64,000 nt of DNA from a virus. The first letter of the stretch is position 1, and the number at the start of each line of letters is the position of its first letter. The stretch covers positions 1 through 64,000 of IMG/VR virus record IMGVR_UViG_3300005253_000015; one strand, given 5' to 3'. Both the position numbers and the translations under genes were made by a program. The notes under the pieces are model-generated. The model was not told the origin of the DNA, made no database searches, and saw only the letters and a list, made by a program, of their open reading frames with translations. Below are positions 1 to 64,000 of this stretch, one piece after another.

Positions 1-585
1 CAATAAACTCTACCTCTGCTATTTCTGGTCTAAATTCTCCTCTAAGAATATCTCTGGTAGCTACTTCTAATGTCAGTAAATCACCAATGCTTTTAGGATT
101 ATAACTTGGAAAATGCTTCTGAGCTTTTACCCATGCCTTATCACAATCCTCTCTATTAAAGCCTAAATCATTAATAAGATAAAACAAGTACGGAGCTCTT
201 ATATTACTCAAAATTAATTAACACCTACATACTTCTTTAATTCATCAAATTTCTTCTGAAAATCCGATAGTCTGATAGCATCAGCTATAGTAAGTTCGAT
301 ATTACTACCCTTTTCTATAAACTCAGAAAAAACCTTATCCATATCAGAAACAATCTTTCTTAGATGATGCTCAAAACTCCAAGCCTCGTTATTGCACATT
401 ATACATTAGCCCCCTCTGAACGTAATATTTTTTTAATTTCCCTTATAATATCTCCAACATCGTCACCAACTTCATACCCTACTAATTTTTCTAAGAGTGA
501 ATAAACTAAACCCAATAAAGAATTAAACTTGGTATGTATATCAGCAACAGCATTGTAATTCATCATAGTCATATCAGCACCTTTT

Positions 586-1173
586 TTACCCAATATCTTT
601 TACCCCCTCTTCTTTATTCATTGACAGCTCTAACTTAAAAATCTCAGTTTTAAAAGTGTCCCATATCACATTCCAAGTGTTTAGTGGTTTACCCAACTTA
701 ATTTGATGGCATATCCGAGTGAGTATGTCTAATATTTCGTGTATATTACTTTCATTATTTCTTATACGTAGACTATGTGCAGCTAATCCAATACTATGAC
801 TTCCAGATACAGTAGTCTTTAGATTTGCAATACCACATTTATCATCATTACAAACTTCAAATTCATCATCATTTTGTTTCTCAGTATAGAAATGACTATT
901 ACAATTAGTGCAAGTATAAGCTCCTTTTCCACCAAGATATTGAACATTTGTATCAGAATTACAATCGGGACATTGTATCACTTTAGGTGTACACTCAGAA
1001 GGTATAACAATATCCGTATTATTATTACAAAAATCTTCTTTTAAAACTTTTGACAGTCCACTAAAAGTCTTAAAGTCTATTGAAGCATCAGCTATTCGTA
1101 ATAAAGACTTCATAATATTTTTTAATTTCTCTACTTTCTCTTCTAATTTTACTATTTTACTTTCTTCACTCAT
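586..1173 (-). CDS. Zn-ribbon-containing hypothetical protein
   Basis: CPDC...CTNC motif pair; part of a run of coupled minus-strand ORFs. Confidence 0.55.
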   Translation of the reverse strand: MSEESKIVKLEEKVEKLKNIMKSLLRIADASIDFKTFSGLSKVLKEDFCNNNTDIVIPSECTPKVIQCPDCNSDTNVQYLGGKGAYTCTNCNSHFYTEKQNDDEFEVCNDDKCGIANLKTTVSGSHSIGLAAHSLRIRNNESNIHEILDILTRICHQIKLGKPLNTWNVIWDTFKTEIFKLELSMNKEEGVKDIG

Positions 1174-1432
1174 TTCTTTTCACATTTTTTTTAATTTATG
1201 ATGTGCACTCGGCTAAAGGGCTCTCCCCTCTATTTACTAGGCTTTAGCAGTACGAAACACGCTTACACCACACCGATTTATGCTCCATTTCTATCCTCTA
1301 TTTATTTTTAAATCTCGATATAATTTACAATCTTTATAATCTTTAATTAAACATAATCCATAAAATTCTTTACAAGTGGGTTCATCATTCATGGTGATTT
1401 TATAAGGACACTTACCTTTAGTTTTTGTCATT

Positions 1433-1699
1433 TTAAAATTCGAATAGATGATATACAAGTTTATCATCCATCATTTTAATAGTACCTATATATGTTAATC
1501 CAGTCTTTATAATATCATGTCCCGTTCCAACTAATCTAAATCGCCTTTCAGCTTTCTCTAATGTAGGGTCTACAAGAGCCCATATTGTAGGGACACCATA
1601 CTGCAATTGAAAAGTTAATATCTTTGCTCCAAATGGCATTTCTATTGACTGATAATCTTTTAATAGAATACTATATTTCCAAATTATTATCTTTACCAT
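1433..1699 (-). CDS. conserved phage hypothetical protein
   Basis: IWKY..MP.GA.IL..Q...P.IWALVD...R.F...GTGH pattern common in phage proteins. Confidence 0.55.
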   Translation of the reverse strand: MVKIIIWKYSILLKDYQSIEMPFGAKILTFQLQYGVPTIWALVDPTLEKAERRFRLVGTGHDIIKTGLTYIGTIKMMDDKLVYHLFEF

Positions 1700-3156
1700 A
1701 TTTAATCATTCCTTTTAATTTTCTCTGTGGGTTGGCTCTTCGAAGAATTATGGGTTCGGGTATCTCTTGCCTATCCTTAAGCATTATACACATTTTAATG
1801 GTATGTGCGACACTCTGACTCTTACACAGATAGCGAATCGTCATTTATATCTTCAACCCTCTGAATCCTACCAACTTTCCACTTTACGTTCATTTCTTTA
1901 ATTTCTTGATTGTTTTTTGTACTTTATTATAAAATTGTATATTACAACTTTCAGAACATTCATTACAATTATGATAAAAGCATTTATTTCGCAACATTTC
2001 ACGTAAAAAGCTTCTCTTAATTCTCATGATACATCATTTTTTTTCAATAATTCATCTATTTTATATTTGATAATATAATATTCCCATGCAGGGTCTCTAT
2101 TTTCTAACACATTTTTATCTTTTTTTAATATTTTAATTCCCTTTTTCGCCTTTCTCCTTGTAGAAAATACACCATAATCTGCCCATGCTTCTCCACATAT
2201 ATTATCTGCTCCACCTACAAAAAAAACATTTCTCATAATGATATTCTCTTATTATATATTTGTGGTCGGTTGGGATTCAGCCCCTTCTGCCTTGAGAGTT
2301 GCCACATGATAAGGAATATAGCCTTACCTCTTCTCATAGGAATCTTACGCACCGAAGTCCACATATAATAGCTCACTATTATTTTTTTCTCCACCTTGAA
2401 TTTGATGGGTTGAAGAAAGTCTCTATATTATACCAATAGGCAATTTTACCTCTAATAAAGAAAAGAAGATGTGTAGGTGCTTCTTTTATTGAAAACCAAA
2501 ACCATATTTCCCATAAAATATTATAAAGACAATGTAATAATTTGTTTTTTTTCATTTTAATATACTTCTATTATTAGTAATACCCCTTTATAAATCTTAA
2601 AACATCTGGAAAAGTTTCATAGAGCTCATCTTCGGGCATAAGCCAACCTATTTCATGTAAAACTTCAGCTAATTTTATTTTTGCTCTTAATAATTCTTCT
2701 TTTTTATCTATATTTATCAACTCACTAATAGTTCTCTATTATCATCGATTAGCTCCACCAAATCTACGCAGACCAGAAGTTCTATTATCTAACTCAGATA
2801 CTTTTTCTTCGAGTTTTTTAATCTTTTTTTCAAGTTTGTTAATTCTCTCTTTTAAATTCTCACTCATTTTATCATTTCCACCCACTTCGCTCTAATAGTA
2901 CTTACCAAATGACCATCTAATTTAAAATAGCTAACAACTTTCTCAAAGTCCTCAAGGAACCTCATGATAAGCTTCTTGTTTTCATTCTTTCTTGCAGTTT
3001 TATACCATTCCGAAAATTTGGATTCTTCACTCATCTTGGTCTTATCTCTCTATTATAGTTTCTTTTATAGGACATAGTGTGACAGTGGGAAAAATCTAAA
3101 TCAAACCATGAGAGTAAAAATATGAATGAAAAAAAACCCACAATCATTTCACTTCC

Positions 3157-3462
3157 TTATAAAGTATAATTGAAATCATTTATTATTCTATCAGAAACGC
3201 TACCATCAGCTCCCACGTCATTATACACAATATCTAATATATGATTTATTAAATCTGTATATGGAATCTTACGATTTACTTTACCTAGTATCACATTCTG
3301 AAGTACAATTAGTCTATTCCTAACAGTATGTTTTACTGACATTGTAGTATAGATAGCCTTTTTACTTTTTAATTCACAGTCTACTGAACAAAAATTCTCA
3401 TCTCCTTCAATAGATTTATCAGTGAACTCCTTACGACAATGATGACAATAAGATATTTTCAT
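3157..3462 (-). CDS. Zn-finger (CxxC...FCSxxC) protein with possible C-terminal DNA-binding domain
   Basis: CHHC and FCSVDC motifs; T.SV...VRNRL..L C-terminal segment. Confidence 0.45.
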   Translation of the reverse strand: MKISYCHHCRKEFTDKSIEGDENFCSVDCELKSKKAIYTTMSVKHTVRNRLIVLQNVILGKVNRKIPYTDLINHILDIVYNDVGADGSVSDRIINDFNYTL

Positions 3463-3542
3463 AATTAAATTAAAAAATAGGTTAAAATTTAAAAACTTTA
3501 ATGGTTTAATGGTTTTTTGATTTATTTAGTTTTTTTTTAACT

Positions 3543-3549
3543 AAAAAAA
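3543..3549 (-). terminator. oligo-T terminator directly after the guide array
   Basis: T7 run on the minus strand 2 nt after the last (degenerate) edge repeat. Confidence 0.45.
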
Positions 3550-3551
3550 TT

Positions 3552-4672
3552 TTACTCGCTACATAGATTTGGTTTTCTTATACAAAATGACTCGTTTATC
3601 TCAATTGGTTTACTCTTTGTTGATGACTCGCTACCTTATTTTGGTTTTCTTATTACCCATGACTCGCTGTTCACCTATGGTTTTCTCGGAAATAATGACT
3701 CGCTCAATCCAATTGGTTTTCTCAACTTTTTTGACTCGTTAATCTAGCTTGGTTTTCTTATACGAAATGACTCGCTTAAGTCTTGTGGTTTCCTTCACTA
3801 AGATGACTCGCTATTTGTCATTGGTTTTCTTTTCTCTCATGACTCGCTAAAAACCGTTGGTTTTCTTAGATATTTTGACTCGCTACTCCGTAGTGGTTTT
3901 CTTCCTTCTTATGACTCGCATTATTTTAATGGTTTTCTATTGTTTAATGACTCGCTATCTTCTAATGGTTTTCCTAAGTCTTTTGACTCGCTTTCTTCAG
4001 ATGGGTTTCTTTTTTATAATAACTCGCTTCAATTTCTTGGTTTTCTAATATTTAGTGACTCGTTTAATTCATATGGTTTTCTATTCTTATATGACTCGCT
4101 ACTCCGTAGTGGTTTTCTTCTCTTATATGACTCGCTTATAGATTGTGGTTTTCTACAGATTGTTGACTCGCTATTTGTCATTGGTTTTCTTTTATTCTTT
4201 GACTCGCTATCTTCTAATGGTTTTCTGATTTTACTTGACTCGCTAATCTGATATGGATTTCTGATTTTACTTGACTCGCTAATCTGATATGGATTTCTTA
4301 TATTTAATGACTCGCTTATTTTTTATGTTTTTCTAAAATCATGTGACTCGCTACCTTATTTTGGTTTTCTTATTACCCATGACTCGCTGTTCACCTATGG
4401 GTTTCTCGGAAATAATGACTCGCTTAATGAATTTAGTTTTCTTATACTTCTTGACTCGCTAACTTATATTGGTTTTCTGTATTTATTTGACTCGCTTAGT
4501 ATTTATGGTTTTCTTGTTTAACATAACTCGCTATTGTTCAATGGTTTTCTTTAATATAATGACTCGTTCGGTAAAATTGGTTTTCTGATATCTAGTGACT
4601 CGCTAATCTCCAATGGGTTTCTTAAGTCTTTTGACTCGCTAAGGCGAAATGGTTTACTTGTTCTCTATGGCT
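3552..4672 (-). repeat. TIGR-type tandem interspaced guide RNA array: 31 units of 36 nt (AGTCA-N9-AGAAAACCA-N9-AGCG on the minus strand)
   Basis: On +, TGACTCGCT (with variants) starts at 3552+36k for k=0..30 with no indels. It alternates with TGGTTTTCT, and the two are separated by variable 9-nt spacers. The array abuts a Nop-domain gene. Confidence 0.93.
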
Positions 4673-5568
4673 TTTTCTTTTGGTACTAAAGTACCTTCCA
4701 TTTTAAGTGCTTTTCTCCATGTAATAATATTATCATGTAGTAAAACACCTTCAACATAATTCTTCTTAGCAGGTAAACCCATTATCTCTCTTGCACAATG
4801 CCAATAGTGGTCTAAAAAGATTTTCCTCATCTTTCTAAGTGCTCTATTATGAGCATGACCTTTACTTAATTTCGTGTCAGTTTTTTTATATGGTTTTCCG
4901 TATACCTCAAAAAGTGTATTAACATTATATTCTCTGTTTAACTGTTTTTCCTTTTCTGTATCATAAATCTGTCTATAATATCCTTTATTATGTATCAATA
5001 ATCCTTTAGATACCATCCATACTAAAGATTTCAATCTGGGATTATAATTAATAGTTTCTCCTTTTTTACGTTTTTGAGCTACTCCATTCACCACTGATTG
5101 ACCAGCATAAGCCCATAACTTACTAACTGTATCTGGTACGACATCACAATATCCTATTTCTTTTACTAGTTTGGCACTGATAACCTTATCTATACCTCGT
5201 ATCTTATCAAGAAAATCAATATATATAGCTTCATCTTTAACCAACTTCCCTAAACTCTTTTTAAACTCACGTTCAAGCGTCTTTACAGTAGGAATAGTTA
5301 CATCAAAAAATTTACTAATATAAGCCCCCTCTTCTGGTGTCACCCTACCTTCTTCTATTAGTTTATTTGCTAAAGGAAGTAACTTAGCATCAGCATATTT
5401 GGTATCAAAGGTTTTGCTCTCCTTTTTCTCTTCGACTTCATCGAAATCAATTCCCATATCAATCTTTCTGAGAATATCACGAATCTGATTCATAAAAATC
5501 TTTCGAACATTCTGGATAGATTCATATTCTACAGCATGTAATCTCAGAAGCACACGTTTTAAATTCAT
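4654..5568 (-). CDS. tasA: TIGR-associated Nop-domain RNA-guided DNA-binding protein without a nuclease domain (TasA type; IS110/Nop5-related)
   Basis: N-terminal coiled coil, then RGIDKVISAKL..EIG...TVSKLWAYAG...YNPRLKS...YYRQIYD..K...HAHNRALRKMRKIFL..YW. No RuvC/DEDD or HNH domain. The guide array starts at its 3' end. Confidence 0.85.
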   Translation of the reverse strand: MNLKRVLLRLHAVEYESIQNVRKIFMNQIRDILRKIDMGIDFDEVEEKKESKTFDTKYADAKLLPLANKLIEEGRVTPEEGAYISKFFDVTIPTVKTLEREFKKSLGKLVKDEAIYIDFLDKIRGIDKVISAKLVKEIGYCDVVPDTVSKLWAYAGQSVVNGVAQKRKKGETINYNPRLKSLVWMVSKGLLIHNKGYYRQIYDTEKEKQLNREYNVNTLFEVYGKPYKKTDTKLSKGHAHNRALRKMRKIFLDHYWHCAREIMGLPAKKNYVEGVLLHDNIITWRKALKMEGTLVPKEKAIENK

Positions 5569-6422
5569 AAAAGCCCAGCCTCTCTAAGTTGCTTAATTGT
5601 TGGAAAAGACGAATCTTTTTTCAGCATTACATTTTCTATTATATATGTAATTTGATTAGCTATTTCATCCCAGTATCCAAGCTTTGTAGCAATTCCTTTA
5701 ACTTCATTGTATAATGTTTCATAATGATATTTTGATGTCTTTACAGATGCTAATTCTTCCTTTAAATCAATTATTTCTTGTCGAAGGTCTAACTTTGTTT
5801 TTACTTTTTGCTTTGTTACCTTACCTTTTTTTTTAGGAGTTGTTAAATGTTTGATGTAGAGTCTATTGATTGACTTCTCTTTCCTCCCTCTCTCTAATTG
5901 GTCTAAGGCTTTCCTAACCTCTGGATTCGATTCAGCCTCTTTTTTAAGCTCTTTAAATTGATTTAATGCTTTTAATGTAGTATGTATTTCTCTAGCAGTC
6001 CTCTTAGTCTGTGCCAATTCCTGTATTTTACGTAAATTAACATCTTCTTGAACAGCAATACCATGCTCTTTTCTTATCCACTCTTCCATCTCAATACCAA
6101 TCTCTAATTTTGTACCGAGTGCCATATGTCTTCGGTCAAAATTACATAAGCTAATAATATCAACTAATGCTTCAGTACTACTTATATCTAAGTCTAAAAA
6201 ATATGGCTCTATTTCTGCCATTAGACATAGTATTAAACGAATTCGTCCATCTATAATCTCTTGAGTTGATTGGAGTCTTAGAATAGGATAATACTGTCCA
6301 CTCTTCTTCATTCTCTCTGCCATTGAAAGTAGTTCTCTTTCTGGTGGTATAGGGAAAAGTATACATAATGGATGAAACTTATGTTCTTCCATCTGTTTTG
6401 TTATATCTTTAAACACTTTCAT
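5565..6422 (-). CDS. ParB/Srx-like N-terminal domain protein with coiled-coil tail, translationally coupled to tasA
   Basis: FHPLCILFP...G...PI....IIDGRIRL..C....IEP.F...CN..RRH motif; ATGA overlap with tasA at 5565-5568. Confidence 0.75.
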   Translation of the reverse strand: MKVFKDITKQMEEHKFHPLCILFPIPPERELLSMAERMKKSGQYYPILRLQSTQEIIDGRIRLILCLMAEIEPYFLDLDISSTEALVDIISLCNFDRRHMALGTKLEIGIEMEEWIRKEHGIAVQEDVNLRKIQELAQTKRTAREIHTTLKALNQFKELKKEAESNPEVRKALDQLERGRKEKSINRLYIKHLTTPKKKGKVTKQKVKTKLDLRQEIIDLKEELASVKTSKYHYETLYNEVKGIATKLGYWDEIANQITYIIENVMLKKDSSFPTIKQLREAGLL

Positions 6423-6684
6423 ATTCTTTACCTCTTATTTTTTTATTTATATTATAGCCCAAGAAACTTATAAGAGTTTATACTTGGACATCTCTTAATA
6501 AAAAAAAGGTAATTAAAAATTTTATAATCGTGCCATCATTATTAACCTGTCAAGTTGTTTAAGTGGTATATCATTTTCTTTACAATAATTCTTCAATTCA
6601 TCAAACATTGCAAATTTATGTTTTATGATAATACTAAATACAGCTACAACATGTAGGTCAAAGTCTTCTATATCTACCATATTA

Positions 6685-6969
6685 TTATCCACCTTCAACA
6701 TCGTTAACATATTCTCTTGTTAGAGACCATAAAACATGTGGTCTTCCACGCTTTTCATTATATAATGTCTCCTTGATAAGAATATCTCGTTCTAATAATT
6801 TCTTTAGATTATCATATATAGTGGTTCGTGGAGTTTCCAGTTCTGATACAAATGTAGAACGTGAATAAATATTATTTCTCCACAATAACTCAATTATTTC
6901 ATTTTGTATATATGTTAATCTCTTAAACTTGTCCTTCATTTTTTTATATCCTCTGTTACTTTTTTCCAT
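6685..6969 (-). CDS. winged-helix (TrmB-like) transcription regulator
   Basis: PRTTIYDNLKKL...KRGRP.VLW. Confidence 0.7.
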   Translation of the reverse strand: MEKSNRGYKKMKDKFKRLTYIQNEIIELLWRNNIYSRSTFVSELETPRTTIYDNLKKLLERDILIKETLYNEKRGRPHVLWSLTREYVNDVEGG

Positions 6970-7175
6970 TCATCAAATAATTCAGCAAAACAACTGCTTA
7001 CATCCGTAAGTAAAATTCTTATCTCTTCAATTGTACCATTAATTTGATGTAATTGTGATTGTAATGATGAATACGCTCCATAACACTTCCTTATCTGAGC
7101 CTTTATATCCTTATGTTCCTCATCAATCTTTTTTGAAACATTCTCCATAAGATAACACCAAAAAAAAAAAGAAGT

Positions 7176-8471
7176 TTAGATAAATTGTACTAAATCCTTC
7201 TGAGAATCATCGTCATCAAATTCTATAACATCAGCTCTGGAAATAGATTTACCAAGATTAGAAACAAATGTGTCTGGTTGCCGTAAAATTCTCATGACAT
7301 TATCATATGCAGTCATTCTTGCAGCCTCAGTCTCAGCCATACTACTCGCCCAATCCATTACTGTATATGCCACACCCTCAAGTGTACTGGGATATCCTTT
7401 ACTTTCTTTTATCTTGATTAAATCATTCATTTTGTTAGACATTTTTAACTGCAATCCAAGAGCATTTTTACCATCTTCATTAACAGCATCAAACTCAATT
7501 GCTACACCTCTGGATTCACAAGTAGTTAGATTCCCGAACAGATTAGCTATTAAGTCACTCTTACCAAGTATTTTTTTTACTCCGAACACTAATGTTTCCT
7601 TGAAAACCTCTGGGTCACCTACATGTTTTAAGGCAATAGATAACTCAACGGTACGTATCACTAGTTCAATATCTTCATCTGGTAAACAAACATATCCAGT
7701 AATAACAAGTTTTTTACTTTTAAACTCAGAATTAATTACTGAACAGCCAACCAAAGTCGGTCTATCATTAATCAATACTGGATTTGAGCTAACAAAATTA
7801 CCTCTTGATACAAGAGCCGTAGCATATCCAGATTGAAACACTATATCTGTATTATTTTTCTTAGCTTCGTCAAAACATATCTGCATTGTTTCACCATCTG
7901 GTTGATGAACATACTTCCCAGTAACATAGCACCTACCATCACCATCTTCCGATGCTGTGGCAAAATCCCATACTCTATGACAAATCACGGGACTCGTACG
8001 ACTATTCTTATTCCGTCTAATATCCCAAACACTAACAAATATTTCATTCAGTTTGATGATATTCTCAGTACTTGGAATGAAATTACCATCCTCACCCATT
8101 AATTTATCAAGCTTTTTATCAACATTATATACAGTTTCAACCATATGTGTAAGGTCTCCAAGCTGTAATATATCTCTCGTAAATTGTGTGAAAGCGTATG
8201 CTGGGGATTCTATAAAATCATCACTTATATCATCATACTCTTTAGTTACCACATCATATTCTTTAGCTATTTCGCAATGAAGCCTGTACACTTCCTCAGA
8301 AGGTACATACACGAAAGAATAAAAATTCTTTATGTATATCCTTTCGACAATCCTTTCATCATCAATAACCTTCATCATTCCCTCAAAAGTCTTAAATCTT
8401 AATATTCTACGGGAAAGAGAAATGCTATGATTGATGTAATCAAATTTTATCAATTTTTTTTTACTCTCCAA
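7176..8471 (-). CDS. hypothetical protein, C-terminal half DUF932-like
   Basis: 431-aa ORF with G.SVINSE....L.I.G..C...LKHVG segment; family call is tentative. Confidence 0.4.
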   Translation of the reverse strand: MESKKKLIKFDYINHSISLSRRILRFKTFEGMMKVIDDERIVERIYIKNFYSFVYVPSEEVYRLHCEIAKEYDVVTKEYDDISDDFIESPAYAFTQFTRDILQLGDLTHMVETVYNVDKKLDKLMGEDGNFIPSTENIIKLNEIFVSVWDIRRNKNSRTSPVICHRVWDFATASEDGDGRCYVTGKYVHQPDGETMQICFDEAKKNNTDIVFQSGYATALVSRGNFVSSNPVLINDRPTLVGCSVINSEFKSKKLVITGYVCLPDEDIELVIRTVELSIALKHVGDPEVFKETLVFGVKKILGKSDLIANLFGNLTTCESRGVAIEFDAVNEDGKNALGLQLKMSNKMNDLIKIKESKGYPSTLEGVAYTVMDWASSMAETEAARMTAYDNVMRILRQPDTFVSNLGKSISRADVIEFDDDDSQKDLVQFI

Positions 8472-8706
8472 TATTCTTTATTTTTACATCTGAAATAGAC
8501 ATTCTGTGCGATATATCTGAAATAGATATACCATGACACAAAAAAGAGTGTCTTTTTAAATTTAATTTATCCACAATAATCATCACCATAATTATCATTA
8601 CAAGAAGTTTTTAGTATTGAGCCAAGAGAAATCATCATATTCACTAAATCATCTGGTAAGTCTGAGATAGTTACATTATCATTTTCAATAAATACTGTAA
8701 TGTTCA

Positions 8707-8898
8707 TTATCTTTTAACCCTCTGAGTATCAGTTTGTCTAATCTTCGCATAAAAATCTGGTTTTTTGTCACGCTTAGTAACTACACCAAGTTTATCTTCA
8801 AGCTCTTTAGTTTCCTTTAGACATTTATCGCTTTTAACACCGTTGACCTCAATTCTCATATTGCCTTCGTTATCTATATCAATAATCATTTCTTTCAT
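8707..8898 (-). CDS. DUF2997-family protein
   Basis: I.ID.EG...IEVNGVK...C...TKELE.KLG.V......PDFY; typical neighbour of DUF1257 and the AAA ATPase. Confidence 0.75.
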   Translation of the reverse strand: MKEMIIDIDNEGNMRIEVNGVKSDKCLKETKELEDKLGVVTKRDKKPDFYAKIRQTDTQRVKR

Positions 8899-9049
8899 TT
8901 TTTCTTACCTCTTTTACCACATAAAAGTTGTTCCGATGTATTATTCACTAGCGTTTTACCAAATACCTTTAATATCAAAGGATTAGTACAGAGTCCTAAC
9001 AGATAATCATATGCTTTTTGACCTTCAAAATAATCGCATTCTTGACAAA

Positions 9050-9427
9050 TCAATATTTCTGTAACACCATCCTAATAGTTTTATCTTTGTTAACTATCTC
9101 CTTTACATTATAGCCCATCGCCTTTGCCTGACGATAAACTATTTTTTTACTATACTCTTGCATCAAGTTTCGTTTGAAGTCTCTTCGATTTACTCCTCGT
9201 ACACTCATCCAATCAACTTCAATATTGAAGTTTCTCTCACCAGCCTTTTTTCTAAAACCAATATTAGAGGAGTTAGGGAGTTCAATCTGAAAATTAACCG
9301 TAGTATGTCCCCCGTAATTATTGGTTAATCGTGTATTAGTAGATATTGTATAGCCCATCTCTTTCAATACTTCCCATAGAGTTGCTTCTTCATAAATTTC
9401 GCAACGCACACTCGTGAAATGTGATAT
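9050..9427 (-). CDS. DUF1257 (Ycf35-like) protein with probable ATA start
   Basis: SHFTSV...L...LKEMGY...IGF......I..DW...L.QEY......A..MGY; GAGGTG RBS 6 nt before ATA-TCA-CAT-TTC. Confidence 0.7.
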   Translation of the reverse strand: MSHFTSVRCEIYEEATLWEVLKEMGYTISTNTRLTNNYGGHTTVNFQIELPNSSNIGFRKKAGERNFNIEVDWMSVRGVNRRDFKRNLMQEYSKKIVYRQAKAMGYNVKEIVNKDKTIRMVLQKY

Positions 9428-9428
9428 A

Positions 9429-9569
9429 TTAAACACCTCTACAATAAGTACATTCATCATCACAATAAGGACATCCATATTTACTCTCATAAATAATAGA
9501 TTCAGAACAATTATGATGAAAATGTCTTTTCTTACGTCCACATGTACAATACCCTATACTTAAACTCAT
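9429..9569 (-). CDS. small Cys-rich protein (46 aa, not in the ORF track)
   Basis: MSLSIGYCTCG...CPYCDDECTYCRGV*; ATGA overlap with the AAA gene stop. Confidence 0.5.
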   Translation of the reverse strand: MSLSIGYCTCGRKKRHFHHNCSESIIYESKYGCPYCDDECTYCRGV

Positions 9570-11104
9570 AAATCCAACCTCATACTCTTCGGAATTTCCT
9601 TATTAGAAGTAGTTGGTCTAGCTCTATCCCTAGCCCAGAGTCTCATTTTACTAATTGGTTCTGCCATAGTTTTGCTTAGTGGAATTGACCTTTTAAGATT
9701 TGCCATTATATAATCTGTATCCAATTCAACTCCATCATCATACGCATCAAATAATCCAGAAACTATAGATGCCTCAATCTCAGCTCCACTGTATTGTACA
9801 GAATTATCAATTAATGAAGGTAAATCGAATTGTTCGAAATCTCTTTTTCTCTTTGTTAGATGGATTCTGAAAATATCAAACCGTTCATCTTCATTAGGAA
9901 GGTCAACAAAGAATATCTCATCTAATCTTCCTTTTCTTAATAATTCTGGTGGCAAATTAGTAATATCGTTCGCAGTGGCAACTACAAAAATAGGGGCTTG
10001 ATTTTCTTGTAGAAAGGTAAGGAAACTACCAATAACTCTAGATGTAGTACCACCATCGCTAAAATTAGAACTGCCACTACCCCCTAAAGCTTTCTCTATT
10101 TCATCAATCCATAAAACACATGGACTACAAGCCTTAGCCAACTGTATAGCAGCACTCATATTCCTCTCAGAGCTCCCAACTATTCCTTCAAAAATAGCAC
10201 TCATATCCATTCGTAGTAAGGGAAAGTTCCATACATTTGCAACAATCTTACAAATAAGGCTTTTTCCACACCCTTGAACTCCAAGCAGAAGCATACCCTT
10301 TGGATAAGGCAACCCAAAATCACGTGCCTTATCCGTAAACGCATTCTTCCTCTGAATTATCCATTTCATTAAAATATCATTGCCACCAACATCTTCAAGT
10401 GTATTAGTGGTATGAGTATATTCCAATATCCCAGTTTTACGTATTATTTGTTCTTTCTCCTTTATGATAGTATTAACTGAAAAATTTTTATTCTGTATCA
10501 ATGATTTATATAAAACATTCTCGATTTCATTAGTATTCAAGCCCATTAAAGCCTTTATTACATGCTCTCTTTTTCCATTAGTTTCAACCCTAGCGTCATC
10601 TTTAACACTTTCAGCTACAGTATTACAAATATCGTTAATTTCATCTTTATCTGGTAAAGGAAAATCAATAACAGTAATATCCTTTTCCAAGTCAGATGGT
10701 ATGCTAAGCTCTGGAGCAATAATAACAACGTTCTTCTGTACTAACTTTAATGATTTATTCAATTCCCTAAGATAACGTACTATCTCTGGGTTTGAATCTA
10801 TCATAAAAGCATGAAAGTCCAAAAGAATAAAAATACCCCTTTTCTTGATATTATTGATAAAATGTAATGCTTCAATAGGATTCATAGTTGCTGTGTTTAC
10901 CGTAGTTATATCTTTCAATTCCCGTATACCACATACCAAAGACCAAACATATATAGTAGGTGAATTCTCTATAGACCTTCTAGTGATATCATTAATACTC
11001 TGGATAACTCTATCTTCCTCACTAGATACCACATAAATTAACGGATATCTAGCTCTGATAAGTATATCAATCTCTTTTATCTCTTTCATTTTTTTTTCAT
11101 TCAT
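9566..11104 (-). CDS. Ycf46-like AAA+ ATPase
   Basis: Walker A GVQGCGKS, Walker B LWIDEIEK, ATAN..LPPELLRKGRLDEIFFVDLP; degenerate N-terminal AAA domain. Confidence 0.9.
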   Translation of the reverse strand: MNEKKMKEIKEIDILIRARYPLIYVVSSEEDRVIQSINDITRRSIENSPTIYVWSLVCGIRELKDITTVNTATMNPIEALHFINNIKKRGIFILLDFHAFMIDSNPEIVRYLRELNKSLKLVQKNVVIIAPELSIPSDLEKDITVIDFPLPDKDEINDICNTVAESVKDDARVETNGKREHVIKALMGLNTNEIENVLYKSLIQNKNFSVNTIIKEKEQIIRKTGILEYTHTTNTLEDVGGNDILMKWIIQRKNAFTDKARDFGLPYPKGMLLLGVQGCGKSLICKIVANVWNFPLLRMDMSAIFEGIVGSSERNMSAAIQLAKACSPCVLWIDEIEKALGGSGSSNFSDGGTTSRVIGSFLTFLQENQAPIFVVATANDITNLPPELLRKGRLDEIFFVDLPNEDERFDIFRIHLTKRKRDFEQFDLPSLIDNSVQYSGAEIEASIVSGLFDAYDDGVELDTDYIMANLKRSIPLSKTMAEPISKMRLWARDRARPTTSNKEIPKSMRLDL

Positions 11105-13149
11105 TTTTTTTGTTTGATTTTAATTTTTGTTAATATTTAAATTTATCGACAAAATTTATGTCTTGCCATCATACTAAATATGTCGCATTTGTTTATAAAT
11201 ATACGTTATTTATTATATAATTATATTATAGTTATCATAAGTTATAATAAAAAAAAAGTGTTAATTATTTAGGTTTATTATTTTTTTCTAATGTTCTATT
11301 AGCCTTTTTTAGACATCTTGGACAATACATTAATTATATCACCTTTATTTCTACTATTCCGAATACTCTATTACATTCAATACAAAAACATAACCAGAAT
11401 TCGTTGAACTTTTTCCAGTTCTCAACTGGTCTTAAACTCCCTTTACATTCTGGACAATCCATATTAATCTCCTTTGAAGTAATTGCATTGTTCATCCAGC
11501 AAATTAAATGCTTCCCTTACATCACTGATAGTACATTCACAAACTTCATATGGGTGTTCTTTGCCTAATATTTTTACATCTTCGCTTGTATTATAATCAA
11601 GATATGAACCAATTATCTCTTTAGCTCTACTAATTGGCATAGTCATTTTATTTATCACCATATAAATGAAGTAACACAAGATAGAACTCATAATGAGTCT
11701 TATTACTTCTACATAGTTTTGCTGTTAACTTAGTATGATATTTAACAGCCTTCCTCTGTGATTTATGATATTTAATAGCTTTCCATCCTCCATCAGTAAA
11801 GTCAAATCTATTAAGGGCATGATTTACATTTAGAGCTTCAATAAAATATATCGCTGTTTCATTCTCATCAATCTTACCAGTTATATTATGAGTATGAACT
11901 GCTGTAGATAAAAGCAAAACTGGTTTAGTAAATGTTGGTGGGGCATATGCAGAAATCAATCGCATTATATTACCCCCAGCTTAACCAACTTGCCAATAAT
12001 TATATTCTTACCATTTTCAAAGTTTTTCTTCATTATTATTATACCCCATTACTGATTTATTATTTTTTCCTAATGTTTTTACAAGTGTGCAATCATATAT
12101 AGTACCAAATACGCCACCATCCTGCTTACGTATCTCATTCCCAGTAATAATATAACTACCAAGCCCTAAGTCCTTTAGAACATCTGATATTGGGATAATA
12201 TGATAAGAGGACATATAAGGATTAAATATATTATTTCCCTCATCAACTTTAGCTTGTCCCTTAACCATGTCAACATCTAATACATCTACGATAATAAAAG
12301 CATTAGCAAACTGTCCACCACCGAGTAGTATGGCTTTCTTACCTATTTGCTGTTTAGCAAGTTCTAAGTATTCTTTATTTATTTCCATTATATTACCCCC
12401 AAATTGACTAATTTAGCCCATATAACATCCTTACCACCTTTAGACTCTAAAAACTTATCTAAACGTGTCATGACTTCCCAACAGAGATTACATTTGTCAT
12501 GAGCAATTGTATTAACTGGTTTTCCACAAATATGACAATTTGGGATACAATTACGGCAAAAAGAACCCATACCATTAGAAGTTCTTGGTACACCAATTAT
12601 TCCTTGTTTACAATTTCCACATTGCATTATTATAATCCCTCTAAACCATTTCTCTTAATAAAATCCTTAGTCCATTCTTTTAGGTCATTATCATTTTTAA
12701 TACCAAGCACTTCTCTTATAGTAACCTTTTCCCCAGCGTCAATTTTACGTTTAAGTTCTCTATTATCATCAGTTAGACCATCTTCTCCTATGAAATTAAA
12801 ATAGAATCTCGGCATATGCTGAAACATCATAATACCCTTACGATTATCAGACTTTCTAGTACAAGTTATATGGGGTGCTAGGAAGCTATGAACTTTAAAA
12901 TCTTTTTGAAGCTCTTGAGTATCCCATACTTGTCCGTATTTCTTTTCTAATTCTTCTCTATTCATATTCATAATCATCTCCGAATAGGTTTAAGTCCTTA
13001 GCTAAGTCCCAGTATTCTACTTTATCATCATCGTTAAGCTCGTTTATAACGTCTCCCCAATTTACTAATTCACAATACTTTTGTTTAGCTTTTGTTTCTA
13101 AGACCTTTATCCTATCCAACTTTTCTTTTTTATTCATATTATTCACTCC

Positions 13150-13181
13150 CACTAAAGAAGTATTGAAGCCTCAATTCAGTG
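13150..13181 (-). promoter_or_regulatory. conserved bulged leader hairpin, copy 1
   Basis: CACTGAA-TT-GAGG-loop-CTTC-TTTAGTG before the RBS. Confidence 0.55.
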
Positions 13182-13230
13182 TTAATTGTCTTATCATAAT
13201 AAAAAAAAGAGATTTATTATTAATTTATAT

Positions 13231-13770
13231 TTACTTTACTGTATGGTCTGGTTTGCCTTTCCTATCTGGAATATCTTTACCACTAACAAAATCAAGTCCA
13301 GCACTATTAAGCATCTGTCCAGTGAATTTTATAACGCCATCTGATTGCTCCTTACTTTCAGTTAATACTTCATCATCCATACTATCCCAATAATCTGCAT
13401 CATCATGAACTTTATCGAGTATTCCATGTCTTTCACAAACCTTCAACATACTACAAACAATTTTATGGCATTTCATAAAGTCTTCTGCATACTGAGTCTT
13501 AGTAAATTCGTGGGATGTCCATAGATTAATTCCTCTATGGAATAGCATTACAGTAAACCATTCAGAGCCCTTCATTACATTAACTTCGAATCCGATTCCC
13601 TTATTTGCTTTCCACCCAATATCACAATCACTAGCCTTATCGTCCATATGAACTTTAGATATACTTATTATATCCATAGGCTTTATTACCTCATATATTA
13701 ACTCCAATCTTGACAATAATTCTTTTCCAGAACCATTGAATTTGAAGTCAAAATGTATTGTTATGCCCAT
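13231..13770 (-). CDS. conserved phage/plasmid hypothetical protein
   Basis: MG.TIH...FTKTQYA......H...C.ML......V.DD.DYW. Confidence 0.55.
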   Translation of the reverse strand: MGITIHFDFKFNGSGKELLSRLELIYEVIKPMDIISISKVHMDDKASDCDIGWKANKGIGFEVNVMKGSEWFTVMLFHRGINLWTSHEFTKTQYAEDFMKCHKIVCSMLKVCERHGILDKVHDDADYWDSMDDEVLTESKEQSDGVIKFTGQMLNSAGLDFVSGKDIPDRKGKPDHTVK

Positions 13771-13800
13771 ATTTTTCTCTTCACAATTCTTTTATCTTTC

Positions 13801-13833
13801 CACTAATGAAACCATTACATTTCAAAATTAGTG
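13801..13833 (-). promoter_or_regulatory. conserved bulged leader hairpin, copy 2
   Basis: CACTAAT-TTT-GAAA-loop-TTTC-ATTAGTG. Confidence 0.55.
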
Positions 13834-13886
13834 TTATTTGTTGTATTTTATTAAGAAAACTTAAAAAAAATGAAAAAAAGTTAAAT

Positions 13887-15194
13887 TTATATTACTAAGT
13901 GTCTAATCGCAATAGTACCATCTTTATACCTAACGGCATATCTACTAAGATTATGACTCCCATTCCATCCACTACAAAATTTATGTACCCAATCAAGAAA
14001 GTATGTATATTCAATACCCTCTGAGATATACGCCTTAATTAAAGTAGAATGTCCATACCTACCTCTATCATCTAATCTGCTCCAAGATACTAAATCCTTA
14101 GACCATAGATATGGTAAATAATCTACATAATCAGATACAACAGAAACATCATGGTCTCTTAACTGTCTTAACCATCTACGATACTGCAAGTTATTTCCAT
14201 ATATCTTTCTCTCCCAATAACTACGCCTTCTCTGATATGCCTTCCATTCTGTATCACTTTTTCTATCACGCCCAGCATTACGATTCCAATAATTATCATA
14301 CTCCGTCAACCCTAATATAATCTTTGCTAAACGGTCATCTTTGGCTTTAACATATTGGTAAACATCTCTTATGAATATATCCATATTAGCACATACTCTT
14401 AAATGATATAATGCACGAAGGAATATAGAATTATTCGCATTTTCCATATCAATATTATATAAACGGATACAACCAAATACTATTTCTCGATAACTATTCA
14501 TTACAAACTCTTTTCTCTCACGTGTTTTATATTCCTTCCACATAGTATCAAGATGAGTCAATAAGCTATGAAATATATGTATATCCTTATGACATAATTC
14601 TTTTAATAATGGCATAGCTAAGTTACTATGTAGCACATTCGGGTTGTATTTATTCTCAACCCAAGCTTGAATATTACTACAATGCCCCCAAAACTCTGTT
14701 TCTGGTGGTATAAGATGCTCTTCACTATTATCAGTGACTTCCATCTCACCTGAATACTTTCTTTGAAACTCATCTATATTTACACAATTCTCATCCTCAG
14801 CTTCCATAGTTGGTATATTTATGAGCAAAAACATACATTGGAAAAATCTTTTACCGTTAATGAATATGTCTGTCCTATCTCCAATAAGACGTAAGTCAAT
14901 AAACTCATTAATAACATACTTCTTGAACTCTGTTTTATTATAACATGTCTTACAATAAGGTTCACCTTCATAACCGTATTTAATATCACCAAGCATATTA
15001 TAACTAATCTGACATTTAGTACATAGTACATGTTCGTCCTTTCTCTTATTATAACATTTATGACATATAACTGTGCCATGCCCTATATCATTAACGTAAT
15101 ATACATTATCTTTATGGAAAGACAATCGACAGTAATGACAGATTACCCAATCAGAATCACTATTACCATTTACGTCCTTAATTATTTCTTCCAT
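13887..15194 (-). CDS. Zn-finger protein fused to a domain of a Lokiarchaeia-expanded protein family
   Basis: Four CxxC pairs, then INEFIDLRL...T.IFING..F.QC.FLLINIP...IDE...IPPETEFWGHCSNIQAW.EN.Y...LHSNLA.PLLK.L. Confidence 0.7.
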   Translation of the reverse strand: MEEIIKDVNGNSDSDWVICHYCRLSFHKDNVYYVNDIGHGTVICHKCYNKRKDEHVLCTKCQISYNMLGDIKYGYEGEPYCKTCYNKTEFKKYVINEFIDLRLIGDRTDIFINGKRFFQCMFLLINIPTMEAEDENCVNIDEFQRKYSGEMEVTDNSEEHLIPPETEFWGHCSNIQAWVENKYNPNVLHSNLAMPLLKELCHKDIHIFHSLLTHLDTMWKEYKTRERKEFVMNSYREIVFGCIRLYNIDMENANNSIFLRALYHLRVCANMDIFIRDVYQYVKAKDDRLAKIILGLTEYDNYWNRNAGRDRKSDTEWKAYQRRRSYWERKIYGNNLQYRRWLRQLRDHDVSVVSDYVDYLPYLWSKDLVSWSRLDDRGRYGHSTLIKAYISEGIEYTYFLDWVHKFCSGWNGSHNLSRYAVRYKDGTIAIRHLVI

Positions 15195-15399
15195 TTCATT
15201 ACGCTCTCTTTAATTTAATGTATAACTATAAATACTCCATAAAACCAATCAGAATTGCTAAATAGCTCATCCTTTTGTCTTATATTCGGAGTTGGATATA
15301 AGATACCAAAAAAACGATTACTTATTAATTATAATTTTAATGCTTTTAATACTGCTAGACCCTTATAATCTAAAAATGTATGTTGCTTTTTAATTACTC

Positions 15400-15657
15400 T
15401 CAAATTCCAAAGTGTCTATAACTCCTTATTATTGATTTATCGACATATTCTTCTTCAATAAACTGAAACGATATTCCTAATTCCTTCAGCTTATCACAGT
15501 ACGTTGATAAGTCGCAATCTTCTTCCAGATAGGCAAACTTATCTTTCATATATGAATATTGACTAATATTTTTTTCAATACCTAACTCCTTCAGTCTTGA
15601 AATAAGGACTTTAGCCCATCCATGTCCTGCATCTGTATATAAATGAATTACTTCCAT
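15400..15657 (-). CDS. conserved phage hypothetical protein
   Basis: TDAGHGWAKV...IS.YSY.....YLEEDCD. Confidence 0.55.
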   Translation of the reverse strand: MEVIHLYTDAGHGWAKVLISRLKELGIEKNISQYSYMKDKFAYLEEDCDLSTYCDKLKELGISFQFIEEEYVDKSIIRSYRHFGI

Positions 15658-15801
15658 TATTCATCAATTATAGTTATTTCTATTTTGTTTTCATATTCAG
15701 AAACATTGAAACTAACATTACCCTTTATATTATTTATAATATTCTCCAAATATTCTAATAATTCCTTCTTGTTTATCATATCTAACTTCTCTTTTATTCC
15801 T

Positions 15802-15834
15802 TACCGAGGAGCATTTGAAAGCCCATGCTCGGTA
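15802..15834 (-). promoter_or_regulatory. conserved bulged leader hairpin, copy 3
   Basis: TACCGAG-CAT-GGGC-loop-GCTC-CTCGGTA. Confidence 0.6.
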
Positions 15835-15857
15835 TTATGTAATAAAAAAAATTAGAG

Positions 15858-16406
15858 TTATCTTTGAGTTTTAATATCATCAGTTAAGTCTATTATGGAC
15901 ATGATAGGCTTATGAGGACGGTCAAAATATTTCATAGAATGAAGTATATCACCTATATCTGGTGGACAATCCATTCTCAATAATAAATGTCCTTTCCAAT
16001 ATATTAGAAAACTAGCCTGACTACTTAAACTATGACAGTCACTCCATATAGATACATTATATTTATCTCTTAGTATATTTGCATTTATAATATAACGGTC
16101 AAAAACGATTCGATGAACCCTATAATATATTATACCCTCAGAATTAAGTTGCTCATTAGTTATCAATGCTAATCTAACAAATATATCCTTATAATCCTCG
16201 ATAAAGTCTTCTCTGTCACATTCTTCATCTGGGCTATATCCTATTGTTGATTCTGCGTAATGCCTTAGGCTTTCTACATAGTCAATCTTATTTGATATAT
16301 CAGAGTCTGTTTTACGTACACATGTATTATCTAAGTTTATAATCACATCATAAAGACATGAGCATAGATTTATATCTTTTTCTTGGTCTAATTGTTTATT
16401 TGACAT
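15858..16406 (-). CDS. hypothetical protein
   Basis: 182-aa ORF just downstream of hairpin copy 4. Confidence 0.5.
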   Translation of the reverse strand: MSNKQLDQEKDINLCSCLYDVIINLDNTCVRKTDSDISNKIDYVESLRHYAESTIGYSPDEECDREDFIEDYKDIFVRLALITNEQLNSEGIIYYRVHRIVFDRYIINANILRDKYNVSIWSDCHSLSSQASFLIYWKGHLLLRMDCPPDIGDILHSMKYFDRPHKPIMSIIDLTDDIKTQR

Positions 16407-16419
16407 ACTAATTAAATCC

Positions 16420-16452
16420 TACTGAAGAAGCTATGAGACTTCATATTCAGTA
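16420..16452 (-). promoter_or_regulatory. conserved bulged leader hairpin, copy 4
   Basis: TACTGAA-TAT-GAAGT-loop-GCTTC-TTCAGTA. Confidence 0.6.
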
Positions 16453-16521
16453 TTATTTGTTTTATCATTATTATAATAAAAAAAAGGTATTAAATTTAGT
16501 CTATAATAGTTAGGTTTAACA

Positions 16522-16919
16522 TTATGTAAATGGTTTACCACATACCTCGCAAAAGCCTCTATTACCAATAGGACACTTAGCCAAATCATCACAACCAGAA
16601 CAATCGAATAGAGTTATCATATATTCAGAACATTTATGTTTGGATTTTGGCAATAACAACTTCTTATAATCTGGTGTACCTTCTAATACTGAAAGGTATT
16701 CACGCAAGATATCACTTATCGAATCAATTACTTTATCCATATTTATATCTAATTTCTTATCGTCAATATGATATAATCTAAAAGATAAAATAATACGCAA
16801 TTTGCGAAGTATCTCAAACTTATACGCATTTGGAGTATATCCTGCAAGAGCTTCAACAAGAGCCTTACCTTTATCCAGATGGCTTAAATTCGACAACAGT
16901 TTATTTAATTCTACATTCA
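16522..16919 (-). CDS. hypothetical protein with C-terminal Cys cluster
   Basis: The ORF-track start (16959) lies inside hairpin 5, so the ATG at 16919 is more likely; CSGC..C..CEVC. Confidence 0.5.
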
Positions 16920-16935
16920 TTTTGTTTACTCTCAC

Positions 16936-16966
16936 ACCGAAGAGCATTCGAAAGCTCATATTCGGT
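16936..16966 (-). promoter_or_regulatory. conserved bulged leader hairpin, copy 5
   Basis: ACCGAA-TAT-GAGC-loop-GCTC-TTCGGT. Confidence 0.6.
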
Positions 16967-18048
16967 ATTACGTAATAAAAAAAAGAATAGTTTATATAGA
17001 AGTAACTCCAACTGAGAGCTCAATCTCTCTATTATGCTTTACTATCTTTTCAATAATTCGTCTTTCCTTGCGAAGTATTCTCAAATTGTACTTGTTGCTC
17101 ATAATAAGACCAAGAAGTAATTCTTTTTCATCATTATTAACTTCATTAAGATAATTCTGAATAAGAAGTTTGAGTTTACCCTTACAATCGAAAATCTTAA
17201 TATCGAAAGTATTCAAACCGTTTCGTGTAGTTCTCATAACTCATCACATATCTAAAATTTTTTTTGGTTTAAAAAATGGTTTAAATTGGATTAAAAATCG
17301 ATTAAATTTAAAGTTTACTAAAAAATCAAACCGAAGGTAAGCCAGATAAATGTTTCGGCAGAGTAGAGTAAACGGAAGGCAGTTAGAGATACGATTTGGC
17401 AGTAATGATTTCTTAAACGAAGTACAAATAGGGGAAAGAACAACACACCCCTTAATACCAAATAAGTAACCATTTATATCAATAATCAATTCTAAATTCC
17501 AACTAACCTAATATAATTATGTAATTTAACCATAACCGTAATTAAATCATTCTTTATTATCTTAATTATCATAACCTAACCTTTAACTAACCACAAATTA
17601 ATGTATATATATAAATACATACCCATAAATGTAATTTTCACTAAATAGTGACCTCTAGAAAAGAAAGTTACTAAATTTGAATTGTTCTTACAATCAATCA
17701 TCATTTATACTCTATTAGCTTACTTATCAGAGTAAAAAAAATTAGGTTTGAAAGGAAAATCCGACAAATAAAACGTATTTTTAATCGATTTTAAAGGGAA
17801 TTTGAAGGCATTTTTTTGGATAAATAGGTAAAAATATTGAGAAAAATTTAATAGCGAAATAATCAATTTTTTTGATGTTTTAGGAAAATTATGGTTTAAA
17901 ATGCCAAATTTTAGGAGTTTAAAGGAAAAAAAGTCAAAACAATAATCAGATAATAAACCAAGCATAATTTAACACATTTCAATTTTAAGCATGATTAGAA
18001 AGAATAAAAAAAAGAGTTAAGATTTGATTACTAAATAGAAAGGTCGTT

Positions 18049-18405
18049 TTAAATCGATAAAACGTTATCAGAATCCAAGTTATCTGAATTGAAAACAACT
18101 TTTGCAATTGCAGTTAAAAAATCAATTTGTTTAACCCAATTATTAATCATTTGTCCCTTCACGTGACCAAATTGTTCAGAACTCTTGATTGTAAAACCCG
18201 TCCGCTGTTTTCCGTCCGTATATTGAAATAACGGATTCCCATCTGAATCTTTACATAAAAAGATTCCACTTAGTTTCTTAATAGGGATTTTTTTCCATTC
18301 GAACTTCCCTTTCTTTGTCCCTTCAGTAATGACTTTTTGCTCTTCCTTAAGGAATTTAAGAATTAAATCCTTACGTTCCTTACTCAAGATAGGTTGATTT
18401 ACCAT
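18049..18405 (-). CDS. hypothetical protein
   Basis: 118-aa ORF within a largely non-coding region. Confidence 0.5.
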   Translation of the reverse strand: MVNQPILSKERKDLILKFLKEEQKVITEGTKKGKFEWKKIPIKKLSGIFLCKDSDGNPLFQYTDGKQRTGFTIKSSEQFGHVKGQMINNWVKQIDFLTAIAKVVFNSDNLDSDNVLSI

Positions 18406-18875
18406 TTTTCATTCACTTTTTTTTTTTCAAGTTTTTTTTGTTGCCCGTTAAAATCTCACGTGCCTTTTAAAGTTTTCGATTTTTCGATACACCACCTTTT
18501 TGATTTTCAAGTCCCAGCTGTGCTATTTAGCAATAATTAAATTTAGAGTGTATATATAGTTATACATTAAATTATGAAGGTTATTAGGTTTAATTAAGGT
18601 TAACGGGGGGTGGGTAATTAAATTACCTTATCCATCCGACCCAAATTATATTAACCCTTCGTCCCAATAAATGTTATATGATATTTCAGATGTATAACCG
18701 AACCTATATTTTAAGTTTAGTTGGAAAATCTTTCGAGGGTTCTCGGTTAATTATATGAAAGTAAATAACCTCTCCATGCCCAACTCTCTGGTTATGTTTA
18801 GGATATAATTAGAAGGAAAAATTATCCGACCATAACCATAAATTTATAAATTTCATATGAATAGTATTAATTATT

Positions 18876-19172
18876 ATGACCGATATTGATTATAGTATAT
18901 TAGATAAAAATACGGCTAAAATTCTCGCTGAAGCACATAAATCAGTAGAAGGTGTTGATTTAAAACAACTTCAAATAACCAAAAAGAAGCTCGGATTAAT
19001 TAAAAACATCATCAGCGATATATATAAAATTAAAGAGTGTTGTGGAGAAAAAAGGGGTATTGACCCATTAATGATGTTGATGATGATGAATAATATGAAG
19101 AGTGGAGAATCGATGGAAGTTCTATTAGAGAAAGCTAAAACCCTCTTGAAAAAGGATGGACTTCCAACATAG
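18876..19172 (+). CDS. hypothetical protein with GIDPLMMLMMM motif
   Basis: Leaderless after TTTATAAA; motif shared with 39342..40643. Confidence 0.5.
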   Translation: MTDIDYSILDKNTAKILAEAHKSVEGVDLKQLQITKKKLGLIKNIISDIYKIKECCGEKRGIDPLMMLMMMNNMKSGESMEVLLEKAKTLLKKDGLPT

Positions 19173-19419
19173 TAATATGCCAAAAAATTTTGATGATTTT
19201 GATGAACCAAGTTATGATGATTTTATAGAAAGATACACACCCATAATAGAAAACATCAAAACTATATTAAAAACTGTTGACCTTAATGCAGTAGCAGAAT
19301 TATTTGAAACCTTTAGGTCACTCATGAAACATATAGACATATCAAAAGAACAACTATTAGAGATACTTGAACATTTTACCCAACATGGTGAACAGTTTAA
19401 AAAAGAGAAAATATGTTAA
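19156..19419 (+). CDS. helical hypothetical protein, paralog of 20147..20353
   Basis: S.DD..E...P...N.K.ILKT.D....ELF..DIS shared between the two. Confidence 0.55.
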   Translation: MDFQHSNMPKNFDDFDEPSYDDFIERYTPIIENIKTILKTVDLNAVAELFETFRSLMKHIDISKEQLLEILEHFTQHGEQFKKEKIC

Positions 19420-19757
19420 TTAATTGTTATTGCTATAACTTTACCATCCGCATTCTTTATTAATGCTATCCTATCAAATAAATCAGGATTGTTATCAATT
19501 ATTATATTTGCCATACTTTTATCCATCTTTATAGTATTAATGGTACGAAGCCTCACTGGGCTATTATATTTCTCATTTTGTCGTCCTTTTTTACCTAAAG
19601 CATAAGGCATCATAAGTAATACTTCTTTAAGTGCATTGATAATAACACTAATAACTCCCATAAAATCTTCATCCCCCTCTACAGTAAAAGTTGAATGCTT
19701 TGTTTCAGAATCAGTTTTTTGTGATATATTAAATTCCATAATAATTAAATAATTGTA

Positions 19758-19773
19758 TGTTAACTTTATAAAT
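19758..19773 (-). promoter_or_regulatory. TATA promoter TTTATAAAGTTAACA (also near 20037-20051 and 25444-25458)
   Basis: Same motif a short distance upstream of three minus-strand starts (19739, 20016, 25429). Confidence 0.55.
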
Positions 19774-20146
19774 TTTGACCTTCGTTAAAAATTAAAAAAA
19801 ATTTTATTCAATACCTAATTTTGATTTTATTTTATTCATGGCTTCAGATATTGCATTAAACTGTTCTGATACATATTTCTTTACCTTACTTCTATCAATA
19901 AGATGATAAATAATACTAACTCGGAGTATTGTTGCATAGAAATCATCAATTAAAGTACGGAAGTTAGTAATTTCGTCTTTAAACTCTTTAACAAACCCTT
20001 CTTTAGAAACAGACATAATTATTTATTAGTTATTATGTTAACTTTATAAATTCTTTCAAATTCCACGAAATTCCAAACAATTATTGATAATTCCAAATAA
20101 TTATTAAGTTAAGTTTAAAATGTTCTTATGATTAATTTTAATTGTT

Positions 20147-20353
20147 ATGTTAGATATAGATGATGATTTTAGTTTTGAGGACTATACAGAAAAGCTTAGT
20201 CCAGTAATGAAGAATCTTAAGGAAATATTAAAAACCATTGATATTAAAACATTAGTAGAGTTATTTGATAATTTAATATCATTTATAAAATTTGTAGATA
20301 TTTCAAGAGACACTCTAATAGAGGCACTCGAAATGTTTAAGAAATCTAAGTAA
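20147..20353 (+). CDS. helical hypothetical protein, paralog of 19156..19419
   Basis: Alignment by eye. Confidence 0.55.
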   Translation: MLDIDDDFSFEDYTEKLSPVMKNLKEILKTIDIKTLVELFDNLISFIKFVDISRDTLIEALEMFKKSK

Positions 20354-20361
20354 TTTATCCG

Positions 20362-20385
20362 ACCTTAAATTTTTTATATCCAAAA
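20362..20385 (+). promoter_or_regulatory. BRE-TATA promoter ACCTTAAATTTTTTATATCCAAAA (exact copy at 20920-20943)
   Basis: 24-bp exact repeat with the TATA about 25 nt before ATG 20402 and ATG 20961; related CCTWAAW-T-rich motifs near 25528, 42531, 49112 and 60359. Confidence 0.65.
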
Positions 20386-20401
20386 GATAAGTATTATTTA
20401 T

Positions 20402-20926
20402 ATGAGTAAAGATATCTTTGACCCTAAATCTGACTTTCTTAAGAGTATAAAAACTCCAAAAGATAGAAGTAAAGAAAAATTCATTAAAGAGTGGAATGAA
20501 AGGTATACCGACCCATATGAATATGGAATAATAACTTCCAACGCTAGAAAAGTATTTGTGTATTGTGATTATGTTTTCGAGTCAAATATAGCTCGTTCTC
20601 AAACAAAGAGAGACAAACTAAAAGAGTTACTATTAGAGACCATCCCCAAAATAAAGAGTGAAGATGGTAAAGATAATGCTTTTTATCCTATTAAGAAATT
20701 TAAGATAGACAATCCTATTAAGCTTATTATATCTAAGGACATCACTAAACGTAGGGCTGGAGAATTAGGTTATGGAGTTATATATGAATATTTAGATTTA
20801 CTTCAAAATACTCTGAAACAAATGGGAAAATTGCAGTATACCATTAATGCCCATAAAAAAGAGAATAATATAATTAGGGAATGTAATATTATATGGGGAA
20901 GTGAACAAAGCAATATCTTACCTTAA
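20402..20926 (+). CDS. hypothetical protein
   Basis: 174-aa leaderless ORF. Confidence 0.55.
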   Translation: MSKDIFDPKSDFLKSIKTPKDRSKEKFIKEWNERYTDPYEYGIITSNARKVFVYCDYVFESNIARSQTKRDKLKELLLETIPKIKSEDGKDNAFYPIKKFKIDNPIKLIISKDITKRRAGELGYGVIYEYLDLLQNTLKQMGKLQYTINAHKKENNIIRECNIIWGSEQSNILP

Positions 20927-20960
20927 ATTTTTTATATCCAAAAAATAAATATTAATTATA

Positions 20961-21467
20961 ATGCCCGTATCTAAGTTTAAATGTTCATCCCTATTAGGTA
21001 ATGAAGGTATTGATACATATCATGCTTCTACAAATATAGAGGGTATTAAAAAGAAAGGTAATATTGGAAGGGATGGTAAAAGAATCTATATTGCCTTTAC
21101 GAAGGAAGAGGCTCAAGACTATTTGAACGCCTTTATGAAATATAATGATTATGATAACCCTAGTTTTGGACTTACTAAATTTAAGTTAAATAAAAAAGAC
21201 ATATTTATGGACTGGGAATCCCCATTGGGTGGAAACCTTAAAGGTAGAGGTAGGGACTATTGGCGTTTAGCATGTGGCAATACTAGAGAAACTGAAGAAA
21301 TATGCCATGATGTAATTGGGTTTGTACGTGATGCAGATAATACTCTACCTATAGAAGCATTATACCCTATATGCAAAAATATTGGTGAAGATGATTTTAG
21401 TAAATCCGTATGGGGTGTAACGGGTGTTGGTAAAAAAATTCCAATTAAAGATATTACATTTATATAA
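20961..21467 (+). CDS. ADP-ribosyltransferase-fold (Tpt1/KptA-like) protein
   Basis: YHAST.IEGIKKKG.I......IYIA. Confidence 0.5.
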   Translation: MPVSKFKCSSLLGNEGIDTYHASTNIEGIKKKGNIGRDGKRIYIAFTKEEAQDYLNAFMKYNDYDNPSFGLTKFKLNKKDIFMDWESPLGGNLKGRGRDYWRLACGNTRETEEICHDVIGFVRDADNTLPIEALYPICKNIGEDDFSKSVWGVTGVGKKIPIKDITFI

Positions 21468-24039
21468 AGTCTGAAAGCATTTATTATGACAGATATTGAT
21501 GATAAGATTACCTTAGTAGTATTATCTGGTACTATACTTGGTGGAATATAATTAATTACAAAACTTATCAGATTAATAAGAAAGAAAATACGATAATTAT
21601 TTAACCCATTCTAACTTCCAATGGAACTTATTTCTAAACATTCGCTTTACCCACTTATAACAGATTACGTCATCAATTATATAAAAAGTCCCTTCCTCAT
21701 TCTTGACTATTTTACGCTTAATTGTTATAACCACATTTAAAATGATATAATTTCGTATACAAAATAATTGCTTGAGTATTCAGTAAAATTGGTTTCCCGC
21801 ACTTCTCACATATAAGTTCGATGTTTTTTATTACGAATCTTCCTTTGTTATTATCCATCATTTCACCTTTATTCTCGTTCATATATTATCCACCAACCAT
21901 TCTTTTATAATCATCAGCCAATTTCTTTATATCTTCTTGCGAAAGCTCATTTATTTCTAACATTAATAGTTTATAACAATTATCACATACAACAGCCATA
22001 TCCCACTCCATACTATCTGGGTATTTAGAAAAGTTTTCCTCACATTCTTTAGCACACTCTGCATCACTCCATCCCTTTTCATAATCGTTTCCACATTTAG
22101 CACATTTATAGCTATTATAAAGCTTCCCTCTACCCTTCTTCTTAGGTTTCTTCATTTTTTCTTTTTTACTATTTCATATTCTCCTCTTTCTAAGGTTTCC
22201 ATTATAGAACCTATAGCCAATTGGGCATCTTCTAAAGCTTCGAATAGAGGGTTTCCCTCATATCTCTTTTGAAGGTTTTCATATAAATCTACTTGTCCTT
22301 CTCTCCATTTCTTTTCTTTTTCTTCTTCACTCATTTTTCTTTCTCCAATAAGTATAGAATAACTTTATTACAAAGAGTAATCATATTTCCAAATGATATA
22401 TTGGTAATATCAAAGTTATCTTTATTCAAAAACTCTAAAAACTCTTTAGGAAGGCTATTATAACCCAGTTGGATTAGAACTTTTTTTAATTCAACCAAAC
22501 TCTCATAAATCTCTTTTTTTACCTTAATAGCTACAAATTCTTTTTTATTTGGTGGTATAGATACTAACCATCCATGCTTTCTTAATTCGGGAATCATTGC
22601 TTCTAGCTCTTCTTTTGTAAGTTCCACATTATTATCGAGTTTTATTGGATGACATATAGGACATTCAGCATCATCAAGCTCAGAATAAAAAGCTTCTTTA
22701 CAATCCGTACAATATATTTTAATTGTCATTATTTCTATTTCTTAATTTTAATAATTTAATTAATTCATAATAGGCTTCAGCTGTAAGATAATATTTTAAT
22801 ATCTTTTTATTATCATATTGACAAAAACATGGAAACACCACATAAGTATACCAATCTGGGTCAATACCTATTTTTATACTTGATGATGGATTCTTTACAA
22901 TAGGGTGAGTTTCTAAAGTATTTATATTAAAATCTAATGGCTTTCCACATTCCCCGCAATGTAATATATTATTAATCACTTTCTCAGTCATTTTAAAAAT
23001 CCCATCCATATATGATATAGTTCAGATATTCTACCATTTACTAATCCCACTGAATGCAGTTTATCCTTTACATCTTCACTTGGTATATTAAATACACTTA
23101 TAATTGTTGCCATTCCGTCATGAAAGCCCTTATTAAATGCTTCAAACAAAGTTTTCTTCTTTACCTTTTTGTTTTTTATTGGTGTTTTATGTACAATTAT
23201 TTTATCTATTCCAAGTTTATTTGGCTTACATTTTACAATTCTAGGTGGTGTATCTATATCATCTGATTCATTTACCTTACGTATCCAAAAGGATATACTT
23301 TTAAGTCTCTCCCTTACTTTAATAGAACTCGCTCTATACAAAAAGTTATTATCATATTCCCATAGCTCCTTTAGAATTTTGGCATCATTATCATTCTCAG
23401 ATTCAAAACATAAAGCATGTGAATTGGTTCTTTCATCATTTACTATTTTAACCTTCATATATTCACCTTATTTATATTTTTTCTTCTTTTAAAGTGTTTC
23501 CTTCCAAATCACTAATTCTTGTGTAATTAAGGTCTAAATCAAAAACCTCTTCATTATAATCTTTCATAACACTGTCTATAGTTTCTCCTTCTTTTAAGGT
23601 ATATTCACCACCACACCAAACAATTACTTTTTTCTCTTCACTCATTATTTAACCTCTCTAATTCTTTTTCGATATCTTCTATCTGTTTCTCAATTATGTT
23701 TATAAATGAGCTCAGATATAGTATTAGCTTCTTTAAAGGAGTAGTGTCTACATAAGTATTATATAATACCTCTTTAACTTCCATCTTCCAGCCCATTGAT
23801 TTCTCAATGCCCTTTGCTATATTCTCAGCAACTTCCTTACTCTTTTGAGCAGAGTGGATAAATTTAGCTTCCCACTGAATAACAAGATATATCGCTTTAC
23901 TACCAAGCATTTTCTTCTAACTCCTTATATTTTTTTAAACTTTCTCGGTTAATATAACCCACACAAATGTCTGGTTTACTTATTTTATCTTTAATTATAC
24001 AAATATCGTCAAAACCACAATCATCGTGTACTGGACATT

Positions 24040-24333
24040 TCATTTTTTATCTCTCACTTCAAATATATCTGTGCCATCTAAGGCTTTAATTAATTCTTTC
24101 CCTAACTTTCTTTTATCCATTAAACCTTTAATAAATTCACTTATTTCATTAAGGCAGATTGTATCATAAATAACATTACCCTCTGAAAAAAAACAATATT
24201 TTCTCCATGCTGAGTGCCATTTAATAACTCCTAATATATTTCCAAATTTTATATTTACCACAGCATAGACCATAGTTTTAGGTTTCTTCTCTAAAAAATC
24301 AAATCTAATATACTTCTTCTTGTTTTTTATCAT
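24040..24333 (-). CDS. conserved phage hypothetical protein
   Basis: KT....V.N.....LG.IKW...WRKYCF........CL.EI..F. Confidence 0.55.
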   Translation of the reverse strand: MIKNKKKYIRFDFLEKKPKTMVYAVVNIKFGNILGVIKWHSAWRKYCFFSEGNVIYDTICLNEISEFIKGLMDKRKLGKELIKALDGTDIFEVRDKK

Positions 24334-25192
24334 ATATTAACTTCCGCTCAAGCTTTTGTCTAATTCATTCATCATATTCTTAATCATTTCATTCATACCC
24401 CCTTCTTCATTAAAATCATCTATATTCTTAAAGCGTTTTAATAGGAATTCCAAAGCAGCTGATAATGATGATTTCTCAGACTCCGTAAAGAAATGAAATC
24501 TATCAAACTCCCATATATAGTTTCCTGATTTTGAGTACAATTTCATATATTAACTATCTCCTTTAATTTGTTTTTTAAGTAGTCTATCTTGCTTTTTTAA
24601 TTCAACCTTAATTTGTCCTTCAAACCATTCTTTTAATTTATCTGGGTCTGGTTTTTTATTTGACATCTAATTTCACCCCACAATAAGGACAGAATTTTAT
24701 ATAATATATCGTTATTCCATAATTCCCAAGATATATACACCAAATTGTATGAGTAATTGGGGTAGTACAAATTATAATTTTATCCTTATACTTCATCTCA
24801 TCGCAGTTATGCTTTGGCATTTAATTTCTCCTTTAAATCATTTGGGACACATTCAAGACAAACTAATTCTGATTCTATAACATCAGTCGCTATAACAGAG
24901 AAACCTATCTGTTTATTATCGTGAATTATTACTATAGTGCTTAAAGTATATCTTCCCTCTTTACCACATTTCCAACATTTTTTTGATACATCAATTTCAC
25001 TATCTGGCATTCAATATTTCCTTTAATTTATTATATTCAACACATTGAGTATCACAATCAGTACATCTCTCTTTATCAATCCAATCATCTTCAAGAATAC
25101 ATTTAACTGCTATATGTCCTATGCTATACGTTTTTGGATTCCTGAAATGTCGTATGAACCACCCTCTTAAACCAGCTTTCCAATTCTTTTTT

Positions 25193-25429
25193 TTATAATC
25201 CAACATTTAATCTCTCCTTTAAATCTAATATCACATTATCTTTATCATCTAAGGCACTATTTAACTTAAAAAATATATTTGGTATGGCACGAATAAATTC
25301 ACTTAAGGTCATCTTTCGGTATCCCGCTTGGTTTTGATACCATTTTTGATGCTCTTCATTAATTTTAGCACTAATTTTTTTGGGGAATAAACTTGGTTTA
25401 TTTCGAGATACTACTTTCTTTTTTGCCAC
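25193..25429 (-). CDS. ribbon-helix-helix-like DNA-binding protein
   Basis: ISAKINEE.......A....MTLSEFIR. Confidence 0.5.
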   Translation of the reverse strand: MAKKKVVSRNKPSLFPKKISAKINEEHQKWYQNQAGYRKMTLSEFIRAIPNIFFKLNSALDDKDNVILDLKERLNVGL

Positions 25430-25565
25430 ATATTTTATATTAATGTTAACTTTATAAACATTCTTATTCGTCAGACCGTCAGACCCAAAAATACCTCTAT
25501 AAATTGTAAAAGGTAGTACGGATAATCCCTAAAATTTTTATATTTTTAAATCAATTCTATATTTA

Positions 25566-26591
25566 ATGGAAGAGTCTGATATTACTAATTGGTATCAAGC
25601 TGGAAAAAAAATTATAGAGAATTTTTATAAAGACTATAATTATGAAAGATTTCGCCCCTTTTATCATGGTACAAGTTCTTATCATATTAAGAATATAAAG
25701 AAACTTGGATTATGCCCACGAGGAGAAACACCATCCGTATGGGATGAACTACCAAGTCATAAGGATAGGATATACTTTGCTCAATGTCAAGATTATTTAC
25801 CAAATACAGCTGCTAATTATGCAGTTAGCCAAGCAGAATGGTTTAGAAATACTCGTTTTAAAAAAAATATACCCATACAACATATATATAAAGGTGAGAA
25901 ATTAGAAAAAACATTCCAAGATGTTGATTTTTCTGAAGAACCGATTACCATGTTTGTTAAATTTGATGCTATTGATAAATATAAGGAATTTATAGATGCT
26001 GATACTGACCGTTCATATATTGATGAGATAACAGACCCAGATTATAATTATCAAACCTTTTATAAACAAGACCCTCATTCAAACATAATTAATAATTCAA
26101 AAGCATCTAACTACTCGGTTTTATGTAGTAGTAGAATAGAAAAGTCTGTAATAGATGTATTAGATACTTTATGGATAAAATGTGGCTGGAAATGTGTTAA
26201 AGATATTATTGATAAAGATATACCACCTTCCATAAAAAGCCTTTATGCATTACCATTAACTATTTCATTACGCAAATGTTCAATTCCACCAGAAGACTTA
26301 ACAGTATTAACAAAGGAAGAATGGAATGAAGACAAAAAAAACTGTTGGGAATGGAATACAAAAACTGGTGGATGTGATAATAAAGAGATTACATTAAAAC
26401 AAAAATATGCTAATTTAATTGAAAAATATGATGTTAAATTTTGGACATATCATGATATTGAACGTAGAGTGAAGGAGAAGGCACGTTCTAGGGAAGCTGA
26501 AAAGGAAATTCCATTTGCTAGAAAAGAATTAGTTGATTATATACAAAAAGAAAAAGTGCCTAAATTTTTACAGATGTTAGAAAAATTATGA
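25566..26591 (+). CDS. ADP-ribosyltransferase-fold protein
   Basis: FYHGTSS.HIKNIKKLGL.PR......W....S..DRIYFA. Confidence 0.6.
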   Translation: MEESDITNWYQAGKKIIENFYKDYNYERFRPFYHGTSSYHIKNIKKLGLCPRGETPSVWDELPSHKDRIYFAQCQDYLPNTAANYAVSQAEWFRNTRFKKNIPIQHIYKGEKLEKTFQDVDFSEEPITMFVKFDAIDKYKEFIDADTDRSYIDEITDPDYNYQTFYKQDPHSNIINNSKASNYSVLCSSRIEKSVIDVLDTLWIKCGWKCVKDIIDKDIPPSIKSLYALPLTISLRKCSIPPEDLTVLTKEEWNEDKKNCWEWNTKTGGCDNKEITLKQKYANLIEKYDVKFWTYHDIERRVKEKARSREAEKEIPFARKELVDYIQKEKVPKFLQMLEKL

Positions 26592-27122
26592 TTTTATAAC
26601 TTTTCTACATTTTGGACATCGGTAATATTTCCCTGATATATGTTTCATAATTATCCAACATGCTGGACAATATACATCTTTAAAACTAACTGATGATAAA
26701 TCTCTTGAGGCTTTATCAGTCTCAGAATCAAAATCTTTATCTTCCCAACCCCAATAAATATTACATTTTTCATATACAGTTTTTCCAGAATTAACAAAAT
26801 CATTTATATCTTTATGAAGTACCTCAGCAGTCTTTTGTACATCCTCATGCAATCCTAGATAGTCAAAATCACACAATATAAATCTATGTCGTGACCCCAT
26901 TCGCCAATAATCACCCTCTTCTTTACTACCAAGTGATAACACAGATGTATCAAAAGCACATCCCTCTGTATATATTATTTCATCGTCACTTTTTAATTTT
27001 TTCTTTATATTTTCAACAACATTGATTAGTCTTTCTTTATCTCTTTTTAATTGTGTAGGATGTTTTCTATCATATTTAGGTTTTACATCACATTTTATGA
27101 ATATCTTAAATTCATTTGGCAT
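26586..27122 (-). CDS. hypothetical protein with C-terminal Zn ribbon
   Basis: CPAC...CPKC. Confidence 0.5.
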   Translation of the reverse strand: MPNEFKIFIKCDVKPKYDRKHPTQLKRDKERLINVVENIKKKLKSDDEIIYTEGCAFDTSVLSLGSKEEGDYWRMGSRHRFILCDFDYLGLHEDVQKTAEVLHKDINDFVNSGKTVYEKCNIYWGWEDKDFDSETDKASRDLSSVSFKDVYCPACWIIMKHISGKYYRCPKCRKVIKS

Positions 27123-27215
27123 TTTCTTTATAATTCTTTTTAATAATAATATTAAGGTGATAGAAATATAAAAAATTGGCTGAAAATTTTTAAGTTCATA
27201 TACTAATTATTATTC

Positions 27216-27812
27216 ATGAGAAATAATGAACAGTCTCTGAAATATGCAGAGACGCTTCGAGAATTTTATTCTGAAATGTCGAAAAAAGACATTCCATTTG
27301 ACCAACTTCTTGATTTCTATGCTAATGAACTTCTATCGGATATGCCTAAAAACATCCGAGAAGGATGTATAAAACTGAGTGATTTTAGTGAGAAAGATTG
27401 GAAATGCCTTATTGCTGCAAACGTAGGAAGCGATAAACTGGTTTCATATGGAATAAAAGGCTCTATCGTTAAAGAGAGAGGTACAAAAATGAGTTGGTCT
27501 AACGGTTCTCGAACTTGGTTTACTCATCAACCTGTTGATAAAAGAGACTCAATTAGGCTTGATGCTAATGAAATGATTATTCCATGTTCATTTAAAAGAG
27601 CTGAAAGACTGAGATGTTATATTAATGAATTACCACTTTATTATAGCTCTACGGAAGCAAAGATGAGGGGGGAGATTTCTGCTAAGGATTCATTAGATAT
27701 CTATACTGAGGGAAGAGTAGGTAGTATTCTTGATTCACTACCAAAAGACCAAGCTGATAAATTAAAAGACCAAATTAGAAAAAAAGGGTGGGGTTTTTTC
27801 TTTGGTTCGTGA
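27216..27812 (+). CDS. hypothetical protein
   Basis: 198-aa leaderless ORF. Confidence 0.5.
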   Translation: MRNNEQSLKYAETLREFYSEMSKKDIPFDQLLDFYANELLSDMPKNIREGCIKLSDFSEKDWKCLIAANVGSDKLVSYGIKGSIVKERGTKMSWSNGSRTWFTHQPVDKRDSIRLDANEMIIPCSFKRAERLRCYINELPLYYSSTEAKMRGEISAKDSLDIYTEGRVGSILDSLPKDQADKLKDQIRKKGWGFFFGS

Positions 27813-28539
27813 AAAATATTCCTTTCCTAAAGGCTATTGTTTAGTAAATAATAGAGCAAGTTTTGAAGATGTAATTCAAACAGTAGAAAATATTCCCTTA
27901 GAGTTAATGCCACCATCCTTTAAAAAAGCAGAAGATTTTGTAAGAAATGTAATGAAAATAGATTATGGTCATTGGAGTCCAGAAGAAGCAGATGGAAGTA
28001 ATTTTGAAAAAGTGTGTCATTTTGGTCAAACAGCGGAAGAGGCAGTGAGAGACTTTGATTTACATGAGGCACGATTAACTATTGAGTATGGTCTTAGTGG
28101 GGGAGCTTGGCATTTAAAAAAGATAAAGCATCTTTTAGATAAGGATTTCTATGATGAATGGATTGAACCTAAATACCAAAATCCTAATACCGTTGGTAGA
28201 GAAGACTTAACAAGTAAGTTATATATGTTAGCGAGTGATGTCTATAATGGTAGACGTGAAGACTTTATGGATAATGATATTAGAGAATTATTTACTGAAA
28301 GTAAAATATTAGGGGATATGATGGATTTTGGAAGTGAATCAACTAAAACAAAAGAGGAAAATAGAGCGATACGAAAGGAAGCAAGTGAAATCAGAAGCAG
28401 AGGAAATGCTATGATTGAAGCTAAAAAGCAACATATAAAGGATGAGATTCATAATAGAGCCATCGAAAATTGGTATGAGAAATATGCGTGGGATTTTGAT
28501 AAGGAAGAGAGAAATGAATTAAAAAACCCGTACAAATAA
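27802..28539 (+). CDS. hypothetical protein
   Basis: 245-aa ORF overlapping the upstream gene. Confidence 0.5.
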   Translation: MVREKYSFPKGYCLVNNRASFEDVIQTVENIPLELMPPSFKKAEDFVRNVMKIDYGHWSPEEADGSNFEKVCHFGQTAEEAVRDFDLHEARLTIEYGLSGGAWHLKKIKHLLDKDFYDEWIEPKYQNPNTVGREDLTSKLYMLASDVYNGRREDFMDNDIRELFTESKILGDMMDFGSESTKTKEENRAIRKEASEIRSRGNAMIEAKKQHIKDEIHNRAIENWYEKYAWDFDKEERNELKNPYK

Positions 28540-28630
28540 GTAGAGAAGAAATGATAATGCGGGATTGGTTTAAAAAAAAATAATAAAAAAAAAGATTTTA
28601 AAAATACTAAATGTTAGGATTTATTAGCGT

Positions 28631-28834
28631 TTATTTTTTACCTTGTTTCTTTCCGCCACCAGTTTTACCTTTACAGTCATCACTAGCTGCATAGAAATCC
28701 TTTCCAGCCAATAATTCCTTTCTCATACATCTAGAACGGTTATTAGTGCCAGGTGACCTACGTACTCCACCTTTGTTATTAAGATTAATAACCATTTTCT
28801 TTCCAAGCAATAGAACTTGTCTTCCTTTTCCCAT
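28631..28834 (-). CDS. small basic Cys-paired protein, possible nucleoid/core protein
   Basis: Lys/Arg/Gly-rich; RCMRKEL..FYAASDDC. Confidence 0.4.
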   Translation of the reverse strand: MGKGRQVLLLGKKMVINLNNKGGVRRSPGTNNRSRCMRKELLAGKDFYAASDDCKGKTGGGKKQGKK

Positions 28835-28931
28835 AACTTTTCAACTCAGTTATTTTTTTACTTTTTAATGTTAAATTAAAAATAAGCAAACTTATATATA
28901 AAGATGTGTTCAAGCTATATCTTTAACATTA

Positions 28932-29279
28932 TCATTCATTAAATATAGGCGCAATTAATCTTTCTTGACCTTCTATATCAATAACAAAATAGTCTCCCAG
29001 TACTTCCTTTATATTATCATCAATTATCAAAACAAGTCTACCTATCTTAATAATATCTGTATTTAATTGATAATGTGCTACTCTCTTTTCTACTGTACCG
29101 TTATGAATTACTCCATTTTTAATCCACGTTTTTAGTCGTGAAATAATAAGATTGTTTTTTTTTAGTGATTCACTTCTATTTTTTGGTTTAAATATCGTAT
29201 TAGCTATTTCTGTACTTGTAAGGTCTTCATTATCCAAAAAAAGATTTAGCATTTTTACTCCTATTTCATCAAACTTCAT
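28932..29279 (-). CDS. winged-helix DNA-binding protein
   Basis: LTSTEIA..IF......I.SRLK.W.K.G.I. Confidence 0.5.
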   Translation of the reverse strand: MKFDEIGVKMLNLFLDNEDLTSTEIANTIFKPKNRSESLKKNNLIISRLKTWIKNGVIHNGTVEKRVAHYQLNTDIIKIGRLVLIIDDNIKEVLGDYFVIDIEGQERLIAPIFNE

Positions 29280-29555
29280 TCTCTCTCTCTTCGTCTGTTA
29301 ATCTATTAAACTTATTTAATACAGCAATATCTAAATTATTTATTTCTTTTCCACTACAATGTTCACCAATTTTAATATTACCATTTTTTCCGAATTCTAT
29401 CTTACACTTATCACCAAAATCTAATATTTCTTTTTCTTCACTCATTTTTATCATCTCTTAATTGTTTTTTATTTCTTTTAACTCTTGGTAATATATTTAT
29501 TTTTATTCTACGACCAATATATCTATATATGGATGTTTCTTCTTTATTCTCCATA

Positions 29556-29891
29556 TTATATAGGACATCCTTCTAATGCTTTTTTATTATAAGAAGCTTT
29601 AACATCATCGGAAAGTTTACCCCATCCCTTGTCAGTAAGACATTTTCCAAAATTACCAGATTTTTTAGCACATACTTTCATATAGCAATTATAGCCAGAC
29701 ATTTGTTTTTTCTCTCCCTTTACCTTATTAGCCTTTCTTGAGGTTTTTGATGTTTTTTTAGCACAATTAGTCATTAATTCTTCTAATAATTCAATCTTTC
29801 CAGTATGAGACCTAACATTTTTAAGCTGGAAAAGTGCTGCTCCACCAGAACATTCTCCCATTCCGCCCTTTCCCATTTCATTTAACCTCAT
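29556..29891 (-). CDS. HMG-box-like basic protein
   Basis: KKQMSGYNCYMK...FGKC...WGKLSDDVKASYNKKA. Confidence 0.55.
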   Translation of the reverse strand: MRLNEMGKGGMGECSGGAALFQLKNVRSHTGKIELLEELMTNCAKKTSKTSRKANKVKGEKKQMSGYNCYMKVCAKKSGNFGKCLTDKGWGKLSDDVKASYNKKALEGCPI

Positions 29892-30569
29892 TTAATTCTT
29901 TTAGGAATGACTTAAATACTCCAGTTTTCATAGTTTTATAATTTGTTGGTTCTTTATCTGGAAATTTTTCTTTAAAGAGACTTATTTCTTTTGCTATGGA
30001 AGCAAGTTCTGGATAACGTATACCTATTTTTTCAATATTATATAGTACGGACTGTCTTTTACCAGTCTCTGGAAAGACACCATGTTCACGCCCAAGAAGT
30101 GCGATATTAGTAGCCCATGCCTCTATTACTTCACTATCCAACACCTTCGCTACCTTTGTCTTAATATCTCCATATTTATTTCTTAAATCCCTTTTTTTTT
30201 TATCGCTTATATATTCTCCACAATAGTCTTTTACTACTTTATGTCCTATTATAGCATTCCCTATTGGAGTAAATATTTTGTGAATATTTTCAAGATTATT
30301 ATATTCATCTCCTATCTCAGTAAATTTATCTTCATATTCATAAGTATTATCTATGATACCATCATAGGCAAGATGACATATTTTAACCATTTCATTATGA
30401 TTAAATGTAAATGCTGGTTCTCTTCTTGCTTTTATTAATAATCTTTTCTCTACAGTAGCTTTTTCTAGCTCAACCATCATTTTTCTAAATGGTAAATCAC
30501 TACCACCTACGGCTAGAACCTTTCTTCTATGCTCTGCTTGTGCTTTAGCTAACTGCTCTTTATATCCTA

Positions 30570-31028
30570 CTATATCAAACACCCTTCATCAGCTTTATCT
30601 TTCCAAGAATCTTCCTTACCATTATATTCAGTTTGCCTTATTTTCCAACCCAATGTTCCACTATACTTTTCATCACTAGATTTCATACAAGTTTGAAAGT
30701 CAAGTGTCTCTCCTTCAAATGATTGACTACTACACCATTTTAGATAACAATTCCACCTATTTAAAGGGCGTTTAGGTTTTGGTATATGAGCAGCAATCGC
30801 AGCCCCTTTTCCAACACCAGTGGCACATGAACTTATTATAGTATTAAGAAAAGATTCTTGTTCTTTTTTTGATTTATTTTTAGTAAAAAGCCATTTAAAT
30901 TCTTTTCTCGCCCAATACGGGTCACATATATGATATTTAGTTCTTTTTTTAGGCTCTATCTTTTTTGGGGGTGGGGGTGTTTCATCATTTTCAGACGTAT
31001 ATATTTGTGGAATTTCTGCTTCTACCAT
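30570..31028 (-). CDS. HMG-box-like basic protein, paralog of 29556..29891
   Basis: PKPKRPLNRWNCYLKWC...FQTCM...W...WKDKADEGCLI. Confidence 0.5.
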   Translation of the reverse strand: MVEAEIPQIYTSENDETPPPPKKIEPKKRTKYHICDPYWARKEFKWLFTKNKSKKEQESFLNTIISSCATGVGKGAAIAAHIPKPKRPLNRWNCYLKWCSSQSFEGETLDFQTCMKSSDEKYSGTLGWKIRQTEYNGKEDSWKDKADEGCLI

Positions 31029-31321
31029 TATAAATCAACCTTATTATGTTTGCATACTGCCCTTTTCCCGTCTGGGGATATATTACATGCCTCTGTGAAG
31101 TTTGTGGTCTTATCCTTTAATATAAGTGTAGGAGCACCTTTAACATTGTGTAGAGCAGCTAATTTACGAGCTGACTCATCATTAGATAGATTTCCAATCT
31201 TTATCTTTCCACTCGCTATTCTATCCTTTAGTTTCTCTTTAGCATCGGCACAATGACCGCATCCATCTAAAACCAGCATTGTAACTTCATAATCATCTAA
31301 AGACTTATTATTACTTGACAT
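31028..31321 (-). CDS. thioredoxin/glutaredoxin-like protein
   Basis: CGHC active site and cis-Pro motif VKGAPTLI. Confidence 0.8.
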   Translation of the reverse strand: MSSNNKSLDDYEVTMLVLDGCGHCADAKEKLKDRIASGKIKIGNLSNDESARKLAALHNVKGAPTLILKDKTTNFTEACNISPDGKRAVCKHNKVDL

Positions 31322-31684
31322 TATAATAATACTTTATTTTTTTACTATAAAAGATTTAGGCTCTAATTCAAATATAAAAAAAAGATTATCTTACGGTACA
31401 CTCTTTAAAGCCCTTATAAGCTCGATATAACAACACAGAGCCAATACCCTTAAGAATTATACTAGGTATCCAAGCAGCTGTTTTTCCTATATGTTTATAT
31501 GTTTTCCAATAGGCTACACATCCAACTAAACCTATAATTGAACCATAAAGAAGATTATTTCTAAATTTAGGACAATACTTCCATTTTTCTATTAGCTGTG
31601 TTATTGGCTTAGGTTTAATTATTTGTGTAGGCATTATTATACTATACGATTATTTATTATTTAAATTATATTATTATTATTTCT

Positions 31685-32940
31685 TTAGTCTGTCTTACCA
31701 AACCAGTCTCCAACTGTTACTGGGAATCCCACATCTGATGGAAATTCCTTTTTATTATTACAAAGTATTTGTTTATCTTTCACTAATTCCTGTACCACAC
31801 ATACAATATCATTATCCATTTCCATTACTATACCACCATTCTGATATATATCTGTACTAATAGAATTACCTATACTAACCATATTTACTGGTGTGATAAC
31901 TGTAGGGTCAATATTCTCTTCCATATCATTGTCATACACTTCAACTCTCCATGTCCCATCAGCATTCAAATCAAGTGCTAATTTATATACTTCTAATCCA
32001 ACCATACCACCCCTTCTATTCCTCATTTCAACCATTCCCTCATTGTCGGTTCTTTACTACATACTGCTGCTGTTAAGACCTCATCACCCATAATCGTCTT
32101 TTCTAATTTACAATATCCATTTTTGTCATTATAATTAATAGCTAAGGTATTTTCTATTATACCAAATTCATCAACGTCATCCTCTCCTTTATCATAACTC
32201 CATAATGTTGTGCTTGTACTATCTTCAGCACGAATAGAATTAACTTGAAATCCATCTAAAGTAGAACCTTCATTAGTAGTATGATGTACCTCACAGAAGA
32301 ATATAGTTGAAGTTTCAGTTGGATAACATATTACCCGTGAAATCCTACTCCAAGTCTTTATAATCGTCTCTGTCATTCTTCTAGCCACTCTCCCATAGTT
32401 ATATGAGGTTTACATTCTATAATTTTAGTACCAATATTTAGCATATGTATTATTTTACACTCGGAATGCTTAGGAAAATCAACAACTATTTTATTTAAAT
32501 GCTTTATTTTTATGTCTGCTTTCTTCAAATCAAAATCAGAGACCCCCATTCTGTATTGAGCCAGCCCCTTATCATTCCGCATGGCGCAATCCCAAGCATT
32601 TGTATCACTATTATATTCACACTCAATTTTATCAACTCCCTTCATCGAACCACTCACCCATAGTCATTACATGTTTACAATGAAATATATCATTAGGAGT
32701 TTCTTGTGTCTCTCTCGTACATATAATATATTCGCCCTCTTTAATTGGTTTTACTTCTATTGCTTCATAGTCAGGGTATAATGTTGCACTTACATTATTA
32801 TTACCCTCAAAAATCACTTTCTTTATACCTCTATAACTCTTTCCGATTGAATGTAGCGTATCGAAAAAACATGTAAATCCCCCAGTATTTTCTGTCTTTA
32901 TACAATAAATCCGTGTTATTAACTCTTTTTTATATAACAT
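31685..32940 (-). other. tandem of four overlapping paralogous beta-rich genes (31685..32035, 32023..32388, 32373..32657, 32632..32940)
   Basis: Shared N-terminal V/I.(K/R)I.C...C pattern and C-terminal T-(M/V)-(G/R)-(E/D)-W motif. Confidence 0.55.
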
Positions 32941-33585
32941 TATTTTTTTTTCTTTTTTATTATATCACATTTATCCATTGTATCTCTTAAATCATTAAAG
33001 GCTTCTATAACTTTTTCTTTTCCACTTTTCTTAAGCCATAACCAATAAAGAGCCTTCTTTTCTACTTCATCAATACAATCTTTAAAATCTTTTTCACTCA
33101 TTCTAAACATCTCTTTTTTTAGTCTTTATCTAATGTAATTCTATATGCTGGAGCAAAATAATATATAAAATCCTCAATAGTACCACAAATTAGAACTTTC
33201 TTTTTACTATTATATTTATTTCCTATTATACAATGATAATCTGGGTCATTTCGTCTCTTAGTTTTAAAGCTAATATACGCATCTTTTCCACCAGTATTAA
33301 TGGCTTTCCCAAAAGTAATAGGTTCTTTCCCCACAAAAAGATTACATTTACCAGTTTTATCTAAAATATTGATATGGTCTATATTATCAATATCATATTC
33401 ATTAAATCTACCCCCACATCTCCAAGACTCGCCATTAAAAGCACAGTCCATCTTTACTTTATTAAGCATTTTTGGGTTATCAATACCCTTTTCTTCAGCA
33501 ACAAAGTTTATTAACTCCTTTAGATTACTAGGATCTCTCTCTTTCTTAATAGATTTAATTCTACCCTCTCTTGATTCTATATCTT

Positions 33586-33953
33586 TCATATCCTAAACAT
33601 CTCTTTTTTTAATTTATTTATTATCTCAAGAGTAGTGTCTTTTTTACCATACCCTTTATTTTTGGCTCTAACAGCAGCTTGAAGCCCAGACATAGACCCA
33701 TCTAAATATTTATGTAGAGTATAGGCTTTAATAATATCAAAAGTAGAATATTTACTGCCATATAAAAAAATCATTTGAATTAAGGCTTTTAGGTCATGCC
33801 CACCCATATCTCGATGTTTTTGCCTATATTTCTTAGCAAATCTATCCATAAATGCGTGAAGGTCATGTATGTAGAGAGCCGAAGGGACTATTCTATACCA
33901 CTAAAACCTAAAAGCATTGAGTTCATCAAATTATGAAGCGTACGGGAGGGCAT
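33586..33953 (-). CDS. His-motif (possible metal-binding) protein split by a 29-nt insertion (candidate BHB-like intron at 33867-33895)
   Basis: GGTGA RBS plus ATG at 33953 gives MPSRTLH...LLGFSG and then TAG; the second frame gives DLHAFMD...KHRDMGGHD; removing 29 nt joins them in frame. Confidence 0.5.
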
Positions 33954-34386
33954 ACTTTATTATCACCATTTCTATAAATAGTTATACTTTCTTTATTTAT
34001 ATTTTAGTTTTCTCTTATAAAAATATGACTGAACCTATAAAAACCAAATATAATAAAGAAGAGGGAGAATGTTTTACTCTCTAATCTCTTTTTTTTCCAA
34101 ATTCTACATATGCATCCCATTCAATATCAAGCTGGTTTATATCAAGAAAAAGCTTTTCTATAGATTTTGTTAGAGTAGATGTTAAATGACAATTATTATT
34201 AACAACATCAAAATAAAGGGTATTAGCCCTTATTTGTTTCTTTAGAGTATATAAATCCTCTCGTTCTCCAAGAGTAAAATCTAAGATAGAATTGCTTACA
34301 TTAGATAATTGTGTCCTTAATCCCATGATTGCTAATGTGCATAAGACCATCTTGTCCAGCTTCTTAACCATAGCATTATTACGCCT

Positions 34387-34755
34387 TTATTTTGCTATAT
34401 CTTCTGAGCCGTCTGTTGGAGTTGCTGAGACTTCTGTTGCTGATTCCTCTACAACTGCGACTAATTCTTCTGCTTCTACAACTACATCCTCTACCACAGC
34501 TATTACTGGAGCTGGGATTGGAAATAGTTCAGACCTACCAAAAAACAGAATAATTATCGAAGTTATAGCAATAACTAAAGCAGACCATACAAGCATGACA
34601 TATCCTTCATAAATAGGATTCCAGCCAAACGAATCTACAATCGTGGCAATTGGAAAATTACCAAAAATATAAACGAATAATGCTCCCATGATTGCTTTTA
34701 ATTTCGCAGCCTTATCTTCTCCAATTTTCGTAACTACATATGTATTTATTCCCAT
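34387..34755 (-). CDS. membrane protein with acidic tail
   Basis: Two hydrophobic segments; Glu/Ala/Val-rich C terminus. Confidence 0.55.
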   Translation of the reverse strand: MGINTYVVTKIGEDKAAKLKAIMGALFVYIFGNFPIATIVDSFGWNPIYEGYVMLVWSALVIAITSIIILFFGRSELFPIPAPVIAVVEDVVVEAEELVAVVEESATEVSATPTDGSEDIAK

Positions 34756-35522
34756 AATATTTACCTCTTATTCTTTATTTATTTTAGAACACATTTCTTA
34801 AATTTTTCATATGTGTCTGATTTTATTAAACATTGTCCATAATGCCCTAATAATGAAACATCTCCGTCTAACTGTGATAATGTTATTTCCATAGCTTCAG
34901 CTATATCTTTAAAACCCTTACTTAATTTATGTGCCTCTAATAATGATTCCACCATAATTTTTACCTCTTTTTACTTTTTTCTTCTATTTTTTTAATTATA
35001 TAAGTTACTATGATTGCTATAGTGGGTGCTATTACTCCACTTGCCACTATTCCTAACAAAATCGTTTTATGCTCTTTATCCATTATTTTATTTCATTACA
35101 ATTTAAATTACTGAATAATGCTGCTGCATCTTTTAGACGTTTTGACTTTATGATATATTCTCCTACAGCCTCTTTTCTAATCCCATCTCTTATACTCTTA
35201 AAACCCTCTACGATTTCATCTCTAACTAATCTGCATATATCAATTCTTATCACTGTTGGGATTTCCATTATTTCTTTCTCTCTTTAACCTTTTTTGCTAC
35301 GTATTTAACACCCTCAACGGCTATTGGAATAGCCACTAAAGGTAATATAAATGACACAAAACTCCAACCCTTCGGGCTATATTGTGTGATAAGATTTTTC
35401 CATTTATCAGCATAACTTTTAAAATAGTTTGGCATTTTTATATCAAAATACTTTTTATATAGAATAATATTCCCTTTTTTCTTTATTAAATTTGATGTTT
35501 CCTTTTTTAAATAATTATAGAC

Positions 35523-36164
35523 TTAATTAATCTTAGTATTGGGGTCACCAATAAGTTTTGTATGCTTAATATTCCACTCTGTACTTTTTGCGTACCAGTC
35601 ATAGTTACGATAACCAGACTTAGCTTTATATATATTAAGATATTTGGTAGCACGTTTAACAAATAAATTATATGCTTCCCCAAAGGTTTTACCGTCTAAT
35701 ATAGCTTTATCCTTGACGGTTGTATAATCTATCCACGATGATAAATAATTATACTCTTTTTCTGGAAATGCTGCATAGTATAATTCATCAGTTCCAATAT
35801 AGGCTTTAACACCTTTCTTAATAGCAGCAACACCAAGCTCCTTAAGTGATAGACATGCCATAGTGCTAACACCAGCCCCTTTTAATTTATGTATATTTTT
35901 AATATTAATTATTGACCTAATAGCATTGATACCAATTAATCTATTCTTTTCTCCATGACCATAATATATAATTAAATCATAACCCTTTTTTAGTGCTGTT
36001 TTCCAACTGAAAAAAGCTCGATTTGCTCCTAAACCCCATAGATAATCAATATCGAGGTCATATTTAGTTGCTGCATAGTTCATAAGCTCAGCAATTGCAA
36101 GATTTGATGTTATTGTAGGAATATCTTGAAGAGGACTGATAATAAGAATTTTAGCTTTATTCAT
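35523..36164 (-). CDS. clan CD (gingipain/C25/caspase-like) cysteine protease-fold protein
   Basis: LIIYYGHG and STMACLS His/Cys dyad motifs; G.KAYIG. Confidence 0.65.
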   Translation of the reverse strand: MNKAKILIISPLQDIPTITSNLAIAELMNYAATKYDLDIDYLWGLGANRAFFSWKTALKKGYDLIIYYGHGEKNRLIGINAIRSIINIKNIHKLKGAGVSTMACLSLKELGVAAIKKGVKAYIGTDELYYAAFPEKEYNYLSSWIDYTTVKDKAILDGKTFGEAYNLFVKRATKYLNIYKAKSGYRNYDWYAKSTEWNIKHTKLIGDPNTKIN

Positions 36165-36225
36165 TTTATAAAAAACCTTTTTACACTTATAATTCTAATA
36201 TTATCTTTATCATTATTAAATTATT

Positions 36226-36912
36226 ATGGAGTCATTAATCTGTACAGAATGTGATAAAACTTGTGGAAATAAAGGAGCATTATCAACTCATTTTAATTGG
36301 AATCATAATAAAGATTTCCAGAAAGTCACTAAGGAAAAACTTAAGGAAAGATACAAGCCTAAAAAGTATCATGATGAAGCTTGGTTAAAAGGTCAATATA
36401 TTGATAAGGAAAAAAGCTCTAATAAAATAGCTGAAGAATGTGGAGCACAGGCAAGTACAATTAAATATTGGTTAAAAAAATTCAATATTAGAACAAGGGA
36501 TTCAAGTGAAGCACTAAGTAAGTATAGAAAAGAGAATCCAATACCACACAACTATAATGGCGGAGTTCGACATCAAGGTGGTTATATTACACTACTAAGA
36601 CCAAACCACCCTAGAGTTAACAAAACAAAAATGCCTTATGTTCCAGAACATATATTAGTAATGGAGAAAGATTTAGGGCGATATATTAAATATTATGGAA
36701 AATGTCATAAGAATAATGAACAAGTACATCATATAAACGGAATTAAAACTGATAATAGAATAGAGAACCTTTTTCTATGTAAGAATAATAGTGTTCATTC
36801 TAAGATTGAAGGACAAATGAAGGCATTATTAGCTGAGATTTATAATTTAAAAAAACCAGTCATAGTTAATTTTAATAAAGAAAATGGCAAGTATCATTAT
36901 GAGTTATACTAA
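36226..36912 (+). CDS. HNH homing endonuclease with N-terminal C2H2 finger and HTH
   Basis: CTEC..H...H; YVPEHILVME...VHHINGIKTDNRIENL. Confidence 0.85.
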   Translation: MESLICTECDKTCGNKGALSTHFNWNHNKDFQKVTKEKLKERYKPKKYHDEAWLKGQYIDKEKSSNKIAEECGAQASTIKYWLKKFNIRTRDSSEALSKYRKENPIPHNYNGGVRHQGGYITLLRPNHPRVNKTKMPYVPEHILVMEKDLGRYIKYYGKCHKNNEQVHHINGIKTDNRIENLFLCKNNSVHSKIEGQMKALLAEIYNLKKPVIVNFNKENGKYHYELY

Positions 36913-37320
36913 GTCGGGATGTCTTGCAAAGGAGCAATTATTAATATTTTATTCTTTTTCATTTGGTATTTCTCCTGTCCAATAATCTTTATTCTTTTGA
37001 TATTTTATAATTATATCTACTTTATCAGTCCCAAACTCTTTACTCTTATCAGAAAGTATTTTCATATCTTCTTTATTTATTGACTTAAATAGTTTTTTTC
37101 CTAATTTCTTTGACATTTTATTCAAAATTTTATTAAATTTTTTCTTAGATAAGGGAGTATCAAGTGGCATATGCTTTTCAATATATTCATTAGCTTCATT
37201 CATTATCGCATCTTTATCTATATATTCACTAAAAACCTCTTTACGAAAAGCTCTTTCCAATCCTTTTCCTAACTGTCTGTTTACATTAGTCATAAGCTTT
37301 ATGTAATTTTATATTTTTTA

Positions 37321-37977
37321 TTATTTTATATCATCCAATCGTTTTATAACTTCATTTAGTTTTTCTTCACTTGCTCCTTTTTTCAGTAGGTTTTTCCATA
37401 AATCCCAGACATCACGCTTCTGTTCAGCAGGGGTAGGTTGTAGTTTTTTAGTAATTGGCTCTGGTTCTTGTGGTTCTATTTGTATATCTGTATCTTTTAA
37501 AATACGTATATGTGATGATGAAAGAAATTCATTTTTCCATTTTATATAACCTATACTGTCCTTCCCTCTCCATATAGCTTCGTTACCAGTCTCTTCCTCA
37601 TATAACTCTTCTAATGTTATTCTTGACCTTTTTCCAATGTTCCAATGACTTGGTGTTTCAGAATATGTTTTACAACTTGTATGGGGTAATGGTGTAAATA
37701 TTTTACCCGATTGGTTAATTCTACAGAATCCATATGTCGTTAATGCAGTATTAACAGAGTGTATTGATTTATTATATATAGAGGGGTTCATTACTTTTAC
37801 ATGATATGTCTTTGCATAAAGATTATTATTCCTATCAGGAAATTCGGTATATATACTACATTCATATATATAATCCTCTTCAGGAAATTTAGAGTCAGAA
37901 TTAGGATGAATTCTAAATGTATTTGTACATTCTATATTCTTTACATTCTTTATCCAATTAAAGTCTTCATCCATCAT
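37321..37977 (-). CDS. hypothetical protein; N terminus resembles the 31.7-33.6 kb paralog family
   Basis: VKNIEC....YEC pattern. Confidence 0.4.
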   Translation of the reverse strand: MMDEDFNWIKNVKNIECTNTFRIHPNSDSKFPEEDYIYECSIYTEFPDRNNNLYAKTYHVKVMNPSIYNKSIHSVNTALTTYGFCRINQSGKIFTPLPHTSCKTYSETPSHWNIGKRSRITLEELYEEETGNEAIWRGKDSIGYIKWKNEFLSSSHIRILKDTDIQIEPQEPEPITKKLQPTPAEQKRDVWDLWKNLLKKGASEEKLNEVIKRLDDIK

Positions 37978-38002
37978 TACATCAAGAACTATTTATATTA
38001 TT

Positions 38003-38497
38003 TTATGTGTAGGGACTCTGTATTTCGTGTAGTCGTCTCCATTCTTCTGGTGTATGTCTTTCGGGGGTTGGTCTGTCACATGTTAATGAGTCCAAATCAT
38101 CATCAAAAAGGCACATAAGACCTTTACCCTTCAATATTATTCTATCTTTTTTTATATTAGTTTGTTTTATACCTTTCCCTATGATTAAATCCTTAATAAA
38201 ATATTTTTCTGTTTTTGGTCTAAATTCTGCACCAGAATATTCGCCACTCATAAGAAGCTGTGGTTCATATTCTCTCTGTTTACCCCTACAACTCCGTGAT
38301 GCATGTGTAAACATATTTTTAATAATATTGGGTTGACCTCTAGTCCCACCAATCATTCTACCCCTTAGAAAGTCACCAATACATCTAGCGAACCAACCAA
38401 CATAAGCCCCAGAGGTTATATCACAACTATATGAGCCATCATTTTCTATTTTACAATCAATCTTTCTTACATCATCAGCTATTTCATCTTTAGCCAT
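38003..38497 (-). CDS. hypothetical protein combining the paralog-family N terminus with a Cys-paired basic insert
   Basis: VRKIDCKIENDGSYSC; RCIGDFLRG...FTHASRSC. Confidence 0.45.
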   Translation of the reverse strand: MAKDEIADDVRKIDCKIENDGSYSCDITSGAYVGWFARCIGDFLRGRMIGGTRGQPNIIKNMFTHASRSCRGKQREYEPQLLMSGEYSGAEFRPKTEKYFIKDLIIGKGIKQTNIKKDRIILKGKGLMCLFDDDLDSLTCDRPTPERHTPEEWRRLHEIQSPYT

Positions 38498-38515
38498 TTT
38501 TTTACCTTTTTTTGT

Positions 38516-38764
38516 TTAATCAAATGCTTTATGCAATTTTATATTAATAATTGAATTTCTGGATATATACGTTTTTTCTGTAAAAGGTCTAAAATCCTTA
38601 TGCCTAATTTTTATATTATATTTACCATCCACAATACCTTCAAACTCAGCAACCCCGTTAGTATCAGTATCGTCAACCCAGCTATTAGACATACTCTCTA
38701 TTCTGACCAACACAAATGGTATAGGAGCTCTACTGACCTTTTCTGTCAAAATTACTTTTAGCAT
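38516..38764 (-). CDS. carboxypeptidase-regulatory-like (prealbumin/Ig-like) domain protein
   Basis: PIP...V.I......TD.NG...F.....GKY.IKI.H. Confidence 0.6.
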   Translation of the reverse strand: MLKVILTEKVSRAPIPFVLVRIESMSNSWVDDTDTNGVAEFEGIVDGKYNIKIRHKDFRPFTEKTYISRNSIINIKLHKAFD

Positions 38765-39341
38765 ACTTATACTTCTACTTCCACTTTATTAAAGTTTATG
38801 ATGGTTCTTTATGAAACTATGTGTTTCCTATTAAGTCGGCATTATTATGATGTCAGTGTTAAGTATTAACTTAATATCGAAATAACGTGTTTTTGAGGTA
38901 GTATTTATATCGGCATTTATATGATTCATACTACTATTCTGTAATAACTATCAAAAATATCTCAAACAACTTTATTAACTACAATTAACATTTATCATAC
39001 AATACTATATTAAAAATAATTGGCACGTAATAAATGACTGAAAGAGTATCTGGGTACAAAAAGTATACTTGGGCTACAAGTCTCAATGTCCAAGAAAATG
39101 CGTACTTAGAACGTGTTATTGAACGTTTCTTCACTGAAGAAATTATTGAGGGTAAGAGTCGATATTCCTTAGTAAAATTCCTTACTGACCTTTGTTCTAA
39201 GGTTCTCTATGATGACTCTCTGATATTGTTTATCAATAGAACGTTATTATCAAAGAGTTATATACACAAAAAGGGAGATATGATAGAAGGAATCAATAAA
39301 ATGCTCGTTTACGCAATGAATTATATGCCAGAGGATAGTGA

Positions 39342-40643
39342 ATGGTAATGCCTATAGATTTTAAAGAGCTAAAGAAAAAACATAAAACAATACCTAAAGC
39401 AAAGAGACCACCAGAAAAAAAACCACCGCTTATTAAAACAGAACCAGAAGTGGATTCTGATGTTGATAATAGTGGGCAGAATTTGTTTCAAAAAAAACTT
39501 TTAATAAAACAGCTTTTTGATGAAAATCAAGACTTACCATTAGAAGAAATGTTAGTTCATTATATAACTCAAGGTGATGAAAAAAAAATGGGAAAAACAG
39601 TAAGTCCGTTAAAGGGCATCCGTGAAGGATTAGAAGATATGCTAAACATCCAACAATTAAAAGATTTATTAGGTGGGTTTAGAAATATGAAAAGTAGTAA
39701 TAATAAGAAAGCTGAAGATAATGAAGACGATGATTCGGGAAATAATATGATGTCTATGCTTCCATTGATACAACAAATGCAAGATAAAGGTGGAAACGGA
39801 AATGATGGTGGAATGTTTAGTGGAATCGACCCTACGATGTTAATGATGTTAATGAATTCGGGGAAAAAAAACAATAATAATTTAGGACAGTTATTCTTTA
39901 TGATGTCAATGGCTAAGATGCAAAATAACAATAATAACAACAATAATAACAATAATAACAAAGGAAATACCCAACAAAATAATAGTAATGTAAATAGTGA
40001 TGTTATAACTTCGCTCTATAAAGAATTACAAAATGTTATGAATCAACAAAATCAAAAACCACCTATAGACCCTATGACAATGCTAATGATGAACTCTATT
40101 AATAAATCTAATCAAGCACCACCACCTACTAATCAGAATTTCGAGGTTTTGTTAGATAAATTCAATACTATGATGAATAATAACCAATCTCAGCAAATGG
40201 CAATGATTATGCAGCAATCCAATGATAGATTTGAGAGGGGTATGGAGATGATTGCGGGTGCTCTTAATAGAGAAAGACCAGAGGAGAAGTTAATGGCAAA
40301 TTTTAATTTATTTAGAGAACTTGCTGGTGATAAACGTCAGAAAAGCGTTCAAGAAATGGAGTTTGATTTAAGGAAGCAGGAATTAACCCAAAAGGAGCAA
40401 GGTCGATTAGATTTATTAAACAGAGAAGAAAGAATTCAAGTACGAGAAGATACGAAATCGAGTCGTCTTATGGATACGGCAACGACAGTTCTGGATAAAA
40501 TATTCACTAATGGAGTTGGTAGTTTAGTTAAGGATGTTATGAGTGCCAAATCTGAAAGTGGTGGTAGTCCACGTAGAGGTAGAAAAGGCAAACACCAAGA
40601 ACCCGTAGAAGATTTTGACCCTAGTTATTTAGATGATTTATAA
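39342..40643 (+). CDS. low-complexity Met/Asn/Gln-rich protein with coiled-coil C terminus
   Basis: IDP.M+ motifs and a poly-Asn tract. Confidence 0.6.
   Translation: MVMPIDFKELKKKHKTIPKAKRPPEKKPPLIKTEPEVDSDVDNSGQNLFQKKLLIKQLFDENQDLPLEEMLVHYITQGDEKKMGKTVSPLKGIREGLEDMLNIQQLKDLLGGFRNMKSSNNKKAEDNEDDDSGNNMMSMLPLIQQMQDKGGNGNDGGMFSGIDPTMLMMLMNSGKKNNNNLGQLFFMMSMAKMQNNNNNNNNNNNNKGNTQQNNSNVNSDVITSLYKELQNVMNQQNQKPPIDPMTMLMMNSINKSNQAPPPTNQNFEVLLDKFNTMMNNNQSQQMAMIMQQSNDRFERGMEMIAGALNRERPEEKLMANFNLFRELAGDKRQKSVQEMEFDLRKQELTQKEQGRLDLLNREERIQVREDTKSSRLMDTATTVLDKIFTNGVGSLVKDVMSAKSESGGSPRRGRKGKHQEPVEDFDPSYLDDL
39925..39960 (+). repeat. (AAY)12 microsatellite encoding poly-Asn
   Basis: aataacaataataacaacaataataacaataataac. 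Confidence 0.8.
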
Positions 40644-40654
40644 GAGGCATAAAA

Positions 40655-41416
40655 ATGATTTCTACTAAAGAAAAGGGAGAGAGATTTAGAGGCTGGGTAT
40701 TGGGTATCATAAATGGTATTGATACTAAGATGTTAAAGCGTATGATAATAAAAAATGAGATACCTATATTATGGGAATATGAATTACCCAAATATTTAGG
40801 CTTTATGAAAATCTTAATTACTGAATATAAAGACCAAATAATAGAGCAATTAAAGTTTAGTGTTGTAATGGACTACGCTAAAGAATATCGCCCAGATTTA
40901 GCTAGGATTATAATACATCCCCAAGGTAAAAAGTGGATGGAACGCTTTCTTAGAATGATACGATTTCTCATTGAGAATTCACATTTAGAGAACTTTGAGA
41001 TTGCTGCTAAGTATAATGAAAGAATGCATGAAATTAAGGCACAACGGGCTAAACAAAAAGAAAATGTCCAACTTGAATTAGTAAGACAAGAGCAAGAACG
41101 TTTATATTATGAAAACGCACAAAAGGAGCAAGAGCATATAAATAAGGAAAATGAAAGAATGACACGACTAAGAATTAGAGAAGAGTTAAAAGAAGAGTTT
41201 AGACTTAAGAGAGAGGAAAAACGTAATGAAAGACGTAGACCAATAGAGTTTGCCGAAGAGAATAAACCTATATCAGAACCAGAAAGCGTAGAACTTGAGG
41301 AAGAGACTGTACCTTTAATAGAAGCAGAAGAAGTAGCCCTTGAAGAGGAAACTGTTTCAGACCCACTTGATGTTGATACTACTGTTGACCTTAAAAATAA
41401 GTATGATTTTCTATAA
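40655..41416 (+). CDS. hypothetical protein with charged coiled coil and acidic tail
   Basis: E/R/K-rich heptads. Confidence 0.55.
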   Translation: MISTKEKGERFRGWVLGIINGIDTKMLKRMIIKNEIPILWEYELPKYLGFMKILITEYKDQIIEQLKFSVVMDYAKEYRPDLARIIIHPQGKKWMERFLRMIRFLIENSHLENFEIAAKYNERMHEIKAQRAKQKENVQLELVRQEQERLYYENAQKEQEHINKENERMTRLRIREELKEEFRLKREEKRNERRRPIEFAEENKPISEPESVELEEETVPLIEAEEVALEEETVSDPLDVDTTVDLKNKYDFL

Positions 41417-41491
41417 ACAAACTTAAATATTTTTTATACTAATTTTATAATTTTTCACAATCCTTAAATGTATTACTACATATTAATATGT

Positions 41492-41632
41492 ATGGCTAAA
41501 TATAAACAAGTGACTTTAACTCTTAATGGTAAAATAGTTAAAGGTTTACAAGATAGGGGTTTTAATATCAGTAAATTAGTCCGTATATATTTAAAGAAGA
41601 GACTTGAGGATGAAGAAAAATTACAGAAGTAA
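41492..41632 (+). CDS. small ribbon-helix-helix protein (46 aa, not in the ORF track)
   Basis: MAKYKQVTLTL...GFNISKLVRIYL; leaderless after a TATA-like motif. Confidence 0.55.
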   Translation: MAKYKQVTLTLNGKIVKGLQDRGFNISKLVRIYLKKRLEDEEKLQK

Positions 41633-42159
41633 AACAATACCGTAATAAAGAATGGTTAGAAGACCAATATATTAACCAGAAAAAATCTAAGGATAAAATA
41701 GCTAAAGATATTGGAATATCAAATACAACAATCTCTAGATGGATGGGTATACATAATATTAAGTCGAGAAGTTGTTGGGCTCATTGGGTTGGAAAAATAG
41801 GAGCTGAAGCTAATAGTTGGAAAGGTGGTAGGATATATAAAAGAGGATATACTTTAATTATGAATAAAGGGCATCCAAGGGCAGACTCGAATGGATATGT
41901 ACTTGAGCATATATTAGTAATAGAGAAATATTTAGGGCATTATATTAAATATTATGGAATAAGGCATAAGGATAATGAAATTGTCCATCACTTAAATGGA
42001 ATTAGAAGTGATAATAGAATAGAGAATCTCATATTAACTGATAATTTATTAGAACATAATAAAATACATCATTCTTTAATAAAATGTGCTTATAGAAAAT
42101 TTGAAGATAATACCATAAAATTTAATTATAAAAAGAAGGAATATTATATTAATGAATAA
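41614..42159 (+). CDS. HNH homing endonuclease; the frame opens 43 codons before the first ATG
   Basis: QYRNKEWLEDQYI...IA..IG HTH upstream of 41743; YVLEHIL...VHHLNGIRSDNRIENL. Confidence 0.75.
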   Translation, partial: RKITEVKQYRNKEWLEDQYINQKKSKDKIAKDIGISNTTISRWMGIHNIKSRSCWAHWVGKIGAEANSWKGGRIYKRGYTLIMNKGHPRADSNGYVLEHILVIEKYLGHYIKYYGIRHKDNEIVHHLNGIRSDNRIENLILTDNLLEHNKIHHSLIKCAYRKFEDNTIKFNYKKKEYYINE

Positions 42160-42599
42160 AACAAATGTAATAGAAACTCCCGATTTTATTTATGTTATGA
42201 TAAATAATTTTCCCCCTTATAAAAAACCTATAGTTGTGGATAAAGAAAAGGGCATTATTAAGCACAGAGGTATAGATGGAGACTATATTAAGACTAATTA
42301 TGTAAAGTATCCAACCAAGCATTATACCAAAGAGTATGTTGAAAAATATATATCACCTCAATATGAGGACTGTCCCAAATGTAATATTGGTGAATTGATT
42401 ACAGATGATACAAAAAGTATGAATACTCTGTCATTTAAGAATAGTGCCCCTTTACTATTCTTTGTTGGAGCAATTGCAGTTCCCTTATTATATCGTTTTT
42501 TAAAAAGATAACACTATAAATATGAATAATCCTAAGTTTTAAATACTCGAAAACAAATAATAATTCATAATAAACATTTTATAAATTTGGTAAAAAAAT

Positions 42600-43166
42600 A
42601 TGGCAAGATTACCCAGCGTAAGTTTGAAGGGATTTGGAAGATGGATTAAACAACCAGCAGTTGCAGGTCAAGGCTTAGCTCAGATTCCTAAGTTCGCAAT
42701 TGGCTTAGCCAGTACAGAATTAGGAAATAAAGTCTATAATACTCTTATAGGCATAGTTGGAAATATTATAAATGAGAATACAAAAAAGAGTGCCCTGCTA
42801 CGTTCTTTATTCACAAATATGATGTTTACGGTTGCTGACCCTACTGCTAATCAAATTAGAGAGTTAAGTAGAAATGTTCAAGATTTAATGGGTGGATTGA
42901 AACTGAAAAGTTATTCAACTGCCTTCGGTGCTTTAAATGAAGACCCACAAGAGATAGTTAGTGCGATTCGCTCAGCAATACCTAAGTTTAGTGGGTTTAA
43001 AGGTTTTAAAATTCCTTCATTAAAGAAATTCAAAAATATTTCTATTGGTCGTACTGATGCTATTTCAGAAGTCACATCAGATTTAGTCACTAAATTCACT
43101 GGTGGATTTGACGGGGGAATGTCTTATGGAGACCCTCTATCTGAAGATGATTTAGTTGAATATTAG
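42600..43166 (+). CDS. putative virion/membrane-associated protein
   Basis: Amphipathic and Gly/Ala-rich; lies upstream of the capsid-like genes. Confidence 0.4.
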   Translation: MARLPSVSLKGFGRWIKQPAVAGQGLAQIPKFAIGLASTELGNKVYNTLIGIVGNIINENTKKSALLRSLFTNMMFTVADPTANQIRELSRNVQDLMGGLKLKSYSTAFGALNEDPQEIVSAIRSAIPKFSGFKGFKIPSLKKFKNISIGRTDAISEVTSDLVTKFTGGFDGGMSYGDPLSEDDLVEY

Positions 43167-43225
43167 ACTCTCAATCCAAAATAATTAAATTTTTTTAAAT
43201 TCATTTTCCTACATTTTAGAATATA

Positions 43226-43550
43226 TCTGAAGTCTCAGTTTTTTTAAGGATTAGTTCTCCTTCTTTGTTTAAACACCACATAACTAAGTCTCCGTCTTTA
43301 AATCCTATTCTTGATAAAATTTTTTTACCAATAAAAACTTTTGATTGTGTTATTTTTGTTGTTTTTAAAACTTCAGTAATCATATTTATATTATTTTTTT
43401 ATATCTTAATAAACTTTAGTGTAGATACGTACTGGCAGTACAATATAATACAACTCTTTACTGAAGCCTTATATATGGATTATTCTAAATAATATCTAAC
43501 TTAAAAAAAAAAATATAAGTATAGGTTATAAAGGACTGATGGATTTCAGA
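43226..43550 (+). ncRNA. candidate structured RNA upstream of the capsid-like operon
   Basis: 43226-43244 pairs with 43530-43550 (G-U pairs on +); 43371-43379 pairs with 43458-43466; internal hairpins. Confidence 0.4.
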
Positions 43551-43587
43551 CTACCTATTAAATATATATAAAAAAGGCTCGATAAAA

Positions 43588-44172
43588 ATGTTAGGAAATT
43601 TAATTTTCGAAGCTCCTCATATTTGGAAACTTATTAGACACCAATTGATTGGAAACGGTGGAAAACCAGATGAACTTGGAAATGCTGTTGGTGGATTCGT
43701 TCGAAAGACCGAAGTTAAACATAATGCACAGCAAGGCTCTTACTGGTATCGATTTTTTAAAGCTGATGACCCTATGATTAACGGTGGTACTGTTAAAACT
43801 TATGATGCTACTTTAACTACAGTAACCGAAGAGAATATCTTGGCTACTGGAAATGTTGTTACAGTTCCTACTGGAGAGGCTATGGCTTCTTTTGGATGGA
43901 TTGATTTAGTTGATTTAGGAAGACTTGGATACTTACATGTTAAAAAAGAGGGTGTGCTTAAAAGTGAACTACCTGCAAGGGTAGCATATAGACAGCAAAA
44001 TCCTACTGGTTATTATGTAGACTTAGACACAGTTATGTTTGGTGAGGAAAATGCCAAAGTAGATTTCGTTATCTATAATGGTAATGCATTTGATGTTACT
44101 GATATTTGTATTCCTATCATGTTTAGAATTGCTTCAAGGGCAGCTCTAAACTTAGAAAAGCCATTTTATTAG
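43588..44172 (+). CDS. putative capsid protein 1 (beta-rich, possibly single jelly-roll)
   Basis: Paralog of the next gene (GSYWYRF..DP...EENI...FGW...GYL.V.K.GV.KS...MFRIAS..ALNLE); T-ending codon bias; fold is inferred. Confidence 0.5.
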   Translation: MLGNLIFEAPHIWKLIRHQLIGNGGKPDELGNAVGGFVRKTEVKHNAQQGSYWYRFFKADDPMINGGTVKTYDATLTTVTEENILATGNVVTVPTGEAMASFGWIDLVDLGRLGYLHVKKEGVLKSELPARVAYRQQNPTGYYVDLDTVMFGEENAKVDFVIYNGNAFDVTDICIPIMFRIASRAALNLEKPFY

Positions 44173-44185
44173 AGGTTGATTAATT

Positions 44186-44713
44186 ATGTTGGCAATGTTA
44201 ATTAATAAATACCCAGAAATAATGAATATTATCAAACGTAGGCTAAAAATATATGTTGCTGAAGCTGAACGTAGGTATAACTCCAGTGCTGGTAGTTATT
44301 GGTATCGGTTCTTACGACCAAATGACCCTGCTATTGGTGGAACTGATAAGGTTTATACCGCTACATATACTAATACTGCTGAAGAGAATATTTTTGCTTC
44401 TGCCGCTACGATTACCGTACCAGTCTCTAATGCTTATGTCATCTTCGGATGGTATAACGATGCTGATTTTGGTGTCGGTGGTTATCTAAAGGTAGAAAAA
44501 CAAGGAGTAGAAAAATCGTTGATTCATGCAAGATTACCTTACCAAAACGCCAATCCTAAATATCTCTATCTTGACTTCGACCATGTAATTGTCGGATGGC
44601 AGCAAGAGATTTTAGACCCAATCGCTTATAATGAATTCGGTGCTGACCAGATTTGTATGTGCTTCCCTTTCATGTTTCGAATTGCAAGTAAATCTGCTCT
44701 GAATTTAGAGTAG
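44186..44713 (+). CDS. putative capsid protein 2 (paralog of 43588..44172)
   Basis: Same motif series; GAGGT RBS. Confidence 0.5.
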   Translation: MLAMLINKYPEIMNIIKRRLKIYVAEAERRYNSSAGSYWYRFLRPNDPAIGGTDKVYTATYTNTAEENIFASAATITVPVSNAYVIFGWYNDADFGVGGYLKVEKQGVEKSLIHARLPYQNANPKYLYLDFDHVIVGWQQEILDPIAYNEFGADQICMCFPFMFRIASKSALNLE

Positions 44714-44742
44714 AAATACTCACTATTTTAAGGTGATTAAAT

Positions 44743-45102
44743 ATGGCAACTGCTATGACGGTCTATGACCAAGATGAGGTTGCGGGACATAATTTGGTAG
44801 TAGCTATAAGCTTTACTTCTGGTGGAGTAGCTAATACACTTACTATTCCCGCTGGACATCCCGACTTTGATTTACGACACGCACATCCCTTAATTGGTGC
44901 TCTGGCACTGTTAAATGAAGCTAATACTGACCAATCTGAATCCTCTCTTATGAACTGTGCTAAAGAGATGAAACGTGCTGTAGCTGCTGATTCTGCTGGT
45001 GAAATGAGTATTATGAGTGCTACTACAGTAAGTCTATATACAATTGATAAAGATGGAATTGCGTTAGTATCTTATAGAGCTGGTGGAGCAAGGCGTTACT
45101 AA
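44743..45102 (+). CDS. putative virion protein, paralog 1 of 3
   Basis: TVYD..E..GH...SGG...TI.AG.P..DL..AHP; AAGGTGATTAAA RBS. Confidence 0.55.
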   Translation: MATAMTVYDQDEVAGHNLVVAISFTSGGVANTLTIPAGHPDFDLRHAHPLIGALALLNEANTDQSESSLMNCAKEMKRAVAADSAGEMSIMSATTVSLYTIDKDGIALVSYRAGGARRY

Positions 45103-45113
45103 GGTGATTAAAA

Positions 45114-45485
45114 ATGGCTGACCCAATTACTGTTTATGACCAACGACAAGAAGGGCATATAGTTACTATCTTCTTGGATTTCACGTCTGGTGGAGCTACT
45201 ACTGCGGTAGAGCTTACTATTACTGCTGGATATCCAAACCTCGACTTAAGCAAAGCACATCCCATAATTAGTGGGGCTCTGTTTGAATTTGAAGGTGATG
45301 TTATAGTTAATTCTCTTGCTATGCTACCCTCTGCTGAGGTTTCTCGAAGTGATGCTACAGCTCCCGATACTGCTGGTGAATATCAGATAACTGCTGCTAA
45401 TACTTTTAAATATTGTAATGGTGCTGGTAATGCTGATGGTATTATTGCTATCTGTTACTGGGCTGCTGGGAACAAAAACGTATAA
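45114..45485 (+). CDS. putative virion protein, paralog 2 of 3
   Basis: Same motif; AAGGTGATTAAA RBS. Confidence 0.55.
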   Translation: MADPITVYDQRQEGHIVTIFLDFTSGGATTAVELTITAGYPNLDLSKAHPIISGALFEFEGDVIVNSLAMLPSAEVSRSDATAPDTAGEYQITAANTFKYCNGAGNADGIIAICYWAAGNKNV

Positions 45486-45496
45486 GGTGATTAAAA

Positions 45497-45868
45497 ATGG
45501 TCGCAACTCCTATAACCGTATATGATAGAGAAGAATGTGCTGGACATATTGTTACTATTTTTCAGTTAGTAAGTTCTACAGGAGCTACTAAGGCAGAGAC
45601 GATTACTCTTAATGCTGGTTATCCTGCTATAGATTTAACTAAAGCTCATCCAATTCTTAGTATTCTTTGGTATAATATTGAAGCTAGTGATTCCAGTGCT
45701 ACTGAAGAAGAATCCAATGCCGATGACGAAATAGCAAGGGGTACTGCTCCTACTGCTTCTGGAGACTTCGATATTGAAGGGTATATGTCATTCAAACTAT
45801 ATCTGACTGCTGATGTAAATGGGCTTGTAATGGTTTCATACTGGGCTGCTGGAAGTAAGCAAGTATAG
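45497..45868 (+). CDS. putative virion protein, paralog 3 of 3
   Basis: Same motif; AAGGTGATTAAA RBS; T-rich terminator follows (45901-45923). Confidence 0.55.
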   Translation: MVATPITVYDREECAGHIVTIFQLVSSTGATKAETITLNAGYPAIDLTKAHPILSILWYNIEASDSSATEEESNADDEIARGTAPTASGDFDIEGYMSFKLYLTADVNGLVMVSYWAAGSKQV

Positions 45869-45960
45869 TTTAGCACTATCAAAAAAAACTTAGTTTTAAC
45901 TTTCTTTTTTTTATTTATTTTTTCTAAAAGTTTATTAAATTCATATGTCATTTCTTATTT

Positions 45961-46479
45961 ATGGCTAAACTCTACCATTCAAAAGATTATCTAATTAATG
46001 AATATATAAACAATAATAAAGAGATACAAGAGATAGCAAGAGAGAATGGTGTTTGTGATAGTACAATCAGTCGTAGAATGGATAAATTAAAAATTCCGAA
46101 GAGAGGACAGAAAAGAGAGAATCATCCTATGTGGAAGGGTGGTAAATATACAGATATGTATGGTTATGTAAAAATAAAGAATTATAATCATCCAAATGTT
46201 GATAGTGGAAATTATATAGGAGAGCATACTTTAATTATGGAAAAATCAATTGGTAGATATCTAAAACATTATGGAAGAAATAATAAAAATAATGAATTAG
46301 TACATCATATAAATGGTATAAAAAATGATAATAGAATCGAAAATCTTTTTTTATGTAATAATATGTCTCATCATAAAAATATTCATTATAATTTAGAAAA
46401 AGTAGCTTTAAAGTTATATATGGAAGGTAAAATAAAATTTAAGGAAGGAGATTATAAAATTGGTAAAATTGGACTATAA
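45961..46479 (+). CDS. HNH homing endonuclease
   Basis: HP.WKGG...YIGEHTLIME...VHHINGIKNDNRIENL. Confidence 0.85.
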   Translation: MAKLYHSKDYLINEYINNNKEIQEIARENGVCDSTISRRMDKLKIPKRGQKRENHPMWKGGKYTDMYGYVKIKNYNHPNVDSGNYIGEHTLIMEKSIGRYLKHYGRNNKNNELVHHINGIKNDNRIENLFLCNNMSHHKNIHYNLEKVALKLYMEGKIKFKEGDYKIGKIGL

Positions 46480-46882
46480 TAGGTGTCTTGTTTGTGAATG
46501 CAGAGGTTTATGTTGTTATTTTTCAACTTTAATAGATGGCAAACATAATATAATTTTAGACGACCATCCATGTACTTTTTTGAATATTGATACTGGTTTA
46601 TGCAAACAATACAAAAATAGAAAGGAAGTATTCGAGAATTGTATAAGTGTCGAAGATGCTAAAAAGATAGGGGGTCTACCAGAAGGCTGTCTTCATTTAA
46701 AGAAAGATGGGATATATCCTTATCCACCAAAACGGAAATTAAGGGAAGATGATAATGAACGAATTAAAGTACGAACTGCGTTTGTAAATGCGATGTCTCA
46801 TAAAAACTTCCAAGAATATATACCCGATTTTATGAAACCATTATCAGACGAACTAAAAAAAATACCAGAAAAAGATATATAA
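46460..46882 (+). CDS. YkgJ-like Cys-cluster protein
   Basis: C..C.C.G.CC...C.FL....GLC..Y..R....C. Confidence 0.65.
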   Translation: MVKLDYNRCLVCECRGLCCYFSTLIDGKHNIILDDHPCTFLNIDTGLCKQYKNRKEVFENCISVEDAKKIGGLPEGCLHLKKDGIYPYPPKRKLREDDNERIKVRTAFVNAMSHKNFQEYIPDFMKPLSDELKKIPEKDI

Positions 46883-47165
46883 TTTAACCTTATCTTCTAA
46901 GCTTATTTAGCATCCTTTAATTTATCTCTAAATTTATCTAAAAGCCTACTTGTATGAGTTCGCTTACTTTCATCCTTGATTTCACGCCAGTGAATATCGT
47001 ATTTCCGCTGTAAATCCTCTATAAATATTTTATGGAAGCGAAACTTATCTATACCAATACATAATTCTTTATCATTCTTAATTATGCATAATTCTATTGG
47101 TAAATCCTCTTCATTATAAACAACCTTCCTTTCAGCCATCATAATTCTATATTATTTTGGGTATT

Positions 47166-48380
47166 CTATATCACTTCGATATTAATCCATATATCGGCAT
47201 CATTACCACCAGTCTCAGACTTAACAGAACATTCAATAGCAGTACCCTGAGACACTAAATATCTTTCATTAAAAAGGATTCTATTAGACCTATTAGCAGC
47301 AGCTTCTAATATACCATCCCAGAAATATGTAGTACCACCATCCTTAGTCAGTCTGATACCCCACTTTTCTAATGTATCAAACTCAAATACTACTCCAGTA
47401 ACATAAAAAGGTTTAGTGGCGGCAGCAACATTCCTTATTTCTACATCAGCAACAGTCCAATTATTAGCACCCGCAGCCGCAGTGACTACCACCCCAGTTA
47501 AATCGGCTGGAGCAAGTGTAGCATTTAGAGAATCAGCATTAATATCAAAAAGCTCAGTTGAAGTACCATTATCATCAATATTAGCAGTACAACCGTAAAG
47601 ATATATATGAAAAAAGGCGTTCCCAGTCGAACCAGCATTATCAATCTGTATTCCCATAACACAATCGTCTATTTCAAATATCTCAAAATGGTTGTCATCA
47701 TCATCTGCATTGTCTAAATGAATACCAATTAAACAATCGTCAACCTCATTATCCTTAAATAATCCATCAGTACAATCATCCAAATGTATTCCCGTAGTAT
47801 TGGTAACAACTCCATGAAAAAAGCAATCCCTAATCTTAGGATACTTAACACCACCATCCAACATTAACAAATCCATAGCTCCAGTGGCAGTATCACCTTC
47901 AAAATGGACATTCTCAGCCTCAAATCCGTTAGCCCCAGTTCCATTGACTAAAATACCATCAATAGAAGTAGCTCCAACATCAATTTTAAGATTACTTAAA
48001 ATTGCACTACCAGTAAATTTTAAAATACAAGTAGCCCCACTATTACTATTAGTTATGGTTGTTAAGTTTCTACCCATACCCACAATAGCAATATTTTCAT
48101 CATAGGTCGGATTTCCAGTAGTGTCAATATCGAAAGAGCCCACACCAGTTACTATCAAATGAAACTGTCCAGATGATTGATTTGAAGCAATCCAATCGAG
48201 AGCTGTAGTTAATGATGTGTATGCTTTAATCCAGCTACTTCCATCAGAATTATCTCCAGCACTTGATACAAAAAGAGTATCCTCAAAACCAAGAGCTTTA
48301 GCTAATGATTTGAGGAGGTTAATAACTTTAATATCTACAGTTTCCCCTAGCATCACATTCTTTAAGCCCATTAATGACAT
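47166..48380 (-). CDS. pectin-lyase-like beta-helix virion protein
   Basis: G.NSDGSSW..AY..L..A N terminus; GIHLD repeats. Confidence 0.7.
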   Translation of the reverse strand: MSLMGLKNVMLGETVDIKVINLLKSLAKALGFEDTLFVSSAGDNSDGSSWIKAYTSLTTALDWIASNQSSGQFHLIVTGVGSFDIDTTGNPTYDENIAIVGMGRNLTTITNSNSGATCILKFTGSAILSNLKIDVGATSIDGILVNGTGANGFEAENVHFEGDTATGAMDLLMLDGGVKYPKIRDCFFHGVVTNTTGIHLDDCTDGLFKDNEVDDCLIGIHLDNADDDDNHFEIFEIDDCVMGIQIDNAGSTGNAFFHIYLYGCTANIDDNGTSTELFDINADSLNATLAPADLTGVVVTAAAGANNWTVADVEIRNVAAATKPFYVTGVVFEFDTLEKWGIRLTKDGGTTYFWDGILEAAANRSNRILFNERYLVSQGTAIECSVKSETGGNDADIWINIEVI

Positions 48381-48579
48381 TATTTAGTCTCCCTTTATTA
48401 TAATTCTTTTAGTAATTTTTCATATTTTTCTTTATATTCTAAATATTTCTGATGATGTTTTTCTGTCACTTTACAAGCAGCTTCAATATGATGATATTGA
48501 CAATCGTGAAAAGCCATACGTTCTTCTATTTTAAAGATTAAAGTCGAAAATAAAGTATCAAAGACTTTCTTGATTTCAC

Positions 48580-49068
48580 TCATTTTGTCTCCCTTCCCTC
48601 TCTTAATGTATATTTACATAGAGCTACTGTTAATGTAGTGGCTGTACCACCAGTTAATTCAATTACAAAACCTTTCTTAAAGTATAAATTTCTAATACTA
48701 AAAACAAAAAACGCTCCACTTGGAAAAGCAGATAAATTATCTAACCAATCATCATAGGTTTGAAACCATGAGAATAGTTCATTAAATAATTCAGTATCAT
48801 CAATAATAATTCTAATTCTATAATCAGACTGGTCATTATATATAAATATCTGGTCTATTAAACCATTTCCACCAACGGACAGAAACTTATAGTAAGTATT
48901 AGCCCCTATACTATGTGATTTGTCTAATTCTGTTTTTGTGGTAAAATCGTGCCTTTCAGAAGTTGTTATAGCTCTACCATCAGTCAATAAGTCTAATATC
49001 GTCTTATTCTGTTTCTGAAACTCAGAATTGAGATACATTTGTAAATTTGCTTTCTTATCTTGAGACAT
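48580..49068 (-). CDS. beta-sandwich protein, paralog of 49410..50099 and 60660..61178
   Basis: GG.GLI.QI....DY...I..D...LF...S.F...SIR.L.F. Confidence 0.55.
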   Translation of the reverse strand: MSQDKKANLQMYLNSEFQKQNKTILDLLTDGRAITTSERHDFTTKTELDKSHSIGANTYYKFLSVGGNGLIDQIFIYNDQSDYRIRIIIDDTELFNELFSWFQTYDDWLDNLSAFPSGAFFVFSIRNLYFKKGFVIELTGGTATTLTVALCKYTLREGRETK

Positions 49069-49186
49069 TATAATTTATTATTCATTTCTAATTATATAAA
49101 TTTTTATTTGTTCCTTAAATTTTATAAAACTAAAGTACATAAATATACATATAGATTTATATAATTAATATTATTGAGGTTATATA

Positions 49187-49387
49187 ATGCCAAGTGAAGA
49201 AAAACTAGCTCTTATTAATGATATAAAAAGGATGATGAGTGTTAATACTCAGAGAAGGTCAAGCTACGATTCACTTGGCACTCATAAGCTTTTAGACAAG
49301 TTATTTATGCGATTGGGTTTAGTTATTATAATTGGCTTACTTGGATATCTTGCTATAAGAGATTCTAATCGAAATAAGAAATGTTAG
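49187..49387 (+). CDS. small single-TM protein
   Basis: Hydrophobic C-terminal helix; counterpart of 60429..60653. Confidence 0.5.
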   Translation: MPSEEKLALINDIKRMMSVNTQRRSSYDSLGTHKLLDKLFMRLGLVIIIGLLGYLAIRDSNRNKKC

Positions 49388-49409
49388 ATGTGATAAGTGG
49401 GGATTATGA

Positions 49410-50099
49410 ATGAATTCGGTTGACTTTAGTAAATATTCGCTTGAAGAGTTAAAGAATTTAAAAAATAACCTAGAAAAGAAACCTAAACCTAATTTTGCTC
49501 CAAAATTAAATATTATAGATAAATTTACTAATATTGATGAGTTATTAATAGAAACTATTAGAGCTCTAAAAGATTTGACTCAAGACCAGAGGGAGACTAA
49601 TCGCCAATTACAAATATCAAATAAACTTTTACTTGGTCTCTTAATTGAAGAAGCTGCTGATGGTACTATTAGTTTGAGGGGTGAGTCTGGTATTGATACT
49701 GCTGCTATATTAGAGGAAATAGGTGGGGGGGGAGCAGTAATTACTCGAAAAATTGATTTAGCTAATACAACTGTAGAGGGGAATAAAATAATTTTTCAAG
49801 CTGAGTTTGAGGGTGGCTTAGCTGAAGTATTATTTACAAGTTCAACATCAACTACAGATAATAAGGATTATTCTGTTAGAGTTTTAGGTGATGATGAAAT
49901 AGCATATCAAGGTACATTTGCTGAATTTGAAGCTCGTGGTGGTACAGAAACTGATATGGCTTGTTTTGAAGATGAGATTAATAATTGGTATCTTTTGCAA
50001 TTCCAAAATGTGAATTTTGCTAATAAAATTTTAATAGAGGTTTATGATTCTTCAGCTACATTTTTAAGAATTTATGTAAAATACCATAAATCTACTTGA
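49410..50099 (+). CDS. coiled-coil plus beta-sandwich putative virion protein
   Basis: C-terminal domain shared with the 48580 and 60660 ORFs. Confidence 0.55.
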   Translation: MNSVDFSKYSLEELKNLKNNLEKKPKPNFAPKLNIIDKFTNIDELLIETIRALKDLTQDQRETNRQLQISNKLLLGLLIEEAADGTISLRGESGIDTAAILEEIGGGGAVITRKIDLANTTVEGNKIIFQAEFEGGLAEVLFTSSTSTTDNKDYSVRVLGDDEIAYQGTFAEFEARGGTETDMACFEDEINNWYLLQFQNVNFANKILIEVYDSSATFLRIYVKYHKST

Positions 50100-50153
50100 G
50101 ATTTAAAATAATAAATAGATAATATTGTAATATATATAATAAACATTTAAAAA

Positions 50154-50402
50154 ATGGGAAATATCAAAAAGTTTAAAATCATTACCGATTTGGTAGGCTA
50201 CACTGTTGGGGCTATATCATCATTGTGGATGGGAATATTGGTTCATCACTTCTTTAGATATGGTGGTGTAATATTCTATGAAGAGAGTAGGGCTATCACT
50301 ATCATAGAAGGTATAGCAGCTGCTTTTGGTGTATCATATTTTGGCTATAAGATTGCGAAAATGATGACTAAAAAGGAAATAGATAAATATATTAGAGAAT
50401 AG
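50154..50402 (+). CDS. two-TM membrane protein
   Basis: Two hydrophobic helices. Confidence 0.5.
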   Translation: MGNIKKFKIITDLVGYTVGAISSLWMGILVHHFFRYGGVIFYEESRAITIIEGIAAAFGVSYFGYKIAKMMTKKEIDKYIRE

Positions 50403-50405
50403 GAA

Positions 50406-53400
50406 ATGGCTGGTAAAGGTTCAAAACAACTTGTTCGGGAACTCATTAATTTCTATAAGGTAAATAGAGGTGGATATCCATACGAGATTATTTATAAATT
50501 AATCCAACTCTATCAAGTAATAGAAGATGTATACTCCGTCTCCACTGTGATAGAACTCCAAGAAGCTATTGATAATATAGGAACTGATGCTGGTACTATT
50601 TTTATAGCTTCTGGAACTTATGATGTCACTACAACAATAGATATTGATAATTGTGGTTCACTTGTTATATATGGGCATGGAGACAATACAATTCTTAAAG
50701 CCGCTGATGGTATTACGATATTTAATATAACATGTGTTGCTTCTTGTCTAATAAAGACATTAAAATTGGATATTACTAACTATACGGGAGATACTCAAGC
50801 CGTTTTAATTAATGAAACTAATAATAATATTGTTGGTTTTGAAGATGTATCTATTCTTGGAGCAGCGGCAAATGGTATAGGCATTGAAGTTCAATCCGAT
50901 AACTGTTATATTGACCAATGTAATATACTACAAATGAAAACGGGCATTTATTTGAATGGAGCTGAGAAAACAAAAATAACTGGAACTCTCTCTGGTCTTC
51001 ATGTTAATTACGGGCTTCATTTAAATCAAGCAGATTTTAGTATTATTACTGGAAATTCTTTTACTGCTAATACTTCTTATGGTATATATATTTATAATAG
51101 TGATTATTGTATTATTTCCAATACTGGATGTACGAGTAATCTTACTGGAATGTATTCGGATATTTCAAATTATAATACAATATCATCATGTTTATCTAAT
51201 AGTAATTCGGAAAATGGTATATTTATAACTCAAGGCAATTATAATACAATATCAAGTAATACATTAAACAACAATGACTCTAATATAGCTGGTAATACTG
51301 CTGGATTATATATCACTAATAACTCTGATTTTAATACTATAACTGCTAACTCTATTAATAATAACAATAATTCTGGTGCTGGTACTGCTTACGGTATCTA
51401 TATTGCTACAGCTGATTGTGATGAGAATGTAGTTGCCTCTAATAATGCTAACGGGAATGATGTAGATTATCAAGACTCTGGAACATCCACAACTGTAATA
51501 TATTATGTTCAAAATAGTGATGAGCTTCAAGACGCAATAGACTCTATTGGTTCTAGTGCTGGGACAATATACATTAATTCTAGCTTTACTGTATCAACTA
51601 CTATTGATATTGATGGTGGTGGAAGCTATCTTATCGAAGGCGAAGGTAGTAATACAGTTTTAACTACTGGTATTGATATAAAATGTTTGAATGTAGACCT
51701 AGCTCGTCAATGTATATTACGGAACTTCAGAATTGACGCTAGTGCGTATACTGCTGCTGGTGTGGCACTGGAAATAATAGATGTTAATGAGAATAATAAT
51801 GATTTAGTTATATTAGATAATGTATCTATTACTGGAGATGGTACTAATGGATACGGAATTGAATTAAATTCTAACAATTGTAGGATTGAAAATTGTGAGA
51901 TAGATAATATAAGTATCGGTATTAATATTTTATCAACTAATAATATAATCTCTGGTAATAATGTTAATAACTGTAATACATATGGGATTCAAATAAGCTC
52001 AGCTAATACTAACAATGTAACAACAAACATCGTAGATAGCAACACAACTGGTATATATTTATCATCATCTGATTATGTTTTAGTAAGTGGGAATTCAGTA
52101 AACACTAATACTGAAAACGGTATAGAGCTCACTGGTAGTGATTATACTAATATTAGTGGGAATTCATGTATAGGGAATGATTCAAGTACAGCAAATCCTC
52201 AAGCTGGAATGTATATAAGCACAGACTCTAACAATAATAGTATTATTGGAAACACTATTATCAATAATAATAATGCTGGTGCTGGAATTGGATACGGAGT
52301 ATATATAGGAACAGCTACTTGTGATGAGAATATAGTTCGCTCTAATAATATTTCTGGAAATGATACACAGTGGGGTGATACTGGTACTAATACTCAAATA
52401 GAATATTTCTGTCTAACTGAGGGTCATATACAAGATGCTGTAGATTCTATAGCTGGTAAGGCTGGTACGATAATTATTGGAGAGGTTACCATTGCTATTA
52501 CAACTGGCATAACTGTAGATAATGCTACCGCAAAGATACGCATTATTGGGAAAGGACAACCATCTATATTACAACCAACTATTGGTATCACAGTATTTAC
52601 ATTTACAAATGCTTATGAGCTTCATTTAGAAGCCTTTTATATAGATATGGATAATTATACAGCAGATACTACAAAAGCAATATTCAATAATGGTGCTAAT
52701 TGTTTAAGACAAACTTACGAAGATATAACATTCGAGGGAACAGCTGATGGGATTGCGATATATAATTCTGGTGATTCTATTACTGTTAATAATTGTTATT
52801 TTAACAATGTATTTAATTGTATATACATTACGGGTTCTGTTGTAGCTTTTAAAATCACTGGTAACGAATTCTGGACTATTAGAGATAGTTCTGTTTATAT
52901 TGATTATGGTGAACAAGGTGTTATTGCCAATAATATAGCTGATGCTACTGGTGGTAAACCCGTTATAGATGTAATTCGAGGTAAATATATATCTATATCA
53001 AATAATCAAATCATTACGGGTGGAAGTACAGCTACTAATGGTTCATCAATACAAATAACTGGTGCTGTTGCCAGTAGTGATATTCAGATAGTAGGTAATA
53101 CCATCAGAAGTACAAATTCAAGTGGCACTACTAATAGTATGGTATACATGAGTGGTACTGTTTCTCGAATAACAATATCTTCTAATGTAATCATTTCCTA
53201 TACTAATAGTGATGATTCTTGGGGTATAATAATAGAGGATGCTACAGTTATAGATTGTACTATCACTGGGAATAGTATTTATGCTTTCGGGGGTATTAAA
53301 GTAGTAAATGCTGATAATATGGTTATCTCTGGGAACAAAATTACTGGTAATACTTCTTTAAAACAATCTGGTATATTATTAGAAGGGTCAATTGGAAATG

Positions 53401-53867
53401 CAATAACATCAAATATTATTGATGGAGTATCTGTTAACTTTGGTACGGATGTCAATGGGATATCATTAACTTCCGTATCGACTGATAATATTATTGCGAA
53501 CAATCGAATACTTGATATGGCTAATGCGGGAGCTGGAGATGGTTATGGAATAATTATAGCTGCGGGATGTAATAATAATGTTATATCTGGAAATGTAATT
53601 ACGAGTTGTGATACTAACTTGTCTGATGCGGGGACTGGAACTATATTATTTGGCGATGATACTGCCTACGGAGCTGGTTGGAACGGGGACTTAGGCACTC
53701 CGACCAAGAATGTTATATATGACCAATTTGTAGCTACTTTAGCTGCTGCTGTTGCTTTAATATCTGATACTGCTTATGCGGCAAGTTGGGATGGAGTCAC
53801 TACAATTGCTCCGAGTAAGAATGCTGTATATGATAAAATACAAGCTCTTATTGCTGTATGGGGTTAA
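50406..53867 (+). CDS. large spike/adhesin with three tandem parallel beta-helix (NosD/CASH-like) modules
   Basis: Repeated (L/I)Q.A.D.I...AGTI module starts and GIY....N.I..N repeats; ends in AYAASWDGVTTIAPSKNAVYDKIQALIAVWG. Confidence 0.8.
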   Translation: MAGKGSKQLVRELINFYKVNRGGYPYEIIYKLIQLYQVIEDVYSVSTVIELQEAIDNIGTDAGTIFIASGTYDVTTTIDIDNCGSLVIYGHGDNTILKAADGITIFNITCVASCLIKTLKLDITNYTGDTQAVLINETNNNIVGFEDVSILGAAANGIGIEVQSDNCYIDQCNILQMKTGIYLNGAEKTKITGTLSGLHVNYGLHLNQADFSIITGNSFTANTSYGIYIYNSDYCIISNTGCTSNLTGMYSDISNYNTISSCLSNSNSENGIFITQGNYNTISSNTLNNNDSNIAGNTAGLYITNNSDFNTITANSINNNNNSGAGTAYGIYIATADCDENVVASNNANGNDVDYQDSGTSTTVIYYVQNSDELQDAIDSIGSSAGTIYINSSFTVSTTIDIDGGGSYLIEGEGSNTVLTTGIDIKCLNVDLARQCILRNFRIDASAYTAAGVALEIIDVNENNNDLVILDNVSITGDGTNGYGIELNSNNCRIENCEIDNISIGINILSTNNIISGNNVNNCNTYGIQISSANTNNVTTNIVDSNTTGIYLSSSDYVLVSGNSVNTNTENGIELTGSDYTNISGNSCIGNDSSTANPQAGMYISTDSNNNSIIGNTIINNNNAGAGIGYGVYIGTATCDENIVRSNNISGNDTQWGDTGTNTQIEYFCLTEGHIQDAVDSIAGKAGTIIIGEVTIAITTGITVDNATAKIRIIGKGQPSILQPTIGITVFTFTNAYELHLEAFYIDMDNYTADTTKAIFNNGANCLRQTYEDITFEGTADGIAIYNSGDSITVNNCYFNNVFNCIYITGSVVAFKITGNEFWTIRDSSVYIDYGEQGVIANNIADATGGKPVIDVIRGKYISISNNQIITGGSTATNGSSIQITGAVASSDIQIVGNTIRSTNSSGTTNSMVYMSGTVSRITISSNVIISYTNSDDSWGIIIEDATVIDCTITGNSIYAFGGIKVVNADNMVISGNKITGNTSLKQSGILLEGSIGNAITSNIIDGVSVNFGTDVNGISLTSVSTDNIIANNRILDMANAGAGDGYGIIIAAGCNNNVISGNVITSCDTNLSDAGTGTILFGDDTAYGAGWNGDLGTPTKNVIYDQFVATLAAAVALISDTAYAASWDGVTTIAPSKNAVYDKIQALIAVWG

Positions 53868-53918
53868 GAGTTATATTTATTAATTTAATATCTATTTTAT
53901 AATATATAAAACTAGGTT
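53829..53918 (+). repeat. 90-bp inverted repeat, left copy (partner 61463-61552)
   Basis: One mismatch over 90 bp, covering the spike 3' end and the intergenic region; more diverged similarity extends back to about 53768. Confidence 0.85.
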
Positions 53919-53924
53919 GAAAAT

Positions 53925-54845
53925 ATGAAGAAAATAGAGTTTAAAAGACAGTTTTTTATAAAAGATTTATTCATACCTGAAAGAGTTATTAATTGTTTTA
54001 ATTGTATTGAATTTGAATCTTATCAAATATTTAGTTATTGTATTGAGAATGATTTGTTTATAATCCCAGAGAATGGGTTTATATTTATACCAATAAAGAG
54101 TATATCTGATTATAAAAGTATGGTTAAGATATTTAACGAAACTAATATATGTAATAATAGCTATTTATATTTAATAATAGAAGAACAATCCCTTCTTGAT
54201 GCGGTACTTTCCACTATTGTAGATAAAAGGTTTAGTATTTTAATCACTAAAGATTTAAAAATAGATTTTGTTAAGTACTGGAATAATACAATTGGAAAAG
54301 AATGGATTTCTAAAAACAGAATCATTAAAAAGATAAAAATAGACTATCCTAATTATGATAGACAAATTAATGAAATGATTAGTATATTCAATGAGGAATT
54401 TATAAGATTTTTCTTATTAGATTTTGATTATGTATCATTTGAAAAGATAAAAATAGAAGAGATACACAAACTAAAATTCTGGATACGTAATTTTATTGGC
54501 TGGACAAAATTAAAAGATGTTGATTCAATAGAAATCATATCAACTCCATTTGTTAGAAAGATTTTTGTTTCTGATGAGTTGGTCTTATATATGGATAATA
54601 AGAAAAAAGACATATGGTCATTTGATTTAATGTTATATTTAAAAGACGATGGAGAAAGTATGCCAATGAGAGAGCTCAATCTTCTTAGGAAATATATTGA
54701 CTTTGTACCAAATGCTATGTACACAGAATCTAAAATAACAAATTGGTTTTTAATGGATTATGCTCAATGTAAAGAAATTCAGGGAAGTTTAAATGAAATA
54801 CCATTAATGATGGGATTAATAAATAGGTGGTTATATGATTTTTAA
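53925..54845 (+). CDS. hypothetical protein, possible accessory/inactive radical-SAM partner
   Basis: Overlaps the rSAM gene; no CxxxCxxC motif. Confidence 0.4.
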   Translation: MKKIEFKRQFFIKDLFIPERVINCFNCIEFESYQIFSYCIENDLFIIPENGFIFIPIKSISDYKSMVKIFNETNICNNSYLYLIIEEQSLLDAVLSTIVDKRFSILITKDLKIDFVKYWNNTIGKEWISKNRIIKKIKIDYPNYDRQINEMISIFNEEFIRFFLLDFDYVSFEKIKIEEIHKLKFWIRNFIGWTKLKDVDSIEIISTPFVRKIFVSDELVLYMDNKKKDIWSFDLMLYLKDDGESMPMRELNLLRKYIDFVPNAMYTESKITNWFLMDYAQCKEIQGSLNEIPLMMGLINRWLYDF

Positions 54846-56010
54846 TGTTGTGTGTCCAGATATTTTGATTTCAACAAATTGTAATATGAGATGTAAGTAT
54901 TGTTTTGAGAAGGATAAAATTAACGAGGTTATGGATGAAGAAAGAATATTAGAATATTATTCACATAATCCCTGTACAGGAACATTTCCTATTGGTGGTG
55001 AACCTTTTCTAAATTTAGATTTACTCTTCAAAATAATGGATACAGTAGAAAATAATAAAATTATACAAGAGAAAAGAAAAAAAACGTTATTACAGAATTT
55101 AAAATGTGTTATTACTAATGGAACTTTAATTAAACAAAACATACAGAAGATTAAGGATTATGGATTAATATTACAGATAAGTTTCGATGGTTCTAAAAAA
55201 GTTCATGATACTTATAGGGTTTTTCCTAATGGAAAGGGAACGTATGATAAAATCATTGAAGGATTAGAACTTTGCGTAAAAGAAGGAATTGAATGGTCTA
55301 TTCATGGTGTTGTAGCTAAAGATACTATTAAATATTTCTATGATACGTTTGTATGGTTTTTTGAGATATATAAAAAATACAAAGAATTAGATATAGCAAT
55401 AGATTTTATGAAGAATAACGTATTTCAAGTAATATTCGAACAAGATTATTCTGATAAAGATGTTGATGAACTAGTCAGACAGTTTCATAAAATTGCTGAA
55501 TGGATTTATTCAAGAGATTATATGACTATTAAACAAAAAGACCAATTATTTCATAACTTCTTAGAAAGACGTGGTGGTGTTTGTTCAGCTGGAACAACAT
55601 TAATAGCTTTTGATAATAATTTAGATATGTTTCCATGTCATAGACTTGCTGTTGTACCAGAGAAAGAAAATTATTACCTAGGAAATGCTATGGATATTAA
55701 GACTATTAAAAATTTCAAACAATATAACTCTTACTATAATATTGGGAGAGGTTATAAATACATGTATTCAGCTATACAACATAACCACGATTACAAAGAC
55801 AAGGAGAGTTTGAGATGGTTTATGTGGTGTCCTGCTACAAATTTACAAACATCTGAAAATGTTTATTATCAGAATGCTAAATATAATGTGATGTTTGTTG
55901 AAGTAAATAGAATGGTTAGAGCACTTAAGAAAATATATTATCAAAATAGTGATTTAATAAAAGAAAAGGATAATGCCAATAAGCTCAGGAAGCCCGATAC
56001 TAGCAAGTGA
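54835..56010 (+). CDS. radical SAM protein with SPASM/Twitch-type C terminus (peptide/protein maturase-like)
   Basis: CNMRCKYC, GGEP, TNG, ISFDG...HD..R, CSAG...PCH, WCPATN. Confidence 0.9.
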   Translation: MIFNVVCPDILISTNCNMRCKYCFEKDKINEVMDEERILEYYSHNPCTGTFPIGGEPFLNLDLLFKIMDTVENNKIIQEKRKKTLLQNLKCVITNGTLIKQNIQKIKDYGLILQISFDGSKKVHDTYRVFPNGKGTYDKIIEGLELCVKEGIEWSIHGVVAKDTIKYFYDTFVWFFEIYKKYKELDIAIDFMKNNVFQVIFEQDYSDKDVDELVRQFHKIAEWIYSRDYMTIKQKDQLFHNFLERRGGVCSAGTTLIAFDNNLDMFPCHRLAVVPEKENYYLGNAMDIKTIKNFKQYNSYYNIGRGYKYMYSAIQHNHDYKDKESLRWFMWCPATNLQTSENVYYQNAKYNVMFVEVNRMVRALKKIYYQNSDLIKEKDNANKLRKPDTSK

Positions 56011-56749
56011 TGTAAATGCTATTATCGCTAAGATAAATTCAGAGGAAAATAATAGAACTGGGTTAGGTCTGTCTGATTTACCAGATATGATTGTTAGTAA
56101 TCCTTGTTTGGCTTCAGACCACGATTCTTGGAGAACTCGTAATGATGCTATTAATGCTTTTCATTGTTATTGTGAAGCAGATGGAGGGCGTGATGCTGGT
56201 GATACTACTAAGACAGGTACAACATTAGGTCTAACTGCTCCTAATGTTACTTCTGGTAATTCAATGTTAGCTTCTCAACTTACAACTTTAGAAACAGATA
56301 TAGATAATTTAGTAGCTCAATGTGATTGTGATACTTATGTTTGTAGTTGTGTAGGTAATTGTACTACTGTTTGTACTTGTAATACAAATGTATGTACTTG
56401 TGTAGGTAATTGTACTAGTGTCTGTTCTTGTAATACTAATGTTTGTACTTGTGTTTCCCAATGTGGTTGTAATACTAATGTATGTACTTGTGTAAGTCAA
56501 GGGTGTGCCTGTAATACTATTAGAACACCTGAATGTCTTGATTGGACATTCATATGTGGTTGCCAAAGTCAGGGGTGTAGTTGTAATCAATTATGTACTT
56601 GCGTAAATCAAGGCTGTGGTTGTAATCAATTGTGTACATGTGTAAGCAATGTGATTGCACAGTGTACTTGTAATCAATTGTGTACATGTGTAAGTAATGT
56701 GATTGCACAGTGTACTTGTAATAAAGTCTGTGGGTGTGAATATAACTAA
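55973..56749 (+). CDS. Cys-rich CxC-repeat protein, candidate rSAM substrate
   Basis: About 40 Cys in tandem CxCN.xCTCV units; 48-bp DNA tandem repeat at 56621-56716. Confidence 0.7.
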   Translation: MPISSGSPILASDVNAIIAKINSEENNRTGLGLSDLPDMIVSNPCLASDHDSWRTRNDAINAFHCYCEADGGRDAGDTTKTGTTLGLTAPNVTSGNSMLASQLTTLETDIDNLVAQCDCDTYVCSCVGNCTTVCTCNTNVCTCVGNCTSVCSCNTNVCTCVSQCGCNTNVCTCVSQGCACNTIRTPECLDWTFICGCQSQGCSCNQLCTCVNQGCGCNQLCTCVSNVIAQCTCNQLCTCVSNVIAQCTCNKVCGCEYN

Positions 56750-57165
56750 TGGTAGATAAAGAAACTTATTGGAAGAAAGTTAATTTTATAGTAGATACTT
56801 CCATCTTTATTAGAAACGGAGCTTGTAATCGTTGTGGTAAATGTTGTTATGCGTATGATGAAGAACATCCCCCAGAAGAGGGAATAAAAGTTCCATGTAC
56901 TAAATTAAGTTATGATGGTGCTTTAGCAATATGTGGAATTCAAGAAAATAAATATCAAATCTGTAAAGATAATCCGATTTATCCTACACCATGTATGGTT
57001 TCAGAAGCTGTTGATACTTGTGGATATTCTTGGGTAGTTGATAATAGTTTAACAAAAACAAAAGCATTGGATAAGTTTAATATTATATGTGATGTTTGTC
57101 ATAGAAAAGAACCATGTACTTATTACGATAAAATAGTTAATGAAATAAATGAGGTGTGTAAATAA
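56749..57165 (+). CDS. YkgJ-like CxxCxxCC Cys-cluster protein
   Basis: GACNRCGKCC...C..L......C.I......IC...P. Confidence 0.7.
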   Translation: MVDKETYWKKVNFIVDTSIFIRNGACNRCGKCCYAYDEEHPPEEGIKVPCTKLSYDGALAICGIQENKYQICKDNPIYPTPCMVSEAVDTCGYSWVVDNSLTKTKALDKFNIICDVCHRKEPCTYYDKIVNEINEVCK

Positions 57166-57728
57166 TAATTCTAAAAAATGCGTCTATAATAACTTTTAAC
57201 GATTCTACTGTTGAAGTAGAGGATACTGATATTATGGTGAATTCTGATATTCATATGTATTATTATCATATAAGACCCCCTAATTTTGACTTTACATCTA
57301 AGTCTATACATTTTATAGTTAAGTTTATGAAGAATATTATGGATTTTATACATGGTATTGAATCAGGTTATAGGCTTTGTTGTATTATATCATACCTACG
57401 AGGAAAGGCTAAGTTCATAAGACCAACACACCAGTATTTTTGTTATAAATGCCAAGACAAAATTAAAAAAGGTATTTATAGACATCGTAAGAGACTACTT
57501 AAAATTAGAAAAGAATGGAAAGGTCTAGGTAACTAGTACTTTTTTGTACTACATGCTTATATGTCTATAAAACAATAGTTATTTAATTCTCTAATATCAC
57601 AAAATCGGAGAGAAGAGTGTAGAAATGCCCTTTTTTTTGAAGTTATGTGTATTTAGAGACTAATCTAAATAAAAATTCAATAAAAAAACAACTATTAAAA
57701 ATTAAATATAAAATTAGAGGAATACAAA

Positions 57729-58256
57729 ATGATAATTTTTATAGATGGCGAGAGAAAATTTAAATTTATGAAAGGTTACAATATTAAACTCGGGGCTAAG
57801 ATGTTTAAGATTATGGGAATCGAAGAGTTGCGATGGAAAGAGGCTATTGGTTCTGTAGCAACTGGAATTGCAACAACTAAAGACTGGGATACATATATGA
57901 AACCACTTGATAACTATATATATTTTGTTGAGTATATGGGAATAGACGGGTTCTGTGGGTTCGCATTACAATTTCCTAAAGGAATTGTTCATGGAGCTCC
58001 AAGAGGGCAAACTGAATATGTATATAAAGATGAGGCTGGAAAGCTAAATCCTATGTTCTATCCGTTTCTAATTTCCTCACCCGACTATCCAACATGGGCT
58101 GTATTTAATGCTGCTGCTATCGCTAATAACTCTGATGCTTACTTCTTTGGGGAAAGATGGAGAGTTAAAATACTTAGTGGTACTGAGATTCAAGAAATAG
58201 GCTCTAATTTTACCGAAATGACTGACTATGCCAATAGTGGTATAGGTCAAGGATAA
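57729..58256 (+). CDS. putative virion protein (beta-rich)
   Basis: GAGG RBS; size and composition similar to the capsid-like genes; first gene of a structural-type operon. Confidence 0.4.
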   Translation: MIIFIDGERKFKFMKGYNIKLGAKMFKIMGIEELRWKEAIGSVATGIATTKDWDTYMKPLDNYIYFVEYMGIDGFCGFALQFPKGIVHGAPRGQTEYVYKDEAGKLNPMFYPFLISSPDYPTWAVFNAAAIANNSDAYFFGERWRVKILSGTEIQEIGSNFTEMTDYANSGIGQG

Positions 58257-58267
58257 GGTGATTAAAG

Positions 58268-58750
58268 ATGACACGAAAAGTTAGAAATCTGACTCAAGTT
58301 ATCCAGATGGCGGAAGACGCAGACGGTAAAATTAAATTTGGTGGTCAATTTCCTATGGATATAAGTGCTAGGGTTGCTGCGTGGACTGAAGCTGAAGGGC
58401 TCGAAGTTGTAGGAGATGGTGTTGCTAATGGTACTACGGTAGTTTCCTTATCTATAGCTACCCTTACTAAGTTTGCTTGTATGAGCATTTCAGGCAGCAC
58501 TAATATATCAGCTGTTATAGCTATTGCATCTGGTACTTTAGCTTCACACACAGATATATATCATATTGATTTACAAAATGCTGGTGGATTTGTAGCTGTG
58601 ACTGAAAATACTCCGATATTTGTATATAATAATTCCACTGCTGCTGCTGTGACTCTTTTGATGTTAGTTCCACAAACAGCAATGGGAGCGGCTACTAACA
58701 ATGATGCTAATCATTACTTTAATGGTTATATGGGAGGAATACTGATTTAA
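58268..58750 (+). CDS. putative virion protein
   Basis: AAGGTGATTAAA RBS; Ala/Thr/Gly-rich. Confidence 0.45.
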   Translation: MTRKVRNLTQVIQMAEDADGKIKFGGQFPMDISARVAAWTEAEGLEVVGDGVANGTTVVSLSIATLTKFACMSISGSTNISAVIAIASGTLASHTDIYHIDLQNAGGFVAVTENTPIFVYNNSTAAAVTLLMLVPQTAMGAATNNDANHYFNGYMGGILI

Positions 58751-58751
58751 A

Positions 58752-59030
58752 ATGTCTCAAAACGAAGCTGATAAGGATAAACCTACTATTATTAATAGTC
58801 AACCTCGGCAAGTTAAAGAAAACCCTTTGGTAGCTATAGGGAAAGTTATTAATAATCATGCCCTGTCTATCAATGAAATAAAGAATGCTTTTGGTCTTAG
58901 CCAAATTGATATTAAGGCTAATAAAGCTACTGCTGAGATATTTGATAAACGGTTTACCCTTTTCGAGAGACAACTTGACAATTTAGATAAGGAACTCTCT
59001 CGATTAAGAAAACAAATTAACGAAGAATAA
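58752..59030 (+). CDS. coiled-coil protein
   Basis: C-terminal heptads. Confidence 0.45.
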   Translation: MSQNEADKDKPTIINSQPRQVKENPLVAIGKVINNHALSINEIKNAFGLSQIDIKANKATAEIFDKRFTLFERQLDNLDKELSRLRKQINEE

Positions 59031-59044
59031 AAGGTGAAATAAAC

Positions 59045-60325
59045 ATGGCTATAATTCAAAGAAGTGGGGCTTCAAGAATAGACCCAGACACTATTAGATT
59101 TGTTGATAGACTAGACACAGACTTATCTCATTATTTTGAGATTAATGTTGACGATACTAATAATTTGATTGATTTTCTTGCCAAGATAGGCGATTTTAGG
59201 TTTAAGGATGCTGATGATTCAGATAACTCTGATACCTTTCAGATAGTAGCTGATGATGCTGGTGGCTCAGTAATACAGAAAACATCAATGATAACTGATG
59301 GAACAGTATACGATATAATAGCGACTGGTACTATTACTGGTGCTGTTGCTACTGTTGATATTGATTATATATCAATAGATTTAGATTCTTTAGTTCTTAA
59401 TGATGCTGCTACAAGTGCTCTAACTATTGTTGGTCAGAGGATTGATTTTAATGGAGCTACTTTAACTGCTATAACATTATCTACTGTATATGGTCTATAT
59501 ATTGATATGCCTACTGGTTTAGGTGTAGCATCGAAGACTATGGAAGGAGCATATATTATAGATGGTGAAGGACATATAGCTCATTTATGTAATGGTTCTA
59601 TGGCTGTTTCTGCTATGGGTATAAACGAAGAAAAATATTATAAATGCGAAGATTTTGACGAAGAGGCTGCTGCTGTCACCCTAGAAGCTGGGTTAAGAAC
59701 TGATGAATGGGCTCCTGGTGGTCTTAATGATACTGCTGCTGATGTAACTTATATTCAAGACCAAGGCGGAGTTATTCAATTAAAGTCACGAGCAGCAGAT
59801 AATGACAGTACAGAGATTACTTGGTTAAGCACTGCTGTTAATATCGCATCTAATCCGATTTTAGAATTTCGAGTGAATGTTGATGCTATAACAGCTTCTC
59901 TTACTGGATTCTTTGTGGGAATAACTGAAACGGCAAATATTCAAAATATAAATGATATTGTTGGTGCTGTTGATGATTTCTATGTCGTTGGTATGAACAG
60001 CGATTTGGGTACTCCAGCAAATCTCAGAGCCTTTTCTGAGGATAATAATGGTGGATTAGTTACTGATAATTTAGGTGTTGCTATTGCAGCTACTTGGTGT
60101 ACCATAAGAATGGACTTTACTGATACTGAACAGCCTAGAGTATGGATTAATACCACTGGTGGAGCAATTGACTCAAGTCATGAAATTGCTGCGGCAACTA
60201 TTACTGGTACTGTACAAGACTCTATATATGTATTTCCAGTTATATTTGTTCAATGCTTAGATGTCACCCCAACTCAACGAACTTTACTAGTGGACTATTG
60301 CAAAATCTGGCAAGATAGAAGTTAA
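59045..60325 (+). CDS. putative spike/fibre protein with C-terminal lectin-like beta domain
   Basis: AAGGTGA RBS; acidic and beta-rich; ends in L.VDY.KIWQDR. Confidence 0.5.
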   Translation: MAIIQRSGASRIDPDTIRFVDRLDTDLSHYFEINVDDTNNLIDFLAKIGDFRFKDADDSDNSDTFQIVADDAGGSVIQKTSMITDGTVYDIIATGTITGAVATVDIDYISIDLDSLVLNDAATSALTIVGQRIDFNGATLTAITLSTVYGLYIDMPTGLGVASKTMEGAYIIDGEGHIAHLCNGSMAVSAMGINEEKYYKCEDFDEEAAAVTLEAGLRTDEWAPGGLNDTAADVTYIQDQGGVIQLKSRAADNDSTEITWLSTAVNIASNPILEFRVNVDAITASLTGFFVGITETANIQNINDIVGAVDDFYVVGMNSDLGTPANLRAFSEDNNGGLVTDNLGVAIAATWCTIRMDFTDTEQPRVWINTTGGAIDSSHEIAAATITGTVQDSIYVFPVIFVQCLDVTPTQRTLLVDYCKIWQDRS

Positions 60326-60428
60326 AATTTAATATTAAATTCTTTTTTTGTTTTTTTTCCTTAACTTTTTTATAGTCTCTAACCGATATTGTATTAAGAG
60401 CATAAAATATTTCTAACGATTATATATA

Positions 60429-60653
60429 ATGAGTGATAAGTTTAATTTAATACGAGAGCTAAAAGATAGTTTAAACGAGCTTAATTCACTTAATAGACCT
60501 CAACACACCCGATATAGTAATTATGGTTTTCCCTCTAAATATGAAATATCTGATAGTGTAGTTAAAAAACTCAGTTTTATTGGAATATTTTTTATATTAG
60601 GAACTTTACTTGGTCTTGCGATTAGTTTAATTGCTAAACAAAATAAGAAATGA
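60429..60653 (+). CDS. small single-TM protein
   Basis: Hydrophobic C-terminal helix. Confidence 0.5.
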   Translation: MSDKFNLIRELKDSLNELNSLNRPQHTRYSNYGFPSKYEISDSVVKKLSFIGIFFILGTLLGLAISLIAKQNKK

Positions 60654-60659
60654 TGATGT

Positions 60660-61178
60660 ATGGAAGATGCTGGTTTTGAGAATCTTACTGTTGAACAGTT
60701 GCAAAAATATATAAAACAGACTAAAGATAGAATAGCTATTATTACTAATACTGAAAAAATTAAAAATACAATAAAAAAAGATGAAGCTCCCACTAATATT
60801 ACTGTAAACATAGAGGACATCTATACAACTAGAACCGTAATAAAAACAGAAGAGACTATTACTGCTTTTTATGAAATCGCTAGAGCTGGTGGGAAGGGGT
60901 TAATCAATCAGATATTATATAAAACGGATTCTAATGATTATACAGTACAGATTTTCCTAGATAATTATACTTTATTTGATAGAGATTATTCATATTTCTA
61001 TGATTATTCATCCATATTAGAAAATATTAGTGCCTATGACCTAGCTGGTTATTATTATCTAAGTATTAGAACCCTAAATTTCTTAGAGAAATTTATTATA
61101 AATGTAGTTCCGAATTCGAGCATTACCTTTAATGAGATTCATGTGAAATATACCATTAGAGACGAGCATTATATATAG
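60660..61178 (+). CDS. beta-sandwich protein, paralog of the 48580 and 49410 ORFs
   Basis: GGKGLINQI...DY.VQI.LD...LF...YLSIRTLNF. Confidence 0.55.
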   Translation: MEDAGFENLTVEQLQKYIKQTKDRIAIITNTEKIKNTIKKDEAPTNITVNIEDIYTTRTVIKTEETITAFYEIARAGGKGLINQILYKTDSNDYTVQIFLDNYTLFDRDYSYFYDYSSILENISAYDLAGYYYLSIRTLNFLEKFIINVVPNSSITFNEIHVKYTIRDEHYI

Positions 61179-61179
61179 A

Positions 61180-61455
61180 TTACTTATTCTCTAAAGCCAT
61201 TATACGGGCTTCTAAATCTATATTTTTAGCTTCTAATTCTTCTATTTTTATTTGTTCGGGAGTTTTTTGAGGGATTATATTTCTATTTGGCGAGTCTTTC
61301 AGACTTATATTGTTTATAGAATCCCAAGAATCATAACTAACCCAATCTCCCATAGGTAAATCTAAATAATCCTTATCATCAATAGAATTATCTCTTTTAT
61401 TTATTAATTTTGAACAAATATCGTGTATTTTTCCATCTTTTATTCCTAATTTCAT
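61180..61455 (-). CDS. small fibre-associated protein with coiled-coil tail
   Basis: Directly downstream of the fibre gene; KIEELEAKNIDLEARI. Confidence 0.45.
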   Translation of the reverse strand: MKLGIKDGKIHDICSKLINKRDNSIDDKDYLDLPMGDWVSYDSWDSINNISLKDSPNRNIIPQKTPEQIKIEELEAKNIDLEARIMALENK

Positions 61456-61462
61456 TATTTTT

Positions 61463-61552
61463 AACCTAGTTTTATATATTATAAAATAGATATTAAATTA
61501 ATAAATATAACTATTAACCCCATACAGCAATAAGAGCTTGTATTTTATCATA
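61463..61552 (-). repeat. 90-bp inverted repeat, right copy
   Basis: Reverse complement of 53829-53918 with one mismatch. Confidence 0.85.
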
Positions 61553-64000
61553 AACAGCATTCTTACTGGGAGCGATTGTAGTCACCCCATTCCAAGAGGC
61601 AGCATAAGCAGTATTAGAAGGAGCAGTATGTAGAGCAGTAACTTGTGCTGCTGTTAAGTGTTGTTCATTAACATTTCCATTGGGAAGTGTAATACTATCG
61701 TGTGTTAAATCTCCCCCTACAGTAGCAGCATGGTCTCTTGCCGCAATATCAACTCCGTCTACAGTTCCACTAACAGTTATATTACCAGTTATATCTAGAC
61801 TTGCTACTCCAGCACCACTATTATTAATCGAAAAAACAGTAGCACCAGCATTCACCATGTCTATAGATATACTCCCAGTAGTTGCAAAAGCAAAAGCTCC
61901 ACCATTGCTATTAATACCATCAAATTGTAATGTATCTCCATCATGAACATGAGCTACGGGGGCTGGTTGTGCTTGAAAGCTTGGGGCTGCTGCGACACCA
62001 TTCCCAATCAGTATTGTTGCTGCTGCTCCAGTCGCTATTTCAGTCATAACACCAGCTCCATTAGTACAATATACCTTCCAATTATTAACTGCTGTAGGCA
62101 TATTTGTGATACTAAGAGCAGATACATCAACGCCATCAACAGTCTCAGCTCCAGCCATCGTAATATTAACGCCATTCATTTGTAGACCACCTGTTATTAC
62201 TAAGGCATTAGCTTCTATATAAGCATGTGCCTCTGCGTCAGTATATTTTTGACCAAAAGCCATAGCATCTTGAGCCGCAGAACCATTACCAAGACCAGTT
62301 ATTTTAGAAGTTCCCATAACGATTGGAATACCCATTGTTAATTCAGTGGCAGTCATAGTCATTTTAGCAGAATTATTAATTCTAAAAACAACACTTTGAC
62401 CAGTAGCAGCATTCAATAAAGTAAGTCCAGTAGCATTTTGTGCTAAAGCATAATTAGTTCCAGATAACATATCTCTATGACTAAAAACCATCCAATCAGC
62501 AGTCGTACTTCCTAATGCTGCTCTTCCAAAAGTAAAGGTTAAATCCTCATCGGCAGAAGTAATAACTTGAGTGCCGTGAAGGGTCATACCAGCCGAGTTG
62601 ATTAGCGGAGTGTAATTATCCCCGACAGTATAATTAGGGTCTTCCTTCTCTCCATAAGCATCTAAATAAAAATAATCAGTAGAATCTCCAAAACATTTAA
62701 TATGTATTCTATTTACACCAGAAACCATATTATCATCAGTAGAGACATTATTGGCTTCTAATACATCATTTACATATATATCTTGAGTGTTATCTGCTCT
62801 CCATACTAACTGAACATGATATAAAATATTATTTGAAACAACAATAAGAGCAACCCACGCAGCTCCGTTATAATAATCCATACTACTTGCTGTTATACGG
62901 AGGCGATTTATATAACCGACGCCTCCTTCAAAAGTATAAAACTCCCAATATTTTGTTACATCATTAGTTCCAATCCAGAATTCATGAGTTCCACTTGTAG
63001 CCTGAGTTATGCTATGATATATGGTTGGATCTTCTCCTCCAGTAGCATCATCTTGTAATCGTAATACTTTTTTATGACCTTGCCATTCATCAACAATAAT
63101 ACATTCTCCATCATAGAGAGTTGCTGCATCTATAAATGGTATATCTGTACCTTCCGTACCTACAGGCACATCCTTAAAATTATATGTAGCCCAGAATATT
63201 CCAGCTTCAATCCCACCTTTTATATTTCCTATGCTCTTTATATCGTTTCCATCCATAACAATATTGCCACTCATCTGTCCGCCAGTAAGGGGTAGCATTA
63301 AGTCTGCATATTCCTTTACTGTAGTATTTGTAGGAACTTTTACATCACTGTTAGCTAATGCGGCAATATCGCCCAACGTAGTTATAGTAGCCCCAGTACC
63401 TATTTTTATACTTGATTTAACGGTTAATATTCCACCTGTGGTAAGACTCATAGCACCATCATTTTGGGCATCATCAGAATCTCTCCAAACAAATCCTCTA
63501 TCAGCATCAGGGTTCATAGTAAAGGTCATAGCCCAGTCATTAAGTCCTCCATAGGTCATAGCACTATGCATACCAATAGTATAAACACTCAAATTATATA
63601 CTCTAAGTTTGTCGTAATCTGATTCGGCTCGAGTTGATATTCTATTAACATTGTTGATATCATAAAAACCCATATCAATATCACCATTCATAGTATCCCC
63701 AACAAGTTTAAGATAAACATCTGCTGCCGCTATTGCTGCAACAGCTTCAGCATCTGTATAGACTGCATGAAGTGCAGCCACTTGAGCAGCAGAAATATGT
63801 TCATAGACAGTACCAGCATTTATATTAGCTAAGTCATTATGATTTAAATCTCCTGCTACTGTCGCAGTATGATGTGCAGTAGCAACCCCTGTATGAGTGG
63901 ATATTAAAGCATCTATTGCAATATCAATAGTACCAGCGGGATTAGTATTTTGCACAACAATTCTTGCATCTACTTCTGCATCAGTGTATTTAGCATGATG
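61514..64000 (-). CDS. long fibre/spike protein (5'-truncated by the window edge)
   Basis: The frame stays open to the window end; YTDAEA, G.M.G.I.M and TVDGVD fibre repeats; same C-terminal peptide as 50406..53867. Confidence 0.75.
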   Translation of the reverse strand, partial: HHAKYTDAEVDARIVVQNTNPAGTIDIAIDALISTHTGVATAHHTATVAGDLNHNDLANINAGTVYEHISAAQVAALHAVYTDAEAVAAIAAADVYLKLVGDTMNGDIDMGFYDINNVNRISTRAESDYDKLRVYNLSVYTIGMHSAMTYGGLNDWAMTFTMNPDADRGFVWRDSDDAQNDGAMSLTTGGILTVKSSIKIGTGATITTLGDIAALANSDVKVPTNTTVKEYADLMLPLTGGQMSGNIVMDGNDIKSIGNIKGGIEAGIFWATYNFKDVPVGTEGTDIPFIDAATLYDGECIIVDEWQGHKKVLRLQDDATGGEDPTIYHSITQATSGTHEFWIGTNDVTKYWEFYTFEGGVGYINRLRITASSMDYYNGAAWVALIVVSNNILYHVQLVWRADNTQDIYVNDVLEANNVSTDDNMVSGVNRIHIKCFGDSTDYFYLDAYGEKEDPNYTVGDNYTPLINSAGMTLHGTQVITSADEDLTFTFGRAALGSTTADWMVFSHRDMLSGTNYALAQNATGLTLLNAATGQSVVFRINNSAKMTMTATELTMGIPIVMGTSKITGLGNGSAAQDAMAFGQKYTDAEAHAYIEANALVITGGLQMNGVNITMAGAETVDGVDVSALSITNMPTAVNNWKVYCTNGAGVMTEIATGAAATILIGNGVAAAPSFQAQPAPVAHVHDGDTLQFDGINSNGGAFAFATTGSISIDMVNAGATVFSINNSGAGVASLDITGNITVSGTVDGVDIAARDHAATVGGDLTHDSITLPNGNVNEQHLTAAQVTALHTAPSNTAYAASWNGVTTIAPSKNAVYDKIQALIAVWG

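Follow-up and report, generated by a model that had tools for sequence, protein, structure and literature searches.

The window analysed here, a stretch of 64,000 nucleotides (positions 1 to 64,000 of the IMG/VR virus record IMGVR_UViG_3300005253_000015), carries a real and intact TIGR-Tas locus, confirmed to consist of a ParB-like gene, a gene for a nuclease-free TasA protein and 30 guide units. The virus genome, which is complete with 111 kb and direct terminal repeats, probably encodes with this locus a dual-repeat TasParB-TasA system that binds rather than cuts DNA. Its anatomy, homology, protein folds, dyad conservation, conserved gene order and absence of self-targets are established directly for the locus. 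The locus opens no new class: tasParB-tasA operons with dual-repeat arrays have been known since 2025 (Faure et al., 2025; PMC12045711), and the window's TasA is itself the row AF-A0A0F9UCN5 in the Data S1 alignment of that study. The novelty that a preceding reading of the sequence alone had attached to the locus is therefore lost for the operon type as well as for this TasA protein (A0A0F9UCN5), and what is added are the upstream winged-helix gene in 4/4 loci, the DGRxR motif of the ParB-like protein and the shuffled and shared half-spacers.

The guide array

Thirty complete TIGR units of 36 nt each, comprising 28 distinct guide pairs, occupy positions 3560..4640 on the minus strand. Each unit runs from a 9-nt edge repeat (AGCGAGTCA) through the 9-nt spacer A and a 9-nt loop repeat (AGAAAACCA) to the 9-nt spacer B. 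With up to two mismatches permitted, the anchor GCGAGTCA is present 31 times on the minus strand, all spacings being exactly 36 nt, and the combined pattern of edge and loop finds 30 matches, whereas the expectation derived from 100 shuffles is 0.05. The borders of the elements are set by column conservation, with the edge read as A|GCGAGTCA, spacer A in columns 9-17, followed by the loop, and spacer B in columns 27-35; the repeat columns are nearly invariant, the spacer columns are close to random, and the strict 36-nt phase is kept across 1.1 kb. Anchor spacings and column conservation thus bear out the strictly 36-nt-periodic minus-strand array with two alternating 9-nt repeats and two 9-nt spacers that the sequence-only reading had described.

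The 31st anchor (3552-3559) is a terminal truncated edge, GCGAGTAA, which is followed by seven T residues and forms with them a putative terminator (3543..3559, minus strand), while at the other end of the array a leading unit with a degenerate edge (4641..4676, minus strand) lies inside the 3' end of tasA, both elements being read from the sequence. A truncated edge with a T-run at the array end agrees with published ends of TIGR arrays (Faure et al., 2025; PMC12045711). The TAA stop codon of tasA falls within the leading unit's variant of the loop repeat, AGTAAACCA, and a leading unit that overlaps the end of tasA in the same layout is found in the related loci L077 and L078. As this degenerate unit adds to the 30 full units, the 31 units counted previously are a fair number. 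Outside the array, the 111-kb genome contains no further TIGR units. Two neighbouring units of the array are duplicated, and several half-spacers recur. Half-spacers are moreover reshuffled inside the array and common to related viruses.

CRISPR-Cas systems are characterized by a single repeat of 25-36 nt that alternates with spacers of similar size, and by the accompanying cas genes. Such an identity is ruled out for the locus by the two different 9-nt repeats, the 9-nt spacers and the lack of a cas gene. An Rfam search of the array returned no family, PADLOC assigned neither TasA nor the ParB-like protein to a defence family, and the only open reading frames that span the array run antisense to it and are repeat artefacts.

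The TasA protein

The 304-aa protein encoded at 4654..5568 on the minus strand, composed of a coiled coil and a Nop-type C-terminal domain with a Y271/H278 dyad, is TasA, a nuclease-free member of the dual-repeat TIGR-Tas systems. It matches TaTasR (PDB 9MTY) at 1.2e-28 and SpTasH at 1.3e-12 in phmmer comparisons, a TasA family profile matches the same two proteins at 2.7e-51 and 1.4e-25 respectively, and the score against the TIGR-Tas model NF052498.1 of NCBIfam is 146.6 bits at a cut-off of 100. The AF2 model (pLDDT 88.5) consists of helices only, its coiled coil beginning at residue 3, and Foldseek ranks TasR and TasH before IS110 recombinases and then Nop5, with E-values of 1e-10 for TaTasR, 9e-4 for ISCro4, 4e-3 for IS621 and 0.2 for Nop5. 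This fold comparison upholds the Nop domain that had been ascribed to the 304-aa gene and, in combination with the homology of TasA and repeats nearly identical to those of the TaTasR tigRNA1, also the assignment to the TIGR-Tas architecture.

No nuclease family was found in TasA by Pfam or NCBIfam, the AF2 model is devoid of a beta-rich domain, and the alignment to TaTasR begins past the RuvC part, at chain residue 138-148. In the phmmer alignment, Y271 and H278 are placed opposite Y289 and H296 of SpTasH, the C-terminal dyad named for metal-independent processing of pre-tigRNA (PMC13421893); across 46 TasA homologs, H278 never varies and Y271 is present in at least 90%. Pfam gives a weak match to Transposase_20. 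Identity as an IS110 transposon was ruled out, as TasA is without a RuvC domain and reaches 21.9 bits against transpos_IS110 of NCBIfam, where the cut-off is 140. By sequence, the TasA family profile produced no alignment with IS110 structures at E <= 0.01. Close relatives of TasA are missing from deposited phages, where the best match is 32% identical over part of the protein.

The ParB-like protein and the operon

On the same strand, the gene for a TasParB-like protein of 285 aa (5565..6422, minus strand) overlaps tasA by ATGA; with the ORFs at 4654-5568 and 5565-6422 and a ParB fold recovered by profile and Foldseek, the coupling of a ParB-like gene to tasA stands as proposed. The protein consists of a ParB/Srx N-domain, identified by profile and fold, an HTH-like middle part, a basic flexible linker, a coiled coil and a conserved C-terminal tail (FPTIKQLREAGLL), and displays the motifs DGRIR at residues 58-62 and RR at 97-98. 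Pfam found no match with the protein alone, and a family profile and a fold search were required. The family profile matches Spo0J (1vz0, 5e-10), ParB and Noc, and the AF2 model (pLDDT 83) retrieves Spo0J, pNOB8 ParB-N, ParB-CDP, Noc and KorB in Foldseek, all with probability 1.0.

Throughout the family alignment D58, G59, R62 and R98 do not vary, and R97 hardly does. The family motif DG[R/K/T]xR, realized as DGRVR, DGKNR, DGRNR, DGRHR and DGTHR, keeps the D-G-x-x-R skeleton, but not F-H. The canonical ParB CTPase motifs, namely GERRxR, the Glu of ENxxR and the QPR box, are not kept in the family: in the profile alignment to Spo0J, DGRnR is found opposite GERRyR and a variable hydrophobic residue opposite the catalytic Glu, and the residue that precedes N94 varies across the family (C/L/M/R/I/T) with no conserved Glu. 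As these motifs are missing, a classical sliding-clamp role of the ParB-like protein appears doubtful. Even relatives of 25% identity keep the C-terminal tail PTxKQLREAEL, a possible peptide for docking or dimerisation; a search of IMG/VR with the N-domain recovered 80 generic phage ParB/Srx loci, and TasA, an array or the C-terminal tail was found in 0/80.

Further upstream, a winged-helix protein of 94 aa (6685..6969, minus strand) with weak Pfam matches to HTH_20, TrmB and PadR is a candidate regulator of the module. In L077 (74%), L078 (45%) and the distant L002 (41%), a homolog of this protein is likewise the next gene upstream of the ParB-like one, and the order wHTH-ParB-TasA-array is conserved in 4/4 loci visible, the window included. 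Arrays of 36-nt units with the same repeat consensus occur at 19 loci that carry Tas homologs. The AT-rich intergenic region in front of the ParB-like gene (6423..6521, minus strand) contains a TATA-like stretch and a GAGGT ribosome-binding site, and would, from its letters, be a putative operon promoter.

Host and targets

The host probably belongs to Asgard (Lokiarchaeia-like) archaea, as the virus encodes a domain whose named homologs are all Asgard archaeal; circumstantial as it is, this evidence is in line with the Asgard archaeal virus suggested earlier. Close TasA homologs are located on short contigs whose bins are assigned to Anaerolineales, Saccharibacteria, Cloacimonadota and Ignavibacteria, and also to archaea, but since these MAG bins were judged unreliable, they were left out of the argument on the host. 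Should an Asgard host be confirmed, this setting would add a host range unmentioned in the literature searched.

Self-targets were searched for with the 28 distinct guides in both opposite-strand arrangements and, with gaps of 0-2, in the published arrangement A+rc(B). None of the 28 guides has a target with up to one mismatch in the 111-kb virus, and self-matches with 2-3 mismatches in this genome are at the level of the same-strand control. In IMG/VR, the two duplicated guides gave 1 and 4 exact matches, which is chance level as the control arrangement gave 2 and 8, and guides 7 and 21 had 0 matches, as had the controls, in the 161 genomes of the class of the archaeal MAG with a related locus. 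The absence of targets in the virus's own genome suggests that the system is aimed at other DNA, that of the host or of competing mobile elements.

Proposed mechanism

In the proposed mechanism, the ParB-like gene, tasA and the array would form a single transcription unit on the minus strand, although the array may have a promoter of its own, and the array starts within the final codons of tasA. The coiled coil would hold the TasA dimer, which would bind the box C/D-like edge and loop repeats, and the Y271/H278 dyad would cut the precursor within the edge repeats with the predicted 36-nt tigRNA 5'-AGUCA-[A9]-AGAAAACCA-[B9]-AGCG-3' as the product. The target of the RNP would be an 18-bp site with A+revcomp(B) on one strand, whereby spacers A and B would each pair with a different DNA strand; this rule, as formulated before, agrees with the published TaTasR target oligos, which read A+rc(B). 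As TasA has no nuclease domain, it would stay bound and act as a roadblock or repressor without cutting, while the co-translated ParB-like protein may be an accessory at or after TasA-bound sites. Processing to 36 nt, the pairing rule and repression by TasA are carried over from published relatives, and co-transcription, the role of the ParB-like partner and the nature of the targets are what we infer. 'Nuclease-less', as the system had been called, is correct for TasA, which has no nuclease domain, but unproven for the system as a whole, because the ParB/Srx domain, in which the canonical CTPase motifs are not kept, could be an enzyme.

That the locus is an inert remnant or one in decay, or that its array represents no guides but CRISPR repeats, repeated coding sequence or satellite DNA, is highly improbable. 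While the lack of targets for the guides searched, the duplicated adjacent units and the recurring half-spacers would suit passively recombining repeats, near-invariant repeats besides near-random spacers in a strict phase over 1.1 kb speak against it, as do two intact and conserved ORFs, the kept Y271/H278 dyad, the same anatomy in many relatives, the lack of a cas gene and of any Rfam or PADLOC match, and the artefactual nature of the opposite-strand array ORFs. More specific to the ParB-like partner is the reading that TasA only locates the site and the partner is the effector enzyme which acts chemically on the DNA, be it as a nickase/nuclease, an NTPase or a DndB-like reader/writer of DNA modification. 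ParB/Srx folds include nucleases, with the pNOB8-like ParB-N ('ParB domain protein nuclease') among the best structural and profile matches, Faure et al. likened their conserved DGFHR motif to DGQHR in DndB and suggested 'an alternative enzymatic function' (PMC12045711), and D58, G59, R62 and R98 are invariant, and R97 nearly so, where canonical CTPase residues have not been kept. Nevertheless, such an effector enzyme seems unlikely, with no assignable catalytic residues given by the sequence, a DGRIR motif that differs from the published DGFHR and best overall matches, HTH region included, to the DNA-binding partition proteins Spo0J, ParB and Noc.

Tentatively, the TasA RNPs might alternatively serve as a programmable 'parS' that recruits the ParB-like protein, with the consequence of spreading and silencing, or of tethering or partition of the episome on host DNA. 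The ATGA translational coupling and the conservation of the operon in 4/4 loci point to such a recruitment, and so do the combination of HTH, basic linker and coiled coil in the ParB-like protein, its conserved tail, which is yet missing from the 80 phage loci without TasA, and the complex of 2 TasA and 2 TasParB modelled by Faure et al. (PMC12045711). However, the AF3 contact between TasA and TasParB is only weak according to the same authors (PMC12045711), the CTP-clamp motifs are not kept, the 111-kb genome offers no self-targets that could act as centromeres, and host targets for guides 7 and 21 are absent from the 161 genomes. An elaborate version with about 28 RNA-programmed sites on host or rival DNA in Asgard archaea, where the ParB-like protein docks or is loaded via its REAEL tail and the winged-helix protein is a third component, is rather improbable; if true, the virus would use a programmable 'parS' for silencing or compacting foreign chromosomes or for riding on them. 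Loading of ParB at programmed sites, as advanced in the sequence-only reading, is still pure conjecture, and the canonical ParB CTPase motifs are not kept. A TasParB-TasA system that binds DNA without cutting is the reading we prefer.

Comparison with known systems

Research on TIGR-Tas, a group of compact systems that bind DNA under RNA guidance and need no PAM, is young and counts the biological function of TasA proteins without a nuclease, and especially that of the ParB-like partner, among its recognised questions. Published dual-repeat arrays have a mean of ~16 units, the array in the window 30, and with a complete genome, an intact operon, these 30 units and two close and one distant relative, the locus is a reasonable one for testing TasParB. 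The TasParB systems of Faure et al. share with it an operon that combines a ParB-like gene and a nuclease-free tasA, a dual-repeat TIGR array adjoining or in between, and a ParB fold with a C-terminal dimerisation region. Compared by description, the published systems differ in the motif DGFHR and repeats of 10 nt, as opposed to DGRIR and 9 nt in the window, and their account makes no mention of an Asgard-virus setting or a winged-helix neighbour. The canonical CTP clamps ParB, Spo0J, Noc and KorB resemble the ParB-like protein in the fold of the N-domain and HTH region, whereas the window has DGRIR in place of GERRxR, no Glu before N94 and no QPR box.

IS110 recombinases and archaeal Nop5 of the box C/D RNP are more distant structural relatives that possess the same RNA-binding domain. 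The window's TasA is, in contrast, without the DEDD/RuvC or the fibrillarin-binding domain, and its guides are arrayed instead of provided as a single bridge RNA; to the origin of box C/D RNPs, on which the locus had been thought to bear, it alone adds nothing new. Among the nuclease-free TasA proteins, two preprints of 2026 show RNA-guided DNA binding, together with transcriptional repression without cleavage, for MbTasA (10.64898/2026.09.09.750476), and binding of its target under RNA guidance for PlTasA (10.64898/2026.08.11.744272). Both differ from the window's TasA in the use of stem-loop tigRNAs rather than dual repeats and in the lack of the Y/H loop, and are of bacterial or gut-derived origin with no ParB partner reported. 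SpTasH of Salicola phage CGphi29 (PDB 9W03/9W04) has the Nop domain and the Y/H dyad in common with the window's protein, but an N-terminal HNH nuclease in addition.

The closest solved relative of the window's TasA is TaTasR, the TIGR-TasR of a Thermoproteota archaeon (PDB 9MTY). TaTasR carries a RuvC nuclease at its N-terminus and cleaves both DNA strands, whereas the window's TasA starts directly at the coiled coil. The repeats, GCGAGCCA and GAAACCCA in TaTasR and GCGAGTCA and GAAAACCA in the window, are nearly identical, with 9-nt spacers and 36-nt guides in both systems, and the synthetic, validated TaTasR tigRNA1 with its edge UGCG|AGCCA and loop UGAAACCCA is likewise nearly identical to the edge and loop of the window (AGCGAGTCA and AGAAAACCA).

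The TasA protein and its ParB-like partner

The 304-aa ORF (4654-5568) and the 285-aa ParB-like ORF (5565-6422), joined by an ATGA overlap, lie upstream of the TIGR array and in the same orientation. Against PDB sequences (phmmer), the 304-aa protein matches the RuvC-bearing TaTasR (9MTY, 1.2e-28) and the HNH-bearing SpTasH (1.3e-12); with a profile of 46 homologs the values are 2.7e-51 and 1.4e-25, and the curated NCBIfam model NF052498.1 ('TIGR-Tas system RNA-guided endonuclease', cut-off 100) assigns 146.6 bits to the protein. The AlphaFold2 model (pLDDT 88.5, pTM 0.83) is all-helical, its long N-terminal coiled coil leading into the C-terminal domain, and is placed by Foldseek closest to TasR, then TasH, the IS110-family recombinases ISCro4 and IS621, and Nop5. 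Neither Pfam nor the model shows any HNH or RuvC domain, for which the model also leaves no space, and the alignment with TaTasR begins only past the RuvC part of the latter. The 304-aa protein is TasA. The residues Y289 and H296, with which SpTasH processes pre-tigRNA (PMC13421893), align in HMMER with Y271 and H278 of the window TasA, of which H278 is invariant among the 46 homologs, at least 90% of which also retain Y271. The sequence-only reading, which had classified the locus as TIGR-Tas and denied the protein RuvC and HNH domains, was right on the classification, by TasA homology as well as by the homology of the array to a validated tigRNA, and is borne out by Pfam and the model on the absence of these domains.

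The sequence of the 285-aa protein by itself has no match in Pfam. With a profile of three sequences, HMMER scanned a full set of 1.84 billion representative proteins and retrieved 3217 at E <= 0.001, most of which cover residues 11-118 only, with about 18 matching over the full length. A profile built from 45 of these matches finds Spo0J 1vz0 (5e-10), ParB, Noc and a 'ParB domain protein nuclease', and the AlphaFold2 model (pLDDT 83) matches Spo0J, pNOB8 ParB-N, ParB-CDP, Noc and KorB with a Foldseek probability of 1.0 each. By profile and predicted structure the protein has a ParB fold, in agreement with its initial ParB-like label. Aligned full-length family members share H17, P24, G42, I47, D58-G59-x-x-R62 (DGRIR in the window protein) and R97-R98, followed by an HTH-like middle region, a basic, low-confidence linker, a coiled coil and the extreme C-terminal tail PTxKQLREAEL, which is kept down to 25% identity. 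The canonical ParB CTPase signature is absent from the full-length family, as GERRxR is replaced, the QPR box is missing and no conserved Glu precedes N94.

Anatomy of the TIGR array and predicted guides

The anchor GCGAGTCA occurs 31 times on the minus strand, always spaced by exactly 36 nt, and the combined edge and loop pattern has 30 matches in the window versus 0.05 expected from dinucleotide-preserving shuffles, with no copies found outside the locus across the 111-kb genome. The strict 36-nt period and the ATGA coupling of a Nop-domain gene to a ParB-like gene had both been read correctly from the sequence. Per-column statistics for the 30 full units delimit, on the minus strand, a 9-nt edge repeat (A followed by GCGAGTCA, column information about 2 bits), a 9-nt spacer A of near-random sequence, the 9-nt loop repeat AGAAAACCA and a spacer B, likewise 9 nt and near-random. 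At its end the array has a truncated edge repeat and then seven T, and it starts with one extra unit of degenerate edge repeat, within whose loop variant AGTAAACCA the TAA stop codon of tasA is located, an overlap also present in two related contigs.

The synthetic TaTasR tigRNA1 reads AGCCA-UGCAAGCCC-UGAAACCCA-UUGCCUUAG-UGCG (Faure et al., Table S3, PMC12045711), and its target strand reads TGCAAGCCC then CTAAGGCAA, which is A then revcomp(B) (Faure et al., PMC12045711). The repeats of the window array are one or two bases apart from those of tigRNA1; this likeness makes the array a homolog of a validated tigRNA, from which its strand and target rule follow. From these repeats the mature guide is predicted to be AGUCA-A9-AGAAAACCA-B9-AGCG, transcribed from the tasA strand, with a predicted target reading A+rc(B), the rule that had also been proposed initially.

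The 30 full units hold 28 distinct A/B pairs, composed of 26 different A and 24 different B half-spacers. Units 27-28 repeat units 7-8, while units 10, 11 and 12 are (A3,B3), (A2,B3) and (A2,B2), a pattern that a single unequal crossover within the loop repeat would be expected to generate; further half-spacers reappear in other pairings. Among related viruses, half-spacer A21 has an exact counterpart in L077 and A23 in L078 (the two close relatives), with no window half-spacer found among about 230 units of more distant arrays. Two MAG contigs with the same array, L052 (1094-1345) and L054 (733-1020), are one unit apart (TAAAGTTAA / TGTATCCAT, duplicated in L054) and provide a direct example of array change through unit duplication. 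Arrays therefore change far more quickly than the proteins do, and the half-unit is a unit of exchange. No guide matches the virus's own 111-kb genome, and scans with two guides each of IMG/VR and of 161 genomes from the class of an archaeal MAG with a related locus gave chance-level matches or none.

Related loci and gene neighbourhood

Arrays of 36-nt units with Tas homologs were found at 19 loci (16 IMG/VR loci and three MAG contigs), with the common edge repeat GCGAGCCA and a loop repeat of approximately GA(A/G)A(A/C)CCA. At three loci the ParB-like protein is present as well, namely L077 (SDBV01086805.1; TasA 93%, ParB 74% identity), L078 (LAZR01002118.1; 80% and 57%) and the 224-kb IMG/VR contig L002 (38% and 25%). 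On the latter, TIGR units flank tasA, with 21 separating it from the ParB-like gene (5105-5862) and at least 13 downstream (7140-7678), a few being 37 nt long or out of register. A small winged-helix gene is located directly upstream of the ParB-like gene in all four loci including the window. TasA, array and REAEL tail are all missing from 80 IMG/VR loci whose ParB/Srx N-domain is related; therefore, the TasA linkage is specific to the tailed ParB-like subfamily.

These 80 loci (L079-L158) represent a large phage family with a DG[RK]NR-type motif, and two members of the wider ParB/Srx N-domain set are fused to an MT-A70 methyltransferase domain. Upstream of the TIGR module, a 431-aa protein (7176-8471, minus strand) without match in Pfam, PHROG, NCBIfam or PADLOC is syntenic and 60% identical in L078. 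Equally syntenic in L078 is a 512-aa AAA ATPase (9566-11104, minus strand), which has a full-length match to phrog_8638 (5.6e-141), a match to PADLOC IetA (1.5e-21) and about 31% identity to mycobacteriophage AAA ATPases. The TasA homolog of L055 (G003:C135:1943-2782), on a contig binned to Cloacimonadota, contains one in-frame TGA, which could reflect gene disruption, recoding of the codon or an error in sequencing.

The virus and its host

The IMG/VR record of 111,456 bp (GC 30%), of which the window covers the initial 64 kb, has direct terminal repeats of 121 bp and a CheckV completeness of 100%. Most of its proteins have no match in Pfam or PHROGs, and no close relative was found among deposited phages. 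A 435-aa protein (13887-15194, minus strand) carries at residues ~88-202 a domain of about 115 aa, whose named homologs are exclusively from Asgard archaea (Promethearchaeota, Lokiarchaeota/Lokiarchaeia, Hod-, Thor-, Hel- and Sigynarchaea), many on long contigs and fused to LRR, TPR or small-GTPase (Rab-like) domains. Of 61 genomes sampled from the phylum of an archaeal MAG with a related TIGR locus, 7 carry the domain in multiple copies (up to 23). Named TasA homologs include MAG proteins of Odinarchaeota, Promethearchaeota and Hodarchaeota, besides LCGC14 marine-sediment proteins; close TasA homologs also occur on short contigs assigned to bins of several bacterial phyla. The Asgard homologs of the domain and of TasA thus provide circumstantial support, not proof, for an Asgard host.

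The genome outside the window encodes an ERCC4+HhH (XPF/Mus81-type) nuclease (90516-91577, plus strand), the thymidylate synthase ThyX (100698-101381, minus strand) and an RNase H-like RVT_3-domain protein (102190-103203, minus strand). Within the window, a 1153-aa protein with NosD/right-handed beta-helix repeats (50406-53867, plus strand) is likely a fibre or depolymerase, and a 213-aa protein (35523-36164, minus strand) weakly matches peptidase C25.

Comparison with known TIGR-Tas systems

TIGR-Tas, with TasA, TasH and TasR and 36-nt tigRNAs, has been defined by Faure et al. (Science 2025, PMC12045711), who also presented an AF3 model of two TasA with two TasParB and a conserved TasParB DGFHR motif reminiscent of DndB. 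Subsequently, a catalogue of 6,685 arrays and a TasA that binds DNA without cutting and represses transcription (Xu et al. 2026, bioRxiv 10.64898/2026.09.09.750476), and the structure of target-bound PlTasA (Guan et al. 2026, 10.64898/2026.08.11.744272) have been reported. In the literature searched, 'TasParB' occurs only in Faure et al., and no substantive link of TIGR-Tas with Asgard viruses was found. The window TasA itself is recorded in NCBI and UniRef, and all seven checked segments of row AF-A0A0F9UCN5 in the Data S1 alignment of Faure et al. are exact substrings of it, three of which separate it from its 93%-identical relative. As the kind of system is already known and this TasA is part of a published mining set, the locus is a well-read known system and not a discovery. 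To the known system the present analysis adds a conserved winged-helix neighbour of the ParB-like gene and a first array unit inside the 3' end of tasA; a DGRxR motif variant, absent CTPase residues and a TasA-specific C-terminal tail in the ParB-like protein; and evidence for half-spacer exchange, along with circumstantial evidence for an Asgard host.

Follow-up and report, generated by a model that had tools for sequence, protein, structure and literature searches.

The repeated half-spacers in the guide array described here were probably produced by DNA copying at the 9-nt repeats, with the register of the units preserved, within an ordinary TasA TIGR array. Exact copies of guides occur in the array together with halves that are joined to different partners, which points to DNA-level copying at both of the alternating repeats as the process that reshuffles it. 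We analysed a window of 64,000 nt comprising the first 64 kb of the virus record IMGVR_UViG_3300005253_000015, a metagenome-derived contig. The record is complete (111,456 bp) and has direct terminal repeats. The virus is a probable archaeal virus, and the fact that several close Tas homologues lie on contigs labelled Asgard archaea fits this assignment.

The array and the tas gene

The features of the locus are given in Table 1. On the + strand each of the 31 units consists of the edge repeat TGACTCGCT, a 9-nt half-spacer (h1), the loop repeat TGGTTTTCT and a second 9-nt half-spacer (h2), i.e. 9+9+9+9 nt. The unit spacing is exactly 36 nt throughout 3552-4667 and the two alternating repeats are distinct, as in dual-repeat TIGR-Tas systems. 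At the repeat columns 26-31 of the 31 units agree, compared to only 11-21 at the spacer columns. Elsewhere in the 111,456-bp genome we found no second array with such repeats.

Table 1. Positions in the window of the array, the tas gene and the copied tracts.
Feature	Position	Strand	Basis or remark
Dual-repeat TIGR array, 31 units × 36 nt	3552-4667	- (sense)	Strict period, conserved repeat columns
Truncated last edge repeat (3552-3560), then seven-T run (3543-3549)	3543-3560	-	Likely transcript end
tas gene, 304 aa, TasA class	4654-5568	-	phmmer, predicted structure, fold matches
Two-guide block, copy 1, 81 nt	3624-3704		Bounded by complete edge repeats
Two-guide block, copy 2, 81 nt	4344-4424		20 units from copy 1
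Edge + shared h1 + loop, 27 nt	3804-3830		Identical to 4164-4190; h2 partners differ at 5/9
Second copy of the 3804 h1 tract	4164-4190		27-nt identity
Edge + shared h1 + loop	3876-3902		Identical to 4092-4118; h2 partners differ at 4/9
Second copy of the 3876 h1 tract	4092-4118		Identity
Unit 3948	3948-3983		h1 common to 4200, h2 common to 4596
Loop-register tandem duplication, 2.14 copies of a 36-mer	4222-4298		4227-4262 = 4263-4298
Unit 4596	4596-4631		h2 (4623-4631) common to unit 3948

The sense strand of the array was the coding strand of tas in 44 of 44 array-tas pairs from viral loci with the same repeats, and in all 13 parsed loci out of 14 from metagenome relatives. As the sense strand is the minus strand, each guide takes its spacer A from h2 and its spacer B from h1, in both cases as the reverse complement. 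On this strand the edge repeat reads AGCGAGTCA and the loop repeat AGAAAACCA. The loop repeat is A-rich, terminates in CCA and allows a G-C closing pair; the edge repeat terminates in UCA. In a comparison with box C/D motifs both repeats begin with AG and not with UG. Co-orientation with tas and a truncated terminal edge repeat, both typical of TIGR-Tas loci, were also found. The seven-T run behind the truncated edge repeat is, judging from the sequence, likely the end of the array transcript, and the arrangement of truncated last edge repeat and terminator agrees with the description of array ends in PMC12045711. The minus-strand array would be transcribed as one precursor, from which 36-nt guides carrying two 9-nt spacers each are presumably released.

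The first unit (4632-4667) overlaps the last codons of tas, so that the first loop repeat contains the tas stop codon (4654-4656). This overlap is also kept in the closest relative, L072. The gene 5' of tas (5565-6422, minus strand) encodes a product of 285 aa that has no sequence match in Pfam or the PDB.

In phmmer searches the tas product matched TasR (9mty) with an E-value of 1.2e-28 and TasH with 1.3e-12, over its C-terminal two thirds. The AlphaFold model, computed from 30 sequences, is all-helical with a pLDDT of 86.5. Its top fold matches are the TasR and TasH complexes (E-values of 1e-9 to 1e-7), followed by IS110-type recombinases and Nop5. The protein combines N-terminal helices with a Nop-like C-terminal domain, the guide-binding fold of Tas proteins. 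Residues 1-110 form long helices in the model without a RuvC-type sheet, and only residues 93-272 align with TasR, whose RuvC part (1-147) has no counterpart. Neither the model nor the TasR alignment showed a RuvC or HNH domain and we thus assigned the protein to the nuclease-less TasA class.

Repeats of the TGACTCGCT/TGGTTTTCT type also serve Tas proteins that are only 24-31% identical to that of the window (viral loci L002-L071; also L103, L116, L117 and L138), and the identical two 9-nt repeats were observed in MAGs labelled Woesearchaeota, Thermoplasmatota and CPR bacteria. Conservation is much higher in the repeats than in the Tas protein.

Repeated units and halves

The duplicated unit pair (units 3624/3660, recurring at 4344/4380) and all of the reused halves named in the original prediction were found where it had placed them. 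Its half pairings are real guide pairings, each taken from the same + strand unit. Overall we counted ten identical pairs of halves of the same type against an expectation of about 0.07 (column-preserving shuffles averaged 0.069 and within-half shuffles 0.026). Three was the highest count in the shuffles and none of 20,000 reached ten. No h1 was identical to an h2 and there were no reverse-complement identities among the halves of the array.

The two 81-nt block copies differ by a single mismatch, located in a loop repeat, and both ends of the block coincide with full edge repeats, i.e. it was copied from edge to edge. The 18 units separating the copies are not duplicated, and the block is thus a dispersed copy of two guides rather than the result of a simple tandem event. 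The remaining identities are confined to one half of a unit. Four h1 pairs (3804/4164, 3876/4092, 3948/4200 and 4236/4272) and two h2 pairs (4200/4236 and 3948/4596) are combined with different partners. In a graph of shared halves, which had been proposed as a check, the 29 distinct guides fall into one chain of five (4596, 3948, 4200, 4236 and 4272), two pairs and 20 isolated guides, so that nine guides in total have a half in common with another one. Singletons make up about two thirds of the halves (42 of 62).

The junction of one re-paired guide could be mapped closely. Within the tandem duplication the middle unit, 4236, carries the h1 of unit 4272 and the h2 of unit 4200. The loop repeat in both copies is TGGATTTCT, a private variant (A at 4257 and 4293) that occurs nowhere else in the array; the loop repeat upstream of the duplication has a T at 4221. 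These variants place the junction within the last 5 nt of the loop repeat. The order of units also matches the predicted one, with unit j followed by a chimera (h1 of j+1, h2 of j) and then by unit j+1. The stretch 4227-4298 is what would be expected if the loop repeats of two neighbouring units had undergone an exchange or a slip.

The other four half-only pairs are single 27-nt tracts of repeat, half and repeat with unrelated sequence on either side. Each of these dispersed pairs needs two junctions or several events. Most of the half-only pairs, four of six, are of this dispersed kind, which argues against a single unequal crossover.

We considered whether the halves could have become different after copying, i.e. 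whether whole units were duplicated and one half only then diverged fast. Elsewhere this pattern exists: other arrays contain 12 within-array pairs with one identical half and a partner 1-3 mismatches away (0.9 expected), and orthologous units show point changes between arrays. In the window array, however, the partner halves of the six half-only pairs are as far apart as random pairs (4-6 differences in 9 positions), and the copied halves are exact, as are the repeats that flank them. There is also no excess of close relatives. We observed one same-type pair at one mismatch against 1.2 expected and seven at two mismatches against 9.0 expected. The point or slippage variants that the original prediction saw among the partners are thus in the sequence, for example as the one-base difference between the h2 halves of 3552 and 3732, but they are no more frequent than chance. 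Copies in the window array are either exact or unrelated, and divergence of one half is a highly unlikely origin of the re-paired guides.

An assembler that joined strain variants or mis-threaded the repeats might produce similar patterns, and the record is a metagenome-derived contig. Against this stand the length of the shared tracts (27-81 nt) with their unique flanks, the fact that a path of the form A-R-B-R-C allows a single traversal, and the expectation that assemblers would usually collapse repeats and not create them. The same signatures occurred in over a dozen independent assemblies. Furthermore, arrays with diverged duplicates were identical when recovered from three metagenomes (L006/L037/L038 and L020/L054/L055). 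We therefore regard an assembly artefact as very improbable.

The preferred explanation remains copying in register. Inside the array, the 9-nt repeats could serve as the sites of recombination, replication slippage or template switching without any disturbance to the order of edge, h1, loop and h2. A junction in an edge repeat would copy or delete whole guides, and one in a loop repeat would combine h1 and h2 from two different guides. For classical homologous recombination nine nucleotides are very short. Given a homology of only 9 nt and shared tracts that mostly span one or two halves, a short-tract process appears most likely from its products. The re-paired guides would then be by-products rather than selected variants, and new 9-mers would come from another source.

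Two further characteristics of the array were noticeable. Both halves of unit 4128-4163 contain the 6-nt core AGATTG, and its predicted composite target is a near-palindrome (14 of 17 positions). In addition, the rare edge variant TAACTCGCT precedes the variant TGACTCGTT in the next unit at both of its occurrences (4020-4064 and 4524-4568). These successions are 14 units apart with unrelated spacers in between, and we estimate that such a coincidence arises by chance in ∼1.4% of cases. An old block duplication with later replacement of its spacers may have left this succession.

Related arrays and the source of guides

A pattern scan of viral contigs gave 70 loci with the identical repeat pair, from which 930 units (718 distinct) were parsed. 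For the census of identical runs we used 67 non-redundant arrays with 1693 halves, and for the census of unit pairs 61 non-redundant loci with 6365 within-array pairs. The same scan of genome contigs returned 78 matches against ∼70 expected from their size; these were mostly single chance matches, with a few genuine arrays in archaeal and CPR MAGs.

In the 67 arrays there were 44 identical runs of the same type, compared to three cross-type identities. The runs comprised 31 single halves, nine whole units, three loop-register pairs and one block of four halves. Whole-unit duplicates accounted for 11 of the 6365 pairs, and in 25 pairs one half was identical while the other differed at ≥4 positions (0.36 expected). 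The comparison across related viral contigs, another check that had been proposed, thus found the same re-pairing as in the window. Across the two samples (67 arrays and 61 loci) junctions in edge repeats were about as frequent as junctions in loop repeats.

Individual arrays illustrate both kinds of junction. In L057 (2881-3024) a loop-register and an edge-register tandem duplication are adjacent. In L018 (minus strand) unit 11310-11345 combines the h1 of 11166-11201 with the h2 of the adjacent unit 11130-11165. The first unit of L045 (11855-11890) carries the h1 of a terminal unit, recognisable by a marker edge variant, joined to the loop and h2 of another unit. In L009 that other unit precedes the identical next unit, and the L045 unit marks a junction left by a deletion in loop register.

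The position of the copied halves bears on a further explanation, according to which the same half was taken up repeatedly and independently, or favoured by convergent selection, for different targets that have a 9-bp half-site in common. The pairs 3804/4164, 3876/4092, 3948/4200 and 3948/4596, which lie between unrelated neighbours and lack diagnostic variants in their repeats, would allow it. As TasR also works with its A and B spacers exchanged (PMC12045711), uptake in free orientation would fill either position. Instead the type of position is kept (25 pairs and 44 runs against three cross-type identities), which favours copying in register. If position were free, 25 re-paired pairs against three cross-type identities would have a binomial P of ∼1e-5. 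In the tandem case the private loop variant was copied along with the half, and the virus's own genome contains the halves no more often than expected (233 occurrences compared to 271). Independent uptake is thus quite unlikely. The flanking repeats of the four dispersed pairs carry no informative variants, and for these pairs we infer DNA copying from the preservation of position only.

Some repeat and unit patterns among these arrays were unexpected. In L073 (5942-6467) the edge repeats begin nearly strictly with AGC and AAC by turns, an alternation of two units (72 nt) with an edge identity of 0.08 at lag 1 and 0.67 at lag 2. L013 shows a weaker pattern. The alternation in L073 hints at growth by 72-nt steps followed by complete spacer replacement. 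We rejected a general 72-nt super-period of repeat variants as it was seen in L073 and L013 and not in the other arrays. Moreover, a guide unit with the unusual loop variant CGGGTTGCT is present in L005 (2477-2512, minus strand), L012 (3828-3863), L036, L042 and L045. Two virus groups whose flanks are only ∼74% identical have retained it with no more than one change in its spacers, which suggests either selection on the guide or transfer between viruses.

We then compared whole arrays between relatives. Neither a protein search of viral contigs nor a DNA search of a phage collection returned a close relative of the virus. The relatives L072 and L073 came from the metagenome scan, on contig fragments that hold ∼3 and 14 units, respectively. 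L072 is the closest, with a Tas protein that is 93% identical and flanking DNA that is 86% identical, and it has almost no units in common with the window array. It retains only the first half-spacer, the one within the coding end of tas; the h2 of unit 3876 is present beside an unrelated h1. In L073 (Tas ∼80-81% identical) the 3804 pairing is present with an identical h2 and three mismatches in h1, which indicates that the pairing in 3804 is the older and that in 4164 the derived one.

Arrays whose flanks are 77-86% identical had 2-12 units in common, interspersed with unique units and partly permuted in order (Kendall tau 0.3-1.0). The strongest turnover relative to the flanks was observed for L008 (6480-6884) and L023 (1002-1608, minus strand). 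Their flanks are 99.2% identical up to the first edge repeat, and the 5-6 terminal (tas-distal) units are entirely different. One half was replaced between identical neighbours and a CT run is expanded inside a spacer of L023. No consistent polarity relative to tas was seen among related arrays: L008 and L023 differ at the tas-distal and L010 and L016 at the tas-proximal units, and differences in general are interspersed or located at either end. The arrays change far faster than their flanks, using sequence that shuffling cannot supply.

Targets of the guides were searched in two ways. All 31 guides were compared to the 111-kb genome in both opposite-strand geometries with gaps of 0-2. There was no match at 0-1 mismatches, and the counts at 2-3 mismatches equalled those of wrong-geometry controls. 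The 718 distinct guides had no exact match in 734 kb of related loci plus the genome, and their matches at one mismatch were again at the level of the controls. In large sequence collections chance alone would be expected to produce matches to an 18-mer.

These results bear on the central claim of the original prediction, namely that new guides arise combinatorially by recombination at the loop repeat plus mutation, as a functional generator in place of Cas1-type acquisition. Re-pairing at the loop repeat was borne out at 4222-4298 and recurs in many arrays with the same repeats. The complete genome contains neither a Cas1 nor a reverse transcriptase gene, the two that the search covered, in agreement with the observation that no acquisition gene is visible. 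The literature gives the source of TIGR spacers as unknown, and very different viruses have the same repeats, so that an exchange of halves at co-infection is possible. However, recombination does not make new 9-mers, and near-variants, the mutation part of the claim, are at chance level in the window array. Most of the guide diversity, including the singleton halves, thus needs another source. Relatives with 86-99% identical flanks hold mostly or wholly different units, as in L072 and in L008 and L023, and shuffling cannot therefore be the main source of new guides. Edge junctions are as frequent as expected of an untargeted process, so the loop repeat is not special, and for none of the guides was a target found in the virus's own genome or the related loci. 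New guides need not come from recombination merely because Cas1 is absent, and a generator of this kind is unlikely.

We consider it similarly doubtful that re-pairing is put to use as diversification, with repeat-sharing viruses pooling half-guides, copying building 18-nt specificities from them and selection keeping some. The copying would take place within one genome or between co-infecting genomes. Copying in register at both repeats, with an additional supply of new halves, is the reading we retain.

Comparison with known systems

The window array and the 61 non-redundant loci provide evidence from sequence that arrays with these repeats are remodelled at both of them and that loop junctions yield new combinations of halves. 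Reshuffling leaves unexplained the unique halves and the replacement of whole blocks between near-identical viruses, which call for a separate source of spacers. Where TIGR arrays are used as tools, multi-guide arrays can rearrange.

Spacer loss and duplication through recombination between repeats are known from CRISPR arrays, and the array described here resembles them in the repeat-mediated deletion and duplication of units without acquisition machinery. In contrast to CRISPR arrays, the repeats are 9 nt long and not 23-50 nt, the complete genome has no Cas1, and the differences between relatives are unpolarised, with no preference for a leader end. The inner repeat of a TIGR unit also permits half-guides to be re-paired, which is impossible in CRISPR arrays. 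The combination of Cas1/Cas2 adaptation genes, a single repeat of 23-50 nt and polarised addition of spacers, by which CRISPR-Cas is recognised, does not describe this locus.

In-register duplications and deletions are also seen in minisatellite-type unequal exchange or slippage, and in some relatives the order of the interior units has likewise changed with the terminal ones retained (L012 compared to L036). Unlike minisatellites, the units here encode guide RNAs, the homology is 9 nt and most of the unit sequence is unique. Segmental gene conversion in antigenic variation likewise copies short tracts between conserved flanks, an analogy that applies only to the pooling of half-guides. Donor cassettes, a dedicated enzyme and signs of selection for the products are missing here.

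The closest match are the TIGR-Tas dual-repeat systems described by Faure et al. (Science 2025, PMC12045711) and in a later survey (bioRxiv 10.64898/2026.09.09.750476). With TasA systems the locus shares the alternating 9-nt repeats, the 9-nt spacers, the 36-nt units and the carriage by a virus. As in those systems, the array adjoins a Nop-domain Tas gene in the same orientation, ends in a truncated edge repeat and has an A-rich loop repeat ending in CCA, the form described for TIGR loop repeats in PMC12045711. In TIGR systems each of the two repeats opens with a box D (UG) and closes with a box C (CCA), and the loop repeat is rich in A; here both repeats begin with AG and the edge repeat terminates in UCA. 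The array is also longer than usual (31 units compared to 5-15), and its first unit overlaps the end of tas. Both publications treat the emergence and expansion of TIGR arrays and the gain of spacers as an open question, and our literature search on duplication in TIGR arrays found no description of this reshuffling. The founding paper suggested that the short repeats minimise recombination (PMC12045711), whereas recombination at exactly these repeats is evident in the window array. The locus is a typical dual-repeat TIGR-TasA locus, and what it adds to the known systems is a junction mapped to five bases together with a census of arrays that have the same repeats.

Follow-up and report, generated by a model that had tools for sequence, protein, structure and literature searches.

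The window analysed here, a stretch of 64,000 nucleotides from one viral record, carries at positions 53925-57165 a cassette of four genes, all on the plus strand and consecutively overlapping by 11, 38 and 1 nt, whose products comprise, in 5' to 3' order, 306, 391, 258 and 138 amino acids. A preliminary description of this DNA had read them as an unknown protein, a radical-SAM (rSAM) enzyme with a reduced SPASM-type Cys set, a CxC-repeat protein of about 40 Cys with LAS-type repeats at its N terminus and a 48-bp duplication, and a CxxCxxCC protein. The gene layout and each of these features were recovered in our analysis, which added a second, 51-bp duplication and gave the first gene product a more specific identity, that of a predicted cluster-less paralogue of the rSAM enzyme. 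ORF reading combined with Pfam, PHROG and NCBIfam searches found neither a signal peptide nor a protease, exporter/transporter or immunity gene within the cassette, and scans for promoters and terminators gave results no better than shuffled sequences.

The third gene (55973-56749, plus strand) encodes the Cys-repeat protein of 258 aa, the putative target of the enzyme. It contains 42 Cys (16.3%) and 19 CxC units, 18 of them within residues 117-255, with 90% of the Cys falling inside CxC. This is the sole ORF in the complete 111-kb genome that reaches at least 10 Cys per 40 residues, and its Cys clustering is therefore far above chance. Residues 1-116 (55973..56320), delimited by AF2 modelling and profile search, form an N-terminal helical domain predicted with a pLDDT of about 80-90 and composed of three strand-helix units, each opening with (I/M/C)LAS: SPILAS, NPCLAS and NSMLAS each precede one predicted helix (H11-27, H47-63 and H100-113). 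The domain also carries a conserved HCYCEADG motif. Of 1.84 billion cluster representatives, a profile search with it found only 87, almost all of which continue into a Cys-rich tail, and the domain probably serves for recognition and/or docking. Its neighbours in the ESM Atlas, taken as leads only, include clusters with Peptidase_S74, Ig, Flg_new and PF27846.

The remaining residues 117-258 (56321..56746), defined by sequence and spacer analysis, make up the Cys-repeat region, in which a unique loop of 14 residues, NTIRTPECLDWTFI (nt 56513-56554), divides the 18 CxC units into 9 + 9. Two unit types alternate, CxC-[D/N/Q/E] (n = 11) and CxC-V (n = 7), Cys is the only residue conserved all along the repeats, and the C-terminus is a family-wide CxCNxVCxCEY motif, invariant in alignments of relatives. 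Tandem Repeats Finder located a 51-bp (17-aa) repeat in the first arm (56326..56454, 2.5 copies, 87% identity) and a 48-bp (16-aa) repeat in the second (56620..56722, 2.1 copies, 98% identity), both being young duplications and the latter, judged by its sequence, a recent expansion. Family-wide there are about 460 units, and in 409 of them the residue after CxC is E, D, N or Q, as in 11 of the 18 in the window's target; members range from 159 to 1120 aa, and the longest holds 320 Cys. Arm symmetry is matched to within +/-1 by 11 of 39 representatives (shuffle P 0.003), a value that is only suggestive, related sequences having been partly retained. With a pLDDT of about 30 the Cys-repeat region was not foldable by AF2, and folding of the N-domain but not of the Cys region is as expected if folding requires modification. 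Searched by fold, the target model had no significant match in the PDB (best E 4.4) and weak matches only in BFVD (E 0.05-0.2), all to uncharacterised viral proteins.

The product of the second gene (54835..56010, plus strand), of 391 aa, scored 55.2 bits against PF04055 (cut-off 29.5, E 1.2e-14), which places it in the radical SAM superfamily. It has a GGEP motif, and in an alignment of 13 homologues the CX3CX2C motif (C16/C20/C23) is invariant, the auxiliary invariant Cys being limited to three: C250, C268 (PC268HR) and C332 (WC332P). The full seven-Cys SPASM arrangement with two auxiliary clusters (CX9-15GX4C...CX2CX5CX3C...C) does not describe this enzyme, from which both an RRE and the CX2CX5CX3C element are absent. 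C250...C268 align onto the CteB segment C..G....PCH, the three auxiliary Cys as a set correspond to the AuxI part of that enzyme's SPASM motif, and the C-terminal part fits a Twitch-like type with a single AuxI-like site, AuxII being absent. The best NCBIfam match was PapB (NF047865; 111.7 bits, E 4e-32, cut-off 340), and TIGR04115 (79.4 bits, E 3.5e-22, cut-off 350) and the CrpC-type TIGR04463 (49.6 bits, cut-off 525) were likewise matched below their cut-offs; further matches were TIGR03942 (1e-15) and phrog_1802 (1.6e-22). Among solved structures the enzyme's profile found CteB best (2.3e-29) and anSME second (6e-22). By these profile matches the enzyme is a member of the peptide-modifying branch, and since it lies far under the PapB, TIGR04115 and TIGR04463 cut-offs and has neither AuxII nor RRE, its chemistry could differ from that of the thioether families.

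The first gene (53925..54845, plus strand) encodes a 306-aa protein with zero matches in Pfam, PHROG and NCBIfam. Its AF2 model (pLDDT 83, pTM 0.84) was matched by Foldseek to anSME and CteB with probability 1.00, and comparison by VIA gave Z 13.9 with CteB 5why (256 aa aligned), 13.3 with TigE and 9.8-10.5 with ChlB, PqqE and anSME, against no more than 7.2 with generic TIM barrels. An alignment of eight homologues contains no invariant Cys. As modelled, the protein is a cluster-less rSAM/SPASM-like fold, a pseudo-rSAM, and probably acts as a substrate-holding or scaffold subunit. As hhalign detected no sequence relation between it and the rSAM enzyme, their paralogy is one of fold only. The pseudo-rSAM was found in 13 of the 16 related loci described below, the other three being cut off or ambiguous.

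The fourth gene (56749..57165, plus strand) encodes the 138-aa CxxCxxCC accessory protein, containing CNRCGKCC and belonging to a family with invariant C26, C29, C32, C33, C50, C62, C72 and C91. PF03692 was matched by five of seven family members (best E 1.7e-4) and by the window's copy not at all at E up to 10; by its Cys pattern and the matches of its homologues, it appears to be a divergent relative of PF03692, a YkgJ-type putative Zn/Fe-chelating domain. The gene is present in the window and in loci L001 (twice), L006, L007, L009, L012 and L020, absent from L004, L005, L014, L015 and L022 and from all loci of the CXXX type (see below), and is thus dispensable in the cassette. We also considered a 'split maturase', in which the CxxCxxCC protein would supply the missing SPASM cluster; with the gene missing in about half of the loci, this is unlikely as a general mechanism.

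Wherever a locus had enough DNA (16 of 16), the genes of the rSAM and the Cys-repeat target stand side by side; these are otherwise unrelated phage or sediment loci with flanking genes showing no similarity to this phage at E 1e-5. A survey starting from rSAM homologues of 21-37% identity found a Cys-repeat ORF (no more than 4 kb away, on the same strand and with 10 or more Cys per 40 aa) in 74 of 80 viral loci, 67 of the 80 being of the CXXX type; the preliminary description had named homologous rSAMs lacking Cys-rich neighbours as the observation that would speak against it, and the survey found the opposite. At three bacterial MAG loci (L023-L025) the precursors are small, of the form leader-plus-(CxCxxV)n, and accompany full RRE/SPASM enzymes in the manner of ordinary RiPPs. 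We consider it very probable that the Cys-repeat protein is the substrate of the rSAM enzyme. The viral RiPP-like system proposed earlier is supported in part, as a dedicated, probable enzyme-substrate cassette whose product is a protein rather than a secreted peptide, given the missing signal peptide, protease and exporter and targets of up to 1120 aa. In the strict sense of a short precursor with a protease-removed leader and export, the term RiPP does not apply to a 258-aa target with a folded 116-aa N-domain and no protease/transporter. The accompanying suggestion that the enzyme metallates its target found no support; to our knowledge, none of the known radical-SAM relatives inserts metals.

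Upstream of the cassette lies the gene of a 1153-aa beta-helix spike or fibre protein (50406..53867, plus strand; NosD 6.9e-37, Beta_helix 2e-34), whose last ~30 residues, with the C-terminus ...APSKNAVYDKIQALIAVWG, are common to a convergent fibre-like gene on the minus strand (61514..64000 in the window; 964 aa in the whole genome, where the ORF reaches 64408), with the cassette lying between this convergent pair of fibre or spike genes. An inverted repeat of 163 nt with 92% complementarity (left arm 53763..53925, partner arm 61456-61618) flanks a 7.5-kb segment with the cassette at its start. Contigs from four sediment runs end at its arms, and inversion between the arms was not shown by these runs, which contained a single low-depth opposite-strand joint (53729/61922, depth 2.5). 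In relatives, the module stands directly after one tail-fibre family (F4) in eight loci of this subfamily, as well as in 15 of the 81 loci (L030-L110, for the most part of the CXXX type) covered by the survey that started from the rSAM. In five loci it is upstream of conserved genes F7-F6-F8, and the conserved genes downstream of the cassette in relatives look like baseplate genes. An F4-type fibre is absent from this phage, the neighbouring genes of which matched no structural family except for the beta-helix protein; PHROG and Pfam provided almost no structural annotation for about 25 other phage genes and the F4 family, and a PDB sequence search with F7 and F4 returned non-significant matches only (All3318, E 0.15; phi29 preneck appendage, E 0.24). 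No fused or longer target homologue of a fibre-plus-CxC form was found in this subfamily, which is weak evidence. Cargo genes ('morons') likewise occur beside fibre genes, and with gene position beside such genes as the whole basis, a location of the Cys-repeat protein in the virion has in our view about equal chances of being right or wrong.

Our preferred explanation, to which as a whole we give roughly even credence, is that tailed phages of anoxic sediments carry in this cassette a self-contained module for protein maturation, in which the Cys-repeat protein is stapled by the rSAM enzyme and becomes an accessory of the tail fibre; the marine sediment from which the sample came counts in its favour. 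The 258-aa protein would be the substrate, its folded N-terminal helical domain being recognised via protein-protein contact, as suggested by the absence of an RRE from both the rSAM and the pseudo-rSAM. The latter probably makes this contact and would act as a holder or scaffold for the true enzyme, which would cleave SAM at its CX3CX2C cluster, while the single three-Cys auxiliary cluster, having an open iron site, could bind a substrate Cys. The Cys sulfur would then be bonded to a carbon atom in a neighbouring residue, for which the Asp/Asn/Gln/Glu after CxC is the likely acceptor, with C-x-x-[D/N/Q/E] resulting as in the substrates of PapB, QhpD and CrpC. Proceeding unit by unit along the CxC repeats, the enzyme may yield a rigid rod or hairpin that is insensitive to redox conditions and resists proteases. 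On lysis this product would leave the cell, most likely belonging to the tail-fibre apparatus as an accessory, and the PF03692 protein could be an optional Fe/Zn helper, e.g. an electron donor.

The same enzyme-substrate pair and chemistry might also deliver a product outside the virion, that is, phage cargo that acts inside the infected cell or is set free when it lyses, for instance as a metal-/sulfide-binding protein or an anti-competitor agent, with the N-domain as a long leader-like recognition domain only. We regard this as possible and distinctly less probable. It would agree with a cassette that travels as a unit between phages with unrelated flanks and whose segment is bracketed by the inverted repeat, with the lack in this phage of the F4 fibre standing beside most relatives, and with the failure to find a fused fibre form; the archaeal analogue CrpA is cellular and a suspected metal binder (PMC13692751), and the MAG loci resemble ordinary RiPPs. 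The cassette nevertheless has no protease, exporter or immunity gene, its place directly after the fibre gene is kept in two very divergent subfamilies, its genes are translationally coupled and share their strand with the fibre gene, and a 1120-aa 'core' is unlike any RiPP.

As to the chemistry, rSAM-SPASM enzymes install thioether cross-links in Cys-rich peptides (ranthi-/sactipeptides), and formation of thioethers on the target appears somewhat favoured, since PapB and CteB, the nearest characterised families, form Cys thioethers. Against this pattern, Val rather than an acid or amide follows CxC in 7 of the 18 window units, and as each unit offers two Cys and at most one acceptor, half of the thiols must end up otherwise, bound to metal, in disulfides or free. 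An improbable alternative is that the enzyme acts on the Cys-repeat protein in some other manner, by formylglycine/dehydroalanine oxidation as in anSME, C-C/C-O cross-linking, epimerisation or methylation, the thiols mainly binding metals or Fe-S clusters. The rank of anSME and the TIGR03942 match, scores below the cut-off of every thioether family, the missing AuxII, the accompanying putative Zn/Fe-chelating protein and the HCYCEADG motif, which looks like a metal site, all speak for it; yet each of the best matches (PapB, CteB and TIGR04115) goes together with a Cys-rich target, and those among them that have been characterised form thioethers, no residue other than Cys is conserved throughout the repeats, and the conserved acid/amide after CxC fits known thioether acceptors (PMC13692751). 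A coincidental neighbourhood, in which disulfides or metal would stabilise the Cys-repeat protein as a fibre needing no enzyme and the rSAM would serve some other target (nucleic acid, cofactor or neighbouring spike), is very improbable in view of the co-occurrence counts, the overlapping reading frames and the place of the enzyme in the peptide-modifying branch.

Stapling of a tail-fibre accessory, our preferred explanation, can be extended to a bolder picture that we put forward tentatively and, taken as one, hold to be doubtful. The product would be a two-armed hairpin tail appendage with CxC rungs stapled by radical-SAM thioethers, with metal possibly bound by the remaining thiols and with a length tuned between 159 and 1120 aa by arm-matched repeat expansion; made by a minimal two-cluster rSAM with a dead paralogue, it might serve as a redox-proof disulfide substitute in sulfidic anoxic sediment. 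CxC counts in the two arms are 9 + 9 in the window and 6 + 6, 9 + 9 and 15 + 15 in relatives.

If the stapling explanation is true, tailed phages finish a structural protein by radical-SAM 'antibiotic-peptide' chemistry; in the literature searched we found no description of a phage rSAM with a Cys-repeat tail module or of an rSAM step in virion maturation. The cassette would offer protein-scale substrates, with up to 320 Cys per chain, for a putative thioether-forming enzyme, and a natural enzyme minus the second auxiliary cluster, plus a cluster-less paralogue, bears on the long-debated roles of SPASM clusters as well as on substrate recognition without an RRE. It may also represent an answer to how extracellular proteins gain rigidity where disulfides cannot survive. 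As the cassette also shows, the catalogued CXXX-repeat family is one branch only of a wider phage module; what is new here is the pseudo-rSAM identity, the three-Cys auxiliary set and the optional, divergent PF03692-like gene.

Among known systems, TIGR04150 (pseudo_rSAM_GG) and TIGR04347 (pseudo-SAM/SPASM) likewise comprise a dead rSAM-fold protein encoded beside a true rSAM peptide maturase, but the 306-aa protein matches neither in sequence and is their kin by concept and fold only. The nearest relatives of the window's enzyme act in the PapB/PapA (freyrasin) and CteB/CteA (SCIFF) pairs, where Cys sulfur is joined to a side-chain or backbone carbon; AuxI of CteB is reportedly ligated by three Cys, with one site left open to a substrate Cys. 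Unlike the window's system, these enzymes modify short secreted peptides, depend on a leader and RRE for recognition and possess AuxII. In biochemical terms the nearest precedent comes from Methanococcus voltae, whose rSAM/SPASM enzyme CrpC (TIGR04463) places ranthionine links on CrpA, as mass spectrometry demonstrated (Dieter et al. 2026, PMC13692751). CrpA is a 28.8-kDa repeat protein with an N-terminal recognition region and a 17-residue repeat bearing C-X-X-Q/D motifs (PMC13692751), matched by E/D/N/Q after CxC in our family; as proposed for the cassette, the enzyme acts on an entire Cys-repeat protein and not on a peptide, and the repeat region of CrpA is likewise poorly predicted. CrpC differs in having an RRE and a full seven-Cys SPASM with three clusters, in its cellular, archaeal setting and in having no pseudo-rSAM.

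The CXXX-repeat system, on which we found no biochemistry, comprises in NCBIfam the target repeat TIGR04114, the maturase TIGR04115 and the associated protein TIGR04116, and in Pfam 38.1 PF27846. Like the cassette, it is phage-borne, has a PapB-like rSAM adjoining the target and stands directly after the same F4 tail-fibre family. Its representative in gut phage MT835573 (L030) scores 21.3 bits for the target (cut-off 20) and 300.6 bits for the rSAM (cut-off 350). The TIGR04114 model, with 18 positions and Cys at every fourth (cut-off 20 bits), was unmatched by the window's target and 17 relatives at E up to 10, and by the genome. The two systems differ in period, CxC-xxx(x) hexads/heptads in the window versus C-x-x-x, in the maturase (79 bits against TIGR04115 and three auxiliary Cys in the window versus seven), in the partner, a TIGR04116-type protein of ~90 aa there and the 306-aa pseudo-rSAM here, and in the PF03692 accessory protein, which is confined to the CxC cassette. 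Targets of both share an N-domain start, G..I...D...L...IN.E..RR, followed by Cys repeats, and hhalign detected a weak similarity between their N-termini (E 2.7e-4). On sequence comparison, the cassette is the CxC-hexad sister of the catalogued, biochemically uncharacterised CXXX-repeat system (TIGR04114/04115, PF27846).

The virus record, which originates from a marine-sediment metagenome, is complete (111,456 bp with direct terminal repeats), and the window, its first 64 kb with about 30% GC, carries a cassette of four plus-strand ORFs: pseudo-rSAM (53925-54845, 306 aa), radical-SAM enzyme or rSAM (54835-56010, 391 aa), Cys-repeat target (55973-56749, 258 aa) and CxxCxxCC protein (56749-57165, 138 aa). 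Successive ORFs overlap by 11, 38 and 1 nt, which suggests translational coupling. The gene upstream encodes a beta-helix protein of 1153 aa (NosD 6.9e-37, Beta_helix 2e-34), and the same ~30 C-terminal residues are found in a fibre-like protein (964 aa, counted in the whole genome) encoded about 4.3 kb downstream and oriented towards the cassette. An inverted repeat of 163 nt, 92% complementary (53763-53925 and 61456-61618), brackets a 7.5 kb segment beginning with the cassette; each arm comprises the last ~105 nt of a convergent fibre/spike gene and ~58 nt past its end. Public contigs stop at these arms, and a single low-depth opposite-strand joint was found, which does not demonstrate inversion. 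Directly after the cassette lies a 100-aa Cys-/Lys-rich ORF (57234-57536), whose one family match is DUF2197 at E 0.047; it is strongly conserved in one related locus, L020 (E 3.7e-51), also after the CxxCxxCC gene. An HNH endonuclease gene (45961-46479; phrog_7545, 1.1e-19) is located upstream of the fibre region.

Arguments linking the cassette to the tail are those of gene position only. In eight loci of the CxC subfamily, the window's branch, the cassette stands directly behind a member of a tail-fibre family (F4) sharing a C-terminal domain (...YNAVYNDYAD...WVKVL), and F4 precedes the module in 15 of the 81 loci surveyed from rSAM (L030-L110, mostly CXXX type), where some of its proteins reach 950 to over 1250 aa. 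The downstream genes F9-F7-F6-F8-F11 are common to five loci; the resemblance of F7 to a contractile-injection-system baseplate chain is non-significant (E 0.15). A search of the window phage genome found no F4 domain, and the cassette there sits between two other fibre-like genes. The chances that the modified Cys-repeat protein is a tail-associated part appear about even; a cargo product that is not part of the virion is rather unlikely.

The target contains 42 Cys. In the confident model of its N-terminal domain (residues 1-116), an (I/M/C)LAS motif stands before each of three helices; the Cys region (117-258; nt 56321-56746) could not be folded by structure prediction (pLDDT ~30). Of the 18 CxC units in this region, nine stand on either side of a unique 14-residue loop, NTIRTPECLDWTFI; the spacers are 4,7,4,7,4,3,4,4 before the loop and 4,3,4,3,7,3,7,3 after it. 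CxC is followed by D/N/Q/E 11 times and by V seven times, in near alternation. The tandem repeats of 51 and 48 bp, young duplications, are each located at the outer end of one run. The arms are equal here (9|9) and in some relatives (6|6, 9|9, 15|15, 15|16), a hint of a hairpin shape, although many other relatives are asymmetric; a shuffle test of arm symmetry across targets, a weak one with related rows included, gave P 0.003.

By sequence the 391-aa protein belongs to the radical-SAM enzymes, its PF04055 score exceeding the cut-off. Among curated NCBIfam families PapB (4e-32) comes closest, then the CXXX-repeat maturase TIGR04115 (3.5e-22), followed by other Cys-peptide maturases, QhpD and anSME, all scoring far under their cut-offs, and the closest solved relatives are CteB (2.3e-29), anSME and TigE. 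Among 13 homologues the only invariant Cys are C16/C20/C23, C250, C268 (PCHR) and C332 (WCP). Since C250...C268 align with the first two Cys of the CteB SPASM motif and the CX2CX5CX3C block is absent, the enzyme is predicted to have one AuxI-like three-Cys site, without AuxII; it also lacks the N-terminal recognition element (RRE). Its 306-aa partner matched no family profile, has no conserved Cys in the homologue alignment, and hhalign found no sequence relation to the adjoining rSAM. Its confident predicted fold (pLDDT 83, pTM 0.84) is that of an rSAM/SPASM peptide maturase (Foldseek probability 1.00 to anSME and CteB); VIA gave Z 13.9 to CteB over 256 residues spanning CteB 91-441, 13.3 to TigE and 9.8-10.5 to ChlB, PqqE and anSME, against at most 7.2 for generic TIM barrels. 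We read it as a cluster-less pseudo-rSAM. The CxxCxxCC protein has eight invariant Cys in its family alignment, CxxCGxCC among them, and PF03692 is matched by five of seven relatives, the window's copy giving no match. Thioether formation is the somewhat favoured modification of the Cys-repeat protein; other Cys chemistry with metal binding seems improbable.

Some cassettes (L005:7664-8683, L018:2101-3054, L031:7399-8214) carry a second, different rSAM, with weak best NCBIfam matches, viperin-like or W-cofactor maturase-like, and pseudo-rSAM downstream of the target. In SPN3US-type jumbo phages (records H16-H30, H37-H61) the annotation splits the matching rSAM into two neighbouring genes, 'radical SAM superfamily protein 1' and 'radical SAM superfamily protein 2'.

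Viral, metagenome and genome collections were searched from the target and the loci screened by phmmer. The observation made in the preliminary description proved real and conserved. In each of the 16 distinct loci that offer enough DNA (window, L001, L004-L008, L011, L013-L015, L017-L019, L022, L031), rSAM adjoins the target. Thirteen of these loci also contain pseudo-rSAM, the remainder being cut off or ambiguous, and outside the cassette nothing of the window phage is conserved in the target loci (E 1e-5). Gene order is either pseudo-rSAM, rSAM, target (then CxxCxxCC) or rSAM, target, second rSAM, pseudo-rSAM (L005, L031, probably L018). Targets range from 159 to 1120 aa, and all share the N-domain and a terminal CxC[ND]xVCxCE[YF] motif; an N-domain profile retrieved only 87 cluster representatives in 1.84 billion, nearly every one bearing a Cys-rich tail. 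In the longest target (L007:2441-5803), 28.6% of residues are Cys (320 in all); its 154 CxC units are mainly CTCDDV/CTCETV/CSCESD hexads, and a CxxCxxCC gene comes next. The survey from rSAM took in 80 viral loci whose homologues show 21-37% identity. In 74 of these, an ORF reaching 10 or more Cys per 40 residues lies on the same strand no further than 4 kb away (67 with C-x-x-x-C, five with CxC and two with CxxC spacing; 11 of at least 400 aa), against one such ORF in the window phage's own 111 kb. Homologous rSAMs thus clearly do not lack Cys-rich neighbours, and mere coincidence of the two genes is very improbable. That rSAM modifies the Cys-repeat protein is highly likely, and the earlier interpretation, a viral RiPP-like system acting on a virion appendage, is partly supported and sharpened.

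A literature search found no paper on such phage modules. Bacterial MAGs of Oscillospiraceae and Clostridiales (L023:2409-4183, L024:5546-7372) encode small proteins of 138-150 aa in which a leader-like start is followed by (CxCxxV)n repeats with ...VPVH or ...HPVH at the end, adjoining full-length, PapB-like RRE + SPASM rSAM enzymes; the same enzyme type occurs in a Lachnospiraceae MAG (L025:555-1913), and immediately downstream of it tblastn matched the Cys region. No protein of this group passed an NCBIfam cut-off, and the (CxCxxV)n proteins may be a bacterial RiPP counterpart of the phage repeat. The sister architecture is the CXXX-repeat system, represented in gut-phage locus L030 (MT835573) by an F4-type fibre gene, a 193-aa protein that combines an N-terminus resembling that of the window target with C-x-x-x repeats (TIGR04114, 21.3 bits, cut-off 20), two small proteins and an rSAM with full SPASM domain (TIGR04115, 300.6 against 350). 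ESM Atlas labels viral clusters of this type 'modification target Cys-rich repeat domain' (PF27846, Pfam 38.1). In profile searches the window target and its partner matched neither TIGR04114 nor TIGR04116, and among the surveyed loci pseudo-rSAM and the PF03692 protein, unlike in the CXXX-repeat system, are confined to the CxC subfamily; the cassette is a new branch of a system type that is catalogued yet unstudied. Its closest experimental precedent is CrpC/CrpA, in which CrpC, a TIGR04463 rSAM/SPASM enzyme, introduces ranthionine links into CrpA, a Cys-repeat protein of 28.8 kDa, and needs its AuxI cluster, for which three Cys ligands are predicted, AuxII being not strictly needed (Dieter et al. 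2026, PMC13692751). CrpA repeats carry C-X-X-Q/D (PMC13692751), and similarly E, D, N or Q follows CxC (C-x-x-[E/D/N/Q]) in 409 of ~460 units across the window target's family.
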